64,000 nt of DNA, taken from an uncultured Actinomycetes bacterium (GTDB lineage: Bacteria > Actinomycetota > UBA4738 > HRBIN12). Position 1 is the first letter of the stretch; every line of letters starts with the position of its first letter. The notes below the pieces were generated by a model that did not search any database, was not told the DNA's origin, and saw only the letters and a program-made list of their open reading frames with translations. Made by a program: the position numbers and the translations under genes. Below are positions 1-64,000 of the stretch, one piece after another. Where the stretch lies: positions 704,001 through 768,000 of the forward strand of contig OY969934.1 in assembly GCA_963704725.1 (NCBI GenBank), in the 5' to 3' direction.

Positions 1-1142
1 TGATCGAGGACGTGGACGGCAACCTGTTCCTCGACCTCAACGCGGGGATCGCGGTCACGTCGACGGGGCACGCCCATCCCAAGGTGGTCGAGGCGATCCG
101 CCGGCAGGCCGGCGAGCTCCTGCACTACTCGGGAAGCGACTTCTTCCTCCCGATCTACTCGGACGTCTGCGAGGAGCTCGACCGCATCGCGCCGTTCAAG
201 GAGGACGCCCGGACCTTCCTCACGAACTCGGGGACGGAGGCCGTCGAGGGCGCCATCAAGCTGGCGCGGTACGCGACGGGACGGCAGTACGTGATCGCGA
301 TGCTGAACGCCTTCCACGGGCGCTCGTACGGGAGCGTCTCGCTCACAGCCAGCAAGGCCAAGTACCGGACGGGGTTCGGCCCGCTCCTTCCCGGCGTGTT
401 CCACACCCCGTTCGGCGACTTCGAGCACATCGAGGAGGTCCTGTTCAAGCGGCTGGTCTCGCCCTCCGAGGTCGCGGCGATCGTCGTCGAGCCGATCCTC
501 GGCGAGGGCGGTTACGTCCTGCCGCCGGACGGGTGGTTCGGGTACCTCCGGGACCTCTGCGACCGCCACGGGATCCTGCTCGTCGCCGACGAGGTGCAGT
601 GCGGGATGGGACGGACCGGCAAGATGTGGGCGATCCAGCACTTCGGCGTCGAGCCCGACATCGTGCTGGCCGGCAAGGGCATCGCGAGCGGCATGCCCCT
701 CGGCGCGATGATCGCGCGGGAGAGCCTGATGACCTGGGAGGTCGGCGCCCACGGGTCCACGTACGGCGGCAACCCGGTCTCGTGCGCGGCCGCGCTGGCC
801 ACGATCGAGCTGATCGAGGGCGGCCTGATGGACAACGCGCGGGAGGTCGGCGGCGTGCTGGTCGACGGCCTCCGCGGCATCCAGCAGCGCCATCCGCAGA
901 TCCGCGACGTCCGCGGGCTCGGGCTGATGATCGGTGTGGAGCTGTCCGACCACGACACGATGGTCGCCGTCGAGCACGCGGCGTTCCGCCGGGGACTCCT
1001 GGTGCTCGGGTGCGGGGACTCGGTGATCCGGATGGCGCCGCCGCTCGTGTTCCGCATGGATCAGACCGACACCGCGCTCCGGATCTTCGAGGAGGCGGTG
1101 TCCGAGGTCGAGACGGCGGCGGGCGGGGACACGCTGGCGTGA
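1..1142 (+). CDS. Class III PLP-dependent aminotransferase (GABA/diamine aminotransferase-like), 5'-truncated by window edge
   Basis: DGNLFLDLNAG, NSGTEAVE, FHGRS, LVADEVQCGMGRTG, PDIVLAGKGIASG (PLP Lys); frame open to window start. Confidence 0.9.
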   Translation, partial: IEDVDGNLFLDLNAGIAVTSTGHAHPKVVEAIRRQAGELLHYSGSDFFLPIYSDVCEELDRIAPFKEDARTFLTNSGTEAVEGAIKLARYATGRQYVIAMLNAFHGRSYGSVSLTASKAKYRTGFGPLLPGVFHTPFGDFEHIEEVLFKRLVSPSEVAAIVVEPILGEGGYVLPPDGWFGYLRDLCDRHGILLVADEVQCGMGRTGKMWAIQHFGVEPDIVLAGKGIASGMPLGAMIARESLMTWEVGAHGSTYGGNPVSCAAALATIELIEGGLMDNAREVGGVLVDGLRGIQQRHPQIRDVRGLGLMIGVELSDHDTMVAVEHAAFRRGLLVLGCGDSVIRMAPPLVFRMDQTDTALRIFEEAVSEVETAAGGDTLA

Positions 1143-1519
1143 CCCTCGAGCTCGATTCGCTGAGCTTCGACTGCGCGCAGCCGGTGCGGGTGGCGAGGTT
1201 CTGGGCCGCGGCCCTCGGCTTCGAGCTCGATCCCGAGTCGAACGACGAGCTGGCGTGGATCGCCGACCCGTCTTGCCGAACCCGCGGCATCTTCTTCCAG
1301 GCCGTTCCGGAGTCGAAGATCGCCAAGAACCGGCTCCACATGGATCTCCGTCCGGCCGGCTCGATGGCCGCGGAGGTCGAGCGCCTCGCCGGGCTCGGGG
1401 CGGTGACCGTGGGGCGGGTGGACGAGGGCGGGAGCTTCTGGACGGTCATGCGGGACGTCGAGGGCAACGAGTTGTGCGTCCTGCGTGGCCCCGAGGACGG
1501 CTGGACCCCCGAGCCATGA
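1139..1519 (+). CDS. VOC/glyoxalase-like protein
   Basis: GTG overlaps upstream TGA; FDC..P..VARFWAAALG, KNRLHMDL, W.VMRDVEGNELC. Confidence 0.85.
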   Translation: MTLELDSLSFDCAQPVRVARFWAAALGFELDPESNDELAWIADPSCRTRGIFFQAVPESKIAKNRLHMDLRPAGSMAAEVERLAGLGAVTVGRVDEGGSFWTVMRDVEGNELCVLRGPEDGWTPEP

Positions 1520-1529
1520 GCCCAAGGAC

Positions 1530-2444
1530 ATGAGCAAGGTCGCCACGATGCACGACGCGGTCGCGGAGCTCGTTCGCGACGGCGACACCGTGGCGATCGA
1601 GGGTTTCACTCACCTGATCTGCTTCGCCGCCGGCCACGAGATCATCCGCCAGGGCCGGCGAGACCTCACGCTGGCCCGGATGACGCCGGACGTGGTGTAC
1701 GACCAGATGATCGGCGCGGGGGTGGCGAGGAAGCTCGTCTTCAGCTGGCTGGGCAACCCCGGGGTGGGGTCGCTGCATGCGGTGCGGCGCCGGATCGAGC
1801 ACGCCGACCCCGAGCCCCTGGAGATCGAGGAGTACTCGCACTTCGGGATGGTCTGCCGCTACGTCGCGGGGGCCTCGAACCTCCCGTTCTTCCCGATCCG
1901 CTCGTACTACGAGAGCGACATCCCGAGCGTGAACCCGAACATCCTCCCCATGCGCTCGCCGTACGAGGACGGCACCGAGGTGTACGTCGTGCCGCCGCTG
2001 AAGCCCGACGTGACGATCGTCCATGCCCAGCGCGCCACGACCACCGGCGACACGCAGATCTGGGGGCTGCTGGGGTGCCAGAAGGAGGCGGCGTTCGCGG
2101 CCGAGCGTGTGATCGTCGTCTGCGAGGAGATCGTCGACGAGTCCGTCGTCCGCCGCGATCCGAACCGGACGGTGATCCCGGGGGTGGTGGTCGACGCCGT
2201 CGTCGAGCAGCCGTTCGCGTGCCATCCGAGCTACACGCAGGGGTACTACGACCGAGACAACGCCTTCTACCGGGAGTGGGAGGGCATCTCCAAGGACCCG
2301 GAGGCGCTGGACGCCTGGCTCAAGGAGTGGGTCTTCGACCTGCAGAGCCACGCCGAGTACGTGGAGAAGATGGGCGACCGGTGGGAGGGGCTCCGGCCCG
2401 GCGACCGCCCCTCGGGCGAGGTCAACTACGGGGAGTACGCGTGA
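1530..2444 (+). CDS. CoA-transferase subunit A (glutaconate/3-oxoadipate CoA-transferase family)
   Basis: VRDGDTVAIEGFTHLI, PDVTIVHAQ, PNRTVIPG, HPSY..GYYDRD; AAGGA before ATG 1530. Confidence 0.88.
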   Translation: MSKVATMHDAVAELVRDGDTVAIEGFTHLICFAAGHEIIRQGRRDLTLARMTPDVVYDQMIGAGVARKLVFSWLGNPGVGSLHAVRRRIEHADPEPLEIEEYSHFGMVCRYVAGASNLPFFPIRSYYESDIPSVNPNILPMRSPYEDGTEVYVVPPLKPDVTIVHAQRATTTGDTQIWGLLGCQKEAAFAAERVIVVCEEIVDESVVRRDPNRTVIPGVVVDAVVEQPFACHPSYTQGYYDRDNAFYREWEGISKDPEALDAWLKEWVFDLQSHAEYVEKMGDRWEGLRPGDRPSGEVNYGEYA

Positions 2445-3211
2445 GCGAGCCCGTCTACTCGAAGAACGAGATGATGATCTCGGCCAGCGCGCGGACGCTC
2501 GCCGGCGAGCGGATCTGCTTCGTCGGCGTGGGCCTGCCGAACATCGTGTGCAACCTCGCGCAGCGAACGGTCGCCCCCGAGCTCCAGCTCGTGTACGAGG
2601 CGGGGGTGTTCGGGGCCCGTCCGGCCCGCCTGCCGCTCTCGATCGGCGATCCGACGCTGGTGTCCGGATCGACCGCCGTCACGTCGATGTTCGAGCTGTT
2701 CGCGTTCTACCTCCAGGCCGGCCTGATCGACGCCGCGTTCCTCGGCGGGGCGCAGATCGACCGGTTCGGGAACCTGAACACAACCGTGATCGGCGACTAC
2801 GCCACGCCGAAGGTGCGGCTGCCGGGCTCGGGCGGCGCGTGCGAGATCGCGATCCACGCGCGACGGATCCTGGTGATCATGCGGCAGGCCCAGCGCTCGT
2901 TCGTCGACCGCCTGCACTTTCGTACGTCGCCCGGCCACTCGGGCGATCCCGCGCACGATCAGGCGCGCGGGTGGTTCGGCAGCGGGCCGACGAGCGTCGT
3001 CACCGACCTCGGCGCGTACGGGTTCGACGAGGCGACCGGGGAGATGACGCTCCTGACGCTGCACCCGGGCGTCACGCTCGAGCAGGTGCGCGAGAACATG
3101 GGATGGGACCCCAAGCTCGCGGCCAACCTCGGCGAGACGCCGCCGCCCACGGACGAGGAGCTCCGGATCATACGGACCGAGCTCGATCCCGAGGGCGTCC
3201 ACACGTCCTGA
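2441..3211 (+). CDS. CoA-transferase subunit B
   Basis: GTGA overlap; FVGVGLP, LVYEAG, FLGGAQIDRFGNLN, RLPGSGGA, LHPGVT. Confidence 0.88.
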   Translation: MSEPVYSKNEMMISASARTLAGERICFVGVGLPNIVCNLAQRTVAPELQLVYEAGVFGARPARLPLSIGDPTLVSGSTAVTSMFELFAFYLQAGLIDAAFLGGAQIDRFGNLNTTVIGDYATPKVRLPGSGGACEIAIHARRILVIMRQAQRSFVDRLHFRTSPGHSGDPAHDQARGWFGSGPTSVVTDLGAYGFDEATGEMTLLTLHPGVTLEQVRENMGWDPKLAANLGETPPPTDEELRIIRTELDPEGVHTS

Positions 3212-3232
3212 GAGGGCTGAGAGACTGACGCC

Positions 3233-3433
3233 GTGAGCGATCGCGACCGTGACCCCGAGCCCGACGGCGAGCGCCCGCCCGACCCCGACGCGGAGCCGCC
3301 CGCGCTCGACACGTCCGACGAGCCCGAGCCGGACTGGGCCGAAGGGATCCGTCGCGGTCGGCGCGAGCGAGCCGAGCGGCTCCGGTCGCTCCTCGGTCCG
3401 ACCGACGACGAGGAGGAGGGGCCGCCGGCATGA
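3233..3433 (+). CDS. Small acidic hypothetical protein
   Basis: 66-aa ORF filling the operon gap; stop overlaps the next ATG. Confidence 0.55.
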   Translation: MSDRDRDPEPDGERPPDPDAEPPALDTSDEPEPDWAEGIRRGRRERAERLRSLLGPTDDEEEGPPA

Positions 3434-4749
3434 GCCACGTGTTCCACCGGGTCCTGGGGCGCGAGCTCCCGCGGGCGGTGCGGGCCGAGGGCGTGTGGAT
3501 CGAGGACGCGGAGGGGACCCGGTACCTCGACGGCGCCGGCGGCGCGATCGTCGTCGGCGTGGGCCATGGCGACGCCTCCCTCGTCGCCGCCATGACCGAG
3601 CAGGCCTCGCGGACCCCGTACGTCCACGGCACGGTGTTCACGACGGACGCGCTCGAGGCCTACGCGGACGACGTGGCGACCGTGCTCCCGCTCGACGACC
3701 CGCGCGTCTACCCGGTGTCGGGCGGCAGCGAGGCCGTCGAGACCGCGATCAAGCTCGCACGGGCCTACCATCTCGCGCGCGGCGAGGCGTCGCGGACGAT
3801 CGTGATCGGGCGACGCGCGTCGTACCACGGCAACACCCTTGGGGCGCTCGACGCCGGCGGCAAGGAGGCGCTGAAGCGTCCTTACTCCCCGTGGCTGGGG
3901 CGCTTCCGGCAGGTCGAGGCGGCGTACGAGTACCGGTGCCCCAACCCCGCCCACCCCGCCGGCTGCGGCGCGTGGCACGCGGCCGAGCTGGAGCGCGCCA
4001 TCGAAGCCGCCGGTCCGGACGCCGTCGCGGCGTTCATCGCCGAGCCGGTCGGCGGTGCGACGCTCGCCGCGGCCGTGCCCTCCGAGGACTACTGGCCGGC
4101 CGTCGCCGACGTGTGCCGGCGCCGCGGCGTGCTCCTGATCGCCGACGAGGTCATGACCGGCTTCGGCAGGACGGGGCGGTGGTTCGGACTCGACCACTGG
4201 GGGGTACGCCCCGACATCCTCACCGCCGGGAAGGGCTCGACGAGCGGGTACTGGCCGTTCGGGTTCGCGGCCTGCAGCCGCGACGTGTTCGAGACCGTCC
4301 GTCCGAAGGGGTTCGTCCACGGGTTCACGTGGTCGCACAACGGCGTCGGCGCCGCCGTGGCCCACGCCACGCTGCGCCGGCTCCGAGAGGGAGACCTCGT
4401 CGAGGCCAGCGCCCGGACCGGCGAGCGCCTCCTCAAGGAGCTGTCCTCGGCGCTCGGCGAGGATCCGATCGTCGGCGACGTCCGCGGCATCGGGTTGATG
4501 ATCGGCGTCGAGCTGGTCGCCGACCGGTCGACGAAGGCTCCGTTCCCGCGCGCCGACCAGGTCACCGAGCGCGTCGTCGCCGCCGCGCGCGAGCTCGGCC
4601 TCCTCCTGTACTCGAGCACCGGCCACGTCGACGGCGCCGACGGGGACCTCGTGATGCTCGGCCCGCCGTTCGTGATCTCGGACGCCGAGTGCGACCTGGT
4701 GGTCGAGCGGACCGCGGCCGCGATCGCCCGGGTCTCGAGCCCGAGGTAG
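3430..4749 (+). CDS. Class III aminotransferase (BioA/omega-amino acid type)
   Basis: YLDGAGGA, SGGSEAVE, SYHGNT, LIADEVMTGFGRTG, PDILTAGKG, HGFTW. Confidence 0.9.
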   Translation: MSHVFHRVLGRELPRAVRAEGVWIEDAEGTRYLDGAGGAIVVGVGHGDASLVAAMTEQASRTPYVHGTVFTTDALEAYADDVATVLPLDDPRVYPVSGGSEAVETAIKLARAYHLARGEASRTIVIGRRASYHGNTLGALDAGGKEALKRPYSPWLGRFRQVEAAYEYRCPNPAHPAGCGAWHAAELERAIEAAGPDAVAAFIAEPVGGATLAAAVPSEDYWPAVADVCRRRGVLLIADEVMTGFGRTGRWFGLDHWGVRPDILTAGKGSTSGYWPFGFAACSRDVFETVRPKGFVHGFTWSHNGVGAAVAHATLRRLREGDLVEASARTGERLLKELSSALGEDPIVGDVRGIGLMIGVELVADRSTKAPFPRADQVTERVVAAARELGLLLYSSTGHVDGADGDLVMLGPPFVISDAECDLVVERTAAAIARVSSPR

Positions 4750-4751
4750 CC

Positions 4752-5900
4752 GTGGGCGGAACCGCCGGCCTCGTGCTGTGCCCGGACGCCCGCCTGTACG
4801 ACCACGGCGCCGAGCATCCTCTCCGCCCCCAGCGCGTGCTCTTCACGTGGGACCTCATCACGGCGTGCGGTCTGCTCGACGCTCCCGGCGTCTCCACGAT
4901 CGACTCCCGTCCGGCCGACGACGACGAGCTCCGGCTCGTCCACGCGGACGACTTCATCGACGCCACCCGGCGGGCCGGTCACGGCGAGGCGGGGGAGTGG
5001 TGGCGGTACGGCTACGGCCCCGGCGATAACCCGATCTTCCCGCAGATGCACGAGGCCGCGGCCGCGGTGGCCGGTTCGTCGATCTCGGCGGCCGAGGCCG
5101 TGCACACCGGCCGCGTCGCCCATGCGTTCAACGCGGCCGGGGGCCTGCACCACGCGATGCCGGCGCGCGCCTCCGGGTTCTGCGTGTACGACGACCCGGC
5201 GATCGCGATCGCGTGGCTCCTGCAGCAGGGTGTGCATCCGATCGCGTACGTCGACGTCGACGTGCACCACGGCGACGGCGTGCAGGCCGTCTTCTACGAA
5301 GACCCGCGGGTCCTCACGATCTCGCTGCACGAGTCCGGCGAGTTTCTGTTCCCGGGCAGCGGGTTCGTCACCGAGCGCGGGGCGGCCGGCGGCGAGGGCA
5401 CGAAGGTGAACGTCCCCTTCCACCCCGGCACCACGGACGAGGCGTGGCTCGCCGCGTTCGACGCGGTCGTGCCGCCGGTCCTTCGCGCGTTCGGCCCCAA
5501 GGTCCTCGTCACGCAGCTGGGCTGCGACACGCACGTCTCGGACCCGCTCGCCCACCTCCGGCTCACCACGCGCGCCTACCGCGAGACCGCCTCCCGGCTG
5601 CACGCGCTGGCGCACGAGCTCACCGGCGGACGGTGGATCGCCACCGGAGGGGGCGGCTACCAGTGGGCGTCCGTCGTTCCCCGGGCCTGGACCCTCTACT
5701 TCGCGGAGATGGGCGGCGTCGAGCTCGCCGACGACCTCCCCGAGGGATGGATCGAGACGATCGAGTTCGAGGTGCGCCGCGAGGTCCCCACGACGTTCTC
5801 GGATCCGCCCGTCGACGGCGACCGCCTCGATCCCGAGACGGAGCACGTGATCGCGTCCGTGCGCGAGACGTGCTTCCCCTTCTTCGGCCTGCAGCCATGA
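4752..5900 (+). CDS. AcuC/histone deacetylase family amidohydrolase
   Basis: HPLRPQR, GPGDNP, GGLHHA, ASGFCVYDD, DVDVHHGDG, TISLHE, GGGGY. Confidence 0.9.
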   Translation: MGGTAGLVLCPDARLYDHGAEHPLRPQRVLFTWDLITACGLLDAPGVSTIDSRPADDDELRLVHADDFIDATRRAGHGEAGEWWRYGYGPGDNPIFPQMHEAAAAVAGSSISAAEAVHTGRVAHAFNAAGGLHHAMPARASGFCVYDDPAIAIAWLLQQGVHPIAYVDVDVHHGDGVQAVFYEDPRVLTISLHESGEFLFPGSGFVTERGAAGGEGTKVNVPFHPGTTDEAWLAAFDAVVPPVLRAFGPKVLVTQLGCDTHVSDPLAHLRLTTRAYRETASRLHALAHELTGGRWIATGGGGYQWASVVPRAWTLYFAEMGGVELADDLPEGWIETIEFEVRREVPTTFSDPPVDGDRLDPETEHVIASVRETCFPFFGLQP

Positions 5901-7318
5901 GCCCCCGGCAGGCGAAGCTCGTCTGCACGCTCGGTCCCGCCACGGCCAGCCTCGACGGGGTCCGGGCGCTGGCCGAGGCCGGCACCGACGTGTTCCGGGT
6001 CAACCTCTCACACGGCGACGAGGGCTCCCACGCCGAGCTGATCCGCCTCGTGCGAGCCGTGTCCGAGGAGCGCGGGATCGACCTGGCGGTGATGGCCGAT
6101 CTCCCCGGCCCGAAGATCCGACTCGGCGAGCTCGAGGGGGGCGCCGTGCGTCTCGAGCAGGGCTCCCGGTTCGTGCTCGGCGCGGCGGACGATCCCGGCA
6201 CGGCGGCCGGAGCGAGCACCACGTATGCGGGGATGGCCGGAGATGTCCGGCCGGGCGACCGCGTGCTGCTCGCCGACGGCGCGGTCGAGCTCGTCGTCGC
6301 GTCGATCGACGGCGCCACGGTCGTGTGCGAGGTGGCGCGGGGAGGGCGGATCCGATCGGGTGCGGGCGTGAACGTCCCAGCCGAGCGCCTCAGCCTCCCC
6401 GGCATCACCGAGCGCGACCGGACCGAGCTGGCCGAGGCCCTTGCCCTCGGCGTGGACCTGGTGGCGCAGTCGTTCGTGCGCGGCCCCGCCGATCTGATCG
6501 GCGTGCGGGCCCTGATGGGCGAGCGGTCGGCACCCATCGTGGCGAAGATCGAGACCCGGCCCGCCGTCGAGGCGATCGACGGGATCCTCGAGCAGGCCGA
6601 CGCGATCATGGTCGCGCGGGGCGACCTCGGCGTCGAGCTGCCGATGGAGGACATCCCGATCCTGCAGAAGGAGCTGCTCCGCTCGGCGAGGCGGGCCGGC
6701 CGTCCGGTGATCGTCGCCACGCAGATGCTGGAGTCGATGACGGCGTCGCCCCGGCCGACGCGCGCCGAGGCCACCGACGTCGCGAACGCGGTGCTCGACG
6801 GCGCGGACGCCATCATGCTCTCGGCCGAGACCGCGATCGGCGAGTACCCCGTCGAGGCCGCCCGGGCCGCCGTCCGCATCGCCGAGGTGGCCGAGGATCG
6901 AGGCGCTGAGTTCCGGGCCGAGCCCGAGCCCTGCCGCCATCGCGACGAGGCCGCCGCGGTGGCCCACGCCGCGGCGCGGATCGCGGCCGACGATCCCGAC
7001 GTCGTGGCGATCGCCTGTTACACGGGATCGGGCCGCACGGCCGCGCTTCTGTCGGCCGAGCGCCCCCGCGTGCCGGTCTACGCGTTCGCGCCCGACGTCG
7101 ACGTCCGGCGTCGCCTCGGCCTCCGATGGGGCGTGCGCGCGCTCCCCGCGGCCGAGCCCACGGACACCGACCAGATGATCGCGTTCATGGACGAGGGCCT
7201 GCGCGCCGGCGGTTTCGCGCGCGAGGGGGACGCGCTCGTCATGACGGCCTCCTCCCCGGCCGGACGAACGCGGACGAACATGCTCAAGGTCCACCACGCC
7301 GGCGCGGCCGTGCGCTGA
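5897..7318 (+). CDS. pyk: Pyruvate kinase
   Basis: KLVCTLGPA, RVNLSHG, DLPGPKIR, AKIE, IMVARGDLGVE, ATQMLESM, PTRAE, MLSAETA. Confidence 0.95.
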   Translation: MSPRQAKLVCTLGPATASLDGVRALAEAGTDVFRVNLSHGDEGSHAELIRLVRAVSEERGIDLAVMADLPGPKIRLGELEGGAVRLEQGSRFVLGAADDPGTAAGASTTYAGMAGDVRPGDRVLLADGAVELVVASIDGATVVCEVARGGRIRSGAGVNVPAERLSLPGITERDRTELAEALALGVDLVAQSFVRGPADLIGVRALMGERSAPIVAKIETRPAVEAIDGILEQADAIMVARGDLGVELPMEDIPILQKELLRSARRAGRPVIVATQMLESMTASPRPTRAEATDVANAVLDGADAIMLSAETAIGEYPVEAARAAVRIAEVAEDRGAEFRAEPEPCRHRDEAAAVAHAAARIAADDPDVVAIACYTGSGRTAALLSAERPRVPVYAFAPDVDVRRRLGLRWGVRALPAAEPTDTDQMIAFMDEGLRAGGFAREGDALVMTASSPAGRTRTNMLKVHHAGAAVR

Positions 7319-7321
7319 AGG

Positions 7322-7358
7322 TCTGAGTCGTACTCAGAGATGAGTCTGTTACACTCAT
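7322..7358 (+). promoter_or_regulatory. Twin palindromic operators and leaderless promoter of the vapBC operon
   Basis: TCTGAGT-n3-ACTCAGA (7322-7338) and ATGAGT-n7-ACTCAT (7340-7358); -10-like TACACT 7350-7355, 6 nt before GTG 7362. Confidence 0.65.
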
Positions 7359-7361
7359 GAG

Positions 7362-7613
7362 GTGAGTAAGCGACTTCAGGTGCTCCTCGGGGACGACGAG
7401 CTCGCCGAGTTCCGGGAGGCAGCGGCCAGGCAAGGCCTGACGCTCTCGGAGTGGGCTCGCCAAACTCTGCGGCGAGCCCGGGCCGAGCAGCCACGCGGCG
7501 ACCGCGCCGCGAAGCTCGCCGCGGTGCGGGCGGCGTCCCGTCACGCTTTCCCGACGGCGGAGATCGAGACGATGCTTGAGGAGATCGAGCGGGGCTACGG
7601 CGCCGCACGATGA
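7362..7613 (+). CDS. RHH/CopG-type antitoxin (VapB-like)
   Basis: SKRLQVLL..E....AA.R.GLTLSEW.R; overlaps the PIN gene. Confidence 0.8.
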
Positions 7614-8005
7614 TTCTCGTCGACTCCAACGTGCCGATGTACCTCGTCGGCGCGGAGCATCCTCACAAAGCGGATGCCCAGCGACTGCTCGACGACCTGA
7701 TCGCCCGCGAGGAACGCCTCGTCACGGACGCCGAAGTCCTCCAGGAGATCCTGCATCGCTACACGGCTATCAGGCGGCTGGACGCGATCCAGCCGGCCTT
7801 CGACGCGGTGCTGGACCTCGTGGACGAGGTGCTTCCCATCGGGCTCGAGGAGGCCGAGGAAGCGAAGCGGATCGTGCTCGGCCGATACGGTCTCTCTGCG
7901 CGCGATGCCATACATGTCGCCACGATGCGTTCACATGAGATCCGTCGCATCCTGAGCTTCGACACAGCGTTCGACAGATTCCCCGGCATCGAACGGATCG
8001 CATAG
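7610..8005 (+). CDS. vapC: VapC family PIN-domain toxin
   Basis: [32 protein letters not shown]. Confidence 0.9.
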
Positions 8006-8021
8006 GGACTGCTCTGAGGGG

Positions 8022-8266
8022 TGGTCTTGCCCGGCTTTCTTGGAGTCCGATAACCGCATTCCTCATGCCACGACCGTCAGTTGCCGTGAGCCTCGAACCA
8101 TGTCGAGATGAGCATCCCGAGCGCGCTGTGACGCCGCTGCCGGTTGTGGAAGACCTCGAGGTACTCGAAGATCGCGTTCGCGAGCTCGACCCGGGTTCGC
8201 CAGGTCTGCCGGTCGAGCAGCTCAACCTGCATCGGCGACCAGAACGACTCGATCATGGCGTTGCCC
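8022..8266 (-). mobile_element. IS3-family transposase remnant (C-terminal integrase-core fragment) with probable terminal inverted repeat
   Basis: Minus strand 8266-8077 reads GNAMIESFWSPMQVELLDRQTWRTRVELANAIFEYLEVFHNRQRRHSALG, preceded by an in-frame TAG; IR-like TGGTCTTGCCCGGCTTTCTTGGAGTC at 8022-8047. Confidence 0.8.
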
Positions 8267-8396
8267 TAGCAGTGGCCTCGTGACCTGAAATGGATGTCAC
8301 TCCTCTTGAACCGGTCAGGATCCGCCGTCGTGCCGCGGTACGAGCGGCTGGATCAGAGTTTGGCCGCCGCCTCCAGCGTTCCGCGGCTGAGCCCGG

Positions 8397-8858
8397 TCAG
8401 CGCTCGGATTCCCGCAACATCGCCAGGGCACGCTCGAGGCGGCGGGCGCGCGTGTCCGGGCGCTGGGCCTCGGCGATCGAGACTGCGAGCTCGCGGCGCC
8501 GCGTGAACGAGAGGGCGTCGAACCGTTCGCGCGCCGCCCGGTCCGCGCGCAGCGTCGCGGCCAGATCGTCGGGGACCTCCACCTCGCGCGGTTGCTCGTC
8601 GTTCGAGACGACGACGTGCAGGGTGTCGCCGACCGAGGCGCCGGCGGCGGACATCACGGCCTTCGTCACGCCGAGCATCATCCGTCCGCCCATCGAGACG
8701 ATGGATCCGCGATAGGGAGCGCCGTTGAACGTCGCAGCGACGGGGATGCGCCCCCCGCCGCCGAGCGCGGAGACCACGTCGGGGGGGATCACGACGAGAT
8801 GGCCCCCGCTCCCCCGGGCGCTCGGGACGAGCTCCGCGTCGAAGGTCGCCCTCGCCAT
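8397..8858 (-). CDS. DUF1905 + YdeI/OmpD-associated domain protein
   Basis: GRIPVAATFNG..YRGSI, VGDT..V, REVEVPDDL, FDALSFTRRRE..A.RP.TR.RR. Confidence 0.85.
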   Translation of the reverse strand: MARATFDAELVPSARGSGGHLVVIPPDVVSALGGGGRIPVAATFNGAPYRGSIVSMGGRMMLGVTKAVMSAAGASVGDTLHVVVSNDEQPREVEVPDDLAATLRADRAARERFDALSFTRRRELAVSIAEAQRPDTRARRLERALAMLRESER

Positions 8859-9047
8859 CGCTTCGAGCCTACCGCCCGGCCCGGCGCCGGGTCACGCGCC
8901 CGACGCCCCACCGGTACAGCGGCGGGGTCAACACCCGGAAGGCCTGCAGCGCAGCCACCCAGCGAGGGACGGACACCTCGGGCCGCAGGTGCGGAGTTCG
9001 TGCCGAGCGGTTCGATCGCCGGTATTCGAGCCTGACGGAGAGGCAGC

Positions 9048-9605
9048 GTGGGCAGTTCAGGGCAGCAGGCGGAGCACGACCGCGACGGCGACGGTAGCCG
9101 CAGATCCGCGCTCGCCCTCGTGAAGGAGGCGGGGCGGATCCTGACGCGCTATCTGCGCCCAGCGAGTCATCCGCGGGAGGAGACGAGGACGAGGTTCGTC
9201 CAGAGCGGGGATCTGGAGCGAGTCTTGGTTCTGATCACGCAGGCGATCGAGCTCGACCCGGATGAGCCCGCCTATCCATGGAATCTGGCCTCGTCGCTCC
9301 GTCGCCTCGATCAGCCGCAGTTCGCTCTCGCCTTCATCGAGCAGGCGATCCGCGTGGCGACCGAGGTCGGCGACTCCGAGTGGGCCGACGAGCACGTCCA
9401 CCTCGCGTGGGCCGACACGGCGCTTGCCGCTCGCCAGTTCGACGTCGCGCTCGTTGCCCTCGCTCGCGCGCGAGAGAAGACGCACGACGTCGACGTGTTG
9501 GCGGAGACCTCGCGACTCGCGGCCGCCGTCGCACACGAGAGCGGCGACGAACGGCGGGCCCAGGCACTCGCCGTCGGCGCCCGGCCGAGGGCCGAGAACG
9601 GCTGA
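9048..9605 (+). CDS. TPR-like hypothetical protein
   Basis: AIELDPDEPAYPWNLA..L..L...ALA..EQAI helical-repeat pattern; GAGAGG upstream. Confidence 0.55.
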   Translation: MGSSGQQAEHDRDGDGSRRSALALVKEAGRILTRYLRPASHPREETRTRFVQSGDLERVLVLITQAIELDPDEPAYPWNLASSLRRLDQPQFALAFIEQAIRVATEVGDSEWADEHVHLAWADTALAARQFDVALVALARAREKTHDVDVLAETSRLAAAVAHESGDERRAQALAVGARPRAENG

Positions 9606-9627
9606 CGGGGGTCAACGCGAAAGCGGG

Positions 9628-10014
9628 TCACCAGATCGTGCCGGCCCGGTCGTACGCGCGGATCCGACGGTCGCGCGTCACCAACGGGGCGTGCTCGGAG
9701 AGCGCCGAGGCGTAGATGAGCCGGTCGGCGGGGTCGCCGGGGAACGCCTCCTCGAGCAGTCCGGCTCGCAGCGCTCGCTCCGAGGTGAGCTCGAGCTCTT
9801 CGCACCGGTCGAGGGCCAGGGCCTGCCGGATCCAGCGATGGACGTCGCGGTCGAGCTGGATCCTGCCGCGGCGAGCGAGCATCGCGACCTCCCAGCAGCT
9901 GATCGCGCACACGCAGATCCGGTCGGCCCGATCGATCGCCTCGCGCGCCCGTCGCGACAGCCGGCTCGGCTCGGAGACCCACCAGAGCCAGATGTGGGTG
10001 TCGAGAACGATCAG
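9628..10014 (-). CDS. vapC: VapC family PIN toxin, probable CTG start
   Basis: IVLDTHIWLW, SCWEVAML, DPADRLIYA, LVTRD; N-terminal motif starts at a CTG overlapping the antitoxin TGA. Confidence 0.85.
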   Translation of the reverse strand: MIVLDTHIWLWWVSEPSRLSRRAREAIDRADRICVCAISCWEVAMLARRGRIQLDRDVHRWIRQALALDRCEELELTSERALRAGLLEEAFPGDPADRLIYASALSEHAPLVTRDRRIRAYDRAGTIW

Positions 10015-10241
10015 GAGACCTCGGCCTCCCAGTCGGTCTCGATCGGGGCGACGAGCTCATCGTCGGAGGCGATGAAGGTGACGCTGCCGTTCAGGCTGGG
10101 TGGTTCCTCGACCGGGACGACTCGCGCGATCGGCCGGCCCCTCTTGGTCACGATGAGCTCCTCGCCGGTCTCGGCCACCTTGTCGAGGAGGCCGAGGCAC
10201 TCCGCTTTGAACTTGCTGATGGCGATGGATCGTTGGGCCAC
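10011..10241 (-). CDS. Phd/YefM family antitoxin
   Basis: ISKFKAECLGLLDKV.ETGE...VTKRGRPIARVVP. Confidence 0.9.
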   Translation of the reverse strand: MAQRSIAISKFKAECLGLLDKVAETGEELIVTKRGRPIARVVPVEEPPSLNGSVTFIASDDELVAPIETDWEAEVS

Positions 10242-10260
10242 TCGGGGCTCCTCGCTGTTG

Positions 10261-10286
10261 TGACTATGGTCAGAATACCATGGTCA
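10261..10286 (-). promoter_or_regulatory. Tandem TA operator sites
   Basis: TGACTATGGTCA (10261-10272) and ATACCATGGTCA (10275-10286), near-palindromic, upstream of the antitoxin. Confidence 0.55.
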
Positions 10287-10287
10287 G

Positions 10288-10755
10288 TTACTCGTCCCGC
10301 GGTCCCTCGAACGGCGTGGGCTCTCGGAGGATCTCGAGGTCGGCGAGGCCGTCGTCCGGGTTGCGGTGGAGCGTGCCGAGGAGCGCGAACCCGAGGTCCC
10401 GGATCGCGAGGTGATCGGGCCTCGGTGTGTCGGGGCGCCGGAGGCCGAGGACGATCTGGAGCCCGGCGGCATCGGCGACCCGCAGGAGCGTCCGGATCGT
10501 CGGGAGGCGATTGCCGGTCTCGATGGTCGCGAGCGTCGATTGGGAGGTGCCGATCGTGGCGGCGAGCCGGCGTTGGGACAGGCCACTGAGCTCGCGGGCG
10601 ACGAGGACGAGATAGCCGGCGCCGAGCGACTGGGGTGTCGTCGGTGGGGGAGGCTCCGGCGGCGAGGTGATCTCGATTTCGAGATCACCTCGTTCGCGGA
10701 CGTCCCCGCCCTCCACCGGCCGAACCCTACGCGCCGCCACCGACGCTGTGCTCAC
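10288..10755 (-). CDS. XRE-family helix-turn-helix protein (start uncertain)
   Basis: ARELSGLSQRRLA..IGTSQSTLATIETG...PTIRTL. Confidence 0.75.
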   Translation of the reverse strand: MSTASVAARRVRPVEGGDVRERGDLEIEITSPPEPPPPTTPQSLGAGYLVLVARELSGLSQRRLAATIGTSQSTLATIETGNRLPTIRTLLRVADAAGLQIVLGLRRPDTPRPDHLAIRDLGFALLGTLHRNPDDGLADLEILREPTPFEGPRDE

Positions 10756-10793
10756 CCAGCTGAGCCGTCACCGCCCTGCGCTACGGTCCCACC

Positions 10794-12863
10794 GTGAGCT
10801 CCGAGACCACCGAGCGGGCCACGCGGCTCCTCGAGGCGATCGCGGGGCCCGGCTCCCGACCGCGACCGGGCCAGCTCGAGGCGATCGAGGCGGTCGCCGG
10901 CCGCCGTGGCCGCGTGCTCCTCGTCCAGCGGACCGGGTGGGGCAAGAGCGCCGTGTACTTCGTCGCCACGCGGCTCCTCCGTGACGCCGGCGCCGGGCCG
11001 ACGTTGCTCGTATCCCCGCTCCTGGCCCTGATGCGGAACCAGATCGAGATGGCGAACCGAGCGGGAGTGGTGGCCGAGACCATCAACAGCTCGAATCGCG
11101 AGGAGTGGGAGCGGGTCCGCGGCGCGCTCGAGGACGGCCGCGTCGACCTTCTCCTCGTCTCGCCCGAGCGGTTCAACAACCTCGAGTTCCGCGACGACGT
11201 GCTTCCCGCGCTGGCCGGCGCCACCGGGCTGCTCGTGGTGGACGAGGCCCACTGCATCAGCGACTGGGGGCACGATTTCCGGCCCGACTACCGGCGGCTG
11301 GTACGGGTCCTCGACCTTCTTCCGCGCGGCGTCCCGATCCTGTGCACGACGGCGACCGCGAACGACCGCGTCATCGCCGACGTCACCGAGCAGCTCGGCA
11401 GCGACCTGGAGACGTTCCGCGGCACCCTGGAGCGGGAGAGCCTCGCGCTGTCCGTCGTCGACCTGCCCTCGCAGCCGGACCGCCTGGCGTGGCTCGCCCG
11501 GAACGTCCCCGCGTTCGTCGGGAGCGGGATCGTCTACTGCCTCACGATCCGCGACACGGAGCGCGTGGCCGAATGGCTCACATCCCAGGGCATCCATGCC
11601 GTCGCGTACAGCGGCGGGACCGAGAACGAGGAGCGCGAGCGGGTCGAGGCCGACCTGCTCGCGAACCGCGTGAAGGTCGTCGTCGCCACGTCGGCGCTCG
11701 GCATGGGGTTCGACAAGCCCGACCTCGCCTTCGTCGTGCACTTCCAGTCGCCGGGCTCGCCGATCGCCTACTACCAGCAGGTCGGCCGGGCGGGCCGCGC
11801 CCTCGACCACGCGCCGGCGGTGCTCCTGCGAGGCAACGAGGACCGGGACATCCAGGACTACTTCATCCGGACCGCGTTCTCCCCGCGGCGGCAGGCGGAG
11901 CAGGTGATCGAGCTGCTCGCCGAGCACGCGCGTCCGATGACCGTCGCAGAGATCCTCGCGCACGTGAACGTCCGTCGGTCCCGACTCGAGGCGATGCTCA
12001 AGATCCTCGAGGTCGAGGGGGCGATCGCCCGCCGGGACCGAGGGTGGATCCGCACGCTCCAGCCGTGGACCTACGACGCCGCGCGCGTCGAGGCGGTCAC
12101 GGCCACGCGACGGGCCGAGCAGGCCGCGATGGAGGAGTACGCGACCACGCCGGGATGCCTGATGGAGTTCCTCCGGCGGGAGCTCGACGACCCGGGCGCC
12201 GAGCCCTGCGGGCGATGCGCGAACTGCACTCGAGTGCCGCCGCCGTCGGCGGTCGATCCGGAGCTCGCCGAGGCCGGTCGCGGGTACCTGCGCTCGAGAT
12301 CGATCGCGGTCGAGCCGAGGAAGATGTGGCCCACCGGCCTGGACGACCTCCGCGGCCGGATCCCGGCGGAGTCGCTCCTCGAGCCGGGGCGGGCGCTCTG
12401 CGTCTACAACGACGGAGGGTGGGGCGAGCTCGTGCGCGAGTCGAAGCTGCACGGGACGGCCTTCCCGGACGAGCTCGTCGAGGCGTCGGCCCGGCTGATC
12501 ACGCGCGTGTGGCGACCGGACCCGGCGCCGGAGTGGGTGACGGCGGTGCCGTCGCAGCTCCACCCGGAGCTCGTGCCGGGGTTCGCCGAGCGCCTGGCCG
12601 GCGCGCTCGGGCTGCCGTTCGTCCTGCCGGCGCGCAAGGCTCGCGAGACCGCCCCGCAGAAGGAGATGGAGAACAGCGCCCAGCAGCTCCTGAACATCCT
12701 CGATGAGTTCGAGGTCGCGAGTCGCGTGCCGTCGGGACCGGTCCTGCTCGTCGACGACATCCGCGACTCGGGATGGACGCTGACCGTGCTCGGCCGGCAG
12801 CTGCTCGAGGCCGGGAGCGGGCCCGTGTACCCGTTCGTGCTCGCCGTCGCGGTGAGCGCATGA
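10794..12863 (+). CDS. RecQ-like DEAH helicase with C-terminal PRTase-like domain (RqlH-type)
   Basis: QRTGWGKS, DEAHCISDWGHDFRPDY, TATA, QQVGRAGR, Zn CGRCANC, C-terminal VLLVDDIRDSGWTL. Confidence 0.9.
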   Translation: MSSETTERATRLLEAIAGPGSRPRPGQLEAIEAVAGRRGRVLLVQRTGWGKSAVYFVATRLLRDAGAGPTLLVSPLLALMRNQIEMANRAGVVAETINSSNREEWERVRGALEDGRVDLLLVSPERFNNLEFRDDVLPALAGATGLLVVDEAHCISDWGHDFRPDYRRLVRVLDLLPRGVPILCTTATANDRVIADVTEQLGSDLETFRGTLERESLALSVVDLPSQPDRLAWLARNVPAFVGSGIVYCLTIRDTERVAEWLTSQGIHAVAYSGGTENEERERVEADLLANRVKVVVATSALGMGFDKPDLAFVVHFQSPGSPIAYYQQVGRAGRALDHAPAVLLRGNEDRDIQDYFIRTAFSPRRQAEQVIELLAEHARPMTVAEILAHVNVRRSRLEAMLKILEVEGAIARRDRGWIRTLQPWTYDAARVEAVTATRRAEQAAMEEYATTPGCLMEFLRRELDDPGAEPCGRCANCTRVPPPSAVDPELAEAGRGYLRSRSIAVEPRKMWPTGLDDLRGRIPAESLLEPGRALCVYNDGGWGELVRESKLHGTAFPDELVEASARLITRVWRPDPAPEWVTAVPSQLHPELVPGFAERLAGALGLPFVLPARKARETAPQKEMENSAQQLLNILDEFEVASRVPSGPVLLVDDIRDSGWTLTVLGRQLLEAGSGPVYPFVLAVAVSA

Positions 12864-12884
12864 GCCGCGTAGGGTGGTGATCGG

Positions 12885-13832
12885 ATGGCCCGACGACGCG
12901 ACGACGCGCTCGCCTCGCTCCTCCTCACGAACCGGCTGACCGAGACGGCGGCGAAGCCGCTCGCCGCGGGGGAGTTCTGGTCCCTGGTCCGGACGGTCGA
13001 GGACCCGGCCCGGCTGCTCGGCCTGGATGCGGCGGGCGTCGCACAGGCCGTGGGATCCACCGTCGCGGAGGCCGAGCGCGTGACGTCGCTGCTCGAGGCG
13101 GGTGCGGCGCTCGCGTTCGAGCTCGAGCGGCTCGAGCAGGAGGGGTTCCGCGTCCTGTCGCCGTTCGACGACGGGTACCCGGAGCGGCTCGTGACGCGGC
13201 TCGGAGACGCGGCGCCGCCGGTCCTCGTCGTGGCAGGTCCGACGTCGCTGCTCGAGCAGGACGGGATCGGGATCGTCGGTTCCCGCGACGTCACACCCGA
13301 AGGCGTCGCGGTCGCCCGCGGCGCGGCGGAGCTCGCGGTGGCCAACGGCCTCGCCGTCGTCTCCGGGGGCGCCCGCGGGGTCGACCAGCAGGCGATGGCC
13401 GCCGCGTACCAAGCGGGCGGGACAGTGGTGGGGGTCCTCGCCGAGTCGCTCCTGCGCCGGGTCCGCGACCCGGAGACCCGGAGGGCGATCGGCGAGGGGT
13501 CCGCGTGCCTCCTCACGCCGTACAAGCCCGACGCCGGGTTCAGCGTCGCGAACGCGATGGGGCGGAACAAGCTGGTCTACGCACTGTCCCGCGTGACGCT
13601 CGTCGTGGCGAGCGACCTCGAGAGCGGCGGGACGTGGGAGGGCGCGAAGGAATCGCTCTCGCGGGGCTACGGCGCCGTCGCGGTGTGGCGCGGAAGCGGG
13701 GCCGGCGCGGGCAACGAGGCGCTGGTCCGACTCGGAGCGACGCCCATCGAAGACGTGGACGAGCTCCCGGCCCTGGAAGCGCGCGAGTCCGAGCCGGTGG
13801 GTGGCACCGAGCAGCTGAAGCTCGGGATGTGA
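12885..13832 (+). CDS. DprA/Smf-like protein (RqlI-type)
   Basis: YPERL, IGIVGSR, VVSGGARGVD, GF....AMGRNKLVYALS, GGTWEGA. Confidence 0.88.
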   Translation: MARRRDDALASLLLTNRLTETAAKPLAAGEFWSLVRTVEDPARLLGLDAAGVAQAVGSTVAEAERVTSLLEAGAALAFELERLEQEGFRVLSPFDDGYPERLVTRLGDAAPPVLVVAGPTSLLEQDGIGIVGSRDVTPEGVAVARGAAELAVANGLAVVSGGARGVDQQAMAAAYQAGGTVVGVLAESLLRRVRDPETRRAIGEGSACLLTPYKPDAGFSVANAMGRNKLVYALSRVTLVVASDLESGGTWEGAKESLSRGYGAVAVWRGSGAGAGNEALVRLGATPIEDVDELPALEARESEPVGGTEQLKLGM

Positions 13833-13944
13833 TCTCGCCGGCGGGCCCTGGGTCGGCCGGAGCGTGGCCTCGTGCGAGCCGATCCTCGCCGCTGCGCGCG
13901 CCCGATCGACGTGAGTCGTCGCTCTGCCTCCGTACACTCGGCGC

Positions 13945-14952
13945 GTGCGATTCGGCTACGGTCTGATCACCTGCCAGCGATACCCCGGCGACCCGCGGAC
14001 GGACGCGGATCTGTACCGGGAAGCTCTGGAGCTGGCGGAGGAAGTGGAGCGCTTGGGCTTCGACTCCGTGTGGACCAGCGAGCATCACTTCGCGGACGAC
14101 GCCTACGCACCCTCGCTGCTCACGCTCACGGCTGCCATCGCCGCCCGGACCCGTTCCATCCTGCTCGGGACGGGGCTGCTCCTGGCGCCGCTCTACCCGC
14201 CGCTTCGATTGGCGGAGGACGCAGCGGTGGTGGACCTGCTGTCCGAGGGGCGGTTCATCCTCGGCCTCGGACTCGGGTGGCTCGACTGGGAGTTCGACGC
14301 GCTCGGCGTTCCGTTCGGGGAGCGGGCGAGCCTGACCGAGGAGGCCATCAGGGTCTGCCGTCAGGGCTGGGGCGACGGGCTCGTCGAGGGCCCCGGCGTG
14401 GCGGTGCACCCCAAGCCGATGCGGCCGGGCGGGCCGCCCATCTGGTTGGGCGCCCACGCTGAGCGAGCCGTCCGCCGGGCCGCTCGGCTGGCCGACGGCT
14501 GGATGGCCGGGGAGCCCGACCTCGACGGATTCGCGCTCCGCTTGGCGTGGCTACGTGACGAGGCGACCCGGGCGGGACGTCGGGCCGATGCACTGGAGGT
14601 CGCCGGGTACTGGCCGGTATTCGTGTGGGAGGAGGGCGACGCCTGGGAGCGCGTGCGCCCGTACCACCACTACGTCGACTGGAGGTACGACGACGCCGAG
14701 GGAGCCCGCGGGCGCTTGGGCCCGATCCCGAGCCCGCCGCCGCTCGACGCGGAGAGCGAGGCCGCCCTCCGCGCGACGATGATCTGCGGGTCGCCCAACG
14801 AGGTGGTCGCGCGGATCGCCGAGTACGCCGAGGCGGCCGGACCCGGCTTCCACTTCGTGGCCCGTCTGTACTACCCGGGGATGGACCCAGCCACGATGCG
14901 CGAGTCCACGCGCTTGTTCGCCGAGAAGGTTATCCCGGCACTGCGCGGCTGA
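13945..14952 (+). CDS. LLM-class flavin/F420-dependent oxidoreductase
   Basis: GFDSVWTSEHHF, P.RLAED.A.VD.LSEGRFILGLG.G, PPIWLG, RAARLADGW. Confidence 0.88.
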   Translation: MRFGYGLITCQRYPGDPRTDADLYREALELAEEVERLGFDSVWTSEHHFADDAYAPSLLTLTAAIAARTRSILLGTGLLLAPLYPPLRLAEDAAVVDLLSEGRFILGLGLGWLDWEFDALGVPFGERASLTEEAIRVCRQGWGDGLVEGPGVAVHPKPMRPGGPPIWLGAHAERAVRRAARLADGWMAGEPDLDGFALRLAWLRDEATRAGRRADALEVAGYWPVFVWEEGDAWERVRPYHHYVDWRYDDAEGARGRLGPIPSPPPLDAESEAALRATMICGSPNEVVARIAEYAEAAGPGFHFVARLYYPGMDPATMRESTRLFAEKVIPALRG

Positions 14953-15063
14953 GCGGTCGGACCTCGCCCGGATCGGTCTCGGTTCGGCGGAGCTGGTGAC
15001 ACAGTCGGACCCCATCCCCCAGTAGGGCGCGGTCTTCACCCCCGGCCTGTACGTGGAGCCGAA

Positions 15064-15120
15064 GCCGCGGATCGAGATGGTGAGAGGTCTGGATGATGGC
15101 GGCCTCTCACGCCCCGGCGC
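15064..15120 (+). repeat. Cassette-boundary hairpin site 1 (attC-like)
   Basis: GTGAGAGG (15080-87) pairs with CCTCTCAC (15103-10); outer GCCGCGG/CCCCGGC; right arm ends CACGCCCCGGCGC. Confidence 0.6.
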
Positions 15121-15162
15121 CTGATCCCTCGCATCCCCGACTTCCCAACGCGACAATGGGGC

Positions 15163-15561
15163 ATGGTGACTCGCCGACTAGAAGTGGGCGACCGCGTGGT
15201 GGTCTATGGCGGCTACGATCCGGAGCCCGAGTGGCTGGTCGCGAACCCGGCTGGCTATGTTGGTCGCGTCGTTGAGTTCCTTCCCGGTCAGAACCTGAAC
15301 CTCGCGCCGCTGATCGAACTCGACGACCAGCTCGTGCTCCCCGCCGGAGCTGGGGCCGCGCGAGGAACGGAGGTTCGTGGGCTGTTCCTCGTCCTTGAGC
15401 TCGCGCATCGAGGCACAGACTGGTCCACCCCGACTCCCCGCATCCACGTGGAGCTCTGTGACTTCCGCCCCGAGCCCAAAGCGTGGCCAGATCGTCGCCA
15501 AGGCGCTCGGGTCGAGTCCCACGCGACTTACCGGGTGATCGGGACCGAGAAGGGCCGATAA
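15163..15561 (+). CDS. Hypothetical protein (putative cassette gene)
   Basis: 132-aa ORF with atypical codon usage, bounded by boundary motifs. Confidence 0.65.
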   Translation: MVTRRLEVGDRVVVYGGYDPEPEWLVANPAGYVGRVVEFLPGQNLNLAPLIELDDQLVLPAGAGAARGTEVRGLFLVLELAHRGTDWSTPTPRIHVELCDFRPEPKAWPDRRQGARVESHATYRVIGTEKGR

Positions 15562-15576
15562 GTACCCGCGCCCCGG
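15531..15576 (+). repeat. Cassette-boundary hairpin site 2 (attC-like)
   Basis: Left CCGGG-TGAT-CGGGAC pairs with right GTACCCGCGCCCCGG (13/15 to consensus). Confidence 0.6.
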
Positions 15577-15642
15577 GTGCGAGGCCCCGAGTAGGTATCT
15601 AGAGTCGTGCAGGCGCAGATGACGAGATGACTGGGGACGCAG

Positions 15643-15888
15643 GTGACCGACGAGCCTGAAGTGCTTGACGGACTGGAGGCCCAACGAAAGGCAGCCGGCT
15701 TGCAGGAGCTCGTGTCAAATGAGTACGACTGGACTGCGCTCTACCGCGATCCCGTTTCCGGAACGCTCTGGAAGGAGTCATACCCGTCGCCCGAAACACA
15801 CGGTGGGGGACCGCCTCGACTCGAGATGATCGATCGCCGTCGAGCCCTCTTGGAGTTCGACCTGACAGAGGGCGACCTGGACGAATGA
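15643..15888 (+). CDS. Imm27-like immunity protein
   Basis: W..LYRDP..G.LW...YP..E.HGGGPPRL signature as recalled for Imm27. Confidence 0.7.
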   Translation: MTDEPEVLDGLEAQRKAAGLQELVSNEYDWTALYRDPVSGTLWKESYPSPETHGGGPPRLEMIDRRRALLEFDLTEGDLDE

Positions 15889-15896
15889 GTGAGGTT

Positions 15897-15940
15897 CCGG
15901 GGGTTCGCGTGACGTCACAAATGTCCACGCGCCCCGGCGC
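15897..15940 (+). repeat. Cassette-boundary hairpin site 3 (attC-like)
   Basis: CCGGGG(gtt)CGCGT-GAC / GTC-[C]-ACGCG-CCCCGG; contains exact TGTCCACGCGCCCCGGCGC at 15922-15940. Confidence 0.75.
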
Positions 15941-15973
15941 ACGCAGCCGCAGACGCTGGACCCTATCCTCACG

Positions 15974-16369
15974 ATGATGACTTCAAGGCCGACCGACCGG
16001 CGGAATGTGACTTGGTTCATCGCCTGGATGCTCACGGGTGCCGGTTATGCCCTTGGAATCCTGGGCGCGCTCTCCATCGGTCCCTATGTCCTGGTCATCA
16101 CGGTGGCAGCCACCATCGTTCTTGCTACCCGCAGGGGATCCAAGGTGGGGCTACCCGGCCTGGTTTCCGGTCTCGGACTCCCACTGTTCTACGTTGCGTT
16201 CTTGAACCGATCAGGGCCTGGAACGGTCTGCACCTCTACCGGTACGAGCCAATCCTGCGTGGATGAATGGAGCCCATGGCCGTGGCTCGCGATCGGGATT
16301 GTGCTGCTGGTGAGCGGGTACGTGTGGTTCGCGAGGACCCACCGGCGTACAGGTGCCGCCGCCCCATGA
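15974..16369 (+). CDS. Hypothetical membrane protein (putative cassette gene)
   Basis: About four hydrophobic segments; loop GPG.VC.......C..WSPWPW. Confidence 0.7.
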   Translation: MMTSRPTDRRNVTWFIAWMLTGAGYALGILGALSIGPYVLVITVAATIVLATRRGSKVGLPGLVSGLGLPLFYVAFLNRSGPGTVCTSTGTSQSCVDEWSPWPWLAIGIVLLVSGYVWFARTHRRTGAAAP

Positions 16370-16402
16370 CCATGACGCTCTGGGTCACGGTGCTTGAATA
16401 GA

Positions 16403-16466
16403 CCCTGGGCTCTCGCGGGCATGTCCGAGAGACTGTCGGGCTCCAAGAACATTGCCCACGCTCGGG
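16403..16466 (+). repeat. Cassette-boundary hairpin site 4 (diverged)
   Basis: CGCGGGCATGT (16414-24) pairs with ACATTGCCCACG (16449-60); outer CCTGGG/CTCGGG. Confidence 0.45.
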
Positions 16467-16497
16467 CATCCCAGCGACCTCGACCTAGAGTTGAACT

Positions 16498-16752
16498 ATG
16501 TCTACGGACAGCTACGGCAACCAGATCGTTCGCTACACGGTCCGGATGCAGCTGGAACCTGAGGGCCGGATGGTCGAGTACAGGGCGGTCACCTCTCTCG
16601 GGGAGCTGAAGGCAGCGGCGATGGCGGCGTTGCGACTGCGGTCGGAGGACCCGGAAGCACGATTCGCGTCCATCGAGATCGTGAACACGGAGACCAAGTA
16701 CACGATCGATCCGGAGCGCGACTTGCTCGACTACTTGGGAGGCGTCGACTGA
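16498..16752 (+). CDS. Hypothetical protein (putative cassette gene)
   Basis: 84-aa ATG ORF between boundary motifs. Confidence 0.6.
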   Translation: MSTDSYGNQIVRYTVRMQLEPEGRMVEYRAVTSLGELKAAAMAALRLRSEDPEARFASIEIVNTETKYTIDPERDLLDYLGGVD

Positions 16753-16753
16753 C

Positions 16754-16776
16754 CCCTGACCCCCGGAGGGTCGGGG
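16754..16776 (+). terminator. GC-rich hairpin, possible terminator
   Basis: CCCTGACCC-ccgga-GGGTCGGGG directly after the stop; no U-tract. Confidence 0.35.
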
Positions 16777-16848
16777 TACATCGGCGAACGCTCGCGCACC
16801 ACGGCGTGCCCTTCCTGGACGGCTCGTAGTGTCCACGCGCCCCGGCGC
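16771..16848 (+). repeat. Cassette-boundary site 5
   Basis: Exact TGTCCACGCGCCCCGGCGC at 16830-16848, identical to site 3; left arm degenerate. Confidence 0.7.
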
Positions 16849-17026
16849 GGGAGGCTTCCACCGTCCCCGACTGACTTCTGGCTCGGTGTACGCAGATGAC
16901 GAGATGACGGCGGATCGAAAAGGTTGGGGATTCTGATGGTCCTGATCCCGAGGAGTCGCGTGGCCCCTGCATCGACCGGCCGCGCGGAGGAACAGTGGCA
17001 CCGGAACGGAGAGGAGATGAACATCC

Positions 17027-17788
17027 ATGCCGGTTCCTGATCCCTCATTCGGTTGGCAGGATGCCACCGCTGCCTTCGCCGTCGTCGCGGTCGTGGCGTT
17101 CCTGGTGACCTGGGTCGTGACGGACCTCGGTCACGTGTCGCGGACTCCCTACGTGGCGATCCTCACACTGACGACGCTCGCCCTTGCGGCTGGCTACCTC
17201 GCTTGGTCGGGCACGTCCGTGGCCGAGCTCGTAACGGCGGGGTGGGTCTGGGGCATCCTCGGGGGTCTGGTCGCAGCTGCGCTGGTCATTCCCCTGGTCC
17301 GTCGGCTGCCCTCAGGACCTCGCCCTGAAGGTTCTCAGCTCGTTGGACGGTTCCTCTGGGAAGGGGGCGTGTACGGCTTCGCGGAAGGAGTCCTACTCGC
17401 AACCCTGCCGGTCCTGGCTGTCTGGCAGGCAACCGACGCGCTCGGCTGGACGGATACCACATGGGCAAAGGTCGGCTCGGGCGCACTCGCGGCGGTCGGA
17501 GCGTTGTTCGTGATCTTGGTCCACCACCTCGGATACCGTGAGTTCCGGGCGAGGGCCGCAAGGAAGATGCTTCGGGGTGCGCTGGTTGCTTGCGGCATCC
17601 AGGCGTTGGCGTTCCTTCTGACGGGAAACGTGCTCGCTCCGGTCGTCGCCCACATCGTGCTCCACGGGGAGCTGACACTCCGCGGCATCGAGATGCCTCC
17701 CACGTCGCATCCGGAGCCGGTTTCCAGTGGCGCAGGCCGCGCGCGGGTCACCAAGGTCCCCGCACCGGAGAAGGAGTCAGTCGCGTAG
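17027..17788 (+). CDS. Multi-pass membrane protein, possibly CPBP-like (putative cassette gene)
   Basis: About seven hydrophobic segments, YGFAEG, HHLGY, AHIVLHG; GAGGAG upstream. Confidence 0.65.
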   Translation: MPVPDPSFGWQDATAAFAVVAVVAFLVTWVVTDLGHVSRTPYVAILTLTTLALAAGYLAWSGTSVAELVTAGWVWGILGGLVAAALVIPLVRRLPSGPRPEGSQLVGRFLWEGGVYGFAEGVLLATLPVLAVWQATDALGWTDTTWAKVGSGALAAVGALFVILVHHLGYREFRARAARKMLRGALVACGIQALAFLLTGNVLAPVVAHIVLHGELTLRGIEMPPTSHPEPVSSGAGRARVTKVPAPEKESVA

Positions 17789-17806
17789 GGAAGTCATAGA
17801 ACCCGC

Positions 17807-17844
17807 ATGCGTCAGTGGGTGAAACTCTGCACGCATCCCGGCGC
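17807..17844 (+). repeat. Cassette-boundary hairpin site 6 (attC-like)
   Basis: ATGCGT-CAG / CTG-[C]-ACGCAT-CCCGGCGC; 15/19 to consensus with compensatory changes. Confidence 0.7.
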
Positions 17845-17944
17845 CGTTGGCGGCGACGGAGGTATATGAACTGGTGTCGAAGATCACCTCGCCCTGGGTT
17901 GAAGGTCGAACGTTCGGCCCTGGAAGTACCGAGAGGAGAACACG

Positions 17945-18289
17945 GTGAGCAACGAACAGGCGGCACCTGAGACCAAGGGTGTTGCGGTGGAGTTCCTTGC
18001 AGCGGTTGACCTTGGGCCTGAGATCGAGGGCATGGCAGGGCGCCAACTTCGGATGCGTACGGTGACCATCGAGGCTGGAGGCGTCTTCGGCCCCATCCAC
18101 GACCATGAAGGCAGACCGGGCCTCGTCTACATTCTGCAGGGAACGATCACCGACCATCGAGATGGAGGCGCGACGGACTATGGGCCGGGAGTGGGCTGGC
18201 CCGAGGATAGGAACACCACACACTGGCTCGAGAACAGAGGAACGACTCCGGCGGTGGAGATCTCGGTCGACATCGTCGGGCAAGAGTGA
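17945..18289 (+). CDS. Cupin domain protein (putative cassette gene)
   Basis: HDHEGRPGLVYILQGTI, HWLENRG; GAGGAG RBS. Confidence 0.85.
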   Translation: MSNEQAAPETKGVAVEFLAAVDLGPEIEGMAGRQLRMRTVTIEAGGVFGPIHDHEGRPGLVYILQGTITDHRDGGATDYGPGVGWPEDRNTTHWLENRGTTPAVEISVDIVGQE

Positions 18290-18312
18290 GTGACGCGACC
18301 GGCACCCACAAC

Positions 18313-19884
18313 GTGAGCACGGACGAGGAAACGGGCGCGACGGCGGAGCGGTCCTCGGGCGTGCGGCTGTCAGAGCTCGTCGCCGTCATCTCGTTCTCCT
18401 CCGACTTCGGGCTCGGACAGCCGATGGAGCATGTCCTGCGCTCGTGCCTGATCGCGCTCCGCCTCGCGGATCGCCTCGGCGTCGACGAGGACGGGCGGCG
18501 CGAGATCTACTGGGTCACGCTCCTCGCCCTCGTGTGCACGGGCGAGTCCTTCGAGCTCGCGGGGGTGTTCGGCGACGACGTGGCCTTCCGAGCGGGCATG
18601 TACCACGTCGGGCCGTCGCAGCTCGCGCAGATGCTCTACGTGCTCCGGTCGGCGTCCCCACGCGTGCGAGGGGCCGCGGGGATCGCGTCGAGCGGCGGGC
18701 GGTCGGTCGAGTCGATGTTCCTCGCGCACTGCGCCGTCACGCGCGAGGTGGCGCGGCGTCTCGGGCTCGGCACAGGCGTCGCCGAGGCGCTCTCGCACAC
18801 GTTCGCCCGGTGGGACGGCAAGGGGCTCCCGCGCGGCGTGGTGCCCGAGGACGTGCCGATCTCCGCGCGGGTGATGCAGCTCGCGGACCTCGCCGAGGTC
18901 CATCACCGCCTGCGCGGGATCGAGGGCGCGCTCGAGATGGTGCGGTCGAGGGCGGGCAGGATGTTCCCGCCGGATCTGGCGCGGCGCTTCCTGGACGACG
19001 CGCCGGAGATCCTGGCGGACCTCGACGACTCGGCATGGGACCGCGTCGTGGCCGCCGAGCCGGACCCTCGTCCGCCGCTCACCGAGGACGGGTTCGACGA
19101 GGTGCTCGAGGTCATGGCCGACATCGCCGACCTGAAGTCGCCGTGGTTCGCCGGCCATTCGCGCGGGGTGTCCGACCTCGCCGCGCGCGCGGTGCGCGCC
19201 GCCGGGATGCCGGAGCCCGACGTCGTCACCGTTCGGCGCGCGGGTCTCCTCCACGACCTCGGCCGGACGGCGATCGCGAACAGCCTGTGGGACCGGCGCG
19301 AGGCGCTCACGGACGGCCAGCACGAGCGGATCCGTCTGCACGCGTACTACACCGAGCGCATGCTGCGGCGTCCCGCCGCGCTCGCCGGGCTCGCGGCGAT
19401 CGCGTCGTCGGATCACGAGCGGCTGGACGGGTCGGGCTACCACCGGGGCGCGCGCGGCGCGGACATCCCTCTGCTCGGCCGCTACCTGGCCGCCGCCGAC
19501 GTGTACCACGCGCTGCTCGAGGATCGCCCCCACCGGCACGCCCGCACACCGAAGGAGGCGGCCGCGCACGTGCGGAGCGAGGCCCGGGCGGGGCGGCTCG
19601 ACGGCGCCGCGGTGGACGTCGTCCTCGGGGCGGCCGGCCACCGGCGCACCGGAGCGTCGGCCGCCCCCGCCGGACTCACGGCCAGGGAGGTCGAGGTCCT
19701 CGTCCTCGTCGCGCGCGGGTCGACCACCCGCCAGGTCGCTCGGGCGCTCGGCATCGCGCCGAAGACCGCCGGCAACCACATCGAGCGGATCTACGCGAAG
19801 ATCGGCGCGTCGAGCCGGTCCACCGCGACGCTGTTCGCGATGCGCCACGGCATGCTCGCCACGCTCGAGCCCGTCCGTCCCTGA
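18313..19884 (+). CDS. HD-GYP-like domain + LuxR HTH regulator (alternative start 18286)
   Basis: GQPMEH.LRSC, RWDGKG, GHSRGV, LLHDLGR, HERLDGSGY, GLTAREVEVL...KT..NHIE.IY.K. Confidence 0.88.
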   Translation: MSTDEETGATAERSSGVRLSELVAVISFSSDFGLGQPMEHVLRSCLIALRLADRLGVDEDGRREIYWVTLLALVCTGESFELAGVFGDDVAFRAGMYHVGPSQLAQMLYVLRSASPRVRGAAGIASSGGRSVESMFLAHCAVTREVARRLGLGTGVAEALSHTFARWDGKGLPRGVVPEDVPISARVMQLADLAEVHHRLRGIEGALEMVRSRAGRMFPPDLARRFLDDAPEILADLDDSAWDRVVAAEPDPRPPLTEDGFDEVLEVMADIADLKSPWFAGHSRGVSDLAARAVRAAGMPEPDVVTVRRAGLLHDLGRTAIANSLWDRREALTDGQHERIRLHAYYTERMLRRPAALAGLAAIASSDHERLDGSGYHRGARGADIPLLGRYLAAADVYHALLEDRPHRHARTPKEAAAHVRSEARAGRLDGAAVDVVLGAAGHRRTGASAAPAGLTAREVEVLVLVARGSTTRQVARALGIAPKTAGNHIERIYAKIGASSRSTATLFAMRHGMLATLEPVRP

Positions 19885-19898
19885 CGCCCCGCCCGGCG

Positions 19899-19918
19899 CA
19901 TGAGGAGAACTCCTCATG
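19899..19918. promoter_or_regulatory. Perfect palindrome, probable operator of the HD-LuxR regulator
   Basis: CATGAGGAG-aa-CTCCTCATG between the regulator and the cupin/SRPBCC genes. Confidence 0.6.
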
Positions 19919-19990
19919 ACGCGCTCTCGGGCTCTCCCTAGCGTGCGACGCATCCCCGGGGGTGTCCCGGGGCCGACGAGAGGAGGAGCG

Positions 19991-20374
19991 GTGACGGCGA
20001 CCGCGAGGAGCTTCGAGCAGCCGGACGACACGACGCGCTTCGCCAACGGCGAGCAGCGGATCGTCCACGTGATGGGCGCGCCCGTGGGCTTCGCCACGTT
20101 CCGGCCCGGGTGGCGGTGGTCGAACGACATCCGCCCGCTGGCCGGCACCGATCGGTGCCGCGCGCATCACGCCGGCTACGTCCTCGCCGGCAGGTTGCAC
20201 GTGGAGCCGCTCGACGGCCCGCCGGTCGAGCTGGCTGCGGGGGACGTGTTCGAGATCGCCCCGGAGCACGACGCGTGGGTGGTCGGGGACGAGGCGTGCG
20301 TGCTGATCGACTGGTTCGGCACGGCGGACGCGCCCGCACGCCCGACCGCGGAGCGCGCGGGAGCACGGCGATGA
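19991..20374 (+). CDS. Cupin domain protein
   Basis: AGGAGGAG RBS; PGWRWS..I.P..GT..C..HH.GY, P.HDAWVVGDE. Confidence 0.85.
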   Translation: MTATARSFEQPDDTTRFANGEQRIVHVMGAPVGFATFRPGWRWSNDIRPLAGTDRCRAHHAGYVLAGRLHVEPLDGPPVELAAGDVFEIAPEHDAWVVGDEACVLIDWFGTADAPARPTAERAGARR

Positions 20375-20892
20375 GCGGCACGCCGGCCACCCTGACGTTC
20401 CGCCTCTCGGTCCCGACCACGGCATCGCCCGCCGTCGTCTACCACCACCTCGCGGACCTCGGATCGCACCTCGTCTGGGCGGGGGAGCGGGCCCCTCGGA
20501 AGAGCTTCCGCCTGCTGACGATCGAAGCTCAGAGCCGCGCGGCGACCGTCGGCGAGCGGTTCTCCTCGAGCGGCGCGAACAGCAACGGGACCTTCTACGA
20601 CCGGTCCGTGGTGGTCGAGGCCGATCCCGGTGCGCGCCTCGGGTTCGACACCGAGTCGACGCTCGACCGCAAGCACGGCACGACCTGGCACGCCAGGTTC
20701 GCGCACCGCTACACGATCGAACGCTCGGGTGAGGGGGCGGTGGTCGCGTACGCGGCCGAGGTCCGGCCGCAGAACTACGTCCCGTACTGGCTGAAGCCGG
20801 GGATGCGCAGGGTGACGCGCGTCATGGTGCAGTCGATGATGCGCCGGAACCTCCGGAACCTCGTGGCGATGGCGGAGGCGTCGGAGGGCTAG
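20371..20892 (+). CDS. SRPBCC/polyketide cyclase-like protein
   Basis: ASPAVVY..LAD...H..W, VVEA.P..RLGF; ATGA overlap. Confidence 0.65.
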   Translation: MSGTPATLTFRLSVPTTASPAVVYHHLADLGSHLVWAGERAPRKSFRLLTIEAQSRAATVGERFSSSGANSNGTFYDRSVVVEADPGARLGFDTESTLDRKHGTTWHARFAHRYTIERSGEGAVVAYAAEVRPQNYVPYWLKPGMRRVTRVMVQSMMRRNLRNLVAMAEASEG

Positions 20893-22166
20893 GAGGTCCC
20901 GGCGAGCCCGTCGATCATGGCCGCCGGCACCCCGGACGCGTCGCAGGGATCGGGGCGCTCGCGCGGGGACAGGAGCTCCGCTATCGCGTCCCCGCCCTCG
21001 CGGGCCCCGAACACCTCGCCGTCGCGCCGCGCCCACAGCCACACGAGCCAGCCCTCGAAACCGTACGCGCACGAGTCGGCCTGCCAGTGGGCGAGAGCCC
21101 GGGCGCCGGCCGCGGCGTCGGCGTACGCGAAGCGGAACGCGCCGAACTCGCCCATGACGACCGGCATCTCGACCGCGTCGGACAGCCCGATCGCCGCCAC
21201 CTGTTCCGGGAGGTCGTGCCCCACCCCGGGGTACAGGTGCAGGTCCGCCAGGTCGAGGGCGGAGGACTCGAGCATCGACCTCGAAGGCACGATCCGCGGG
21301 TCGTCGCCGAGCTGCGCGAAGAACCCCATCGTGACGAGGGCGCCGGGATCGAGCCGGCGGATGGCCGCGCGGACCCGCTCCGTCGCCACGCGCACGTTCG
21401 ACTCGACCATCGCCTGCTTCTGCGCGGGGTTCGTCATGTCGTAGGTCTCGCCGTCGGCGGTCGTGACCGATCCCGACGTCAGCGACAGGGGCTCCACGTC
21501 GGCCAGGACGAACTGCTCCTGCTGGATCTCGTAGATCACGACCTCGAGCGGGGCGTGTTGCCGGCGCAGGGCCCGGATCACCTCGGTCCAGTACTCGACG
21601 AGCAGGTCGTGGCCCTCGGGCGCCAGCCACAACGAGTTGCGATAGCCGCCGAACGGGCTGCAGCAGGGCAGTCGGTCCGAGTACCCGCGGTCCGGGACGT
21701 CGACCGAGGCGAGCATCACCACGATCCCCTGGGCCCGGGCCATGCGGAGGAAGTCGGCGACGTTGCTCGCGTACGCCGGGCGGATCGATCCGTTCGCCGT
21801 GGAGATGCAGTCCACCCGGCACAGGTCGAGGAACACCCGCACCGTGTCGTAGCCGAGGGCGCGCATCCGTCGGAGCTCGCGACGGATCGCCGCCGGGTCC
21901 CAGTCGCGCGGGCGGAACAGGCCGCTCGCGACGTGGTCGCCCTCGCGGACCTTCATGAGCAGGTTCGCGCCGCGGGGGACGAACCGGTCGCCCGTGCGGC
22001 GGTCGAACAGCTCTCGCACGCCGTCGGCGCGCTCGCGGACGCCGATCCAGTGGCGGTCGCTTCGGGCGGCCGGCGCCGCCGCGGCCGAGAGCAGGGACGC
22101 GGTGAGCGCCACCACCAGCACGAGGGTGACCCGACGGCGCACGGTCGAGGGGGAGCGTAAGCCCAT
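20889..22166 (-). CDS. Secreted glycoside hydrolase, GH5/cellulase-like (start uncertain)
   Basis: Signal peptide; FVPRGAN, LGYDTVRVF, YEIQQE, DLHLYP, PVVMGEFG, GWLVW.W. Confidence 0.7.
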   Translation of the reverse strand: MGLRSPSTVRRRVTLVLVVALTASLLSAAAAPAARSDRHWIGVRERADGVRELFDRRTGDRFVPRGANLLMKVREGDHVASGLFRPRDWDPAAIRRELRRMRALGYDTVRVFLDLCRVDCISTANGSIRPAYASNVADFLRMARAQGIVVMLASVDVPDRGYSDRLPCCSPFGGYRNSLWLAPEGHDLLVEYWTEVIRALRRQHAPLEVVIYEIQQEQFVLADVEPLSLTSGSVTTADGETYDMTNPAQKQAMVESNVRVATERVRAAIRRLDPGALVTMGFFAQLGDDPRIVPSRSMLESSALDLADLHLYPGVGHDLPEQVAAIGLSDAVEMPVVMGEFGAFRFAYADAAAGARALAHWQADSCAYGFEGWLVWLWARRDGEVFGAREGGDAIAELLSPRERPDPCDASGVPAAMIDGLAGTS

Positions 22167-22203
22167 CGCTCGTTGGGGCGACATCTGATAATCTGATTCC
22201 GTG

Positions 22204-22455
22204 ATGAAGGACATCTCGGCGACGGACGCCGCTCGGAACTTCTCCGACCTGCTCGACTCGGTCGAACACGGGCACGAGAGCTTCGTCGTGACGAGGGGTG
22301 GGCACCCCGTGGCTCGGATCGTCCCCGCGGAGGCGGCGTCGGGAAGGGCCGTGAAGGACCTGCTCGATCGCCATGCGCCGGATCCCGGATGGTCCGCGGA
22401 TCTGGCGGAGCTGCGGTCCCTGCTGGTCACCGAGGAGCGCGACTGGACCGCCTGA
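22204..22455 (+). CDS. Phd/YefM family antitoxin
   Basis: ISATDAARNFSDLLD.VE...ESFVVTRGG.PVARIVP; ATCTGAT direct repeat upstream. Confidence 0.88.
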   Translation: MKDISATDAARNFSDLLDSVEHGHESFVVTRGGHPVARIVPAEAASGRAVKDLLDRHAPDPGWSADLAELRSLLVTEERDWTA

Positions 22456-22838
22456 TCCTCGACACGACCGTGCTCGTGTCCGCCGAGCGCCGTCGCCGCC
22501 GGATCCAGCAGGCGATCGGCGACGACGACGACGTGGCCATCGCCGCGATCACCGCCGCCGAGCTCCTGGTGGGGGTCGAGCTCGCCGACCGTCGGCACCG
22601 GTCGCCGCGCGAGGCCTTCGTCGGCGAGCTTCTCGAAACGCTGACCGTGGAGGACTACTCGCTCGCCACCGCCCGAGCCCATGCGCGCCTGCTCGCGTTC
22701 GCGCGCTCGTCCGGGCGACCGCGGGGCGCCCACGACTTGATGATCGCCGCAGCGGCGGTCGCCTCAGACCGTATCCTCGTGACCGCGGACGGCCGCGGAT
22801 TCGCGGAGCTCCCCGGGGTCGAGGTCCGCGTGGTCTGA
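22443..22838 (+). CDS. vapC: VapC family PIN toxin, probable CTG start
   Basis: LILDTTVLV, ITAAELLVG, RGAHDLMIAA.A, LVTAD..F; GAGGAG 5 nt before CTG 22443. Confidence 0.85.
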   Translation: MDRLILDTTVLVSAERRRRRIQQAIGDDDDVAIAAITAAELLVGVELADRRHRSPREAFVGELLETLTVEDYSLATARAHARLLAFARSSGRPRGAHDLMIAAAAVASDRILVTADGRGFAELPGVEVRVV

Positions 22839-22857
22839 AGCGAGGGAATGGGTCGGG

Positions 22858-23592
22858 CTATCGCCAGTCGACCGTGACGACCTCGACCGGCTCGGAGATG
22901 CCGCGGACCTGGACCTCGCGCGGCTCCGACGTCTCGTAGCGCGATCCCGCCGCCGTCGCCTTGCTCGCCACGATCTCGCCCCCGGCCGCGAGCGCGGCGA
23001 TCCGGGAGGCCTCGTGGACGCCCTTGCCGGTGAAGTTCTTGCCCACCTGCGTCGCCCCCGCCGCGTGCACGCCGACTCTCACGTTCGGCGCGAACCCGGC
23101 CTTGGCACGGTGATCGGCCAGCCGCCGCTGGATCGCCACGGCGCACGCCAGCGCCTCGTCCGGTGAGTCGAACCCGACGAAGAAGCCGTCGCCCGTCCCG
23201 ACGATCTCCTCGCCGCGGTGGTCGGTGAACAACCCACGGAGCGTCTCGTCGTGCCAGCGGAGGACGTTCTGCCAGGCCTCGTCGCCGAGCGCCTCGACCA
23301 GGTTCGTCGAGCGCTCGATGTCGGTGAACATGAACGTCTTCTGGACCCGGCGCGGCGCCTCCTTGCCGCGGAGCTGCCACGGCAGCAGGTCCGCGACCTC
23401 CTCGACCTCGACCGCGGCCGTGGGACACGCGAGCGCCGCCGTGCGCAGCAGCTCCTCGTCCACGCTCGCCGCGTCGGCCACGTCGGCCTTGGCGAAGTCA
23501 CCCTCCAGCCAGTCGAACGCCGTGGGTGCGATCGTGATGCAGTTGCCGGCCCCGATGCACCGATGCCGGTCGATCCGGGCCCGCAACGCCAT
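22858..23592 (-). CDS. Ferredoxin - class III adenylate/guanylate cyclase fusion
   Basis: N-terminal IDRHRCIGAGNC..APTAF...CPTAA; C-terminal FMFTDIERST, TGDGF, VRVGVH, GVHEASRI. Confidence 0.85.
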   Translation of the reverse strand: MALRARIDRHRCIGAGNCITIAPTAFDWLEGDFAKADVADAASVDEELLRTAALACPTAAVEVEEVADLLPWQLRGKEAPRRVQKTFMFTDIERSTNLVEALGDEAWQNVLRWHDETLRGLFTDHRGEEIVGTGDGFFVGFDSPDEALACAVAIQRRLADHRAKAGFAPNVRVGVHAAGATQVGKNFTGKGVHEASRIAALAAGGEIVASKATAAGSRYETSEPREVQVRGISEPVEVVTVDWR

Positions 23593-26500
23593 CAGATCAC
23601 CTCCCGGAACGCGTACGCCGTGGCCTCGGCTCGCGACGGCGTGCCGAGCCTCGCGTACAGCTCGGCCAGCCGGCTCGCCACCTCGGCCTCGCCGAGGCCG
23701 AGCTCCTCGGCGATCTCTCGGTCGGTGCGGCCCGCAACGAGCCCGCCCAGCAGCGCGACCTCCTGTTCGTCCAGCTCGGCCGGCCCGATGCCCTGGACCC
23801 CGTCCGCCGCGATGGGGCCGACCAGGCGGGCCAGCGCGCCTCCCGTCGAGCCCCGGAGCCACCGTGCCCGGACCTCGGGGTCGACCGTGCGCTGCGCGAT
23901 CAGCACGAGCGTCAGGCGCAGGTAGTCGACGACGCCCGCGCGCTCCTCCTCGGTCCCGCCCTCGACGATGGCCCGCGCGGCCGGGAGCACGATCTCGAGC
24001 GACACGTCCTCGTGCGCCGAATCCTGGAGGCTCTGGACCGCCGAGCGGGCCGCCTCCACCGCCTGCTCGACGCGGCCCCGCGCCAGCTCCACCATGGCCA
24101 TCGCCGCGTCGGCCTGGGCCGGCCACGGCGGGTGGCCCGGGAGCTGCGACGCGAGCGAGCGCACCTCGAGCGCCGCCGTCTCGGCCGCGCCGAGGAGCTC
24201 CTCGTCGCCGCCGGCCTCGCCGAGGCGGGCCGCCTCCACCGCCAGCCGGCCGAGGGCCTCGCACCGCGCCGCGGTCTGGCCTTGCGCGGCGGCGAGCTCG
24301 ATCGCCCGCTCGAAGTGCCGGCGCATCTCGTTGGCGTCGCCGGCCGCGGCGTGCACGAGCGCCCGCCACAGCTCGAGCTGTCGGGTGCGGAACGCCGTCG
24401 GCGCGTCCGACGCGGCGGCCTCGGCGCGGGCGAGCCATTCGCGGGCGCCCACGACGTCGTCCAGATCCAACCACGCCATCGCCGTCCCGCCGGCCGAGAG
24501 GAACTCGAAGCCCTTGTCGCCGATCACCTTGGCCTGGCGGTACGCCTCCTCGCCGCGCGAGACGGCGAGGTCGGGGATGACCTTGGCCCGCGCGAACACG
24601 TGCGTCCCGAAGACCATCTGCCACTCGGAGATCGCGCGCTCGCTGCCCTTCGTGAACGACTTGATGTTCGTCCACAGCCGGCGGATCTCCTCGATGTGGT
24701 GGCCGGCGCCCGAGCCCAGGTGGATGTCGGCGCCCCAGCTCAGGACGCCCATCGCGATGATCACCGTCATGGCGCCCTGGCGATCGTCGAGGCGCTCGTA
24801 GATCTCGAGCGCCTCGGGGAGCAGGCGCGAGGCCTCCTCGTAGAGGTGCGCCACCGGCGTCTGGCGAACGACCTCCGCCATGGGCATGGACGTCGTCATG
24901 CGCAGGAACTCCTGGTGGGCGCCGTTCATGATCTCCCCGACGAACCAGGCCCGGAACAAGCCGAAGTCGACGACGGCGATCTCGCGGAGCGAGGCGGCCA
25001 GCGCGCGGTCGTCGCCGAGCTCCCGGGCCAGGTCGGCGGCGTGGCGGAAGGCCTCGGCCGCGCCCTCGAGGTCTGCCTCCGTGAACGAGGGCGAGAACAT
25101 CTCGCCGAGCTCGGCGCCCATGAGCGCCTGCCCGAGCTCCAGCGTGGCCGCGAGCTCGAGCCGGCGGTCGCCGCTCGCCGCCGCATCGCCCTGGACCTGG
25201 CGAGCGAGCGTGGCCGACGCCTCGTGCTCCTCGGACTGGCGCAGGGCGGCCGTGCGGCGCAGGCGGACGTCGCGACCGGTGGAGCTCGTGTCGCCGAGCG
25301 CCTCGGCCAGCGCCTCGATCTCGGCGAGGCCCTCAAGTCGGTCGCCGGTGCGGTGGAGCATCTCGAGGGCGTCGTCGCGCGCGATGAGGAGCTGGAGGCG
25401 CTCCTGGGCGCTCGTTGCCGCCGGGAGCGCGAGGTCCACGACGCGCAGGACCTCCTCGGGGGCGCTCGCGCGCAGCGAGTTCTCCGCCGCCTGCAGCGAG
25501 AACCGGACGCAGATCGTCGCGTCGCCCGCCGCCTTCGCGTGGTGAGCGAGGAGCGGGAGGCTCTCGGGCGCCGGCGCGCCGGTCATGAGCAGCTGGACGA
25601 TCGCCTCGTGCACGGCCCGCCGCTTCGAAGGCGAGAGCGAGCCCGTCGCGAACTCGCGCACCTGGTCGTGGGCGAACGAGTAGTCGGCGGCCTCGTCCTT
25701 CGGGAGCTCGAGGAGCAGCCCGGCGGCGACGGCCGGCGCGAGCGCCTCGGCCAGCTCGTCGGTGGACGGTTTCCGGTCGCCCAACCGGACCTCGACCTCC
25801 TCGAGGTCCTTCAGGCTGAACCGGCGCCCGAGGATCGCGGCGAGGGCGAGCGCGCCCATCGTCTCGTCGGGCAGGCGCGCGGCGCGGCGGGAGATGAGCG
25901 TTCGCACCGCGGCGGGGACGAGCTTCTCGGCGCCCTTCGTGAGCGTCCAGACGTCGCCGACGCGCTGGGCCATGCCGGCCTCGCGGTAGGTCTGGGCCAG
26001 CTCGGCCAGGATGAACGGGACGCCCTCGGATTGGCCGTGCATCGTGTTCGCCATCCGCGGGTCGACGGTCCCGCCGAGCACCTCGGCCAGGAAGGTGGCG
26101 CTCTCCGGGTGGCTGAACCTCGACAGTCGGAACCGCCGGACGACGCCGAACCGCTCCATGTCGGCGAGGAGCGTCACGGCCTCGGTGACGAACGCGAGCT
26201 CCTCGGGCCGGATCGTGGCCATGAGCAGGATCGGGCTCGTCGTGACGGCGCGGACGACGTAGCGCATGGCCCGGAGGCTGTCGTCGTCGGCCCACTGGAG
26301 GTCGTCGACGAAGATCGCGAGCGGCTTCGCGGCGGCCAGGTCGCGCAGGGCCACGGCGGCGAGGTCGAACGTCCGCAGGAGCTTCGCGTCCGGCGGGAGG
26401 CCGGCGAGGGAGGGGTCGTCCCGGCCGGACAGTGCGTCGACGGCGGCCGCGAGCGCCGGGACCGACGAGTCGGCGGCGGCCGCGGCTCCCAGGATCGAGC

Positions 26501-26780
26501 GGGCGAGGAGGAACGGGCCGCGGAGCTCCTCGTCGGCGGCGACGGAGACGACGGTGAACCCGAGCGCGCTCGCCTGCTCGGCGGCGTCGACCATCAGCCG
26601 GGTCTTGCCGATGCCGGGCTCGCCCTCGAGCGTGAGGGCGGTGAGGCGGCCGGCGGCGGCGGAGCGCAGCTCCTGGCCGATCGCGGCGAGCTCGGTGGCG
26701 CGGCCCACGACCTCACGGGTGACGCGGCGGACCTGGAGCTGCAGCGGGGCGAAAGGGATCGCGGTGCCCGGTCGGCTCAT
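23592..26780 (-). CDS. STAND AAA ATPase - helical repeats - LuxR HTH regulator
   Basis: VGR..EL, GEPGIGKT, FVDDLQWAD, EGVPF, F.HD.VRE; C-terminal LuxR-type HTH. Confidence 0.88.
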   Translation of the reverse strand: MSRPGTAIPFAPLQLQVRRVTREVVGRATELAAIGQELRSAAAGRLTALTLEGEPGIGKTRLMVDAAEQASALGFTVVSVAADEELRGPFLLARSILGAAAAADSSVPALAAAVDALSGRDDPSLAGLPPDAKLLRTFDLAAVALRDLAAAKPLAIFVDDLQWADDDSLRAMRYVVRAVTTSPILLMATIRPEELAFVTEAVTLLADMERFGVVRRFRLSRFSHPESATFLAEVLGGTVDPRMANTMHGQSEGVPFILAELAQTYREAGMAQRVGDVWTLTKGAEKLVPAAVRTLISRRAARLPDETMGALALAAILGRRFSLKDLEEVEVRLGDRKPSTDELAEALAPAVAAGLLLELPKDEAADYSFAHDQVREFATGSLSPSKRRAVHEAIVQLLMTGAPAPESLPLLAHHAKAAGDATICVRFSLQAAENSLRASAPEEVLRVVDLALPAATSAQERLQLLIARDDALEMLHRTGDRLEGLAEIEALAEALGDTSSTGRDVRLRRTAALRQSEEHEASATLARQVQGDAAASGDRRLELAATLELGQALMGAELGEMFSPSFTEADLEGAAEAFRHAADLARELGDDRALAASLREIAVVDFGLFRAWFVGEIMNGAHQEFLRMTTSMPMAEVVRQTPVAHLYEEASRLLPEALEIYERLDDRQGAMTVIIAMGVLSWGADIHLGSGAGHHIEEIRRLWTNIKSFTKGSERAISEWQMVFGTHVFARAKVIPDLAVSRGEEAYRQAKVIGDKGFEFLSAGGTAMAWLDLDDVVGAREWLARAEAAASDAPTAFRTRQLELWRALVHAAAGDANEMRRHFERAIELAAAQGQTAARCEALGRLAVEAARLGEAGGDEELLGAAETAALEVRSLASQLPGHPPWPAQADAAMAMVELARGRVEQAVEAARSAVQSLQDSAHEDVSLEIVLPAARAIVEGGTEEERAGVVDYLRLTLVLIAQRTVDPEVRARWLRGSTGGALARLVGPIAADGVQGIGPAELDEQEVALLGGLVAGRTDREIAEELGLGEAEVASRLAELYARLGTPSRAEATAYAFREVI

Positions 26781-26850
26781 CGACCAATGAGGCTACGACA
26801 GGGCGGCATCACGCGCGCCGGAGGGCCGGCGGATCCACACGAGGGATTCG

Positions 26851-29040
26851 CTAGCCGAGCTCCCACGCCCGCCCAGCGCCGATGGGGGCCGGGGCGGGGG
26901 TGATGCGGAACGACGTGCCGTCCACCTCGATCACCCCGAAGTCCCCGGCGAAGTGCAGGCGGAGCTTCGGCGCGCACGTGCACGCCGAGAATCCGCAGCA
27001 CGGGCCCGAGCGGCAGTCCACCCGCTCCATCTCGGCGTCGATCGTGGCGCCGTGCTCGACGGTCGAGCCGACCAGGGCGGTGACCCGGCCGGTGGCGGGC
27101 CAGATCGACGGCGGGACGATCGTCCCGGCGTCGGCCACGATGCCCGTCTCGAACGTCAGCCACAGCGAGTCGTCCTCGAGGTTGGCCTCGTCGTTGGCCA
27201 CCTCGCTCGCCTCGTAGTGGAGGCGGTCCCGGCGCTCGTGGTCGTGCAGGTCGGTGATGGCGTGGAACGGCGTACCCTCCGGCGCCACCGGCTCGAGCTC
27301 GTCGGGGTCCGAGCCGAGCTGGTGTCGCAGGTCGTAGTCGATGAAGATCCCGACCTTGCCCTCGACCCAGCCCGCCGCCGTGAACTCGACGGGGCACTCC
27401 GGCGGTCCCTGGTACGTGCACTCGACATCGGCGTTCGCGGCGATCCGGCTGGACGCGTGGCCGGTGTAGCGGTTCACGTGCCCCGGGCACATGCTCTCGA
27501 GATCGATCTTCACGACGTTGGCCACGACCCACGCCGCATGGGCGGCCACCTCCGGCGGCTCCTCGTGCGAGCGGAGCTGCCGGTACGGTGCGACGTCCTC
27601 GGGCATGCGGGGCTCGCCGAGGCCCTGCATCCACGCCAGGTCCTCGGCCGGGCCGCTGCGCACCGCGGCCTCGACGCGCCCGCCCAGGCCGTGGGGTTCG
27701 AGCGCGAGCGAGGGGATCCGCAGCCGCGCGGACGGGGCGTCGGGGGTCACGCCCTCCTGTCGCCCCCGCGCCGCCAGCTCGCGCTCGGACACCGTGAGGC
27801 TCACGCTCACCGTGTAGACGCAGCACTCCCGCCCCCGGGCCGGGCGGAGCAGCCGGCGGCCGGCGTCGGTCCGGTAGTAGACGGCCCAGTCGCACGCCGC
27901 GTACTCGGGCTCCGGCGGGACCCCGCCCACCGGCGGGGTGGGTTCCTCGGGGGGCGGCCTCCCGCGCTCGCGGGTCGGACCGGAGGCGGGAGGCGGCGGC
28001 GTCCGCTCGCGCGTGCGGCCCCACAGCAGGAAGCCACCCAGGAGCGCCGCGACGATGCCGGCGGCGACCAGCATCCAGTCGAGGAGGTCCCCGTCCTCCT
28101 GGGCCACCTCGCCGACGCCGGGCACGAACGAGGCACGTGGCGAGGGCGAGGTCGACGCGGCCGCCGAGGGCGACGGCGTGGGCGACTCGCTGGGCGAGGG
28201 CTCCTCCTCGACCGCCTGCCGGAGCAGGGGCGTGAAGACGTCGACGGGCGGCGGCAGCGTCCCGCGCGGGTTCACGCCCGTCACCGAGTCGGCCGCGCCC
28301 GGGTCCTCGGCGTTCGCTTGGTGGAAGGTGTGGGCGTCGAACCCGATCACCGTGCCCCGGAGCGGGAACTCGGCGGCCGGGATCACGAACCACGCCAGCT
28401 CGCCCTGCCGGAGCACGAGGGCGTCCGTGTGGAACTCCTGGAAGGGACCCCCGGCGACCTGGAGGTAGACGACCGAGTCGCCGTCGGCGGTGAGGTCGAG
28501 CCGCCACGCCTTGTTCGTGTCGACGAACGGCGAGGCCGGGCGGGGGTCCTGGGCCGTGGGGAAGTCGTCGTCGTTCGCGAGCACGGCCAGCGTGAGCACC
28601 TCCTGGCCGGAGACCGCGGGCTCGGCGGCCAGGCGCATCCCCACGACGACCGTCCCACTCCGGAAGGGGCGGGTCGAGGTCTCGTACCGGGGGCACGACA
28701 CCTCCGGCCGCTCGCAGTCCAGCGCTCCGCCCGGCGAGAACAGGGCGTCGAACGACTCGCCGTCGATCGCGATCGCGAACTGGGTCTCCTGGACGAGATC
28801 GGCGAACGCCGGGACCGACCCGGGGGCTCCGCCTTCGAGGGTGTAGAGGTCGCCGGCCGCGTCGGGGACGTCTACCGTTTGCGGCGCCCCGTCCCAGGCG
28901 AACGCGCCGGCCGGATCCCCGACGAGCGCGTTCAGCGCGTCGACGAAGGCCGCGGACAGATCGACGGTCTCCTGCCCGGACGCGGGCGCCGCCGACACCA
29001 CGAGCACCGCGGCGACGAGCAGGACCCGGGCCGCCCTCAC
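26851..29040 (-). CDS. Large single-pass membrane protein of unknown function
   Basis: Signal peptide RAARVLLVAAVLVVSAAPASG, PS linker, TM helix, Cys-rich C-terminal domain; GTGA overlap. Confidence 0.75.
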   Translation of the reverse strand: MRAARVLLVAAVLVVSAAPASGQETVDLSAAFVDALNALVGDPAGAFAWDGAPQTVDVPDAAGDLYTLEGGAPGSVPAFADLVQETQFAIAIDGESFDALFSPGGALDCERPEVSCPRYETSTRPFRSGTVVVGMRLAAEPAVSGQEVLTLAVLANDDDFPTAQDPRPASPFVDTNKAWRLDLTADGDSVVYLQVAGGPFQEFHTDALVLRQGELAWFVIPAAEFPLRGTVIGFDAHTFHQANAEDPGAADSVTGVNPRGTLPPPVDVFTPLLRQAVEEEPSPSESPTPSPSAAASTSPSPRASFVPGVGEVAQEDGDLLDWMLVAAGIVAALLGGFLLWGRTRERTPPPPASGPTRERGRPPPEEPTPPVGGVPPEPEYAACDWAVYYRTDAGRRLLRPARGRECCVYTVSVSLTVSERELAARGRQEGVTPDAPSARLRIPSLALEPHGLGGRVEAAVRSGPAEDLAWMQGLGEPRMPEDVAPYRQLRSHEEPPEVAAHAAWVVANVVKIDLESMCPGHVNRYTGHASSRIAANADVECTYQGPPECPVEFTAAGWVEGKVGIFIDYDLRHQLGSDPDELEPVAPEGTPFHAITDLHDHERRDRLHYEASEVANDEANLEDDSLWLTFETGIVADAGTIVPPSIWPATGRVTALVGSTVEHGATIDAEMERVDCRSGPCCGFSACTCAPKLRLHFAGDFGVIEVDGTSFRITPAPAPIGAGRAWELG

Positions 29041-29633
29041 GGCGCCCCCGCCACCGGGGTCCCGCAGTCGGTGAGCCAGCGGTACCGCCCGTCCTGGAGC
29101 ACGACGTGGACGTCGGTCTCGACGAACGTCTCGCCGTCCTCGGTGAACCGCACCCGGACGGTGGTCGCGCCGTGGACGCGCCGGCGGACGTCGTCGGTCT
29201 CGTACACGTAGGAGCCGTCGCCCTGCACGGCGAGGACCTCGACCGCGTAGTCGGGCACGTCCAGGGCGCCCAGGGACGCCCGGCATTGCTCTTCGCCGTA
29301 CCGGTCGAGCACGAACGGATGGAGCCGGGGGAGCAGGAACCGGACGTCCCCATCGGCGAAGGCGCTCCCGAGCGCGGCGAAGAACTCCTCCGGCGTCTCC
29401 GCGGCCGGCTCCTCCGTGGGCTCGGCGGTCGGGGACGGTGACGGCTCGGCGGTCGGGGACGGTGACGGCTCGGCGGTCGGGGACGGGCTCGCGGCGGTGG
29501 TCGGGGAGGTGGGGGCGCCGCCCGCGGCCGAGGAAGTGCCGCCACCGCCGCCCAGCACCCCGATCAGGCCGACGACGATCCCTCCGAGGCCCGCGGCGAG
29601 CAGGACCACGCCCACCCCCCGCCGAGCCCCCAC
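29037..29633 (-). CDS. Membrane-anchored hypothetical protein with PSPSPTAE repeats
   Basis: N-terminal TM, Pro/Ser/Thr linker, globular C-terminal domain ending WLTDCG. Confidence 0.7.
   Translation of the reverse strand: MGARRGVGVVLLAAGLGGIVVGLIGVLGGGGGTSSAAGGAPTSPTTAASPSPTAEPSPSPTAEPSPSPTAEPTEEPAAETPEEFFAALGSAFADGDVRFLLPRLHPFVLDRYGEEQCRASLGALDVPDYAVEVLAVQGDGSYVYETDDVRRRVHGATTVRVRFTEDGETFVETDVHVVLQDGRYRWLTDCGTPVAGAP
29419..29486. repeat. 24-bp coding tandem repeat, about 2.8 copies
   Basis: GGCTCGGCGGTCGGGGACGGTGAC repeated. Confidence 0.85.
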
Positions 29634-29760
29634 CGAACCTCCCCCCGAAGGTTGGGCGGCACTATCCGTCGAGCTGGCCACCGAGTCAAACGCGTAACGG
29701 ACGCGCCCCTCGGGGCGGTACCGCAGAGTCCGGAGTCCATCGATGGTCGAGGGGGTCGTC

Positions 29761-30786
29761 ATGCGTCGTGCTCGAACCGTGTTCGTCATAGTCCCGGCTC
29801 TGATCGTGCTCCTGGGGGGGACGGCGCTGGCCGCCAAGCCCGGGCCGGGCACCAGCACCGGGACCGGCCGGGTCTTCTTCCCGAACCCGGTGGCGCAGCT
29901 CCAGGACCAGACGCTCACCGACCAGAACGACGCCGACTACGCGGCGCTTCAGCCGGCGTACGTCGAGGTCGAGCTGACGAACCTCGACGGCAGCGGCAAC
30001 CTGATCGGCGACTGGGCGAACATCCGGAGCTCGACGGGCCCGCTCGCGTACTCGGCCGACAACACCTTCCTGTACGACCGGCACGACGACCGGTTCGAGC
30101 AGGTCATGGCGTACTACTGGGTCACGCAGGCGCAGCTGTACATCCAGAGCCTGGGATTCGGCTCGACGCTACGCCCGGTCAACATGGAGTCGCAGGACGT
30201 CCGCATCAACACGTGGGGGCAGGACAACTCCTACTCGTGGGACAAGCACGACGTCCTGCGGTTCGGCAAGGGCGGGGTGGACGACGCCGAGGACGCCGAG
30301 GTCATCCTGCACGAGTACGGGCACGCCATCCAGGACTCGCAGATGACGCCGTTCGGCGGGTTCGGCACCTCCGCCGAGGCCGGCGCGATCGGCGAGGGGT
30401 TCGGCGACTACTGGGCGGTCACCGTCTCGAACGTCGTCGCGCCCACACCCGATCCGGCCTGCGTCGCCGACTGGGACTCGGTCTCGTACACGTCGACGAC
30501 CCCACACTGCCTGCGCCGCGTCGACGGGACCTTGATGTACCCGGCCGACCTCGACGGGCGGGTCCATCACGACGGGCAGATCTGGTCTCGCGCCCTGTGG
30601 GACATCCGGAACGCGCTCGGCCACGTGGTGGCGGACACGATCATCCTGGAGGCACAGTTCTCGTTCGCCCCCGACACGTCGATGCCGGCGGCGGCCGAGG
30701 CGACGGTGGCGGCGGCGGCGACGCTGTACGGAGCCGCGGAGGCGGCCGCCGTCCAGGCCGCGTTCGAGGCGCGGGGCATCCTCTGA
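29761..30786 (+). CDS. Secreted zinc metallopeptidase (M36/M4 family)
   Basis: Signal peptide; VILHEYGHAI, AIGEGFGDY, VH.DGQIWS.ALWD. Confidence 0.88.
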   Translation: MRRARTVFVIVPALIVLLGGTALAAKPGPGTSTGTGRVFFPNPVAQLQDQTLTDQNDADYAALQPAYVEVELTNLDGSGNLIGDWANIRSSTGPLAYSADNTFLYDRHDDRFEQVMAYYWVTQAQLYIQSLGFGSTLRPVNMESQDVRINTWGQDNSYSWDKHDVLRFGKGGVDDAEDAEVILHEYGHAIQDSQMTPFGGFGTSAEAGAIGEGFGDYWAVTVSNVVAPTPDPACVADWDSVSYTSTTPHCLRRVDGTLMYPADLDGRVHHDGQIWSRALWDIRNALGHVVADTIILEAQFSFAPDTSMPAAAEATVAAAATLYGAAEAAAVQAAFEARGIL

Positions 30787-30804
30787 CCGGTTTCGACGGG
30801 GCGT

Positions 30805-30825
30805 TGATGTCGTTTTCGATATCAT
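30805..30825 (+). promoter_or_regulatory. Imperfect palindrome overlapping a leaderless -10
   Basis: TGATGTCG-tttt-CGATATCA; TATCAT 6 nt before GTG 30832. Confidence 0.55.
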
Positions 30826-30831
30826 TTCCAC

Positions 30832-31146
30832 GTGGACGCGTCCTCGATCGTGCTCGGGGCTCGCGCCTCGGAGGGGTTGACCCAGCGCGAGCTGGCGCGA
30901 CGGTCCGGCGTGCCGCAGGCGGCGATCTCGCGTATCGAGCGGGGTCTCGTCTCGCCCAGGACCGAGACGCTGGACCGGCTCCTCCGCGCGTGCCGGCGAG
31001 ACGTCGAGCTCGTGGTCCGACCGGGCACCGGCCTCGACCGCACCCTGATCCGGCAGCGGCTTCGCCTCAGCGTCTCCGAGCGCGCCAACGCCGCCGTGCG
31101 GGACTGGGAGGGCCTAAGTCGGTTCCTGCGGGCGGCGGGGCGATGA
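30832..31146 (+). CDS. XRE-family HTH protein (putative antitoxin)
   Basis: GLTQRELARRSGVPQAAISRIERG..SPR.ETL.RLL. Confidence 0.85.
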   Translation: MDASSIVLGARASEGLTQRELARRSGVPQAAISRIERGLVSPRTETLDRLLRACRRDVELVVRPGTGLDRTLIRQRLRLSVSERANAAVRDWEGLSRFLRAAGR

Positions 31147-31646
31147 ACGAGTCCGCGTTCGATCCACTCTCGGCGCTGCGCACGCTCCTCGAGCACGACG
31201 TCCGCTTCATCATCATCGGTGGCTTCGCCTCGGCGCTTCGTGGATCGCCCGTCATCACCGGCGATCTCGACGTCTGCTACGCGCGGGACGATGCGAACCT
31301 CGAACGGCTCGCCGAAGCCCTTCGCGCGCTCCAGGCCAGACTTCGAGGCGCACCTCCCGACGTGCCGTTCCACCTGGATGCGCCGTCCCTCCGCGCCGGT
31401 GACCACTTCACGTTCACTACGTCGTCCGGCTCGCTCGATTGCCTGGGCACGCCCGCGGGGACGAACGGATTCGCCGACCTCGACGCCAGGGCGACGGGCG
31501 AGGTGATCGACGAGATGACGGTCCGTGTCGCCGCCCTCGACGACGTGATCCGGATGAAGCGGGCTGCCGGCCGGCCGAAGGATCTGATCCAGCTCGAGTG
31601 GCTCTCCGCGCTCCGGGACGAGATCGACGAATCGGGCCCGCGGTAG
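31143..31646 (+). CDS. Nucleotidyltransferase-like protein (putative toxin)
   Basis: VRFIIIGG.A..L.G....T.DLD, K.AAGRPKD; ATGA overlap. Confidence 0.8.
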   Translation: MNESAFDPLSALRTLLEHDVRFIIIGGFASALRGSPVITGDLDVCYARDDANLERLAEALRALQARLRGAPPDVPFHLDAPSLRAGDHFTFTTSSGSLDCLGTPAGTNGFADLDARATGEVIDEMTVRVAALDDVIRMKRAAGRPKDLIQLEWLSALRDEIDESGPR

Positions 31647-31665
31647 ACGCCGGTATCCTTCGGCG

Positions 31666-32739
31666 ATGGCCGACCTCGACCGCACCGACGCACTGGCCGA
31701 ACGCCTTCGGGCCGACTCCCAGGGCGCGCTGGAGCTCTTCGCGGTCTACCTGGGCAAGCGGCTCGGCCTGTACCGGGCGCTCGCCGAAGCCGGGCCCGTC
31801 ACCTCGACCGAGCTCGCCGAGCGGACGGGCATCGCCGAGCGGTACGCGCGGGAGTGGCTCGAGCATCACGCCGCCGGCGACCTGCTCGAGGTCGACGACC
31901 CCGCCGCCGAGCCGCTCGCCCGCCGGTACCGGATGCCGCCGGAGCACGTGCCGGTGCTGGCCGACGAGGACGACCTCCGCTACGGGGCCTACCGAGGGAT
32001 CGACATGGCGAGGGCCGCCCGGTCGCTGCCGGACCTCGTGGACGCGTACCGCGCCGGCGGCGCGCCGCCGCCGATCCCCTGGGAGCCGGAGGGACGCGCC
32101 GAATCCAACCGCACGGTCTACCTGAACCTCCTGGGAACCGAGTGGCTTCCCTCGATCGCCGACGTCGACTCGCGCCTGAGGGCCCACCCGCCTGCGCGCG
32201 TCGCCGACGTGGGGTGTGGGGTGGGGTGGTCGAGCATCGCCATAGCGCAGGCGTATCCGGACGTCCTCGTGCACGGATTCGACCTCGACGAGGACGCGAT
32301 CGAGGCCGCGCGCCGGTACGCGGCACGCGAGGGCCTGTCGAAGCGGGTGACCTTCTCGGTCTCCGACGCGTCGGACCAGGGTCTGGCCGGTCGCTTCGAC
32401 CTCGTCACTCTCCTGGAGTGCCTGCACGACATGTCGCGGCCCGTCGAGGCGCTCCGCGTGGCGCGCGAGATGCTCGCCGACGGCGGGACGGTCCTCGTGG
32501 CCGACGAGCCCGTCGAGGAGTCGTTCACCGCCGCCGCCCCGGACAGCGACCGGTACGCGTACGGATGGAGCCTGGTGGCCTGCCTGCCGTCCGCGATGGG
32601 CGACCCGGAGACCGCCGCCACCGGCACCGTGCTCCGCCCCGACACCGTGCGCCGCTACGCGTCGGAGGCCGGGTTCCAGAGCGTCGAGATCGTGCCGATC
32701 GAGACCGACTACTGGCGTTTCTACCGGCTCCACACCTAG
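31666..32739 (+). CDS. Class I SAM-dependent methyltransferase with N-terminal wHTH
   Basis: LGLY..L, ERYAREWL, VADVGCGVGW, ECLHDM..PV. Confidence 0.88.
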   Translation: MADLDRTDALAERLRADSQGALELFAVYLGKRLGLYRALAEAGPVTSTELAERTGIAERYAREWLEHHAAGDLLEVDDPAAEPLARRYRMPPEHVPVLADEDDLRYGAYRGIDMARAARSLPDLVDAYRAGGAPPPIPWEPEGRAESNRTVYLNLLGTEWLPSIADVDSRLRAHPPARVADVGCGVGWSSIAIAQAYPDVLVHGFDLDEDAIEAARRYAAREGLSKRVTFSVSDASDQGLAGRFDLVTLLECLHDMSRPVEALRVAREMLADGGTVLVADEPVEESFTAAAPDSDRYAYGWSLVACLPSAMGDPETAATGTVLRPDTVRRYASEAGFQSVEIVPIETDYWRFYRLHT

Positions 32740-32896
32740 CGGCCCGGCACCGACGTGGCCTGGGGCCGGGCCTCGTTCGCCGCGGCCGGACCTGGCGGTT
32801 CATCCGGTCCGGGGTCGAGGTCGCAGAATAGGCCTACGCTAGAGACGTGCTCCCGCCATCGGTCGACCGGTACGGCGGGGCAGATCGCCGTTTCGC

Positions 32897-33352
32897 ATGA
32901 AGCTGTGCTCGTGGCCCGCAGGGTGCGCGCAGGAGACCTCGAGCGACGCCGAGCTGTGCGAGTACCACAGGAAGCTCTCCGGTGGGCTCCTCGGCGACAG
33001 CGGCGAAGCCGACAAGGCGACGATGCGGCTGAACCTCAGGCGCGAACAGCGCTCCCCGGGTCGCCGACGCGCGCCGCGGCGGCCCCAACCCGTTGAGGAG
33101 GAGACGATGCGCAGCCAGACGATCTCGAACGAGCGCACGGTGTACTTCGAACCGCCGCACTACGCACCCGATGAGATCGACGCCGTCCTGCCCGACGGCA
33201 CGCGCCTGAAGTCCGCCTTGCAGCTCGACGGGCAGCGTCTCGGATTCGAGCGGGCGTTGCCTGTCGGAACGCTGATCCTCCTGGACGGCGTTCGCGGGTG
33301 GGTCGTGGGCTCGCCCCCGCCGGAAACCGGAGGCGAGCCACCGACCGCATGA
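32897..33352 (+). CDS. Hypothetical protein with N-terminal C-x5-C-x10-C-x2-H motif
   Basis: CSWPAGC...LCEYH; strong internal RBS and ATG at 33107. Confidence 0.5.
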   Translation: MKLCSWPAGCAQETSSDAELCEYHRKLSGGLLGDSGEADKATMRLNLRREQRSPGRRRAPRRPQPVEEETMRSQTISNERTVYFEPPHYAPDEIDAVLPDGTRLKSALQLDGQRLGFERALPVGTLILLDGVRGWVVGSPPPETGGEPPTA

Positions 33353-33370
33353 GCCGGCGAGACGCTCGGC

Positions 33371-33934
33371 TCAGCGAGCCTGCCGCACCTCGGTCTCGTC
33401 GTCTCGGTCGTTGAGCAGCTGGGAGAACAGCGCGCGGTAGTGCACGAGGGCCTGTCGCATGTCCTCGGTGCTCGCCGCGCTCGTGCCCACCCTTGAGGAG
33501 ATCCGGTTCGCCGCCCGATAGTGCTCGACGACCCGCGGGTGGTCGACGGAGACGTCGGCGGCCCGCCGCTCGAAGTTCTCCATCGGGTAGCCCCGCTCCC
33601 GCATGACGAGGATGACCAGCTCGTTCGCCTCGGCGAGCGCGACGGCGGGCTGGTCGACGAACCGAGCCTGCACGTCCTTCCACTGCTCCTCGCGGCGCCG
33701 GCGCATCGCCGGATCGAGCGGTCGGATGTCGAGCCCCTCCCGCCGCGCCCGTCGCTCGGAGAGCTCGGACTCGGCGGCCTTGCGATCCTCGCGCTGTTGG
33801 AGGGTTCGGTCGTACTCGGGACCGAACTGTTCGCGGAGCGAGGTGGTGCGACGTTTGTTCATGGCCGCCCAAGCGATCACGCCGATCACGAGGACGGCGG
33901 CGACGGCGATGATGATCCACACCAGGGCATCCAT
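33371..33934 (-). CDS. Conserved membrane-anchored hypothetical protein
   Basis: N-terminal TM; LRE.FGPEYDR, W..VQARFVD.P, RGYP, TEDMRQA.VHYR.LF. Confidence 0.8.
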   Translation of the reverse strand: MDALVWIIIAVAAVLVIGVIAWAAMNKRRTTSLREQFGPEYDRTLQQREDRKAAESELSERRARREGLDIRPLDPAMRRRREEQWKDVQARFVDQPAVALAEANELVILVMRERGYPMENFERRAADVSVDHPRVVEHYRAANRISSRVGTSAASTEDMRQALVHYRALFSQLLNDRDDETEVRQAR

Positions 33935-34018
33935 GGCGCACTCCTTCCCGCCGGCGAACGCGGTCGCGCTCGCCGCGGGACGTGTCTACCCGTCCGTACG
34001 TCCCCGCACACGTGCCGC

Positions 34019-34861
34019 CTATGCCGCGATCTCGGTCCCCTCGGCGGCGATCGAGACGCGCGCGGGGTCGACGTCCCACCCTAGGAGCACCCGCTCGCGC
34101 AAGGCCTCGACCTCTTCGTCGGAATGCATGGGATCGTGGTGGAACAGCACCAGCCGTTCCGGGTCGACGATCCGGGCGAACGCGGCAACGTCCGAGGCGC
34201 TCGAGTGGCCGAACCCGACCCGCGACGCGTACTCCTCCTCCGTGTACTGGCAGTCGTGGATCAGCACGTCCGTCCCCCACGCGAGCGCGGCCCCGGAGAT
34301 CCACTCTGGCGCGGCGGTCGCGAGGTCCGTGCCGAGCGCCGGCTCGTGGTCGGTGAGGTACGCGATCGAGACGCCGTCCGCCTCCATGCGGTAGCCGACG
34401 GTGATGCCCTGATGCTGGATCGAGGCCGAGCGCATCGTGGCGCCGCCGATCGTCCACGAGCCCTCGGGGGCGTCGTGGAACGTGACCATCGCCGGCACCT
34501 CGGACAGGTGCACGGGGAACAGCGGCGGTGAGAAGTACTTCGCCAGGCGCTCCTCGAGCGAGACGAGCGGCGAGGCCGGCCCCCAGATGTGCAGGTCCGT
34601 CCCCGCGCGCCAGATCGGCTCGAACACGCCGAGCCCCTCGACGTGGTCGACGTGCAGGTGCGTGATCAACAGGTCGATCCGCGGCGGCTGCTCCTCGACG
34701 AGCGCGTGGCCGAGGGCCCGCGCGCCGGTCCCGGCGTCCAGCACGAGCAGCGTGCCGTCGTCCAGGCGGACCTCGACGCACGACGTGTTCCCGCCGTAGC
34801 GGACGGTGTCGGATCCCGGCGCTGCGATCGTGCCCCTGCTGCCCCAGAAGCGGATGCGCAT
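34019..34861 (-). CDS. Metallo-beta-lactamase fold hydrolase (phosphodiesterase/RNase Z-like)
   Basis: FWGSRG, YGGNTSC, DAGTG, THLHVDH, TDHE, HDCQY, GHS, LFHHDP. Confidence 0.88.
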   Translation of the reverse strand: MRIRFWGSRGTIAAPGSDTVRYGGNTSCVEVRLDDGTLLVLDAGTGARALGHALVEEQPPRIDLLITHLHVDHVEGLGVFEPIWRAGTDLHIWGPASPLVSLEERLAKYFSPPLFPVHLSEVPAMVTFHDAPEGSWTIGGATMRSASIQHQGITVGYRMEADGVSIAYLTDHEPALGTDLATAAPEWISGAALAWGTDVLIHDCQYTEEEYASRVGFGHSSASDVAAFARIVDPERLVLFHHDPMHSDEEVEALRERVLLGWDVDPARVSIAAEGTEIAA

Positions 34862-34864
34862 CGA

Positions 34865-35272
34865 TCAGCCTTCGAGGTTCTCCCAGAAGAACGCGATCGC
34901 GCCGACCACGTCGCCCGCGTGGGCGAGCAGGGGGAAGGCCGTGGCCTCGATCTTGCGGGAGACGCCGTCGGCGCCGGTGATCGTCAGTGGTCCGTGCGAG
35001 GGCTGCCGCAGGTTCACGGCGATGCCGAGCGGCGTCTCGGACGGCCCGAGATGCTCGCCGCGCTCGTCCGTGGGGCTGAACAGCTTCGTGTACTCCTCGG
35101 CCGACATCCCGTGCCCCTCCATGAACGGTGTGCCGAGCAGGTCCTCGGCCGCCTCGTTGAAGAAGATCACGCGTCCCTCGGCGTCGACGAGGAAGACCGC
35201 CGTGGCCAGGCGGGAGGCGAAGTTCCTGGCCAGGATCAGGACCAGGTGTCGTTGCGGCGGCACGTCGTCCAT
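34865..35272 (-). CDS. Stand-alone PAS domain protein
   Basis: AVFLVD.EG.VIFFN.AAE.LLG, TAFPL, VVGAIAFF. Confidence 0.8.
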   Translation of the reverse strand: MDDVPPQRHLVLILARNFASRLATAVFLVDAEGRVIFFNEAAEDLLGTPFMEGHGMSAEEYTKLFSPTDERGEHLGPSETPLGIAVNLRQPSHGPLTITGADGVSRKIEATAFPLLAHAGDVVGAIAFFWENLEG

Positions 35273-35350
35273 GTGCGGTCGAGCCTACCCTGCCGCGCGC
35301 CGTCGGCCATCGGAGTAGGCTCCTGGTCCCGATCGCAGGAGGTGGAGAGC

Positions 35351-35725
35351 ATGCTGAAGGACGGACAGACGGCCGCGACGCTGGCGGTCTCGGACATGGC
35401 GCGGGCCAAGGCCTTCTACGCCGACACCCTCGGGTACACGGCCACGCGGGAGTCCGAGGGCGGGGTCCTGTTCCAGGCCGGGCAGGGGACGGCTTTCTTC
35501 GTCTACCCGTCGCAGTTCGCCGGGACGAACAAGGCCACCTCGATGAGCGTGAACGTGGACGACTTCGACGGCACGATCGCCGACCTGCGGGCCAAGGGCA
35601 TCACGTTCATGGACTACGACTTCCCGGGCCTGAAGACGGAGAACGGGGTTGCCGACACCCCGGACGGGAAGATCGCGTGGTTCGCGGACCCCGACGGCAA
35701 CATCATCGGCGTCACGAGCATGTGA
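35351..35725 (+). CDS. VOC/glyoxalase family protein
   Basis: VSDMARAKAFY..TLG, AWF.DPDGNI; GGAG RBS. Confidence 0.85.
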   Translation: MLKDGQTAATLAVSDMARAKAFYADTLGYTATRESEGGVLFQAGQGTAFFVYPSQFAGTNKATSMSVNVDDFDGTIADLRAKGITFMDYDFPGLKTENGVADTPDGKIAWFADPDGNIIGVTSM

Positions 35726-35732
35726 CGGCGGG

Positions 35733-36167
35733 CTAGAGCCTGTCCTCGCCGTGCTCGTCGGCGAAGTCCCAGATCCGGAGAACGCCGGGCACGAGCCGAA
35801 CGGTGAGCTCGTTGCCCCCCACCGACGACACGTACTCGCGGCCCTTCTCCGGGCCGATGTACCGGCTCGCGATCCGGACGGCGGTCTCGAACGCGTTCTC
35901 CTCGACGAAGGCCGCTTCCGCGCGGACCTCGACGCCCCGCATCGGCGGCGCGGACTCGGCGACCACGATCGAGGCTCTCGGATCCCGCCGCAGGTGGCGG
36001 ACCTTCACGTCGTTGGCCCCGACCCAGACGTTGAAGCCGCCGTCGCGCCACTCGTGCCACACCGGCGAGAGCAGCACGGTGCCGTCCCGCCGGGGCGTCG
36101 CCAGGATCGCGACGAGCGGCTCGTCCAGGAAGCCGGCGAGATCGTCCACGTTCAGGTTCGTTCGCAC
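35733..36167 (-). CDS. PPOX-class (pyridoxamine 5'-phosphate oxidase-like) oxidoreductase
   Basis: LAT.R.DG....PVW, K.R.LRRDPRAS. Confidence 0.8.
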   Translation of the reverse strand: MRTNLNVDDLAGFLDEPLVAILATPRRDGTVLLSPVWHEWRDGGFNVWVGANDVKVRHLRRDPRASIVVAESAPPMRGVEVRAEAAFVEENAFETAVRIASRYIGPEKGREYVSSVGGNELTVRLVPGVLRIWDFADEHGEDRL

Positions 36168-36196
36168 GTCGCCTCCTGCCTCGGGCCGGGGTCTCG

Positions 36197-36640
36197 GTGA
36201 ACGGAGGGTATCGTGCCACCGGCCCGCTCCGCGTGTCCCGCTCGATCGTCGTCCCCGAGCGGGAGCTGCGGTGGCGGTTCAGTCGCTCGTCGGGGCCGGG
36301 CGGGCAGTCGGTCAACACGGCCGACTCGCGGGTGGAGCTGCGGCTCGACCTGACCACGACGACCGCGCTCGGCCCGATCCAGCGCGCCCGGGCCCTGCAC
36401 CGGCTGGAGGGTCGCCTCGTCGACGGCGTGCTCTCGGTCACGGCATCCGAGGAGCGTTCGCAGCTGCAGAACCGGGAGGCGGCCCGGGCTCGCCTGGCCG
36501 CGATCCTGGCCGAGGCGGTCGCCCCGCCGCCGCCGAAGCGCCGGCGGACGCGACCGACGCGCGCGGCCGTCGAGCGCCGCCTGCAGGACAAGCGGCGCCG
36601 AGCCCAGACGAAGCGCCTGCGCCGGTCCGAGGACGACTGA
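36197..36640 (+). CDS. arfB: Alternative ribosome rescue peptidyl-tRNA hydrolase ArfB
   Basis: FSRSSGPGGQSVN, RSQ.QNR, basic tail RR.TRPT..RRL..K. Confidence 0.92.
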   Translation: MNGGYRATGPLRVSRSIVVPERELRWRFSRSSGPGGQSVNTADSRVELRLDLTTTTALGPIQRARALHRLEGRLVDGVLSVTASEERSQLQNREAARARLAAILAEAVAPPPPKRRRTRPTRAAVERRLQDKRRRAQTKRLRRSEDD

Positions 36641-36647
36641 AGCTCGC

Positions 36648-39485
36648 TCAGCGCGGCCGCTGGGCCTCGGCCTCGCGGGAGCGGCCCATCCGCCGCTCGG
36701 CCTCGGCCGGGTCGCCACGTCGGGTGGAGACGTCGGCGAGGGCTCGCCACATCCAGCTCCCGAGCTGGCGCTCGCCGAGCTCCTCGGAGATGCGGATCGC
36801 GGTGCGAAGGTCCTGCTCGGCCTCGTCCAGGCTGCCGAGCTCGCGGCGGATCTCGCCGCGCTCGGCCAGCGCGTCGGCGTACTCCCACCTCGCGCCGACG
36901 TCTTCGAAGATGGCGATCCCGCGCTCGAAGCAGGGGAGCGCCTCCTCGTACCGGCCCAGGTCCTCCAGGATGCGGCCTCGCTGCACCGCCGTCACCGCCA
37001 TGCTGAACTGGTCGCCGGCCCGCTCGGCCAGCGCGATGGCCTGGTCGCTCAGGAGGAGGGCCTCCTGGTACTCGCCCATGCTGTCGCGCGTGATCGACAT
37101 CGAGTTGAGCGCGCGGGCCCGGGCCCAGGCGTCCTCGGGATCGGCCTCCTCGAGGGCGCGACGCCAGATCGCCAGCGCGTCCTCCCAGCTCCGGCGCGTC
37201 CACGGCACCCATCCGGCGAACAGCAGCGTGCGGACGATCGCCCACGGGTCGCCGAGCTCCTGCGCCGCGGCCAGCGAACCCGCGAGCAAACGCTCGGCCC
37301 GGTCGAGGTCTCCCTCGACATTGATCGCGATGTCGCCGAGGAAGCGCAGCGCGAGCGCGAGCGTCCACGCGTCGCCCGTGCCGCGCCCCAGCGCGACGGC
37401 GCGATCCAGGACCTCGGTCGCCGCCGGGTACTCGCCGAGCCAGTACCTCGCCTCGCCCATGCCCGCGAGCGCTCGGGCCTCGCGCTTGGCCCATCGCTCC
37501 TCGGGCCCGGCCATCCGGAGCGCCCGCCGGTAGTAGTCGACCGCCGAGCGGCTCTCCATCCGCCGGCGGGCCCGATCGCCGGCGCCGAGGAGCGCGTCCA
37601 CCGCGCGCTCGGGCACCGTCCGGTCCTCCGGATCGAGGTCGAGCGAGGCCAGCGCGGCCTGCTCGAGGTGCTCGGCCGCCCACGTCCGGTGGCCCGACGC
37701 CGTCAGCCGCTCCGAGATGAGCTGGTGGAGCCGGACGCGCTCGCGCTTGGGCAGGCTGGCGTAGGCGACGTCCTTCAGCGTGGCGTGCCGGACCCGCCAC
37801 CGCGGCACGGTCCGGCTCTCCTCCTCGCGCACGAGGACCTCGGCCTCCTCGAGCTGCCGGAGCTCGGCCTCGGTGGCCTGCGGGTCGATCAGGACCAGCT
37901 CGGCGAGGTCGAACGAGACGAAGAACACGGAGGCCCGCCGCGCCACCTCGCGCAGGCGCGGCGCGAGCGCATCGAGGCGGGCGGAGACCACCGCCTGCAC
38001 GGTCGGCGGCAGCGACGTGCGCGGCCCGGTGGTCCCGGGAGCCGAGGGGTCGGGCAGCAGCATCCCCGTCGTCTCGATGATGAAGAACGGGTTGCCGTCG
38101 GCGCGCGCCGCGATCTCGGCGGCCTCGGCGTCCTCTATGCGCCCGCCGCTCGCTTGCCGCACGAGGTCGATGGACTCCTCGGTCGAGAGCGGGTCGAGCC
38201 GGAGCAGCACGGCGTTCGCGGTGCTCGAGCCCCACGCCGGGCGCTCCTCGAGGAGGCCGGGCCGGGCCAGCGCCAGAACCATGGCCCGCCGCTTGCCGCC
38301 GCGGGCGGGCGCGCCGAGGCGTTCGACGAGCCCGAGCATCGGCGCCTTCAGCGTGTGCGCGTCCTCGAAGACCAGCAGGACGGGGCGCTCGCGCGAGACG
38401 CCGTCGACGAGCGCGACGAACCCGGCCTGCACGTCCTGGACGAACGCGGACTCGTCGCGGCGCTCGTCGATCTCGAACAGCAGGAGGAGTCGGTCGGCGA
38501 TCCGCGTGTCGCCGTCCGCGGTGCGCTCGGCGAGCTCGCGGAGCCGTTGCCGGATCTTCTCGGGCGGGTCGCCGTCTTCGATCCCGGCCAGGTCGACCAC
38601 GATCGCGGCCGCCGGCGCGAACGTCTCGGTGTCCGTGTAGGAGCGGGCACGGCCGTGCAGCACGGCGACGTCGTCGCCGAGCCCGGCCACGAGCTCGTCG
38701 GCCAGGCGCGACTTGCCGATGCCCGGCTCTCCGATCACGGTGACGAGTGCGGGTCGCCCGGTGCTCCGGACGCGGGCCAGGCTCTCGCGCAGGATCGTGA
38801 GCTCGCTGGTGCGGCCGACGAACGGGATGGTCCGGCGAGCCGACCGCGCCGTGAGCCCCTGGACCGGGGACGCGACGAGCCCCGCGTCGAAGCCCTTGGC
38901 CGGCACCTCGCGCCGGTCCGCGTACGACACCGAGGCTGCGGTCAGGGCGACGGCGGTCTGCCCGGCCAGCACCTCGCCCGGCAGGGCGGCGGTCTGCAGA
39001 CGGGCCGCGGCGTTCACCACGGTGCCGGTCACGAGGAGCTGGCCGGCCGGCCCGAGCCCCGTGGCCGCCTCGCCGGACTCGATCCCGATCCGGACCTGGA
39101 GCCGCTCGGGCAGGCCGAGTGAGTCGCCGATGCGCCGCACCCGGTCCCGGATGGCCAGGCCGGCCCGGACCGCGCGGAGCGCGTCGTCCTCGTGGACGGT
39201 GGGCAGGCCGAACACCGCCATCACGGCGTCGCCGATGAACTTCTCCGGCCGGCCCCGGAGCGCGAGGAGCTCCTCGGTCGCGACGTCGGAGAACCGGCCG
39301 AGCACCTCGCGTGCGCGCTCGGCATCGAGGCGCTGAGCGAGGCCGGTCGAGTCGACGAGGTCGGCGAACAGGACCGTGACCATCTTCCGCTCGTCGGTGC
39401 CGAGCGGGGTGCCCACGACCGCGCCGCAGTTCGGGCAGAACCGAGCGCCATCCGGGAGCGGCTCGCCGCAGACCGTGCAGCTCAT
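36648..39485 (-). CDS. Zinc ribbon - class III cyclase - AAA ATPase - TPR protein
   Basis: CTVCG..CPNCG, LFADLVDST, KFIGDAVMAVFG.P..HEDD, VN.AARL, GEPGIGKS, GNPFF. Confidence 0.9.
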   Translation of the reverse strand: MSCTVCGEPLPDGARFCPNCGAVVGTPLGTDERKMVTVLFADLVDSTGLAQRLDAERAREVLGRFSDVATEELLALRGRPEKFIGDAVMAVFGLPTVHEDDALRAVRAGLAIRDRVRRIGDSLGLPERLQVRIGIESGEAATGLGPAGQLLVTGTVVNAAARLQTAALPGEVLAGQTAVALTAASVSYADRREVPAKGFDAGLVASPVQGLTARSARRTIPFVGRTSELTILRESLARVRSTGRPALVTVIGEPGIGKSRLADELVAGLGDDVAVLHGRARSYTDTETFAPAAAIVVDLAGIEDGDPPEKIRQRLRELAERTADGDTRIADRLLLLFEIDERRDESAFVQDVQAGFVALVDGVSRERPVLLVFEDAHTLKAPMLGLVERLGAPARGGKRRAMVLALARPGLLEERPAWGSSTANAVLLRLDPLSTEESIDLVRQASGGRIEDAEAAEIAARADGNPFFIIETTGMLLPDPSAPGTTGPRTSLPPTVQAVVSARLDALAPRLREVARRASVFFVSFDLAELVLIDPQATEAELRQLEEAEVLVREEESRTVPRWRVRHATLKDVAYASLPKRERVRLHQLISERLTASGHRTWAAEHLEQAALASLDLDPEDRTVPERAVDALLGAGDRARRRMESRSAVDYYRRALRMAGPEERWAKREARALAGMGEARYWLGEYPAATEVLDRAVALGRGTGDAWTLALALRFLGDIAINVEGDLDRAERLLAGSLAAAQELGDPWAIVRTLLFAGWVPWTRRSWEDALAIWRRALEEADPEDAWARARALNSMSITRDSMGEYQEALLLSDQAIALAERAGDQFSMAVTAVQRGRILEDLGRYEEALPCFERGIAIFEDVGARWEYADALAERGEIRRELGSLDEAEQDLRTAIRISEELGERQLGSWMWRALADVSTRRGDPAEAERRMGRSREAEAQRPR

Positions 39486-39549
39486 CTCGAGCAGGATAGG
39501 CGGCGGGAACGACGCGGGACCTCAGCGCGTGCGGGCCGGCCGTGAAGGG

Positions 39550-40464
39550 CTACGGCTCGCGGCCCAGGCGCCCGCTCCACCACAGCGCGCCCGAACCCAC
39601 GACGAGGAGGAGCGCCACCGCCACCATCTGGAGCACGACGCGTCCGCTGCTGCCCGTGAAGGCGGTGCCGCCCGGAGGATTGGTGATCGTTGCCCCCTCG
39701 ACCGCGGGGCTCGAGGTCGAGGGCGTGACGGTCGTCCCCTCCACCGACGGGCTGTCCGAGGGCGAGGGGCTCGGCGAGGGCGAGGGGCTCGGCGAGGGCG
39801 AGGGGCTCGGCGAGGGGCTCGGGCTCGGCGAGGGCGACGGGCTGGGCGAGGGTGACGGGCTCGGGCTGGGACTCGGTGAAGGGCTCGGACTGGGACTCGG
39901 TGAAGGGCTCGGACTGGGACTCGGTGAAGGTGATGGGCTCGGGCTCGGCGAGGGTGACGGGCTCGGGCTCGGCGAAGGTGACGGGCTCGGGCTGGGGCTC
40001 GGGCCGCAGGGCTGTCCGCCGAGCTGCCACGCCACCAGCTCGTGGAACCGCGGGATGCCCTGCGCGTCGAGGGTGCCGAAGTCGATGCCTTTGGCCAGGT
40101 CGGTCTGCCAGATGCACGGCGGCAGCGACACCGTGAGCGTGTAGGTCCCCGGCTCGGTCGTCGACAGGGTGGCCGAGTCGAAGAGCGTCTCGGGTCCCGC
40201 CGTCGGCGGCGTCAGTCCCTGTGCCACCCAGCTCGTGACCGTGAACTCGACCGGATCGCAGGTCGGCAGCCCGTTCTCGGTGACGATCACGACCGTGCCC
40301 ACGCCCCCGCTCAGGCTCTGGGTCACGTCGGGGTGGTTGTCGCACGTTCCGGGGGGAGGCGCGGCCGCGGAGGGCGTAGGCGAGAGCACCCAGGCGATGG
40401 CGGGGGCGAGAACGATCGCCGCGGCGAGGGCAAGCGCGCCCGATCTCGATCGCTTCGCCTTCAC
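39550..40464 (-). CDS. Secreted surface protein with long (Pro-Ser)n stalk and sortase-like C-terminus
   Basis: Signal peptide, Cys-containing domain, about 40 PS dipeptides, TAFTG + TM + basic tail. Confidence 0.75.
39757..40003. repeat. Degenerate hexamer tandem repeat encoding (PS)n
   Basis: GGCGAG/GGGCTC/GGTGAC-type units. Confidence 0.85.
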
Positions 40465-40599
40465 CGCGCGACTCTACCCCGATGCCCCCGAGCGAAACGA
40501 GCGCGGGGAGGAAATCGGTGTTCGCGCTCCGTGCAACGGTAACGGATCGCCCCCGCCGAGCGGTCTCATGGACAACGAGGCGATGAGGAGGAGTGTGTC

Positions 40600-41445
40600 G
40601 TGAAGACTTCAGCGTGGATCCGCGGGATCGCCGTGGCCGTCGTCGGTGGGAGCCTGGTGCTGGCGGCAGCCGCGCCCGCGCTCGCCGACCCCGCCGCGGA
40701 CCTGTCGGTCACCAAGACGGGAGCCGCCGACGCGGTGGCCGGGGCCAACCTCACGTACACGATCTCGGTCTCGAACGCCGGACCGGATGCCGCGACGAGC
40801 GCCTCGCTCTCGGATCCGCTGCCCGCGGGCACGACGTTCGTCTCGCTGGCGGTCGCGGCCGGCTGGACGTGCACGACGCCGGCGGTCGGGGCCACGGGCA
40901 CCGTCTCCTGCACGAACCCCTCGGTGGCCATGGCGTCGAGCGACGTGTTCACCCTCGTCGTGAACGTGGCCGCCGACACCGCGGACGCGACGAGCATCGC
41001 CAACACCGCCACCGTCACGTCGGCGACGGCCGACGCGAACACCGTGAACAACGCGGCCACCGCGACCGCCACGGTGGGGCTGGCGCTCGACCTCTGCACG
41101 ATCACGGGCACCAACCGGTCGGACACGCTCACCGGCACGGCGGGCGACGACGTCATCTGCGGAGGGAACGGCAAGGACACGATCGACGGGGCCGCCGGGA
41201 ACGACGTCATCGTCGGCGGCAACGGGAAGGACGTGCTCACCGGCGGCGACGGCAACGACACGGTGATGGGCCGCAACGGGAAGGACGAGGTCACCGGCGG
41301 AGCCGGGCTCGACGTGCTGTCGGGCGGCAACGGACGCGACACCCTGAACGCTCAGGACGCCGCGGCCGGCGATGTCGTCGACGGAGGCCCCGGGCGTGAC
41401 GACTGCCTCTCCGACGCGGGCGATACCGTGACCAACTGCCCGTAG
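40600..41445 (+). CDS. Secreted DUF11 domain + RTX-like Ca-binding repeat protein
   Basis: [30 protein letters not shown] nonapeptides. Confidence 0.85.
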
Positions 41446-41465
41446 CGGCAGAACCGGTGGGCGAC

Positions 41466-41504
41466 GGCCCGCCGTCGGGCAGCCCCCCTGCCCGGCGGCG
41501 GGCC
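41466..41504. terminator. Hairpin between convergent genes
   Basis: GGCCCGCCGTCGGGCAG-ccccc-CTGCCCGGCGGCGGGCC, 17-bp stem. Confidence 0.65.
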
Positions 41505-41508
41505 TTCC

Positions 41509-42309
41509 TCAGTCCGAGGGTCCGTGCTCCTGCCCGGGAGGGGGGCCGTTCGTCTGCCCGGGTGGCTCGTTCTGCTGGCCTGGTGGCTCGTTCGTCTGCC
41601 CGGGCGGCTCGTTCGTCTGCCCGGGTGGCTCGTTCTGCTGGCCTGGTGGCTCGTTCGTCTGCCCGGGCGGCTCGTTCGTCTGCCCCGGAGGCTCGTTGCC
41701 TTGCCCCGGAGGCGCGTTGGCTTGACCGGGCGGCGTCCCGTGGTCGTGCCCGGGGAGCGATCCCTCGCCGTGACTCCGCGGTGCATGCCGCGGGCCGTGG
41801 GGCGCGGACCGGCCGGCGCTCTCGACCGGCGTCGTCGAGGCCTCGGACGGATCGGTGATCACGGGAACGCCCACCGCCGGGCGATCGGTGCCGGTGGGGC
41901 GATCTCCCGTCGAGGAGCCGGGCTCGGAGGGAACCGTGATGCCGACCTTGGAGAGCACGTCCGCGACGAGCCGCTGGGCCGGAGCGGGCAGGACGCCCGC
42001 CGCCGCCAGGCCGGAGGTGGCGAGCATCGTGCCGACCACGACGAGACCGGCCACCCTCATCCGGGCCGGGACCGATCGGCGACCGCGCGCGGGGGGCGGC
42101 CCCGTGGCGAGCGCGTCCAGCGCCGCGATCACCGCCTCGTCCTCGCGCCGGAGCTCGGCGGCCGTGGGTGGCGCCTTGACGGCGAGGATCGTCCGGGCGA
42201 CGTGCGAGTAGCCGGGAGGCGCGTCGTCGGGCTCGATGCGCCCGCCGAGCATCCGGTCGGCGGTCTCCCGATCGAGCCGCATCGTGACGGGGCCTCCGGA
42301 GGCGCTCAT
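41509..42309 (-). CDS. Putative membrane anti-sigma partner with NEPPGQ repeats
   Basis: Overlaps the ECF gene; TM helix, LAAAG.LP.P.Q, repeat tail. Confidence 0.65.
41548..41730. repeat. 21-bp coding tandem repeat with an exact 63-bp duplication
   Basis: (T/Q)NEPPGQ units; 41548-41610 is identical to 41611-41673. Confidence 0.85.
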
Positions 42310-42863
42310 TCCACCACCGCCGCGGTCGAGACGCGCTCCGCGAGTCGGCGGAGGGCGCGATGTTGCAGGACGCGCACGGTTCCGGGGCGCCGGTCCATGA
42401 TCGCGGCGACGTCCCGGACGCTCAGGTCGCCCAGGACGCGCAGCAGGATGACCTCGGCCTGGTCGCGGGTGAGCGTGGCGATCTGGGCCAGGGCCGCCTC
42501 GGTACCGAGCTCCGCCAGGGCCTCGTCCTCCACGTCGCGGGTCTGGCCGTGGAGCTCGAGCTCCTCCTGGCTCGTGGCGACCGTGGCCCGCCGGGCGCGG
42601 CGTCGTCGCAGGTCGGTCATCCGGCTCCGGGCGATCGTGAACGCCCACGCCCGCAGCCCTCGTTCGTCCCCCACGAACCGGTCGAGGCTCGTGATGACGC
42701 CGACCCACACCTCGGACGCGAGGTCCTCGGCCTCCGCCGGCTCGAACGCGCGAAGGTAGCGAAGGATCGGCGGGTGCAGGCGCCGGTACAGCTCCGCCAG
42801 CGCGAGGCGATCGCCGCCCGAGGCCTCGGCGATCGTGCCGTCGGATCGTTCTCGAATGGCCAT
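42306..42863 (-). CDS. ECF sigma-70 factor (start uncertain)
   Basis: [20 protein letters not shown]...Q.EVI.LR...[16 protein letters not shown]. Confidence 0.9.
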
Positions 42864-42978
42864 CGACCGATCAGCGTTCCCCATCGCGGGCGCCCCGTCC
42901 AGACGGCGAACGGGCGACGGCCGCGAGGCGGCCGCCCCACGACCTTCGTCGGGCGGTCTCGGTATCCTCCGTACCCAG

Positions 42979-43197
42979 ATGGCGACGTACGAGTACCTCT
43001 GCCTCGCCTGCGAGCACCGGTTCGAGGAGCGGCGGGCCATGGGCGCGTCGGTCGACGTCGCGCTGGCCTGTCCATCGTGCGGCGGCGACCGGGTGCGCCG
43101 GCAGTTCTCCTTCCTGGCCGGCGCCGGCTCGTCGGACGCCGGGTCGTCTCCGGCGGGTGGTTGTGGGTGCGGGGGCGCCTGCGCCTGCGGGCGGTGA
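42979..43197 (+). CDS. FmdB-family zinc-ribbon protein
   Basis: MATYEYLCLACEHRFE, CPSCG, CGCGGACAC. Confidence 0.85.
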   Translation: MATYEYLCLACEHRFEERRAMGASVDVALACPSCGGDRVRRQFSFLAGAGSSDAGSSPAGGCGCGGACACGR

Positions 43198-43203
43198 CCC
43201 CGG

Positions 43204-44706
43204 CTACCCCGGGCTCGAGAGCGAAGGCAAGAACCGGGGCGGGGCCCGGTGGCGCGTCGCCCCCTCGAAGTCGAAGGCGAACCCGATCAGCGCCGCCTCG
43301 CTCCACGCGGGTCCGATGAACGAGATCCCCACCGGCAGCTCCGAGACCGATCCCATCGGCACCGTGACGGTCGGGTAGCCGGCGACCGCGGCCGGCGTGG
43401 AGTTCCCTCCGATGTAGTGGTCGCCGTTCAGGTGGTCGGTGAGCCAGGCCGGCGCGCCCGTCGGCGCCACGAGCGCGTCGAGCCGGTGCTCCGCCAGCAC
43501 GGCGTCGAGCCCCTCCTCGCGCGAGAGGCGCCGGCACGCGGCGAGCGCCTCCAGGTAGGCGGGCTCGGTGAGCGGACCCTTCTCGACGGCCCGCTCGAAC
43601 AGCTCCTGACCGAACACCGCGAGCTCGACGTCCGCGTGGGCCCGGTTGAAGGCGATGAGCTCGGCGAGCGACCGCGGCGCCTGCCCGCCGAGCTCTCGGA
43701 GGTACGCGTCGAGATCCGCCTTGAACTCGAACAGGAGCACCTCGAGCTCGGGGTCCTCCAGGTCGGAGGCGTGCGGGACGTCGGCGGGGTCCACGATCTC
43801 GGCGCCGAGCGACCGCATCGCCACGACCGCGTCCTCGAACAGCGCGTCGACGCGGTCGTGGAAGCCGGCCATGTTCCGCGCCACGCCGATCCGAGCGCCG
43901 CGGAGCCGGCCGGTCTCGAGCGCGGCGAGGAGCTCGAGGGCCGGGGCCCCGGCCGTGGCGGCGTCGCGGGGGTCGGGGCCGGCCAGGGCGCGCAGGAGGG
44001 CGGCCGCGTCGGCCACGGTGCGGGCCATCGGTCCCGGCGTGTCCTGCGTGTGCGAGATCGGCACCACGCCGGCGCGGCTCACCAGGCCGACCGTGGGCTT
44101 GATCCCCACGATGCCGTTCACGCTCGAGGGGCACACGATCGAGCCGTCGGTCTCGGTGCCGATCGCCGCCGCGCACAGGTTCGCGGACGCCGCCACCCCC
44201 GAGCCCGAGCTCGACCCGCACGGGCTGCGATCGAGCGCGTACGGGTTGTGGGTCTGGCCGCCCCGCGCGCTCCATCCGCTGGACGAGCGCGTCGAGCGGA
44301 AGTTGGCCCACTCCGAGAGGTTGGTCTTGCCCAGGAGCACGGCGCCGGCCTCGCGCACCCGCTCGATCACGGTCGCGTCCCGGTCCGGCCGGGCTCCCTC
44401 GAGCGCGAGGGAGCCGGCGGTCGTCCGCATCGCGTCCGCGGTGTCGAGGTTGTCCTTCACCAGCACGGGGACGCCGTGCAACGGTCCTCGAACGCGCCCG
44501 GCCCGCCGCTCGGCGTCCAGGGCGTCGGCGATACCCCGGACGTCGGGGTTGACCTCGACGACCGAGCGCAGCGCGCCGTCGATCGCCTCGATCCGCGCCA
44601 GGTAGGTCTCGGCGAGGGCGCGGGCGCTCAGCTCGCCCGAGTCGAGCCGGACGCCGAGCTCGGCGATCGTGACCTCGTCGAGATCCCCCGGCGCGAGCGG
44701 ATCCAT
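43204..44706 (-). CDS. Amidase signature family enzyme
   Basis: GPLHGVPVLVKDN, GKTNLSEWA, GSSSGS, GTETDGSI, GIKPT. Confidence 0.92.
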   Translation of the reverse strand: MDPLAPGDLDEVTIAELGVRLDSGELSARALAETYLARIEAIDGALRSVVEVNPDVRGIADALDAERRAGRVRGPLHGVPVLVKDNLDTADAMRTTAGSLALEGARPDRDATVIERVREAGAVLLGKTNLSEWANFRSTRSSSGWSARGGQTHNPYALDRSPCGSSSGSGVAASANLCAAAIGTETDGSIVCPSSVNGIVGIKPTVGLVSRAGVVPISHTQDTPGPMARTVADAAALLRALAGPDPRDAATAGAPALELLAALETGRLRGARIGVARNMAGFHDRVDALFEDAVVAMRSLGAEIVDPADVPHASDLEDPELEVLLFEFKADLDAYLRELGGQAPRSLAELIAFNRAHADVELAVFGQELFERAVEKGPLTEPAYLEALAACRRLSREEGLDAVLAEHRLDALVAPTGAPAWLTDHLNGDHYIGGNSTPAAVAGYPTVTVPMGSVSELPVGISFIGPAWSEAALIGFAFDFEGATRHRAPPRFLPSLSSPG

Positions 44707-44734
44707 CGCCGCACCCTACCCGAGCGATCCGGGG

Positions 44735-45673
44735 CTACGCCCGCCGGACGACGAGGTGGTCGTCGCGCCAGCGGAGCTCGAGATCGACCACCTCGCCTGC
44801 GGTTCCGGTCGGCACGACCTCGCCGTTCACCCGAAGGACGACCCCGCCGGCGTTGCCGAGCGTCAGCGTGAGGAGCCGGTCGGCGCGGTAGATGACGGGC
44901 TCGCCCGGCTGCAGCGTGGCCGCCGCGAGCACCTCGCCGTCGCCGATGGCCTGAACCCAGCTGGGCTCGCGGAGCCGCAGGACGGCGCGAACGCCGTTCG
45001 GCGTCCGCGGCGGCGCGACCTCGTCCACGGCCGGGCTGGGGCTCGAGCTCGGCGCGGCGCGGTCCGCGCCGGCCGGCACCCCCGGGCCGCGGTTCGGTTC
45101 CGCGCTCGGCGGGAGCAGCGCGAGGACCGCGAGCAGCGCGGTCGACAGGAGGGCCATGACGACGGCGACCAGCCGGTGCCGCCTCCGGTCGTCGGGGATC
45201 GGCTCGAGATCGGGCTCCTCGACGGGGCGGTGGCGCTCGTCGAACTCGTGGAGCAGCGGATCGGGGTCCAGTCGGAGGAACTCGGCGTACTCGCGGAGGA
45301 AGAATCGCGCATACGCGGGCGCCGGGAACGCCTCGAGCGGCGCGCCGCTCTCGAGGGCCGCGAGGTGATGGGGGGAGATCTTCGTCCCCACCGACGCCTC
45401 GACCAGGGACCGTCCCTCGGCCTCACGGGCGCGCCGGAGGACGTCGTGGGGGTCGTGGCCGTGAGGTTCGACGGCCGGCTCCGGTCTCGGGTCGTCGCCG
45501 ACCTCGGGCTCCCACTGGTAGGCGCACGACCGGCAGAGCCAGTGGGGGGCTCCGCCGGGGGCCTCGACCGGCGCCCGGCCGTCCCGCAGCACGAGGACGC
45601 GTTCGGACGGGGCCTCGGACGGCGCAGCGACGAGCAGGTCCGAGCCGCAGCGCGGGCACTCGGGTCTCGGCAT
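44735..45673 (-). CDS. RodZ-like protein (HTH-TM-DUF4115) with N-terminal zinc ribbon
   Basis: CPRCG..WLCRSC; LRRARE..SL....TKI...L.ALE, Y.RFFLREYA.FL; LGNAGGV.L.VNG. Confidence 0.8.
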   Translation of the reverse strand: MPRPECPRCGSDLLVAAPSEAPSERVLVLRDGRAPVEAPGGAPHWLCRSCAYQWEPEVGDDPRPEPAVEPHGHDPHDVLRRAREAEGRSLVEASVGTKISPHHLAALESGAPLEAFPAPAYARFFLREYAEFLRLDPDPLLHEFDERHRPVEEPDLEPIPDDRRRHRLVAVVMALLSTALLAVLALLPPSAEPNRGPGVPAGADRAAPSSSPSPAVDEVAPPRTPNGVRAVLRLREPSWVQAIGDGEVLAAATLQPGEPVIYRADRLLTLTLGNAGGVVLRVNGEVVPTGTAGEVVDLELRWRDDHLVVRRA

Positions 45674-45917
45674 CGCAGCCCTCGCGAAACACGGCAGCGC
45701 ACGGCGGATGCCCGGGCACGAGGCGCGTCCACGGGGCGCGCTCACGCCCGTTCACATCGATCGCACGACTACCCCGGCCATGGGGACGTTCGGGCACGAC
45801 GCTAGCCATGACGCTCGCGCTGCGTCAAGGGGGTGAGCGAGGGACGGGGCGTGTCGCTTCGATGGAGACGCGGCGCGGGCGGCGGGAGTGCACCTCGAGC
45901 CCCGGTAGCCTGGGGCG

Positions 45918-46364
45918 ATGACCGTGCGCACCGAGCACCTGGATGCCGCGCCGAGCCGGTGGGAGACGCCGTGGATCGACGCCGCGATCTGGGCCGCCGC
46001 GCTCGGCGCCACCGCGCTCACGCTGTGGTACTCGCTCGGCTCGGTGCCGCCCGCCCACGGCTCCGACAAGGACCTGCACGCCCTGGCGTACTTCGTCGAC
46101 ACGCTCGCCGTGCTGCTCGCGGTGGTGTGGCGGCCCGGACGGCGGGCGGGGCGACTCGACGGGTGGGGGCCGGTGGTGGTGGTCGGGATCCTCGCCCTGG
46201 GGGGCCTGATCGAGCTGGCGCAGGGCGGGTTTGCGCAACGGGACGCCCAGCTCAGCGACTGGTTCGCCGACGCCGTGGGCATCGGGGCGGCATGGCTCCT
46301 GTTCGGATCGCTGCGGTGGATCACGCGCGAGCACGCTGCGCGGCATCGGTCCGGCGCTCGCTGA
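45918..46364 (+). CDS. VanZ-like membrane protein
   Basis: DK.LH..AY, IELAQ...R.A...DW.AD..G. Confidence 0.7.
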   Translation: MTVRTEHLDAAPSRWETPWIDAAIWAAALGATALTLWYSLGSVPPAHGSDKDLHALAYFVDTLAVLLAVVWRPGRRAGRLDGWGPVVVVGILALGGLIELAQGGFAQRDAQLSDWFADAVGIGAAWLLFGSLRWITREHAARHRSGAR

Positions 46365-46406
46365 CGTCCTGTTCGAGCGCTAGGATCGGCGTTCCGGTAT
46401 CCTGAT

Positions 46407-46598
46407 GTGGTGGTGTCCTTCTACCGGACCGCGCTCGGCAAGACGCTCCGGATCCAGGAGTCCGAGGACGGCATGCTCCGGGTCGAAGTGCTGAAGGACG
46501 GCGCCTGGACCAGCGCCCCGATCGGCATGATCGGGTTGCGCCTGGCGCCGACCACCAAGCGCCTCACCCCGACCCAGGTCCGCGCCCTCCCCGACTGA
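46407..46598 (+). CDS. Small hypothetical protein
   Basis: 63-aa ORF with host-like GC3; TATCCT -10-like element just upstream. Confidence 0.55.
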   Translation: MVVSFYRTALGKTLRIQESEDGMLRVEVLKDGAWTSAPIGMIGLRLAPTTKRLTPTQVRALPD

Positions 46599-46696
46599 GA
46601 CCCCCCGTCGCCTCGGTGCGACGAACATGGTCGGGTTCCGTTGTGTTTGTGCGACCGCTCTTGAGTCTCCGCCGGCGTGCGCGGGACGATCGCGCC

Positions 46697-47023
46697 ATGG
46701 ATGCCAAGGGAACGATTTCGCTCGTGCTGATCGGTCTCGGGGCGGTCGCGGCAGGCGGTCTCGGCCTGCGGCTCCCGGCCGGGGATCGGATCGCGGCGGG
46801 TCTGGCGCTGGTGGTCGGGGCGGGCGTCGGCGTGATCGCCGTCGCGATCGGCTCGCAGCTTGTGGCGGATACGCCGGAGAGCTACGAGACGGTCCTCGTC
46901 GCCGCCTCGGCGCTCGGATTCGTCGCGACGGTGATGAGCCTGGCCGTGCTGTGGCACGGGACCGAACGGGAACGGCCCCGCTCGCGCGGGGCCGTTCGTT
47001 CGGATCCGGGTGGTGCTACGTGA
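46697..47023 (+). CDS. Small membrane protein
   Basis: Three hydrophobic segments from ATG 46697. Confidence 0.6.
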   Translation: MDAKGTISLVLIGLGAVAAGGLGLRLPAGDRIAAGLALVVGAGVGVIAVAIGSQLVADTPESYETVLVAASALGFVATVMSLAVLWHGTERERPRSRGAVRSDPGGAT

Positions 47024-47753
47024 TGTCTCGCCGCCGCATCATCGCCCCACCCGCCGCGATCGCCACGAGCGCGTAGCCGCCGAGCACCAGCGCGCCCAGA
47101 CCCGGCGAGAGCACGTCGGCAGGGTTGATGCCGACGACGGCGAACCCGGCCTCGCCTGGGAAGTACCTCGCGACGGAGGGCACGAGGCCCGACAGGAGGC
47201 CCTCGCCGGCGAGCACCCAGATCAGCGTCCCGGCGACCGCCGCCACCTGGTGGCGAACCGCCAGGCCAAGCCCCACGCCGATCGACGTCCACAGCGCGGT
47301 CGCGCCGAGGAGCCGCCCGGCGACCTCGGCCAGCGCGCTCGCCGACCATGTGATCTCCACGCCCTTGCCGATCAGCAGCGGCACCCCGACCGCGATCGAG
47401 ACCGCCGTCGCCGCCGACGCGAGCACGAGGCCGCCGGCCGCCACCGTCACGAGCTTGGCGCCGAGCACCCGCCGGCGGTTCGGGCTGGCGAGCAGCGTGG
47501 GAACGATGGAGCCGAAGCGGAACTCGTCCGTGAACGCGCGGACACCGAGCAGCAGCGCGAACACCGGCGCGAGCGACAGCGCCACGTGCAGGAACGACTG
47601 CTCCTGCAGCGGCGCGGCCAGGTCGGCGCCGCGGCCGTCGGTGACGATCGCCACCACGCCCAGCGTGACGATCGCCAGCAGCCCGCCGAGCATCGCGTAC
47701 GCGCTGCGGGTGGTCGTCAGCTTGCGGAGCTCCGACGCGATCTGATCCCTCAT
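47016..47753 (-). CDS. ABC-2 type transporter permease
   Basis: SELRKL.TTRS, EFRFG....TLL..P.R, six TM segments. Confidence 0.85.
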   Translation of the reverse strand: MRDQIASELRKLTTTRSAYAMLGGLLAIVTLGVVAIVTDGRGADLAAPLQEQSFLHVALSLAPVFALLLGVRAFTDEFRFGSIVPTLLASPNRRRVLGAKLVTVAAGGLVLASAATAVSIAVGVPLLIGKGVEITWSASALAEVAGRLLGATALWTSIGVGLGLAVRHQVAAVAGTLIWVLAGEGLLSGLVPSVARYFPGEAGFAVVGINPADVLSPGLGALVLGGYALVAIAAGGAMMRRRDIT

Positions 47754-48691
47754 TGTGCGTCCTCCTCGGTGAGCTCGAGGAACGCGTCCTCGAGGCTGGT
47801 CGACTCCTCCGCCAGTCCGAACACCGGCACGCGGGCCTCGAACGCGAGCGTTCCCACACGCTCGGCGTCGGCACCGGAGACCCGCAGCGCGCCGTCGCCG
47901 TCCGTCGCGACCCCGAACCCGCGCTCGCGCAGGACGGCGGCGAACCGGGTTGCCTCCGGCGTGACCACGCGGAGCTCGTTCGAGCTCCTGGTCAGCTCGG
48001 CCAGGGGCGCCTGCCGGATCAGGCGGCCCTTGTTGATGACGATGGCCTCGTCCGCGAGCTGCGCCATCTCCGCGAGCACGTGGCTCGAGACGAGCACGGC
48101 GTTGCCCTCGGCCGCGAAGCCTCGGAGCAGATCGCGCAGCCACCGGATCCCCTGGGGGTCCAGCCCGTTCGCCGGCTCGTCCAGGACCAGGACCCTGGGC
48201 TCGCCGAGCAGCGCCCCGGCGAGCCCGAGCCGCTGGCGCATGCCGAGCGAGTACGTGCCGGCCGAGCGCCGCGCCGCCGCCGCCAGCCCCACCTGCTCGA
48301 GGACCTCGTCGACCCGCCGCTGCGGGATCGCCGACGCCGACGCCAGCGCCCGGAGGTGGTTGCGGCCGCTCCGCAGCGGGTTGAAGCTCTGCGTCTCGAG
48401 CAGGGCCCCGACCGTTCGCGCCGGCCGGGGCAAGCTCCGGTACGGCATCCCCAGGACGGTGGCCGTGCCCGCCGTGGGGGCCACGAGCCCGAGGACGATC
48501 CGCAGCGTCGTGCTCTTGCCGGCGCCGTTGGGTCCCAGGAACCCCGTGACCTCGCCCGGGCGGACCTCGAAGGTGAGGTCGTCGACCGCCGTCACGGATC
48601 GGAACCGTTTCGAGACGCCGCGGACCGAGATCGCCGGCGACCCGATCGGTCCCCGTCCCGCTCCCGTCGATCCGATGGAGCTCGTCGCCAT
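47750..48691 (-). CDS. ABC transporter ATP-binding protein
   Basis: GPNGAGKST, YSLGMRQR, LDEPANGLDP, SSH. Confidence 0.92.
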   Translation of the reverse strand: MATSSIGSTGAGRGPIGSPAISVRGVSKRFRSVTAVDDLTFEVRPGEVTGFLGPNGAGKSTTLRIVLGLVAPTAGTATVLGMPYRSLPRPARTVGALLETQSFNPLRSGRNHLRALASASAIPQRRVDEVLEQVGLAAAARRSAGTYSLGMRQRLGLAGALLGEPRVLVLDEPANGLDPQGIRWLRDLLRGFAAEGNAVLVSSHVLAEMAQLADEAIVINKGRLIRQAPLAELTRSSNELRVVTPEATRFAAVLRERGFGVATDGDGALRVSGADAERVGTLAFEARVPVFGLAEESTSLEDAFLELTEEDAQ

Positions 48692-48782
48692 CGCGTTGCC
48701 TCCTTCCACCGTCGTGATCCGTCGGCTCCGACGCTAGGGAGGCGGCGGCGCCGCGGCGTCGGCCCGGAGTGCGAAACCGGAG

Positions 48783-48819
48783 GTCGTGCCGGGGGAGGAG
48801 GGGTCGTCCCGGAGGAGGA
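48783..48819. promoter_or_regulatory. Direct repeats, probable response-regulator sites upstream of the ABC operon
   Basis: GTCGTGCCGGGGGAGGA and GTCGTCCCGGAGGAGGA, 20-bp period. Confidence 0.45.
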
Positions 48820-49482
48820 TCAGGCGCCGGGCTGGACGAGGCCGGACTCGTATGCGAGGACGACGGCCTGGGCGCGGTCGCGGAGCCGGAGCTTGTGGAG
48901 CACGCGCCCGACGTGCGTCTTCACGGTGGTCTCGGCGACGTACAGGGAGCCCGCGATCTCGGTGTTGGAGAGGCCGCGTGCCATGAGGACGAGCACCTCG
49001 CGCTCGCGGTCGGTGAGCTCGCCGAGCTCGACCGCGGTGGCCGCCGGGGCTCGCGTCGCGAACTCCTCGATCAGCCGGCGCGTCACGGAGGGCGCGAGCA
49101 GCGCGTCGCCGGAGGCGACCACGCGGACGGCCGCGACGAGCTCCTCGGACGGACGGTCCTTCAGCAGGAACCCGCTCGCGCCGGCCCGGAGCGCCTCGAA
49201 CACGTACTCGTCGAGGTCGAACGTCGTCAGGATGAGGACCCGGCCCGGCGGCTCGAGGGCGGTGAGCCGGCGCGTCGCCTCGATCCCGTCCATCGTCGGC
49301 ATCCGCACGTCCATCACGACGACGTCGGGGCGGAGGGTGCCGAACTGGCGGACGGCGTCCGCGCCGTCGATCGCCTCGCCCACCACCTCGAGGTCGTCCT
49401 GCGCGTCCAGGATCATCCGGAACCCCGTGCGCATGAGGGCCTGGTCGTCGGCGACGAGGATCCTGATCGGCTCACCGCTCAT
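48820..49482 (-). CDS. NarL/LuxR family response regulator
   Basis: VADDQ, MDVRMP..DG, LTTFD, GASGFLLK, LT.REREVL. Confidence 0.93.
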   Translation of the reverse strand: MSGEPIRILVADDQALMRTGFRMILDAQDDLEVVGEAIDGADAVRQFGTLRPDVVVMDVRMPTMDGIEATRRLTALEPPGRVLILTTFDLDEYVFEALRAGASGFLLKDRPSEELVAAVRVVASGDALLAPSVTRRLIEEFATRAPAATAVELGELTDREREVLVLMARGLSNTEIAGSLYVAETTVKTHVGRVLHKLRLRDRAQAVVLAYESGLVQPGA

Positions 49483-50627
49483 GCCGGTTCCGTCCCGTCC
49501 GATGGGAGGCGGGCCCGGACGAGGAATCCGCCGCCCGGACGCGGCCCGGTCTCGAGCTCGCCGCCGTAGAGCTGGACGCGCTCGCGCATCCCGACGAGCC
49601 CGTGGCCGCCGGCGCCGTCGGCGGTCGTCCCGGGGCCGTCGTCGACGACCTCGATCTCCACCGCGTCCGCCGCGTAGCGAAGGAGCACCCGGGCGCTCGC
49701 CCCGCCGGCGTGCTTGAGCGCGTTCGTCAAGGCCTCCTGCAGGATGCGGTAGGCGGACAGGTCGACGCCGGGCGGCAGCGTCCGCGGAACGCCCTCGATC
49801 ACCGCCTCGACGGGCAGGCCGGTCGCCCGCATGCCCTCGAGGAGCTCGTCGAGGCGAGCCAGCCCCGGCTGGGGGGCCCGGCCGTCCTGCCCCTCCTCGG
49901 CCTTGAGGATCTCGAGCAGGCGCCGCATCTCCGCCAGCCCGGCGCGTCCGGAGACCTCGATCTGGCGCAGCGCCTCCGCGGCCGCGGGGGGATCCGTTTC
50001 GCCGACCGCCCGCGCCGCGCCGGCCTGCACGACCATCACGCTCATGTGGTGGGCCACGACGTCGTGGAGCTCGCGCGCGATGCGCGCCCGCTCCGCGCCG
50101 ACGGCCTCGCGCGCCGCGAGCTCCCGGTCCCGGGCGACGCGCCGGCGGCGATTGAACGTCATGCGGCCGAGCACGAGGGGGATCGCGAACGTCACCACGA
50201 GGTCGGACAGGATCTCGACCCCGTCCAGGCCACGGTCGGCGTGCTCGCCGACGCCGATCGCGACGGAGGCCGCCACGACCACCGGGATCACGACGGGCAG
50301 GAGCCGGTGGCGCTCGCGATACGCGGCGGCCGAGTACATCGCCACCCACAGCAGGAAGACGAACTCGGGCCAGTAGCCGAACAGGGACGCCGTGGCCACC
50401 GCCGCGGCCACGACGGTGAGGACGACCAGCGGGGCCCGTCGGCGCCACGCGATCGACAGGCCGGCGACCAGGATGAGCCCGATCCCGGCGACGTCGGGAG
50501 GCTCGTCCGGCATGTGGGCTCGGGAGGCGAACCCCAGCACGCTCCCGGAGATGAGGCCGAACGCGAAGAGCCCGTCCCAGATCCGGTGGTCGACCCGCCG
50601 GAGACGATCCCACCACCCGCCGTCCAC
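49479..50627 (-). CDS. HisKA_3 sensor histidine kinase
   Basis: TM region, ERARIARELHDVVAH, QEALTN..KH, DDG.G, G.GL.GMRER. Confidence 0.93.
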   Translation of the reverse strand: MDGGWWDRLRRVDHRIWDGLFAFGLISGSVLGFASRAHMPDEPPDVAGIGLILVAGLSIAWRRRAPLVVLTVVAAAVATASLFGYWPEFVFLLWVAMYSAAAYRERHRLLPVVIPVVVAASVAIGVGEHADRGLDGVEILSDLVVTFAIPLVLGRMTFNRRRRVARDRELAAREAVGAERARIARELHDVVAHHMSVMVVQAGAARAVGETDPPAAAEALRQIEVSGRAGLAEMRRLLEILKAEEGQDGRAPQPGLARLDELLEGMRATGLPVEAVIEGVPRTLPPGVDLSAYRILQEALTNALKHAGGASARVLLRYAADAVEIEVVDDGPGTTADGAGGHGLVGMRERVQLYGGELETGPRPGGGFLVRARLPSDGTEPA

Positions 50628-50658
50628 GGATCGAACGGTACCCGGAGGCTCCCGGGTC

Positions 50659-50679
50659 GTCGTCCTCCCCGAGGACGAC
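50659..50679. promoter_or_regulatory. Perfect palindrome upstream of the kinase gene
   Basis: GTCGTCCTC-ccc-GAGGACGAC. Confidence 0.55.
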
Positions 50680-50703
50680 CCCGAAGTCCGACCGGATGAC
50701 GTG

Positions 50704-50877
50704 CTAGGCGGCGACGTCCATCGCGAACCCGCTGCACGCGCACTCGGAGTACAGGCACCGGCGAAGGTCGTCGTCGCAGTGCAGGAACTCCGCGTGCGTG
50801 CAGAGCGCGCAGGGGGTCCGGTTGATGCCCGGTCGCTCGATCGCCGCGTGATGCCCGTAGCCGGCCTGCGTCTGCAT
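50704..50877 (-). CDS. Small Cys/His-rich putative metal-binding protein
   Basis: CALCTHAEFLH...RCLYSECACSGF. Confidence 0.55.
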   Translation of the reverse strand: MQTQAGYGHHAAIERPGINRTPCALCTHAEFLHCDDDLRRCLYSECACSGFAMDVAA

Positions 50878-50961
50878 GCAGAGCACCGTACGTCGATGGG
50901 GGGACCCTGCCATCGGGCGAACGGCTCGGCGGACGTGCGATCGGCCAGACCCGGTTACGTC

Positions 50962-51372
50962 CTATGCCACGGGGACGAGGGCGATCGCCGGGATCCGGCG
51001 TTTGGCCTTCGCGGGGTACTCGGCGAACCCCGGGCGGCGCTCGACCTGACGCGCGTAGAGCGCGTCGCGCTCGTCGTCGTCCTCGACGTCGATCGCCCGC
51101 ACCGGGACGGTCCGCGTGCCGATCTCCACCGTCGCGTCCGGGTTGGCCCGCAGGTTGTAGTACCAATCGGGATGGGTCGTCGCGCCGCCCTTCGTGCCGA
51201 ACACCACGAAGCGGTCGCCGTCCGGCAGGTACACGAGCGGCCTCACGCGCTCGAGGCCGGTCCTTGCCCCGGTGCAGTGGAGCAGCAGCAACGTCGCGCC
51301 CTCGAAGAACCCGCCCACCCTGCCCTCGTTCGCGCGGAACTCCTCGATGATGCCCACGTTGTGGTCGACCAT
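50962..51372 (-). CDS. Deazaflavin (F420)-dependent nitroreductase family protein
   Basis: IEEFRANEG.VGG, G..TG..R..PL, GG...HPDWY.NL.ANP, RRIP. Confidence 0.9.
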   Translation of the reverse strand: MVDHNVGIIEEFRANEGRVGGFFEGATLLLLHCTGARTGLERVRPLVYLPDGDRFVVFGTKGGATTHPDWYYNLRANPDATVEIGTRTVPVRAIDVEDDDERDALYARQVERRPGFAEYPAKAKRRIPAIALVPVA

Positions 51373-51443
51373 GTCTCCGTCTCCCCGCTCGCGTCGTCAG
51401 CGGACAACACCAGTCGGCGCGGCTTCGTTCCCAGCGGGAGCGG

Positions 51444-51845
51444 TCAGGAGCGGGCGGCGGTCCGGAACGTGCGACCGCACGTCGTGCACTTCATGGTCTT
51501 GCGCGCACCGGGTCCCGCGTGCGTGTAGGGCTGCGTCCGGTCCGAGCCGCAGTACGGGCACTCGGGACGGATCGACGCCGCCGCTCGCTGGTCCCGGGTG
51601 ACCCACTCGTCCTCGAGCTCGACCACGGCGCCCGCCGCCTCCAGGACGGCGCGCGCCCGCTCGGCGCGCTCCATCGAGGCCTTGCGCACCGCGACGAACG
51701 GCAGCTCGAGCTCCTCGAGCGGGACGGGCTTCGTGGACAGGAGGTCGAGGACCTCGGAGACGTCGGCCTCGCGGCCGGGGGACCAGCCGGTGAGGACCAC
51801 GCTCGCCCCGCGGATCTCGTCGGGGTGCCGCGCTCGGTCGCTCAT
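51444..51845 (-). CDS. Hypothetical protein: L7/L12-CTD-like segment + zinc ribbon
   Basis: AE.AR..LEAAGAVVEL; CPYCGS...CTTCG.TF. Confidence 0.65.
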   Translation of the reverse strand: MSDRARHPDEIRGASVVLTGWSPGREADVSEVLDLLSTKPVPLEELELPFVAVRKASMERAERARAVLEAAGAVVELEDEWVTRDQRAAASIRPECPYCGSDRTQPYTHAGPGARKTMKCTTCGRTFRTAARS

Positions 51846-51934
51846 CGCTGCAGACAGCTTACGCCGCCGAGGATGGACCGAAGGTCGCGAAGCCGCGCGC
51901 CTCCGCCGGTTCCCGCGAGCCTCGCTCGCGGCGC

Positions 51935-54601
51935 TCAGGCGCCGGCGGCGAAGCGCGACAGGCGCTCGAACGCCTCGGAGTACTCGGAGGGCTCGAAGCA
52001 GTACCGCAGGGTGAGGAAGCGGCTCCGCAGGCTCCGGACCTTCGCTGTCCGGTCGGCGTCGTCGACGATCACGTCGCGCAGGAGCCCGGCGAGCTCGCCG
52101 AAGTCGTGCTCGGTCATGCCGAACCGGGTCATCTCCGAGACGCCCAGCCGCAGCCCGCTCGAGGCCGTGAAGCTCTCGTCCTCGGGCAGGGCCTGGTAGT
52201 TGCAGATGACGTTGTTGGCCTCGAGGCGGCGGGCGACCTCGGCCCCCCGCCCGTAGCCGACCCGAACCAGCACCTGGTGGGTCTGCGTGTAGCCGATCGC
52301 GGGGTCGCCCTCCACCTCGAGCCCGGCCTCGGCCAGGGCACGGGCGAAGGCCTTGGCGTTCGCGACGACCCGCGGCTGGTACTCGTCCTTGAACGCGTTC
52401 ATCTCGTACGCCGCCATGAGCAGGCCGACCAGCGTTCCGAGGTGGTGGTTGGAGACGGCGCCGGGGAACGCCCGGCTGCGGATCGAGTTCCACAGCGCGT
52501 ATCGCTCCTCGTCCTCGCGCATCCGCCCGGCCACGATCCCGCGCTGGGTCCCGAAGAACGTCTTGTGGGTCGAGCCGGTGACCAGGTCGGCGCCCTCGGC
52601 GAACGGCTCCTGGAAGTGCGGGCCCACCAGGCCGAGCACGTGGGCCATGTCGTACATCACGACCGCGTCGATCTCGCGCTCGTCCAGGAACCGGCGGACC
52701 TCGGCCACGGGCTCCGTGTGCAGCACCATGCTCTTGCCGAACACGATGAGCTCGGGACGGAACTCCTCGATGAGCTGGAGCGTCGCCGGGACGTCGATCT
52801 TGTACGGGTTGTCGGCGAGCACGGGGAAGTTCACGACGGCCGGGCGCTCGGTGTGAGGGTCGCGGGCCACGAAGTCCTTCAGGGCGCCCATGGGCTGGGC
52901 CGAGAGATGGCCGCCCCGGCCGATGTGGTTGTTCATCACCCGGCGGATCCGGCGGGGCTCGCTGCGGCGGTCGGCGCGGTTGAGGTAGTCGACCATCGCG
53001 CTGAACACCGTCGTGTTGGCCATCTGTCCGCTGACCGGGCGCGCCTCGATCTCCTCGGCCCCGAGGAACTCGCGGAGCTGGTCCTGGACGAGCCGCTCGA
53101 CCTCGGCGATGAACTCGGTGCCCTGGTAATAGAAGACCTCGGCGTCGTGGAAGGCGGGCAGCGCCCGGTGCTCGGCGTACCGGAACACCGGGTCCGAGAT
53201 CTGCAGCAGCCGGACCATCGGCGAGACCGTCATCTCCGACGGGATGAGGTTGATGCACTCGCGCTGCCGCCACGTGGTGTTGGTCGCGGCCTGCTCGAGC
53301 AGCCGGCGGATCTCGCTCCGGCCGGTCGTCACCGGCGGAGCGGGCAGGACCACACGCTCCTGCGGCTCGGCGACGATGGGCCGGGCGTAGGGAGGCGCCT
53401 CCGAACGCAGGTGGAACTCGACGATCCGGCCCTGCACGAGCTTGCCCCGGACGTCGATCGCGACCTCCGTCCCCTCCAGGAGCTCGGAGTCCACGTAGGC
53501 CAGGCAGATCGCCCGCGTCCGGTGCTCGCCCGTCGGCTCCGAGGTCTCGTCGTCGCCGTCGAACACCCAGTACGGCACGGCCGTTCCGCTCGTCACGGTG
53601 CCGACGTCGCGGCCGTCCACGAAGACCTTGGCGTGGGCCCGGGCGATGCCCCGGCCCGTCACGGCGATCGGCCGGATCATCCGGGGGAGCGCCTCGAGAT
53701 CCGAGAAGTCGCGGTGCAGGATGCGCGCCGCCGTCCGGGACTGTCGCTTGATGGCCTCGCGGCCGATGAAGTGCCGCTTCTGCGCGGCCAGGCTCACGCC
53801 GAACCGGGTGAGAGGGACGGCCATGATCGGGATCTCGCCGCCGTCGGGGCTCGGGCCGAGCTCGTCCCCGTAGAGCGGCAGGGCGGCCTCGAGCCGGAGC
53901 GTGTCCCGCGCCGCGAGGCCGCACGGGTTGGCGCCGCGCCCCACCAGGAGCTCCCAGAGCTTGAGGCCGTCGTCGCGGTCGACGAAGAGCTCGAAGCCGA
54001 TCGGCTCGCCCGTGTAGCCGGTCCGGCCGACCCGCACGGTCGCGCCGGCGATCTCGGCCACGCTCGCGGCGTTGCGGACCGGATCGGGGAGGCGACCCCC
54101 GGTCACGATGGACTCAAGCAGGTCGTGCGACGCCGGCCCCTGCAGCGCCAGCATGACGACCTCGTGCGTCGCGTCCGTGAGCTCGACGCCGTCGATCAGC
54201 TGGGTCTGCAGGTGCGCCCAGTCCTTGAGCCGGTTCGAGGCGTTCACCACGAGGAGATAGCCCTCGTCGTCGAACCGGTACAGGTACGCGTCGTCGAGGG
54301 CGCCGCCGTGCTCGTTGGGGATCAGGGTGTACTGCGCGGAGGTCGGCCGGCCGTCGAGGGCCTCGGCGTTGTTCGTCAGGACGTGCTGGAGGAACTCGAG
54401 GGCTCGCTCGCCCCGGACCGTGAACCGGCCCATGTGCGAGACGTCGAACAGACCGGCGTGGCCGCGCACGGCCAGGTGCTCCTGGATCGTCCCCGTCGGG
54501 TACTGCAGCGGCATCTCCCAGCCGCCGAACTCGGTGAGCTTGGCCCCGAGCGCGACGTGCCGGTCGTGGAAGATCGTCCGGTCCGAGGCGGGTGCGCTCA
54601 T
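51935..54601 (-). CDS. gcvT: GcvT aminomethyltransferase - serine hydroxymethyltransferase fusion
   Basis: FGGWEMP, LFDVSHMG, RTGYTGE, ARDTLRLEA; then INLIPSE, SGQMAN, GGHLS, YDMAH, GSTHKT, GLRLG. Confidence 0.9.
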   Translation of the reverse strand: MSAPASDRTIFHDRHVALGAKLTEFGGWEMPLQYPTGTIQEHLAVRGHAGLFDVSHMGRFTVRGERALEFLQHVLTNNAEALDGRPTSAQYTLIPNEHGGALDDAYLYRFDDEGYLLVVNASNRLKDWAHLQTQLIDGVELTDATHEVVMLALQGPASHDLLESIVTGGRLPDPVRNAASVAEIAGATVRVGRTGYTGEPIGFELFVDRDDGLKLWELLVGRGANPCGLAARDTLRLEAALPLYGDELGPSPDGGEIPIMAVPLTRFGVSLAAQKRHFIGREAIKRQSRTAARILHRDFSDLEALPRMIRPIAVTGRGIARAHAKVFVDGRDVGTVTSGTAVPYWVFDGDDETSEPTGEHRTRAICLAYVDSELLEGTEVAIDVRGKLVQGRIVEFHLRSEAPPYARPIVAEPQERVVLPAPPVTTGRSEIRRLLEQAATNTTWRQRECINLIPSEMTVSPMVRLLQISDPVFRYAEHRALPAFHDAEVFYYQGTEFIAEVERLVQDQLREFLGAEEIEARPVSGQMANTTVFSAMVDYLNRADRRSEPRRIRRVMNNHIGRGGHLSAQPMGALKDFVARDPHTERPAVVNFPVLADNPYKIDVPATLQLIEEFRPELIVFGKSMVLHTEPVAEVRRFLDEREIDAVVMYDMAHVLGLVGPHFQEPFAEGADLVTGSTHKTFFGTQRGIVAGRMREDEERYALWNSIRSRAFPGAVSNHHLGTLVGLLMAAYEMNAFKDEYQPRVVANAKAFARALAEAGLEVEGDPAIGYTQTHQVLVRVGYGRGAEVARRLEANNVICNYQALPEDESFTASSGLRLGVSEMTRFGMTEHDFGELAGLLRDVIVDDADRTAKVRSLRSRFLTLRYCFEPSEYSEAFERLSRFAAGA

Positions 54602-54658
54602 GCGGCGGAGTCTAGCGCGGGCCCTCGGCCCTCCCCCCGGCCCGCACCGGCGAGGGCG

Positions 54659-56488
54659 TCACGACCGCGCGGAGCCGACGTTGCCGAGCCAGCTCCGGAA
54701 CAGCCCGGCGTAGACGCCGCCGGCGCCGACGAGCTCCGCGTGCGTGCCGCGCTCCACGATGCGTCCCGCGTCGACCACGAAGATCTCCTCCGCCCCCTCG
54801 GCCGTGGAGAGCCGGTGGGCGATCGTGATCGAGGTCCGGCCGGTCGAGAGCCGTCGGAGCGCCTCCGTGATGCGGCGCTCGGTCGCCGGATCGACCGCGC
54901 TCGTCGCCTCGTCCAGGATCAGGAGGCCGGGGTCCCCGATCTGGGCGCGCGCCAGGGAGACGAGCTGCCGCTCCCCGACGGACAGGCTCTCGCCGCGCTC
55001 GCCCACGCGGGTCTCGAGGCCGTCCGGCAGCGACGACACCCAGCCACCCAACCCGAGCTCCTCGAACGCGGTCTCGACCTCGCGGTCGGTCGCTCCCTCC
55101 CGCCCGGCGCGGACGTTCTCGCGCACGGTGAGGTCGAACAGGAAGCCGTCCTGCGGCACCATACGGATGGCGCGCTGCCTCGACGCCCTCGCTACCTCGC
55201 GGAGGTCGACGTCCTCGATCGTCACCCGGCCCTCGATCGGGTCGGCCAGCCGGGTCAGGAGCTTGACGAGCGTGGTCTTGCCCGAGCCGGTCTCGCCCAC
55301 GATCGCGACGTGTGCGCCGGCCGAGACCTCGAGCGAGACCTCGCGCAGCACGGCCGGGCCGTCGCCGTATCGGTAGGAGACGCGCTCCGTGCGAACGCCC
55401 AGGGCGCCCCTTCGGAGCTCGATGCCGGGCGAGGGCTCGGCGACGTCCACCGGAAGCTCCAGGAGCGCGAGGATCTTGCGCCATCCGGCGATCGCGGTCT
55501 GCGTGTCGGCGTAGATCTCGGGCAGGTCGGTGAACGGGTGCAGGAACAGGTCGGCCAGGAACAGGAAGGCCGAGACGCGGCCGAACGTCAGCCCCCACCG
55601 GGGTCCGAACCCCGCCCCGACCACGATCACCACCGAGAGGGCCAGCCCCCAGAAGATCGTGGCCATGGGGAACAGCGTCGCGGTCCGAAGGTGGGCCACG
55701 ACCTGGGCGTCGTATCGCTCGCGGATCGACCGCTTCACCCGCGTGTCCACCTGATCCTCGAGCCCGTAGGCCCGGACGACGGCCGCGCCCATCACGCTCT
55801 CGGAGACCTCGGACAGCATCTGCCCCACGCGGACCCGGACGAGGTCGTACGCGGCGGACAGGGATCCCTGGAGCTTGCCCATCACGAGCAGGAGCGGCCC
55901 GACGAGCAGGACGACGGGGATCGTGAGCTGCCACGAGTACACGAGCATCAGGCCCAGCGCGCCCACGATCTGGACGATCGAGACGATCCAGGCGATGCCG
56001 CCCCACTCGGTGAACTCGCTCAGCGTGTCGACGTCGGCCGTCACCCGCGCGACGAACACGCCGCGTCGCTCCCGGGTCTGCGTCGCGATCGAGAGCCGGT
56101 GGATGTGCTCGAACCCGCGGACCCGCAAACCGGCCAGCGCGGCCTCCGAGGCTCGCACCAGTCGGCGGGCCGCCGCTCGCCCGGCCAGGAAGGTCCCGGC
56201 GACGACGACGAGCGCCACCGTGCACCGCCCGAAGACGAAACCCGGGCGGAAGCCGCCGTCGAACCCGTGGTCGAAGATCTGCTGGACCAGGACGGGCGGC
56301 ACGAGGCCGGCGGTCGCCGCCGCGAGCGAGACCACGACCGTGAAGCCGAGGCCGGCGCGGAGCTCCGGGCTCATCCGCAGTCCCTGCACGAGCACGCTCC
56401 ACGCGCTCCGTAGATGAGCCGGGACCGGGAGGTCCTCGTCGTGCCCGGCCTCGGGCAGCACCACGTCGGGGACGGTGCTCGTGCTCAT
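54659..56488 (-). CDS. ABC exporter, fused TMD-NBD
   Basis: GETGSGKT, LSVGERQ, LDEATS, IAHRLST. Confidence 0.92.
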   Translation of the reverse strand: MSTSTVPDVVLPEAGHDEDLPVPAHLRSAWSVLVQGLRMSPELRAGLGFTVVVSLAAATAGLVPPVLVQQIFDHGFDGGFRPGFVFGRCTVALVVVAGTFLAGRAAARRLVRASEAALAGLRVRGFEHIHRLSIATQTRERRGVFVARVTADVDTLSEFTEWGGIAWIVSIVQIVGALGLMLVYSWQLTIPVVLLVGPLLLVMGKLQGSLSAAYDLVRVRVGQMLSEVSESVMGAAVVRAYGLEDQVDTRVKRSIRERYDAQVVAHLRTATLFPMATIFWGLALSVVIVVGAGFGPRWGLTFGRVSAFLFLADLFLHPFTDLPEIYADTQTAIAGWRKILALLELPVDVAEPSPGIELRRGALGVRTERVSYRYGDGPAVLREVSLEVSAGAHVAIVGETGSGKTTLVKLLTRLADPIEGRVTIEDVDLREVARASRQRAIRMVPQDGFLFDLTVRENVRAGREGATDREVETAFEELGLGGWVSSLPDGLETRVGERGESLSVGERQLVSLARAQIGDPGLLILDEATSAVDPATERRITEALRRLSTGRTSITIAHRLSTAEGAEEIFVVDAGRIVERGTHAELVGAGGVYAGLFRSWLGNVGSARS

Positions 56489-58266
56489 CGCGCCGCCCGT
56501 TCGTAGGCGTGGACCATCGCGGCGTAGCCGGGCTCGGTCGCCATGAGCTGCTCGTGCGATCCGCTCGACCGGAGCCGCCCGCGCTCGAGGTACAGGACCC
56601 GGTCGGCCAGCCGGATCGTGGAGAGGCGATATGCCACCACCACGAGGGTGGTTCGGAGCTCGCGGCGCAGGCCGGCCAGGATCTCGGCCTCGACGGTGGG
56701 GTCCACGGCGCTCGTCGCGTCGTCGAGGATCAGGAGACGGGGCTCGCGCACCAGCGCCCGAGCCAGGGCCACGCGCTGGCGCTCGCCGCCCGAGAGCGTG
56801 TGCCCGCGCTCGCCGAGGATCGTGTCGTACCCCTTCGGCAGGGCCCGGACGAACCGGTCGGCCTGCGCGATCGTCGCGGCGCGCTCGACCTCATCGCGGG
56901 TCGCCCCCGAGTCGAGCGCGATGTTCTCGGCCACGGTCGTGGCGAACAGGAAGCTCTCCTGGAACACGACGCTCGCCGCCCGGCGAAGCGACGCCGCGTC
57001 GACGTGCCGCAGGTTCACGCCGCCGAGGACGATCTCGCCACTCGTCGGGTCGTCCAGACGGACGAGGAGCTGCGCGAGCGTCGACTTGCCCACGCCGGTC
57101 GGGCCGACGATGGCCACGGACTCGTCCGGGGCGACCCGGAACGAGACCTCGTCCAGCACCCGCACGCCGCCGAACGCGTACGTGACGGCCTCAGCGCGCA
57201 CCTCGAGGGGACCGTCGGGGAGCGCCACGGCCTCGGCGGGCCGCTCCAGGGTGACCGGCTCCTCGAGCACCCCGACGATGCGCTCGTGCCCTACGACGGC
57301 GCGGGGCAGCTCGGACAGGATCCACCCGACGAACCGCATCGGCCACGCCAGGAGGCCGAACAGCGTGACGACCTGCACGAGCGTGCCGAGAGTCACCTGG
57401 CCCGTCGACAGGCGCCACGCGCCGATCGCCAGGAGCAGGATCGTCGCGATCGAGGGGAGCGCCTCGAGCGCGGGCTCGAACCCCGCCCGGACGAAGCCCG
57501 CCCGGACGCGTTCGGCCCGGAGCTGCTCGGCTCGCTCCCGCAGGCGTTCGACCTCGGCGTGCTCGCGGCCCAGCGTCTTCACCACCAGGGCGCCGTCGAC
57601 CGACTCGTGCGCGACGGCCGAGACCTCGCCGATGCGCTGCTGCGCCCGGCGCGCCGGGCCCTGCATCCGCCGGGCGAAGGAGCGGTTCATCAACGCGAGC
57701 GCCGGCACCATGAGGAGCCCGATCAGCATGAGGAACACGTCCGCGAACGCCAGCGAGACGAGCGCGAACACGACCAGACAGAGCGCGCCGATCGAGAACG
57801 GGATCGGGTAGAGCACGTCGATCGCGGCCTCGACGTCGGCCTCCATGTGCGCGAGCAGCTCGCCCGTGGGCGTGGCGCGGTGGTAGGAGAGCGCGAGGTC
57901 GCGGTACCGGTCGCTGACCCGGTCTCGGAGCGTCGCCCCCACGGCCGAGCCGAGCACGCCGCTGTAGAAGCGCCGGAAGCCGATCCCGACCGCGCGGAGG
58001 ATCGCGAGCCCCATGATCGCCCCGACCGCGAGCCAGATCGTCCCCGTCGACACGCCCCGGCCGAATGCCGGTTTCAGCACCCGGTCCGTCACGCGGCCGA
58101 GCGCCACGGTCACGGCGACCGACGCCACCGCGAACACGAACGCGCCTCCGACCGAGATGAGGAAGGGTCGGGGGTGCGTCCGGACGTGGGAGATGACGAG
58201 GCGCATGCCGCGCCCGAACAGGCCGCGAGCGCCGTCGCTCGCCGGATCGGGGGACGTGATCGCCAT
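56485..58266 (-). CDS. ABC exporter, fused TMD-NBD (degenerate-site partner)
   Basis: GPTGVGKS, LSGGERQR, LDDATS, AYRLST. Confidence 0.92.
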   Translation of the reverse strand: MAITSPDPASDGARGLFGRGMRLVISHVRTHPRPFLISVGGAFVFAVASVAVTVALGRVTDRVLKPAFGRGVSTGTIWLAVGAIMGLAILRAVGIGFRRFYSGVLGSAVGATLRDRVSDRYRDLALSYHRATPTGELLAHMEADVEAAIDVLYPIPFSIGALCLVVFALVSLAFADVFLMLIGLLMVPALALMNRSFARRMQGPARRAQQRIGEVSAVAHESVDGALVVKTLGREHAEVERLRERAEQLRAERVRAGFVRAGFEPALEALPSIATILLLAIGAWRLSTGQVTLGTLVQVVTLFGLLAWPMRFVGWILSELPRAVVGHERIVGVLEEPVTLERPAEAVALPDGPLEVRAEAVTYAFGGVRVLDEVSFRVAPDESVAIVGPTGVGKSTLAQLLVRLDDPTSGEIVLGGVNLRHVDAASLRRAASVVFQESFLFATTVAENIALDSGATRDEVERAATIAQADRFVRALPKGYDTILGERGHTLSGGERQRVALARALVREPRLLILDDATSAVDPTVEAEILAGLRRELRTTLVVVAYRLSTIRLADRVLYLERGRLRSSGSHEQLMATEPGYAAMVHAYERAAR

Positions 58267-58371
58267 CCGTCCATGATGCGGGACGGACGAGACGGTCGCG
58301 GTGTCCCCCAGGTGGTTTCGTCAGATATCAACCCATCGGCCGACTGATCACGGGCCGACCGGGGGCTTAGC

Positions 58372-59058
58372 GTGTCGGCTTTCGACCGGGCAGGAGGGGC
58401 CGTGGCCGGGACACCCACGCGCAAGAGTGCGCCGGCACCGCCTCGGACGGGTCCGAGGGCGGTCTGGGACGACGGGGTCGAGGATCTCCTTCGGGCCTGG
58501 CATCGCCGCGTCGCCGCCGCCGAGCGCGGCCACCGGATCATGTCCGACCGGATGCGCCGCCGCCAGCTCGGTCTGGGCATCCCCGTGGTCGTGCTGACGA
58601 CGGCCGTGGGGACGAGCGTGTTCGCCTCGTTCGGCGAGGCCGACGCGGGCCCGCTCCTGGTCGTGGCCGGCAGCGTCAGCCTGCTGGCCGCCGTCCTGTC
58701 GAGCCTGCAGACGTTCCTGCGCTACTCGACGAGGTGGGAGGGTCACCGGATCGCGGCGATCCGCTACGAGACCCTGCGCCGCGACATCGCCGAGGCCCTG
58801 GCCATCCCGCGCCAGGCCCGAGGCGATCCCGTGAAGCAGCTCGACAGCGTCCGCCAGCGCATGGACCGGTACGCGAAGGAGTCGCCCGCGGTCGGGGAGC
58901 GGCTGTGGGCGCAGATGACGGCCGAGTTCCACCTCTCCGACGTGCCGCCGGACCCGTCGTGGCCGGATCAGCCGATCCGGATCCCGGAGGTCGACCGGCA
59001 GGCCGTGATCGAGGCGCGGGCCGAGTGGGAGCGGAACGAGGAGCAGCGTGGACGCTGA
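58372..59058 (+). CDS. SLATT-domain two-TM protein
   Basis: H......RR...LGIP.VVL...VGTSVFAS, LAAVLSSLQTFL.Y......HR..A.RY..LRR. Confidence 0.75.
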   Translation: MSAFDRAGGAVAGTPTRKSAPAPPRTGPRAVWDDGVEDLLRAWHRRVAAAERGHRIMSDRMRRRQLGLGIPVVVLTTAVGTSVFASFGEADAGPLLVVAGSVSLLAAVLSSLQTFLRYSTRWEGHRIAAIRYETLRRDIAEALAIPRQARGDPVKQLDSVRQRMDRYAKESPAVGERLWAQMTAEFHLSDVPPDPSWPDQPIRIPEVDRQAVIEARAEWERNEEQRGR

Positions 59059-60079
59059 CCTCGTGCTCGAGGGCGGCGGCGTGAAGGGGATCGGGCTCGT
59101 CGGGGCCTACACCCGACTGAAGGAGGCCGGCTACGAGTTCCACCGGATCGCCGGGACGTCGGCCGGGGCGATCGTCGGGTCCCTCATCGCGGCCGACATG
59201 CCGGTGGACGAGCTCCGGCAGGTGATGCTCGAGGTCGACTACGGCAGCTTCCAGGACAAGGGGTTCCTCGACCATCTCGGCCTCGTGGGCAAGGGGGTCT
59301 CTCTGCTCTTCGAGAAGGGGATCTACGAGGGGCGGTACCTGCACGAGTGGCTCGACGGCCTGCTCACCGGACTCGGCAAGCGCACGTTCGGGGACCTGCG
59401 GATCGAGGACGCGGGGAGCTCGCTCCCGCCCGAGCGGGCCTACCGGCTCGTCGTGATGGCCTCCGACGTCACACGGGGACGGATCGCCCGCCTCCCCTGG
59501 GACTACCCGCTGTACGGGCTGAACCCCGACGACCAGCTCGTGGCCGACGCCGTCCGGGCCTCGATGTCGATCCCGTTCTTCTACGAGCCGGTGCGCCTGC
59601 ACGCGCGCGACGACCGCGGCAAGCCGGTCGTCTCCTACATGGTGGACGGCGGCATGCTCTCGAACTTCCCGGTGGAGGTCTTCGACCGCACGGACGGACG
59701 TGCCCCCAGGTGGCCCACGTTCGGGATGAAGCTCTCCGCCAAGCCGAAGGGCCCCGAGCTCGTGAAGTTCGACATCGAGGGGACGTTCGGGCTGGCGCGA
59801 GCGATGGTCGGCACGATGACGAACTTCCACGACCAGATGCACATCGACGACCCGTCGGTGCTGGCCCGCACGATGTTCGTCGACACCGCTCACGTCAAGG
59901 CCACGGACTTCGACATCGACGAGGGAACCCAGGACCTGCTGTTCGCCCACGGCCGGCGTTCCGCGACCAAGTTCCTCGAGGGGTGGGACTTCGATCGGTA
60001 CGTCGCCGAGTTCCGCACCCCGCAGATGGTCGATCTCACGACCCCGTCCGTCGTCGTCGAGACCGGCGGCGACGGCTGA
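59048..60079 (+). CDS. Patatin-like phospholipase
   Basis: EGGGVKG, GTSAG, ASMSIP, VDGG. Confidence 0.92.
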   Translation: MDADLVLEGGGVKGIGLVGAYTRLKEAGYEFHRIAGTSAGAIVGSLIAADMPVDELRQVMLEVDYGSFQDKGFLDHLGLVGKGVSLLFEKGIYEGRYLHEWLDGLLTGLGKRTFGDLRIEDAGSSLPPERAYRLVVMASDVTRGRIARLPWDYPLYGLNPDDQLVADAVRASMSIPFFYEPVRLHARDDRGKPVVSYMVDGGMLSNFPVEVFDRTDGRAPRWPTFGMKLSAKPKGPELVKFDIEGTFGLARAMVGTMTNFHDQMHIDDPSVLARTMFVDTAHVKATDFDIDEGTQDLLFAHGRRSATKFLEGWDFDRYVAEFRTPQMVDLTTPSVVVETGGDG

Positions 60080-60146
60080 CGGGTCGCGCCGGTGCGCGAC
60101 GACCGTCTATCGTGTGCGCGCGAGATCCCGAGGGGAGGCACGCGCC

Positions 60147-60356
60147 ATGACCGAGAGCATCTACCGCGTCACCGAGGTGATCGGCACGAGCACCACGTCC
60201 TGGGAGGACGCCACCAAGAACGCCGTGGAGACGGCGGCGCAGACGCTGCGGGACCTGCGCGTCGGCGAGGTCGTGCGGCTCGACGTGACGATCGACGAGG
60301 GGCACGTGACCTACTACCGGGCGCGCGTGAACATCTCCTTCAAGTACGAGGCGTAG
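60147..60356 (+). CDS. Dodecin family flavin-binding protein
   Basis: YRVTEVIGTS..SWE.A..AV..A..TLR.L, Y....ISFKY; GGAGG RBS. Confidence 0.88.
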   Translation: MTESIYRVTEVIGTSTTSWEDATKNAVETAAQTLRDLRVGEVVRLDVTIDEGHVTYYRARVNISFKYEA

Positions 60357-60369
60357 CGCCCGGGCCCGA

Positions 60370-62313
60370 TCAGGCCACCGCGGCGACGAGCTCGCCGGAC
60401 CGGAAGCGCTCCGAGATGACCTCGGCCGGCACGGGCCGGCTGAAGTAGAAGCCCTGACCGAGCTCGCAACCCTGCTCGGTCATGAAGCGCCACTCGCCCT
60501 CGGTCTCGATCCCCTCGGCGAGGGTCGTCATGCCGAGGCCCTGGCCGAGCTGGATGAAGGCCGCCACGATCTTCGCCGCCTGGGGATCGATGTCGACGCG
60601 CGACACGAACGACCGGTCGATCTTCAGCACGTCGACCGGGAGGGTGCGCAGCCGCCACAGGTTCGAGTAGCCGGTACCGAAGTCGTCGATCGCGAGCCGG
60701 AGCCCCCGCGCGTGCAGGTCCCACAGGATGGCCTGGGCGCGCTCGGGGTCACGCATGGCCGAGGTCTCCGTGACCTCCACGACGACCTTGCGGGGGTCCA
60801 TCGCCCGCTCGTCGAGGCGGCCCAGGATCCGCTCGGCCAGGTCCGGCTGCCAGAACTGCCTGGGGGAGAGGTTGAACCCCATCTCCAGCGTCAGGCCCTC
60901 GCCGCGCCACGCCTCGTCCTGGCGGACGATCTCGTCCACCACCCAGTCGCCGATCGCCTCGATCAAGCCGAGCTCCTCGGCCAGCGGGATGAAGTCGTTC
61001 GGCGGGATCAGCTCGCCGTCCTCGTTGATCCAGCGGACGAGGGCCTCGACCCCCTTGATCGAGCCGGTGGCGAGCTCCACGATCGGCTGGTAGTGCAGCC
61101 GCCACTCCTGGCGGTCGACCGCCCGGCGCAGCTTCTGCACGAACAGGAACTTCGTGGCCGAATCGAGCGCCGAGACGTCGGAGACGGCGAACTTGCCCGG
61201 GCCGGCCGTCTTGCTGGCGATCATCGCGGACTCGGAGTGCACCAGGAGCGACGGGACGTTGTGTGCATCGTCGGGGTACAGGCTGATCCCGATGCTCGCG
61301 GTGGCGAAGACCTGGGTCCCGTCCACCACGAAGGGCTCCGCGAGCGCGTCGCGGATACGGCCGGCGACCGCCTCCGCGTACAGCAGCGGGGTCTGCATGT
61401 CGCCGATCGCGCCGCGCTCGAGGTCGGCGAGCAGGACGAGGAACTCGTCGGCGCCCCGCCGGGCGAGCGTGTCCGTCTCGCGGACGGTGGAGCTCAGCCG
61501 GCCGGCGACGGCCTTCAGGAGCCGGTCGCCGCCCTCCATCCCCAGGGTGTCGTTCGCCAGCTTGAACCCGTCGAGGTCGAGCGAAAGGACCGCCATCGAC
61601 AGGTTGGCTCGGTTCGCGCGCGCCAGGGCGAGCTTCGCGACCTGGGTGAACATCGCCTGGTTGGGAAGGCCCGTGAGGCCGTCGTGGTAGGCGAGGAACT
61701 CGATCCGCTCCTCCGCCTCCTTCTCGGTCGTGATGTCCTGCATGATCCCCTGTGAATGCAGGAACGAACCGTCGGCGCGGCGCACCATCACGGCCTCGTC
61801 GCGCACCCAGACCGTCCGGTCGTCACGGACACACAGCCGGTACTCCATCAGGAAGGGCTCGCCGGTCTCGTTGTGCCGGGCGGTCGCCGCGAGCGCACGC
61901 TCGCGGTCCTCGGGGTGCAGGAGCCTCGGCCACAGGTCGGGGTCCTCGCGCCATTCCCTCACCGAGTAGCCGGTGAGCTGCTCGATCCGCGGGCTGATGT
62001 AGAGGGTGGAGGCGGTCTCGTCCAGTGCGTCGATGTAGACGACGGCCGGCGACTGCTCCACCAGGAGCTTGAACCGCTTCTCGTGCTCCCGGATCTCCTC
62101 TTGCTGGCGGCGCAGCACCGCGGATCGCATCGGGACGACGGCGATGAGCCCGATCGACGCGACCGCGAGCAGGACCAGGGCCGAGTTGCGCAGCAGGATG
62201 AGGTTCTGACTCGTCGTGACCACGACGAGGGTGACGACCGCGCCGACCGCCACGAGCGCGCCCGACAGAACCGCGATCCGGTTGAGCCAAGACTGTGCGC
62301 GAGAAGGAATCAC
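60370..62313 (-). CDS. TM-PAS-GGDEF-EAL c-di-GMP enzyme
   Basis: HPEDR, HDGLTGLPN, DLDGFK..ND, GADEF, YQP, EALVRW, DDFGTGYS, KIDRSF, AEGIE. Confidence 0.92.
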   Translation of the reverse strand: MIPSRAQSWLNRIAVLSGALVAVGAVVTLVVVTTSQNLILLRNSALVLLAVASIGLIAVVPMRSAVLRRQQEEIREHEKRFKLLVEQSPAVVYIDALDETASTLYISPRIEQLTGYSVREWREDPDLWPRLLHPEDRERALAATARHNETGEPFLMEYRLCVRDDRTVWVRDEAVMVRRADGSFLHSQGIMQDITTEKEAEERIEFLAYHDGLTGLPNQAMFTQVAKLALARANRANLSMAVLSLDLDGFKLANDTLGMEGGDRLLKAVAGRLSSTVRETDTLARRGADEFLVLLADLERGAIGDMQTPLLYAEAVAGRIRDALAEPFVVDGTQVFATASIGISLYPDDAHNVPSLLVHSESAMIASKTAGPGKFAVSDVSALDSATKFLFVQKLRRAVDRQEWRLHYQPIVELATGSIKGVEALVRWINEDGELIPPNDFIPLAEELGLIEAIGDWVVDEIVRQDEAWRGEGLTLEMGFNLSPRQFWQPDLAERILGRLDERAMDPRKVVVEVTETSAMRDPERAQAILWDLHARGLRLAIDDFGTGYSNLWRLRTLPVDVLKIDRSFVSRVDIDPQAAKIVAAFIQLGQGLGMTTLAEGIETEGEWRFMTEQGCELGQGFYFSRPVPAEVISERFRSGELVAAVA

Positions 62314-62430
62314 CGCATTCCAGGTATCGGGTCCGAGCGAGCCACCCTGAAGTGGGCCCGATAGGGGATGCCCGGCGCCGGCCGCCGCCCGGCACGGCCC
62401 ACGCCCTGCGCCCCGGCCGAGGGAGCGGGC

Positions 62431-63942
62431 CTAGGGCCGGTGCTCCGTCGCCGCGGCGAGGAGGCGCTCCGCGGTCGCTCGCCACGACCACTCGCGGGCG
62501 ATGAACGCGCGCACCGCATCGCGGAGCTCGTCTCGCTCGGCCCGGGCGATGCCGAGGAGATGGTCGAGCCGGGCGGCCAGGTTCGCCACCGGGTCCGGCT
62601 CCGGCTCGAAGGAGAACAGGCCGGGGTGGCCGACCTCGGCCTCGAGCGCGGAGGCGACCTCGGCAAGGCCGGAGTGGCGGGCGACGAGCGGGAGCGCGCC
62701 GGCCGCCGCACCCTCGGCCGTCACCATGCCGAACGCCTCGTGCAGGATCGACGGCACGACGAGCACGTCCATCGCCGCCAGCGCCCCGGGCGCGTAACGG
62801 TGGTCGAGCCGGCCGGTGAACGAGACCTCGAGTCCCGGCGCCGGTCCCGGCCGGGGCAGGTCCAGGCGCTCCGAGAGCCACGCGAGGGCGTCGGCGTCGC
62901 GTCCGCGGAGCACGAGCGCGAGCGCCTGCAGCCACTCCCGATGGGCGCCGAACCCCACCACCACGATCCGGGCGCGCCGCGAGCACGACGCGGCCGCGAC
63001 GAGCAGGTTCGCCACGCCCTTCTGCGGGATCAGCTTGCCGAAGGAGCCGACGATCGGCGGCGGCACCTCCGCCAGGGCCCGCAGCACCCGGGCCGCGCCC
63101 GGATCGGGCATCTCCTGGTCGTAGCCCGCGGCGAGGGCGTCGAGCGCCTCCCCGTCGCGCCGGGCGAGGGCCCGCTCGACCTCCTGGTCGATCCGGTCCG
63201 GACGGCCGCGCGCGGTCGCCGGGTCCGCCTCCAGGCGCTCGGCGGTCTCGAGCAGCGCGGGGCGGCGCGGTTGGGGGCGGAACACGTCGACGTCGACGCC
63301 GGGCGGGACGGTGCGAACGCGACCTCGGATCTGCGGGACGAGCTCGACGCACCGGCGAAGGACGTCGTCGCTCGACCCGGTGACGGCCCGGCCCGAGGGA
63401 AGCCCCTCGCGCGCCAGGGCCAGGTACCGGGCGTCCTCGCGGATCGCGTACTCGAGATCGCTGCCGTGGATCTTCGTCAGGTACCGGCCGGGGCCGACGG
63501 CGCGGAGCGCGACCGTCGCGCCGGGAACCGCGTGGCCGGCGATGACGACCTCGGTGCCCTGCCATTCGGTCGCGGCGCGAAGGGCGACGGCGTTCGCCTC
63601 GAGGTAGGTCTCGAGCTCCTCGTCCGTGAGGTCGACGAACCGCTTCACGTCGAACCCCTCGTACTCGTCCACCACGAAGACGGGCAGCAGGCGGCCGATC
63701 CGCGGCCGGAGCAGGACGCAGCGGCCCTGCGCGGGCTCCGCGCCGTTCGGACTGAGCTCGGAAACGCCGGACCCGTCGACGGTGCCCGCCGCGTCGATCC
63801 ACGGGTAGCGCTCGGCGTGGAGCTCCTGGCACACGAGCAGGACGTCGTGGCCCCGGGATCGCAGGACCTCGGCGACGCGGGCCGTGTAGACGTTGGACCC
63901 GGAGCCCTCCAGGAGCCACCCGTGCCACAGCGCGATCCGCAC
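62431..63942 (-). CDS. Glycosyltransferase family 4
   Basis: GSGSNVY, PPGVD, GKLIPQKGV, EAFGMV.AE. Confidence 0.85.
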   Translation of the reverse strand: MRIALWHGWLLEGSGSNVYTARVAEVLRSRGHDVLLVCQELHAERYPWIDAAGTVDGSGVSELSPNGAEPAQGRCVLLRPRIGRLLPVFVVDEYEGFDVKRFVDLTDEELETYLEANAVALRAATEWQGTEVVIAGHAVPGATVALRAVGPGRYLTKIHGSDLEYAIREDARYLALAREGLPSGRAVTGSSDDVLRRCVELVPQIRGRVRTVPPGVDVDVFRPQPRRPALLETAERLEADPATARGRPDRIDQEVERALARRDGEALDALAAGYDQEMPDPGAARVLRALAEVPPPIVGSFGKLIPQKGVANLLVAAASCSRRARIVVVGFGAHREWLQALALVLRGRDADALAWLSERLDLPRPGPAPGLEVSFTGRLDHRYAPGALAAMDVLVVPSILHEAFGMVTAEGAAAGALPLVARHSGLAEVASALEAEVGHPGLFSFEPEPDPVANLAARLDHLLGIARAERDELRDAVRAFIAREWSWRATAERLLAAATEHRP

Positions 63943-63950
63943 CGCGGCGG

Positions 63951-64000
63951 CTAGCCCCGGCCGGAGCCGCTGCCGAGGAGGCGGACGACCTCGCCGAGCC
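63951..64000 (-). CDS. 3' end of an upstream gene truncated by the window edge
   Basis: Frame ...LGEVVRLLGSGSGRG* ending at TAG 63951. Confidence 0.35.
   Translation of the reverse strand, partial: LGEVVRLLGSGSGRG

What the first reader, a model, noticed from the sequence alone, without database searches (positions are those of the whole stretch)
15064..18305. Integron-like gene-cassette array in a probable actinobacterium, delimited by a novel repeated site
Seen: six unrelated short genes, all on +, that look lower in GC than the flanks. Each gap carries a variant of TGTCCACGCGCCCCGGCGC: exact at 15922 and 16830, variants at 15103, 15562, 16453 and 17826, and a possible worn copy at 18290-18305 where host-like GC resumes. 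One site per gene, same orientation, each the right arm of an imperfect palindrome. Known: this is the layout of integron attC arrays, integrons are considered rare or absent in Actinomycetota, and canonical RYYYAAC/GTTRRRY boxes are missing here. Inference: an undescribed cassette-capture system, present as an array without a local integrase (CALIN-like).
Basis: partly seen in the sequence, partly recalled or inferred. Interest (0 to 1): 0.92.

Follow-up and report, generated by a model that had tools for sequence, protein, structure and literature searches.

The report
Integron-like gene cassettes in actinobacteria
Six small foreign genes here form one of many arrays of swappable single-gene cassettes, joined at a short conserved DNA site, that a family of uncultured soil actinobacteria share without the integrase that normally runs such systems.

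Summary
The array is real, but only 5 of the 7 claimed sites hold (cores at 15108, 15567, 15928, 16836, 17832). The copies claimed at 16453 and 18290 do not hold, and neither does the "right arm of a hairpin" claim.

The site is about 30-40 bp with an almost invariant core, CGCGCCCCGGCG. In this 3.45 Mb genome it marks two low-GC islands only: this one, and a 6.5 kb insertion between asd and a GNAT gene that congeners lack.

One-stranded arrays occur across the GTDB family (exact 15-mer: 130 hits against 24 control hits in 223 genomes) and in 102 metagenome contigs.

Single cassettes are 97-98% identical between genera whose host genes differ far more, and similarity stops at the core. 91 of 196 internal similarity ends lie within 20 nt of a core, against 1.9% expected. 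The switch from left-linked to right-linked sequence falls inside the core.

It is not an integron. There is no IntI (only XerC and XerD), no attC boxes and no consistent fold. The host dif site is unrelated, and no recombinase is linked to the arrays.

Best reading: an undescribed integron-like cassette system served in trans by an unidentified recombinase. The mechanism is inferred, not shown.

The parts
15045..15135 (+). Head of the array: site A1 (core 15108-15119, a CACGCCCCGGCG variant). It is of the 'first type', with a long distinct left arm (..GGATCGAGATGGTGAGAGGTCTGGATGATGGCGGCCTCT).
   Evidence: Window 15045-15120 recurs at 88-93% at three places in congener G009. The same type of left arm heads arrays in 9 loci. 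It scores 17.7 with the first matrix and under 12 with the independent one.
15110..15576 (+). Cassette 1, with ORF 15163-15561 (132 aa, no family).
   Evidence: 98.3% identical over 467 nt to G009:C18:324891-325357. All four ends of the match lie within 4 nt of core centres and the neighbours differ on both sides. A metagenome contig, L385, matches at 90%. No Pfam, NCBIfam or PADLOC match.
15553..15594 (+). Site A2 (core 15567-15578, CGCGCCCCGGGT).
   Evidence: It is the right limit of the cassette 1 homology. First matrix 11.5, independent matrix under 12.
15643..15888 (+). Cassette 2 ORF (81 aa), an Imm27 immunity protein domain.
   Evidence: PF15590, E 3.4e-14.
15914..15955 (+). Site A3 (core 15928-15939).
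   Evidence: Exact 19-mer. Independent matrix 35.8. Metagenome contigs of run X6 break exactly before 15928 and there read a first-type left arm.
15926..16370 (+). Cassette 3, with ORF 15974-16369 (131 aa, membrane-like, no family).
   Evidence: 97.3% identical over 445 nt to G072 (another genus; L084 9236-9680). The left ends of the match lie 7 nt from the cores. Soil and sediment contigs carry it alone and leave the window's sequence after 16370.
16371..16497 (.). Junction without a recognisable site. The claimed variant at 16453 is only a small palindrome.
   Evidence: Best matrix score -13.8. Terminator-like 6-pair stem at 16453-16468 on the - strand.
16498..16752 (+). Cassette 4 ORF (84 aa, no family).
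   Evidence: GC 0.624.
16822..16863 (+). Site A5 (core 16836-16847).
   Evidence: Exact 19-mer. Independent matrix 32.4.
16848..16928 (+). Probable stump of a lost cassette's 5' leader.
   Evidence: 16891-16914 repeats 15614-15637 of cassette 2's leader at 92%. In G009 and in contigs of run X1, cassette 5 starts about 25 nt after a core instead of about 85 nt.
16929..17806 (+). Cassette 5, with ORF 17027-17788 (253 aa, membrane protein, no family).
   Evidence: 94.5% identical over 878 nt to G009:C18:134379-135256, a different place in that genome. Homologues at 68-81% DNA identity in 5 more relatives.
17818..17859 (+). Site A6 (core 17832-17843, CGCATCCCGGCG).
   Evidence: Independent matrix 16.3. 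Member of direct-repeat family D2.
17945..18289 (+). Cassette 6 ORF (114 aa, cupin). It is the last unit and has no site after it.
   Evidence: PF07883, E 6.8e-10. GC 0.626, GC3 0.704. Contigs of three runs carry it in other contexts and break at 17912 and at 18287-18289. One X5 contig then reads a core-like GCGCCCACGCGCC.
18286..18305 (+). Right border: start of the host-GC HD-domain/LuxR gene (18286-19884), overlapping the cupin stop codon. This is not a site.
   Evidence: Matrix score -28.9. Gene GC 0.745, GC3 0.944. The first 8-13 residues have no counterpart in the closest orthologue.

Best explanation
Window ~15.05-18.29 kb is one of two arrays in this genome of horizontally acquired, mostly single-gene cassettes. 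Across 195 site-to-site spacings from all loci the median is 762 nt.

The cassettes are joined head to tail at a ~30-40 bp site. It has a variable A-rich left arm (..AAC.TG[TC]CA or GTCCA), an almost invariant core CGCGCCCCGGCG, and a right arm (CG.G.GGCC).

Each junction is a hybrid. Sequence up to about core position 8 travels with the upstream cassette, and sequence from about position 9-13 travels with the downstream one.

I infer that cassettes are cut out and inserted by conservative site-specific recombination inside the core. Arrays appear to grow from a distinct 'head' site, an analogue of attI. The recombinase would act in trans: it is neither an integron integrase nor encoded beside the arrays. 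The result works like a sedentary chromosomal integron, as a store of accessory genes exchanged between genera of one uncultured family of Actinomycetota.

Shown: the anatomy, the distribution, the exchange between genera and the position of the breakpoints.
Inferred: the enzymatic mechanism, the circular intermediate and the role of the head site.
For: 1. Restricted to islands, not scattered. 8 of 9 matrix hits in the genome lie in two low-GC islands, against 0 in the reversed genome. The independent matrix puts 7 of its 8 hits at 16 or more in the same islands.

2. The second island is an insertion. In 6 of 9 congener loci, asd is followed directly by a convergent GNAT gene. Here 6.5 kb carrying 4 sites lies between them.

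3. Arrays are family-wide.
- The exact 15-mer gave 130 hits in 70 of 223 genomes, against 24 control hits (totals added by me).
- There are up to 13 one-stranded sites in one array.
- Of 102 metagenome contigs, 62 have at least 2 sites, and in 60 of those 62 all sites lie on one strand.

4. Exchange between genera, on long contigs.
- G000 and G072: 97.3%.
- G018 and G226: 97.8%.
- G168 and G172: 97.8%.
- G168 and G107: 96.4%.
- For comparison, asd proteins within the genus are only 81-87% identical, and a host block between G009 and G072 is 82.5% identical.

5. Breakpoints at the core.
- 91 of 196 internal similarity ends lie within 20 nt of a core centre in at least one locus, and 65 in both. 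1.9% of positions would do so by chance.
- In 29 pairs with the same left but different right flank, identity is 0.97-1.0 at core positions 1-8, is 0.59 at position 9 and 0.90-0.97 at the near-invariant positions 10-12, and falls to 0.66 at position 13 and 0.34 or less at 14-17.
- In 23 pairs with the same right but different left flank, it is 0.83 at position 9 and 1.0 at positions 10-15.

6. Metagenome contigs carry cassettes 3, 5 and 6 singly. They break at 15928, 16929 and 18287-18289.

7. From established knowledge (recalled, not tested here): the shared tract of about 12-18 bp is below the roughly 25 bp that RecA-dependent exchange needs to be efficient.

8. The cargo resembles that of chromosomal integrons: Imm27, cupin, GNAT, glyoxalase, SnoaL, DinB, RibD_C, APH, methyltransferases, tautomerase.
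Against: - No recombinase was found.
  - Five array-bearing genomes (G000, G007, G018, G146, G072) hold only two PF00589 genes each, both Xer-like.
  - G018 and G007 also have no PF00239 match.
  - 395 kb of metagenome array contigs hold one tyrosine recombinase ORF and no serine recombinase ORF.
- No circular cassette or excision junction was seen. No public run holds more than 0.14 of the stretch, and only contigs could be laid on it.
- Breakpoints confined to the core would also follow from any exchange that needs homology, because the core is the only sequence the cassettes share.
- The three insertion/deletion differences between collinear contigs that I read base by base were not bounded by cores on both sides. 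One looked like a deletion at a GTGC microhomology.
- Several junctions in this window have lost their site (16370, 16929, 18289).
- The counts include related contigs and are not independent events.
- The metagenome contigs were selected by a pattern that fixes the left arm.
Confidence: 0.6

Rival explanations
1. There is no dedicated recombinase. The site is a conserved punctuation element of accessory genes, such as an insulator, a terminator or a protein-binding palindrome. Cassettes are reshuffled and imported by short-homology or illegitimate recombination at these repeats after transformation or conjugation.
For: No linked or shared recombinase was found. The core is the only shared homology, so breakpoints there are expected. 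The three indels I inspected were not core-to-core, and one lay at a microhomology. Several junctions have decayed.
Against: The identical tract is only about 12-18 bp. The sites keep one polarity within arrays in 60 of 62 contigs, which homology alone does not enforce. The hairpin is not consistently stable as RNA (1 of 5 with z under -2) or as DNA. No U-tract terminators lie at the sites. The motif is absent from the ends of ordinary genes. The left arm has lineage-specific flavours, which suggests a co-evolving reader protein.
Confidence: 0.2
2. The host XerC/XerD pair moves the cassettes, as in Acinetobacter pdif modules or dif-integrating elements (IMEX).
For: XerC and XerD are the only tyrosine recombinases in five array-bearing genomes. 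They are universally present, which would explain arrays without a local integrase.
Against: The genome's dif candidate (AACGCCGAGAATGTACGTTATGGAAAGT at 1,991,507) is the only hit with up to 8 mismatches to the Frankia dif. It sits at the GC-skew maximum and has nothing in common with the cassette site. Sites lie in direct orientation, not alternating as in pdif modules.
Confidence: 0.07
3. A large serine recombinase supplied in trans by an integrative element moves the cassettes. This is a special case of the best explanation that names the enzyme class.
For: The site has two short inverted arms (CGCGCC / GGCGCG) around a non-palindromic central CC, and the left/right switch maps at about core positions 8-9. 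That fits exchange at a central dinucleotide. The genome has six such recombinases. Three sit in copies of an element with a Replic_Relax gene, and upstream of that gene lies a CGCGCCAGGGCGCG palindrome.
Against: G018 (96% complete) and G007 (95%) carry arrays but have no PF00239 match. No serine recombinase ORF occurs in the 102 array contigs. The palindrome in the element is of a kind I estimate by hand to occur by chance a dozen times in a genome of this GC. The matrix scores it at only about 12, where the control also has hits.
Confidence: 0.1
4. It is a true integron remnant: a CALIN, a cluster of attC sites whose integrase was lost.
For: The layout is an array of small, unrelated, co-oriented genes with low GC and no integrase.
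Against: No IntI: the best integron-integrase model score is 125-139 bits against a cut-off of 265. No R''/R' boxes. No consistent imperfect hairpin. The exchange point lies in the middle of a 12-bp core, not at a GTT triplet. IntegronFinder surveys report no complete integron in Actinobacteria (passages of PMC9024848 and PMC4889954).
Confidence: 0.03

Closest known systems
Sedentary chromosomal integrons and CALINs (IntI / attI / attC)
   Same: One-stranded arrays of short, mostly single-gene units of foreign composition. One recombination-type site per unit. The same unit is found between different neighbours in different taxa, with breakpoints at the site. A distinct site type stands at the head of arrays. 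The cargo is small accessory and immunity-type genes. Many arrays have no integrase nearby.
   Different: No IntI anywhere in the genome. The site is a short core of double-stranded type rather than a 57-141 nt folded attC. There are no R/L boxes and no extrahelical-base hairpin. The exchange point is central, so each junction is half from each cassette. Some cassettes carry genes on the opposite strand, so they probably have their own promoters (not tested). The host phylum is one where complete integrons have not been reported.
Xer-dependent modules (Acinetobacter pdif modules; IMEX arrays at dif)
   Same: Gene modules bounded by short recombinase core sites and moved by a recombinase encoded elsewhere in the host. 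Tandem accretion is possible.
   Different: The site is unrelated to this genome's dif. Sites lie in direct rather than alternating orientation. Arrays sit at ordinary chromosomal places far from the terminus (0.30 and 0.72 Mb, against the terminus at 1.99 Mb).
REP/BIME repeats with RAYT transposases
   Same: GC-rich palindromic extragenic repeats that follow genes.
   Different: About 9 copies in two islands rather than hundreds genome-wide. No RAYT gene (0 of 5 genomes). No stable hairpin. The repeats delimit exchangeable genes.
Tandem accretion of integrative elements at tRNA or att sites (tyrosine integrases, large serine integrases)
   Same: Repeated hybrid att-like junctions in one orientation. 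One array in G009 abuts a tyrosine integrase and a tRNA-Ala gene.
   Different: The units are 0.3-1.5 kb, with one gene and no integrase of their own. 19 of 20 other loci with that integrase family have no site. Arrays occur in genomes without such integrases.

Membership tests
Integron | Integron integrase IntI (a tyrosine recombinase with the IntI-specific extra domain), normally next to the array | tested here: not met
   The whole genome has 2 PF00589 genes. They are XerD (347 bits, cut-off 329.6) and an XerC-like gene (305 bits; it passes NF001399). The integron-integrase model scores 125-139 bits against a cut-off of 265. The G009 integrase beside one array scores 69 bits.
Integron | attC sites with inverse core RYYYAAC and core GTTRRRY | tested here: not met
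   3 GTTRRRY and 1 RYYYAAC in 14953-18320. No pair lies 40-160 nt apart and none is at a gene boundary.
Integron | attC folds as an imperfect hairpin on one strand | tested here: not met
   9 sites folded as DNA gave z from -1.70 to +1.05. Outer arms of 241 junctions were no more complementary than random pairs.
Integron | Score above threshold with IntegronFinder's attC covariance model | not testable with these tools
   The model is not available here, and Rfam 15 has no match in 14500-18800.
Integron | Cassettes are mobile units: the same cassette in different arrays with limits at the site | tested here: met
Integron | Promoterless cassettes expressed from a common Pc promoter | not tested
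   No RNA data. TANNNT-like hexamers just upstream of three start codons, and opposite-strand genes in some relatives' cassettes, were seen by eye only. The sigma-70 scan found 0 sites.
CALIN | At least two attC sites without an integrase nearby | tested here: not met
   There is no integrase nearby, but the sites are not attC.
Xer/dif modules (pdif, IMEX) | Site resembles the host dif (11-6-11 with ATAA/TTAT-type inner arms) | tested here: not met
   The dif candidate at 1,991,507 is unlike the core. No ATAA-N6-TTAT anywhere in the genome.
Xer/dif modules (pdif, IMEX) | XerC and XerD present | tested here: met
REP/BIME | Many copies dispersed between genes genome-wide, with a RAYT gene | tested here: not met
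   9 hits, 8 of them in two islands. PF01797 in 0 of 5 genomes.
Intrinsic terminator | Stable GC-rich hairpin followed by a U-tract | tested here: not met
   No terminator-like site at any of the 5 cores. Folded as RNA, 1 of 5 had z under -2.
Large serine integrase att site | Imperfect inverted repeat of about 40-50 bp around a central dinucleotide where exchange occurs, with a cognate serine integrase in the genome | tested here: inconclusive
   The short inverted arms and the exchange point at about positions 8-9 fit. Six such genes are present here, but none in array-bearing G018 and G007.

The most novel reading that the evidence does not exclude
A second, independently evolved gene-capture platform of the integron type, native to an uncultured class-level lineage of Actinomycetota. 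It would use a 12-bp-core recombination site with central strand exchange and a head site, and a recombinase that is not IntI, is not linked to the arrays and may belong to no recognised site-specific recombinase family. It would fill the long-noted absence of integrons from this phylum.
Probability: 0.4. Interest if true: 0.92.

Novelty: new variant of a known kind. Interest (0 to 1): 0.85.

Why it matters
Integrons are the textbook system for capturing and shuffling single genes. Surveys keep finding them missing from Actinomycetota without a known reason (passages of PMC9024848 and PMC4889954).

If these arrays are what they look like, a soil actinobacterial family has a functional equivalent built from different parts. 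That would show that cassette capture evolved more than once. It would expose a pool of exchangeable genes in soil and peat metagenomes that attC-based tools cannot see. It would also point to an unknown recombinase with a compact site, which could be useful as a genetic tool for high-GC bacteria.

The question is directly testable, because the site, the cassettes and the candidate enzymes are now defined.

Tried and rejected
- **Xer hypothesis.** I found dif with the Frankia sequence quoted in PMC3025954. It is unlike the site.
- **RAYT/REP.** No PF01797 in 5 genomes.
- **The tyrosine integrase beside the G009 array as the cassette enzyme.**
  - Homologues occur in 53 of 223 family genomes, with no systematic adjacency.
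  - Only 1 of the 20 fetched homologue loci has a site.
  - No tRNA-derived repeat delimits an island there.
- **A conserved gene upstream of array heads.** None found. The unbiased clustering of flanking ORFs found only cargo families, with cyclase-domain proteins the commonest.
- **Retracted reading.** I first took window 15026-15124 for the stump of a hydrolase-cyclase gene. On re-reading, the conserved stretch is the intergenic left extension of the head site.
- **L052 5448-6710.** A 420-aa ORF that looked like a candidate gene is a low-complexity antisense frame with no relatives.
- **Genome hit at 602,089.** It lies inside a high-GC coding region and is probably chance.
- **Empty-site comparison for this window's array.** It failed. 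The flanking LLM oxidoreductase and HD/LuxR genes have no syntenic orthologues in the 13 congeners.
- **Genome-contig scans.** The 22-mer found nothing.
- **Viral contigs.** 73 loci, no arrays.
- **Plasmid and phage collections.** No match.
- **Rfam.** Nothing.
- **PADLOC and the protein atlas on cassette proteins.** Nothing useful.
- **Automatic search for core-to-core insertions and deletions.** 0 events with my first criteria. The three cases I then read by eye were not core-to-core.
- **Reads.**
  - No run holds half of the stretch, and only contigs could be laid on it, so excision or circles could not be looked for.
  - Parts of the stretch without cover mean nothing.
  - The single joint 16809>15923 (one contig, 39 letters on the shorter side, 90% likeness) is only a weak hint of another cassette order.
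- **My GC3-based ORF picker.** It is unreliable inside the low-GC cassettes, where it chose antisense frames. Statements on gene orientation in relatives' cassettes are therefore provisional.
  - Supplements of the IntegronFinder papers, which may list the few actinobacterial CALINs, could not be seen.

**Papers.** For PMC9024848, PMC4889954 and PMC3025954 I saw passages only (find mode). All other papers I saw only as search listings. That the system is not in print rests on searches only.

**Unpublished genomes.**
- G011 (L055) gave 3 sites to both matrices and one head-site example.
- G172 (L085) gave two head-site examples and the 97.8% cassette shared with L083.
- G011, G029, G037, G044, G086, G087, G153, G172, G174 and G225 are counted in the tallies.
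- No conclusion depends on them alone.

Full report
**1. What is in the window**

Between a host-like F420/LLM oxidoreductase gene (13945-14952) and an HD-domain/LuxR gene (18286-19884) lie six + strand ORFs of 132, 81, 131, 84, 253 and 114 aa.
- Their GC is 0.61-0.67 and GC3 0.68-0.85. The two flanking genes have GC 0.72-0.745 and GC3 0.90-0.94. The array as a whole is 0.647 against flanks of 0.724 and 0.732.
- Two ORFs have families: Imm27 (15643-15888) and cupin (17945-18289). The others match nothing in Pfam, NCBIfam or PADLOC.
- The organism is an actinobacterium. It has three WhiB genes, a family that rang in only Corynebacterium among 14 control genomes. It has a Frankia-like dif. Two public records that carry array-type sites are titled 'uncultured Actinomycetes bacterium'.
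- Its GTDB class, as held here, consists of one order with eight families.

**2. The repeated site**

- The 19-mer is exact at 15922 and 16830 and occurs nowhere else in the 3.45 Mb genome.
- Aligning sites from this and related genomes shows an almost invariant core, CGCGCCCCGGCG. The left arm is variable and A-rich, ending in CA (GTCCA here; AAC.TG[TC]CA in other lineages). The right arm is looser (CG.G.GGCC).
- A weight matrix built only from 71 sites of other genomes scores the cores at 15928, 16836 and 17832 at 35.8, 32.4 and 16.3. The places claimed at 16453 and 18290 score -13.8 and -28.9.
- The cores at 15108 and 15567 are weak by that matrix. They are confirmed by homology (section 4).
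- So there are five sites, all on the + strand, for six genes.
- The idea that each site is the right arm of a longer hairpin fails.
  - Nine sites of this genome folded as DNA gave z-scores from -1.70 to +1.05.
  - Five folded as RNA gave one z below -2.
  - In 241 distinct junctions the outer arms were no more complementary than random pairings.
- There are no attC boxes, no Rfam family and no terminator-like site at any core.

**3. Where else the site occurs**

In this genome:
- The matrix finds 9 places at 17 or more, against 0 in the reversed genome. Five are here and four at 304.2-309.6 kb. The ninth, at 602,089, lies inside a high-GC coding region.
- The second locus is also low in GC. 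It starts right after the asd stop codon.
- In 6 of 9 congener loci, asd is followed at once by a convergent GNAT gene. I dropped a tenth locus, L074, because the gene ends at the contig edge. In this genome 6.5 kb lies between the two genes. It holds the four sites, small ORFs, an APH-like gene and nested IS3-like and IS30-like transposase genes inside one cassette.

In relatives:
- One-stranded arrays of 3 to 13 sites occur in many genera of the family.
- The exact 15-mer CACGCGCCCCGGCGC gave 130 hits in 70 of 223 family genomes, against 24 hits for the reversed control (totals added by me).
- In the seven other families of the class, 7 of 43 genomes had hits. Six had single hits. One had two hits 18 kb apart on opposite strands. 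None was an array.
- A metagenome scan with a left-arm-plus-core pattern returned 102 contigs (395 kb). 100 of them hold a site by the matrix, 62 hold at least two, and in 60 of those 62 all sites are on one strand.
- The median distance between neighbouring sites is 762 nt (interquartile range 550-1256, n = 195).
- Scans of viral contigs, phages and plasmids found no arrays.
- The site is therefore neither a genome-wide REP nor a general terminator.

**4. Evidence that the units move**

- Cassette 1 (window 15110-15576) is 98.3% identical to G009:C18:324891-325357. There it sits between other neighbours, and all four ends of the match lie within 4 nt of core centres.
- Cassette 3 is 97.3% identical to a unit in G072, a different genus, on a 1.14 Mb contig. 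The left ends of the match are at the cores.
- Cassette 5 is 94.5% identical to a unit elsewhere in G009.
- Other pairs link G018 with G226 (97.8%), G168 with G172 (97.8%; G172 is unpublished) and G168 with G107 (96.4%).
- By contrast, asd proteins within the genus are 81-87% identical, and a host block between G009 and G072 is 82.5% identical. The cassettes were therefore exchanged recently between genera.
- Over 124 loci there were 154 matches of at least 200 nt and 90% identity, with 196 ends internal to both sequences.
  - 91 ends lay within 20 nt of a core centre in at least one locus, and 65 in both. 1.9% of positions would do so by chance.
  - 144 of the 196 lay within 50 nt.
  - These counts include related contigs and overstate the number of independent events.
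- Contigs of four soil, peat and sediment runs carry cassettes 3, 5 and 6 singly.
  - They leave the window's sequence at 15928, 16370, 16929, 17790, 17912 and 18287-18289.
  - Before 15928, contigs of one run read a head-type left arm.
  - After the cupin stop codon, one contig reads a core-like sequence.

**5. Where the exchange happens**

- Among 260 distinct junctions, 29 pairs share the left flank but not the right, and 23 pairs share the right but not the left.
- In same-left pairs, identity is 0.97-1.0 at core positions 1-8, 0.59 at position 9 (the one common polymorphism, G/A) and 0.90-0.97 at positions 10-12. It falls to 0.66 at position 13 and 0.34 or less at positions 14-17.
- In same-right pairs, identity is 0.83 at position 9 and 1.0 at positions 10-15, and drops on the left.
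- Each junction is therefore half from each cassette, and the switch lies within CGCGCCCC|G.
- This differs from attC, where almost the whole site belongs to one cassette.

**6. Head sites**

- A subclass of sites has a different and longer left arm (..GGATCGAG.TGG...TGA[CT]GGCGGC[CG][TG]C).
- It is the most upstream recognisable site in 9 arrays: this window, L052, L055, L057 at 17111, L083, L084, L085 at 1381, L088 and L089.
- It is internal in 2 arrays and stands alone in 3 loci.
- I read it as an analogue of attI. That is an inference.
- What lies upstream differs from array to array. In three genera it is an alpha/beta-hydrolase-guanylate-cyclase gene. Cyclase-domain proteins are also the commonest family in and around arrays generally.

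**7. The missing enzyme**

- This genome has only two tyrosine recombinases. One is XerD and one is XerC-like. Neither reaches the integron-integrase cut-off.
- It has six large serine recombinases far from the arrays.
- G007, G018, G146 and G072 also carry arrays with only the Xer pair. G018 and G007 have no serine recombinase at all.
- The dif candidate sits at the GC-skew maximum and is unrelated to the site.
- There is no RAYT gene.
- One G009 array abuts a generic tyrosine integrase and a tRNA-Ala gene. Homologues of that integrase are not otherwise linked to sites: 1 of 20 loci.
- The 102 metagenome contigs hold one tyrosine recombinase ORF and no serine recombinase ORF.
- Flanks of two long arrays hold only metabolic genes.
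- One weak lead remains. Three copies of an integrative element (a Replic_Relax gene plus a large serine recombinase gene) carry a CGCGCCAGGGCGCG palindrome upstream of the Replic_Relax gene.

**8. Reading**

The anatomy and the comparative evidence fit a cassette system that works like an integron but fails every structural membership test for one.
- I commit to conservative site-specific recombination within the core by an unlinked enzyme acting in trans (0.6).
- The main rival is exchange that needs no dedicated enzyme, at a conserved punctuation element (0.2). It is kept alive by three things: no recombinase was found, the three insertion/deletion differences I read were not core-to-core, and any homology-dependent process would also break at the core.
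- Against that rival stand the strict polarity of arrays, the very short shared tract, the lack of a stable fold, and the lineage-specific left arms.

**9. Novelty**

- IntegronFinder surveys report no complete integron in Actinobacteria (passages of PMC9024848 and PMC4889954).
- Four full-text searches found no description of such arrays.
- Supplementary tables, which may list the few actinobacterial CALINs, could not be read.
- I file it as a new variant of a known kind (gene-cassette arrays). There is a substantial chance that it is a separate invention with a new enzyme.

Noticed in passing
L001 6238-12758 (G000:C1:304238-310758): A second cassette array of this genome, a 6.5 kb insertion between asd and a convergent GNAT gene. 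One cassette is split by nested insertion sequences: an IS3-like pair (HTH_Tnp_1 + rve) is interrupted by an IS30-like gene (HTH_38 + rve), which is itself interrupted by another IS3-like element.
   Followed up: yes
G000:C1:1991507-1991534 (outside the window): Candidate chromosomal dif site, AACGCCGAGAATGTACGTTATGGAAAGT. It has 6 mismatches to the Frankia alni dif and is the only hit with up to 8 mismatches. It sits at the cumulative GC-skew maximum (~1.99 Mb), and xerD lies about 20 kb away.
   Followed up: partly
L416 1305-4200 and L417 (G000:C1 ~2.38 Mb and ~0.99 Mb; a third copy near 1.92 Mb): A repeated integrative element with a Replic_Relax gene followed by a large serine recombinase gene. 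The two aligned copies are identical over roughly 500 columns. The region upstream of the Replic_Relax gene holds CCCACGCGCCG and a CGCGCCAGGGCGCG palindrome that resemble the cassette core.
   Followed up: partly
L050 9500-10864 (G009:C18): A generic tyrosine integrase (348 aa) and a tRNA-Ala gene lie directly after the last site of a cassette array, convergent with it. No tRNA-derived repeat was found that would delimit an island.
   Followed up: partly
window 18286-19884: The best match of the HD-domain/LuxR gene (76% identity) is in a genome of another family (G036), while congeners reach only 43-45%. The gene family has about 29 matches in this genome. Its first 8-13 residues, which overlap the cupin gene's end, have no counterpart in the orthologue.
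   Followed up: no
window 15614-15637 and 16891-16914: A 24-nt repeat (CGCAGATGACGAGATGAC..., 92%) lies about 50 nt after two different sites. The second copy looks like the stump of a lost cassette's leader, now fused to cassette 5.
   Followed up: partly
L057, L053, L091, L082, L083, L081 (relatives' arrays): Alpha/beta-hydrolase-guanylate-cyclase fusion genes and other cyclase-domain genes are the commonest gene family in and around arrays (36 ORFs in 22 loci). In three genera such a gene directly precedes or lies near the array head. A cNMP-binding protein gene faces the head of the 13-site array in L089.
   Followed up: partly
G000:C1:602076-602101 (outside the window): A near-perfect palindrome, GGCGGCCTCGCGCGCCCCGGCGCGCGAGGCC, inside a high-GC coding region. 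It scores as a head-type site and is probably chance.
   Followed up: partly
L052 1301-5012 versus L084 11641-15366: The same host gene block (82.5% identical) borders arrays in G009 and G072, but the array's polarity relative to the block is opposite in the two genomes.
   Followed up: no
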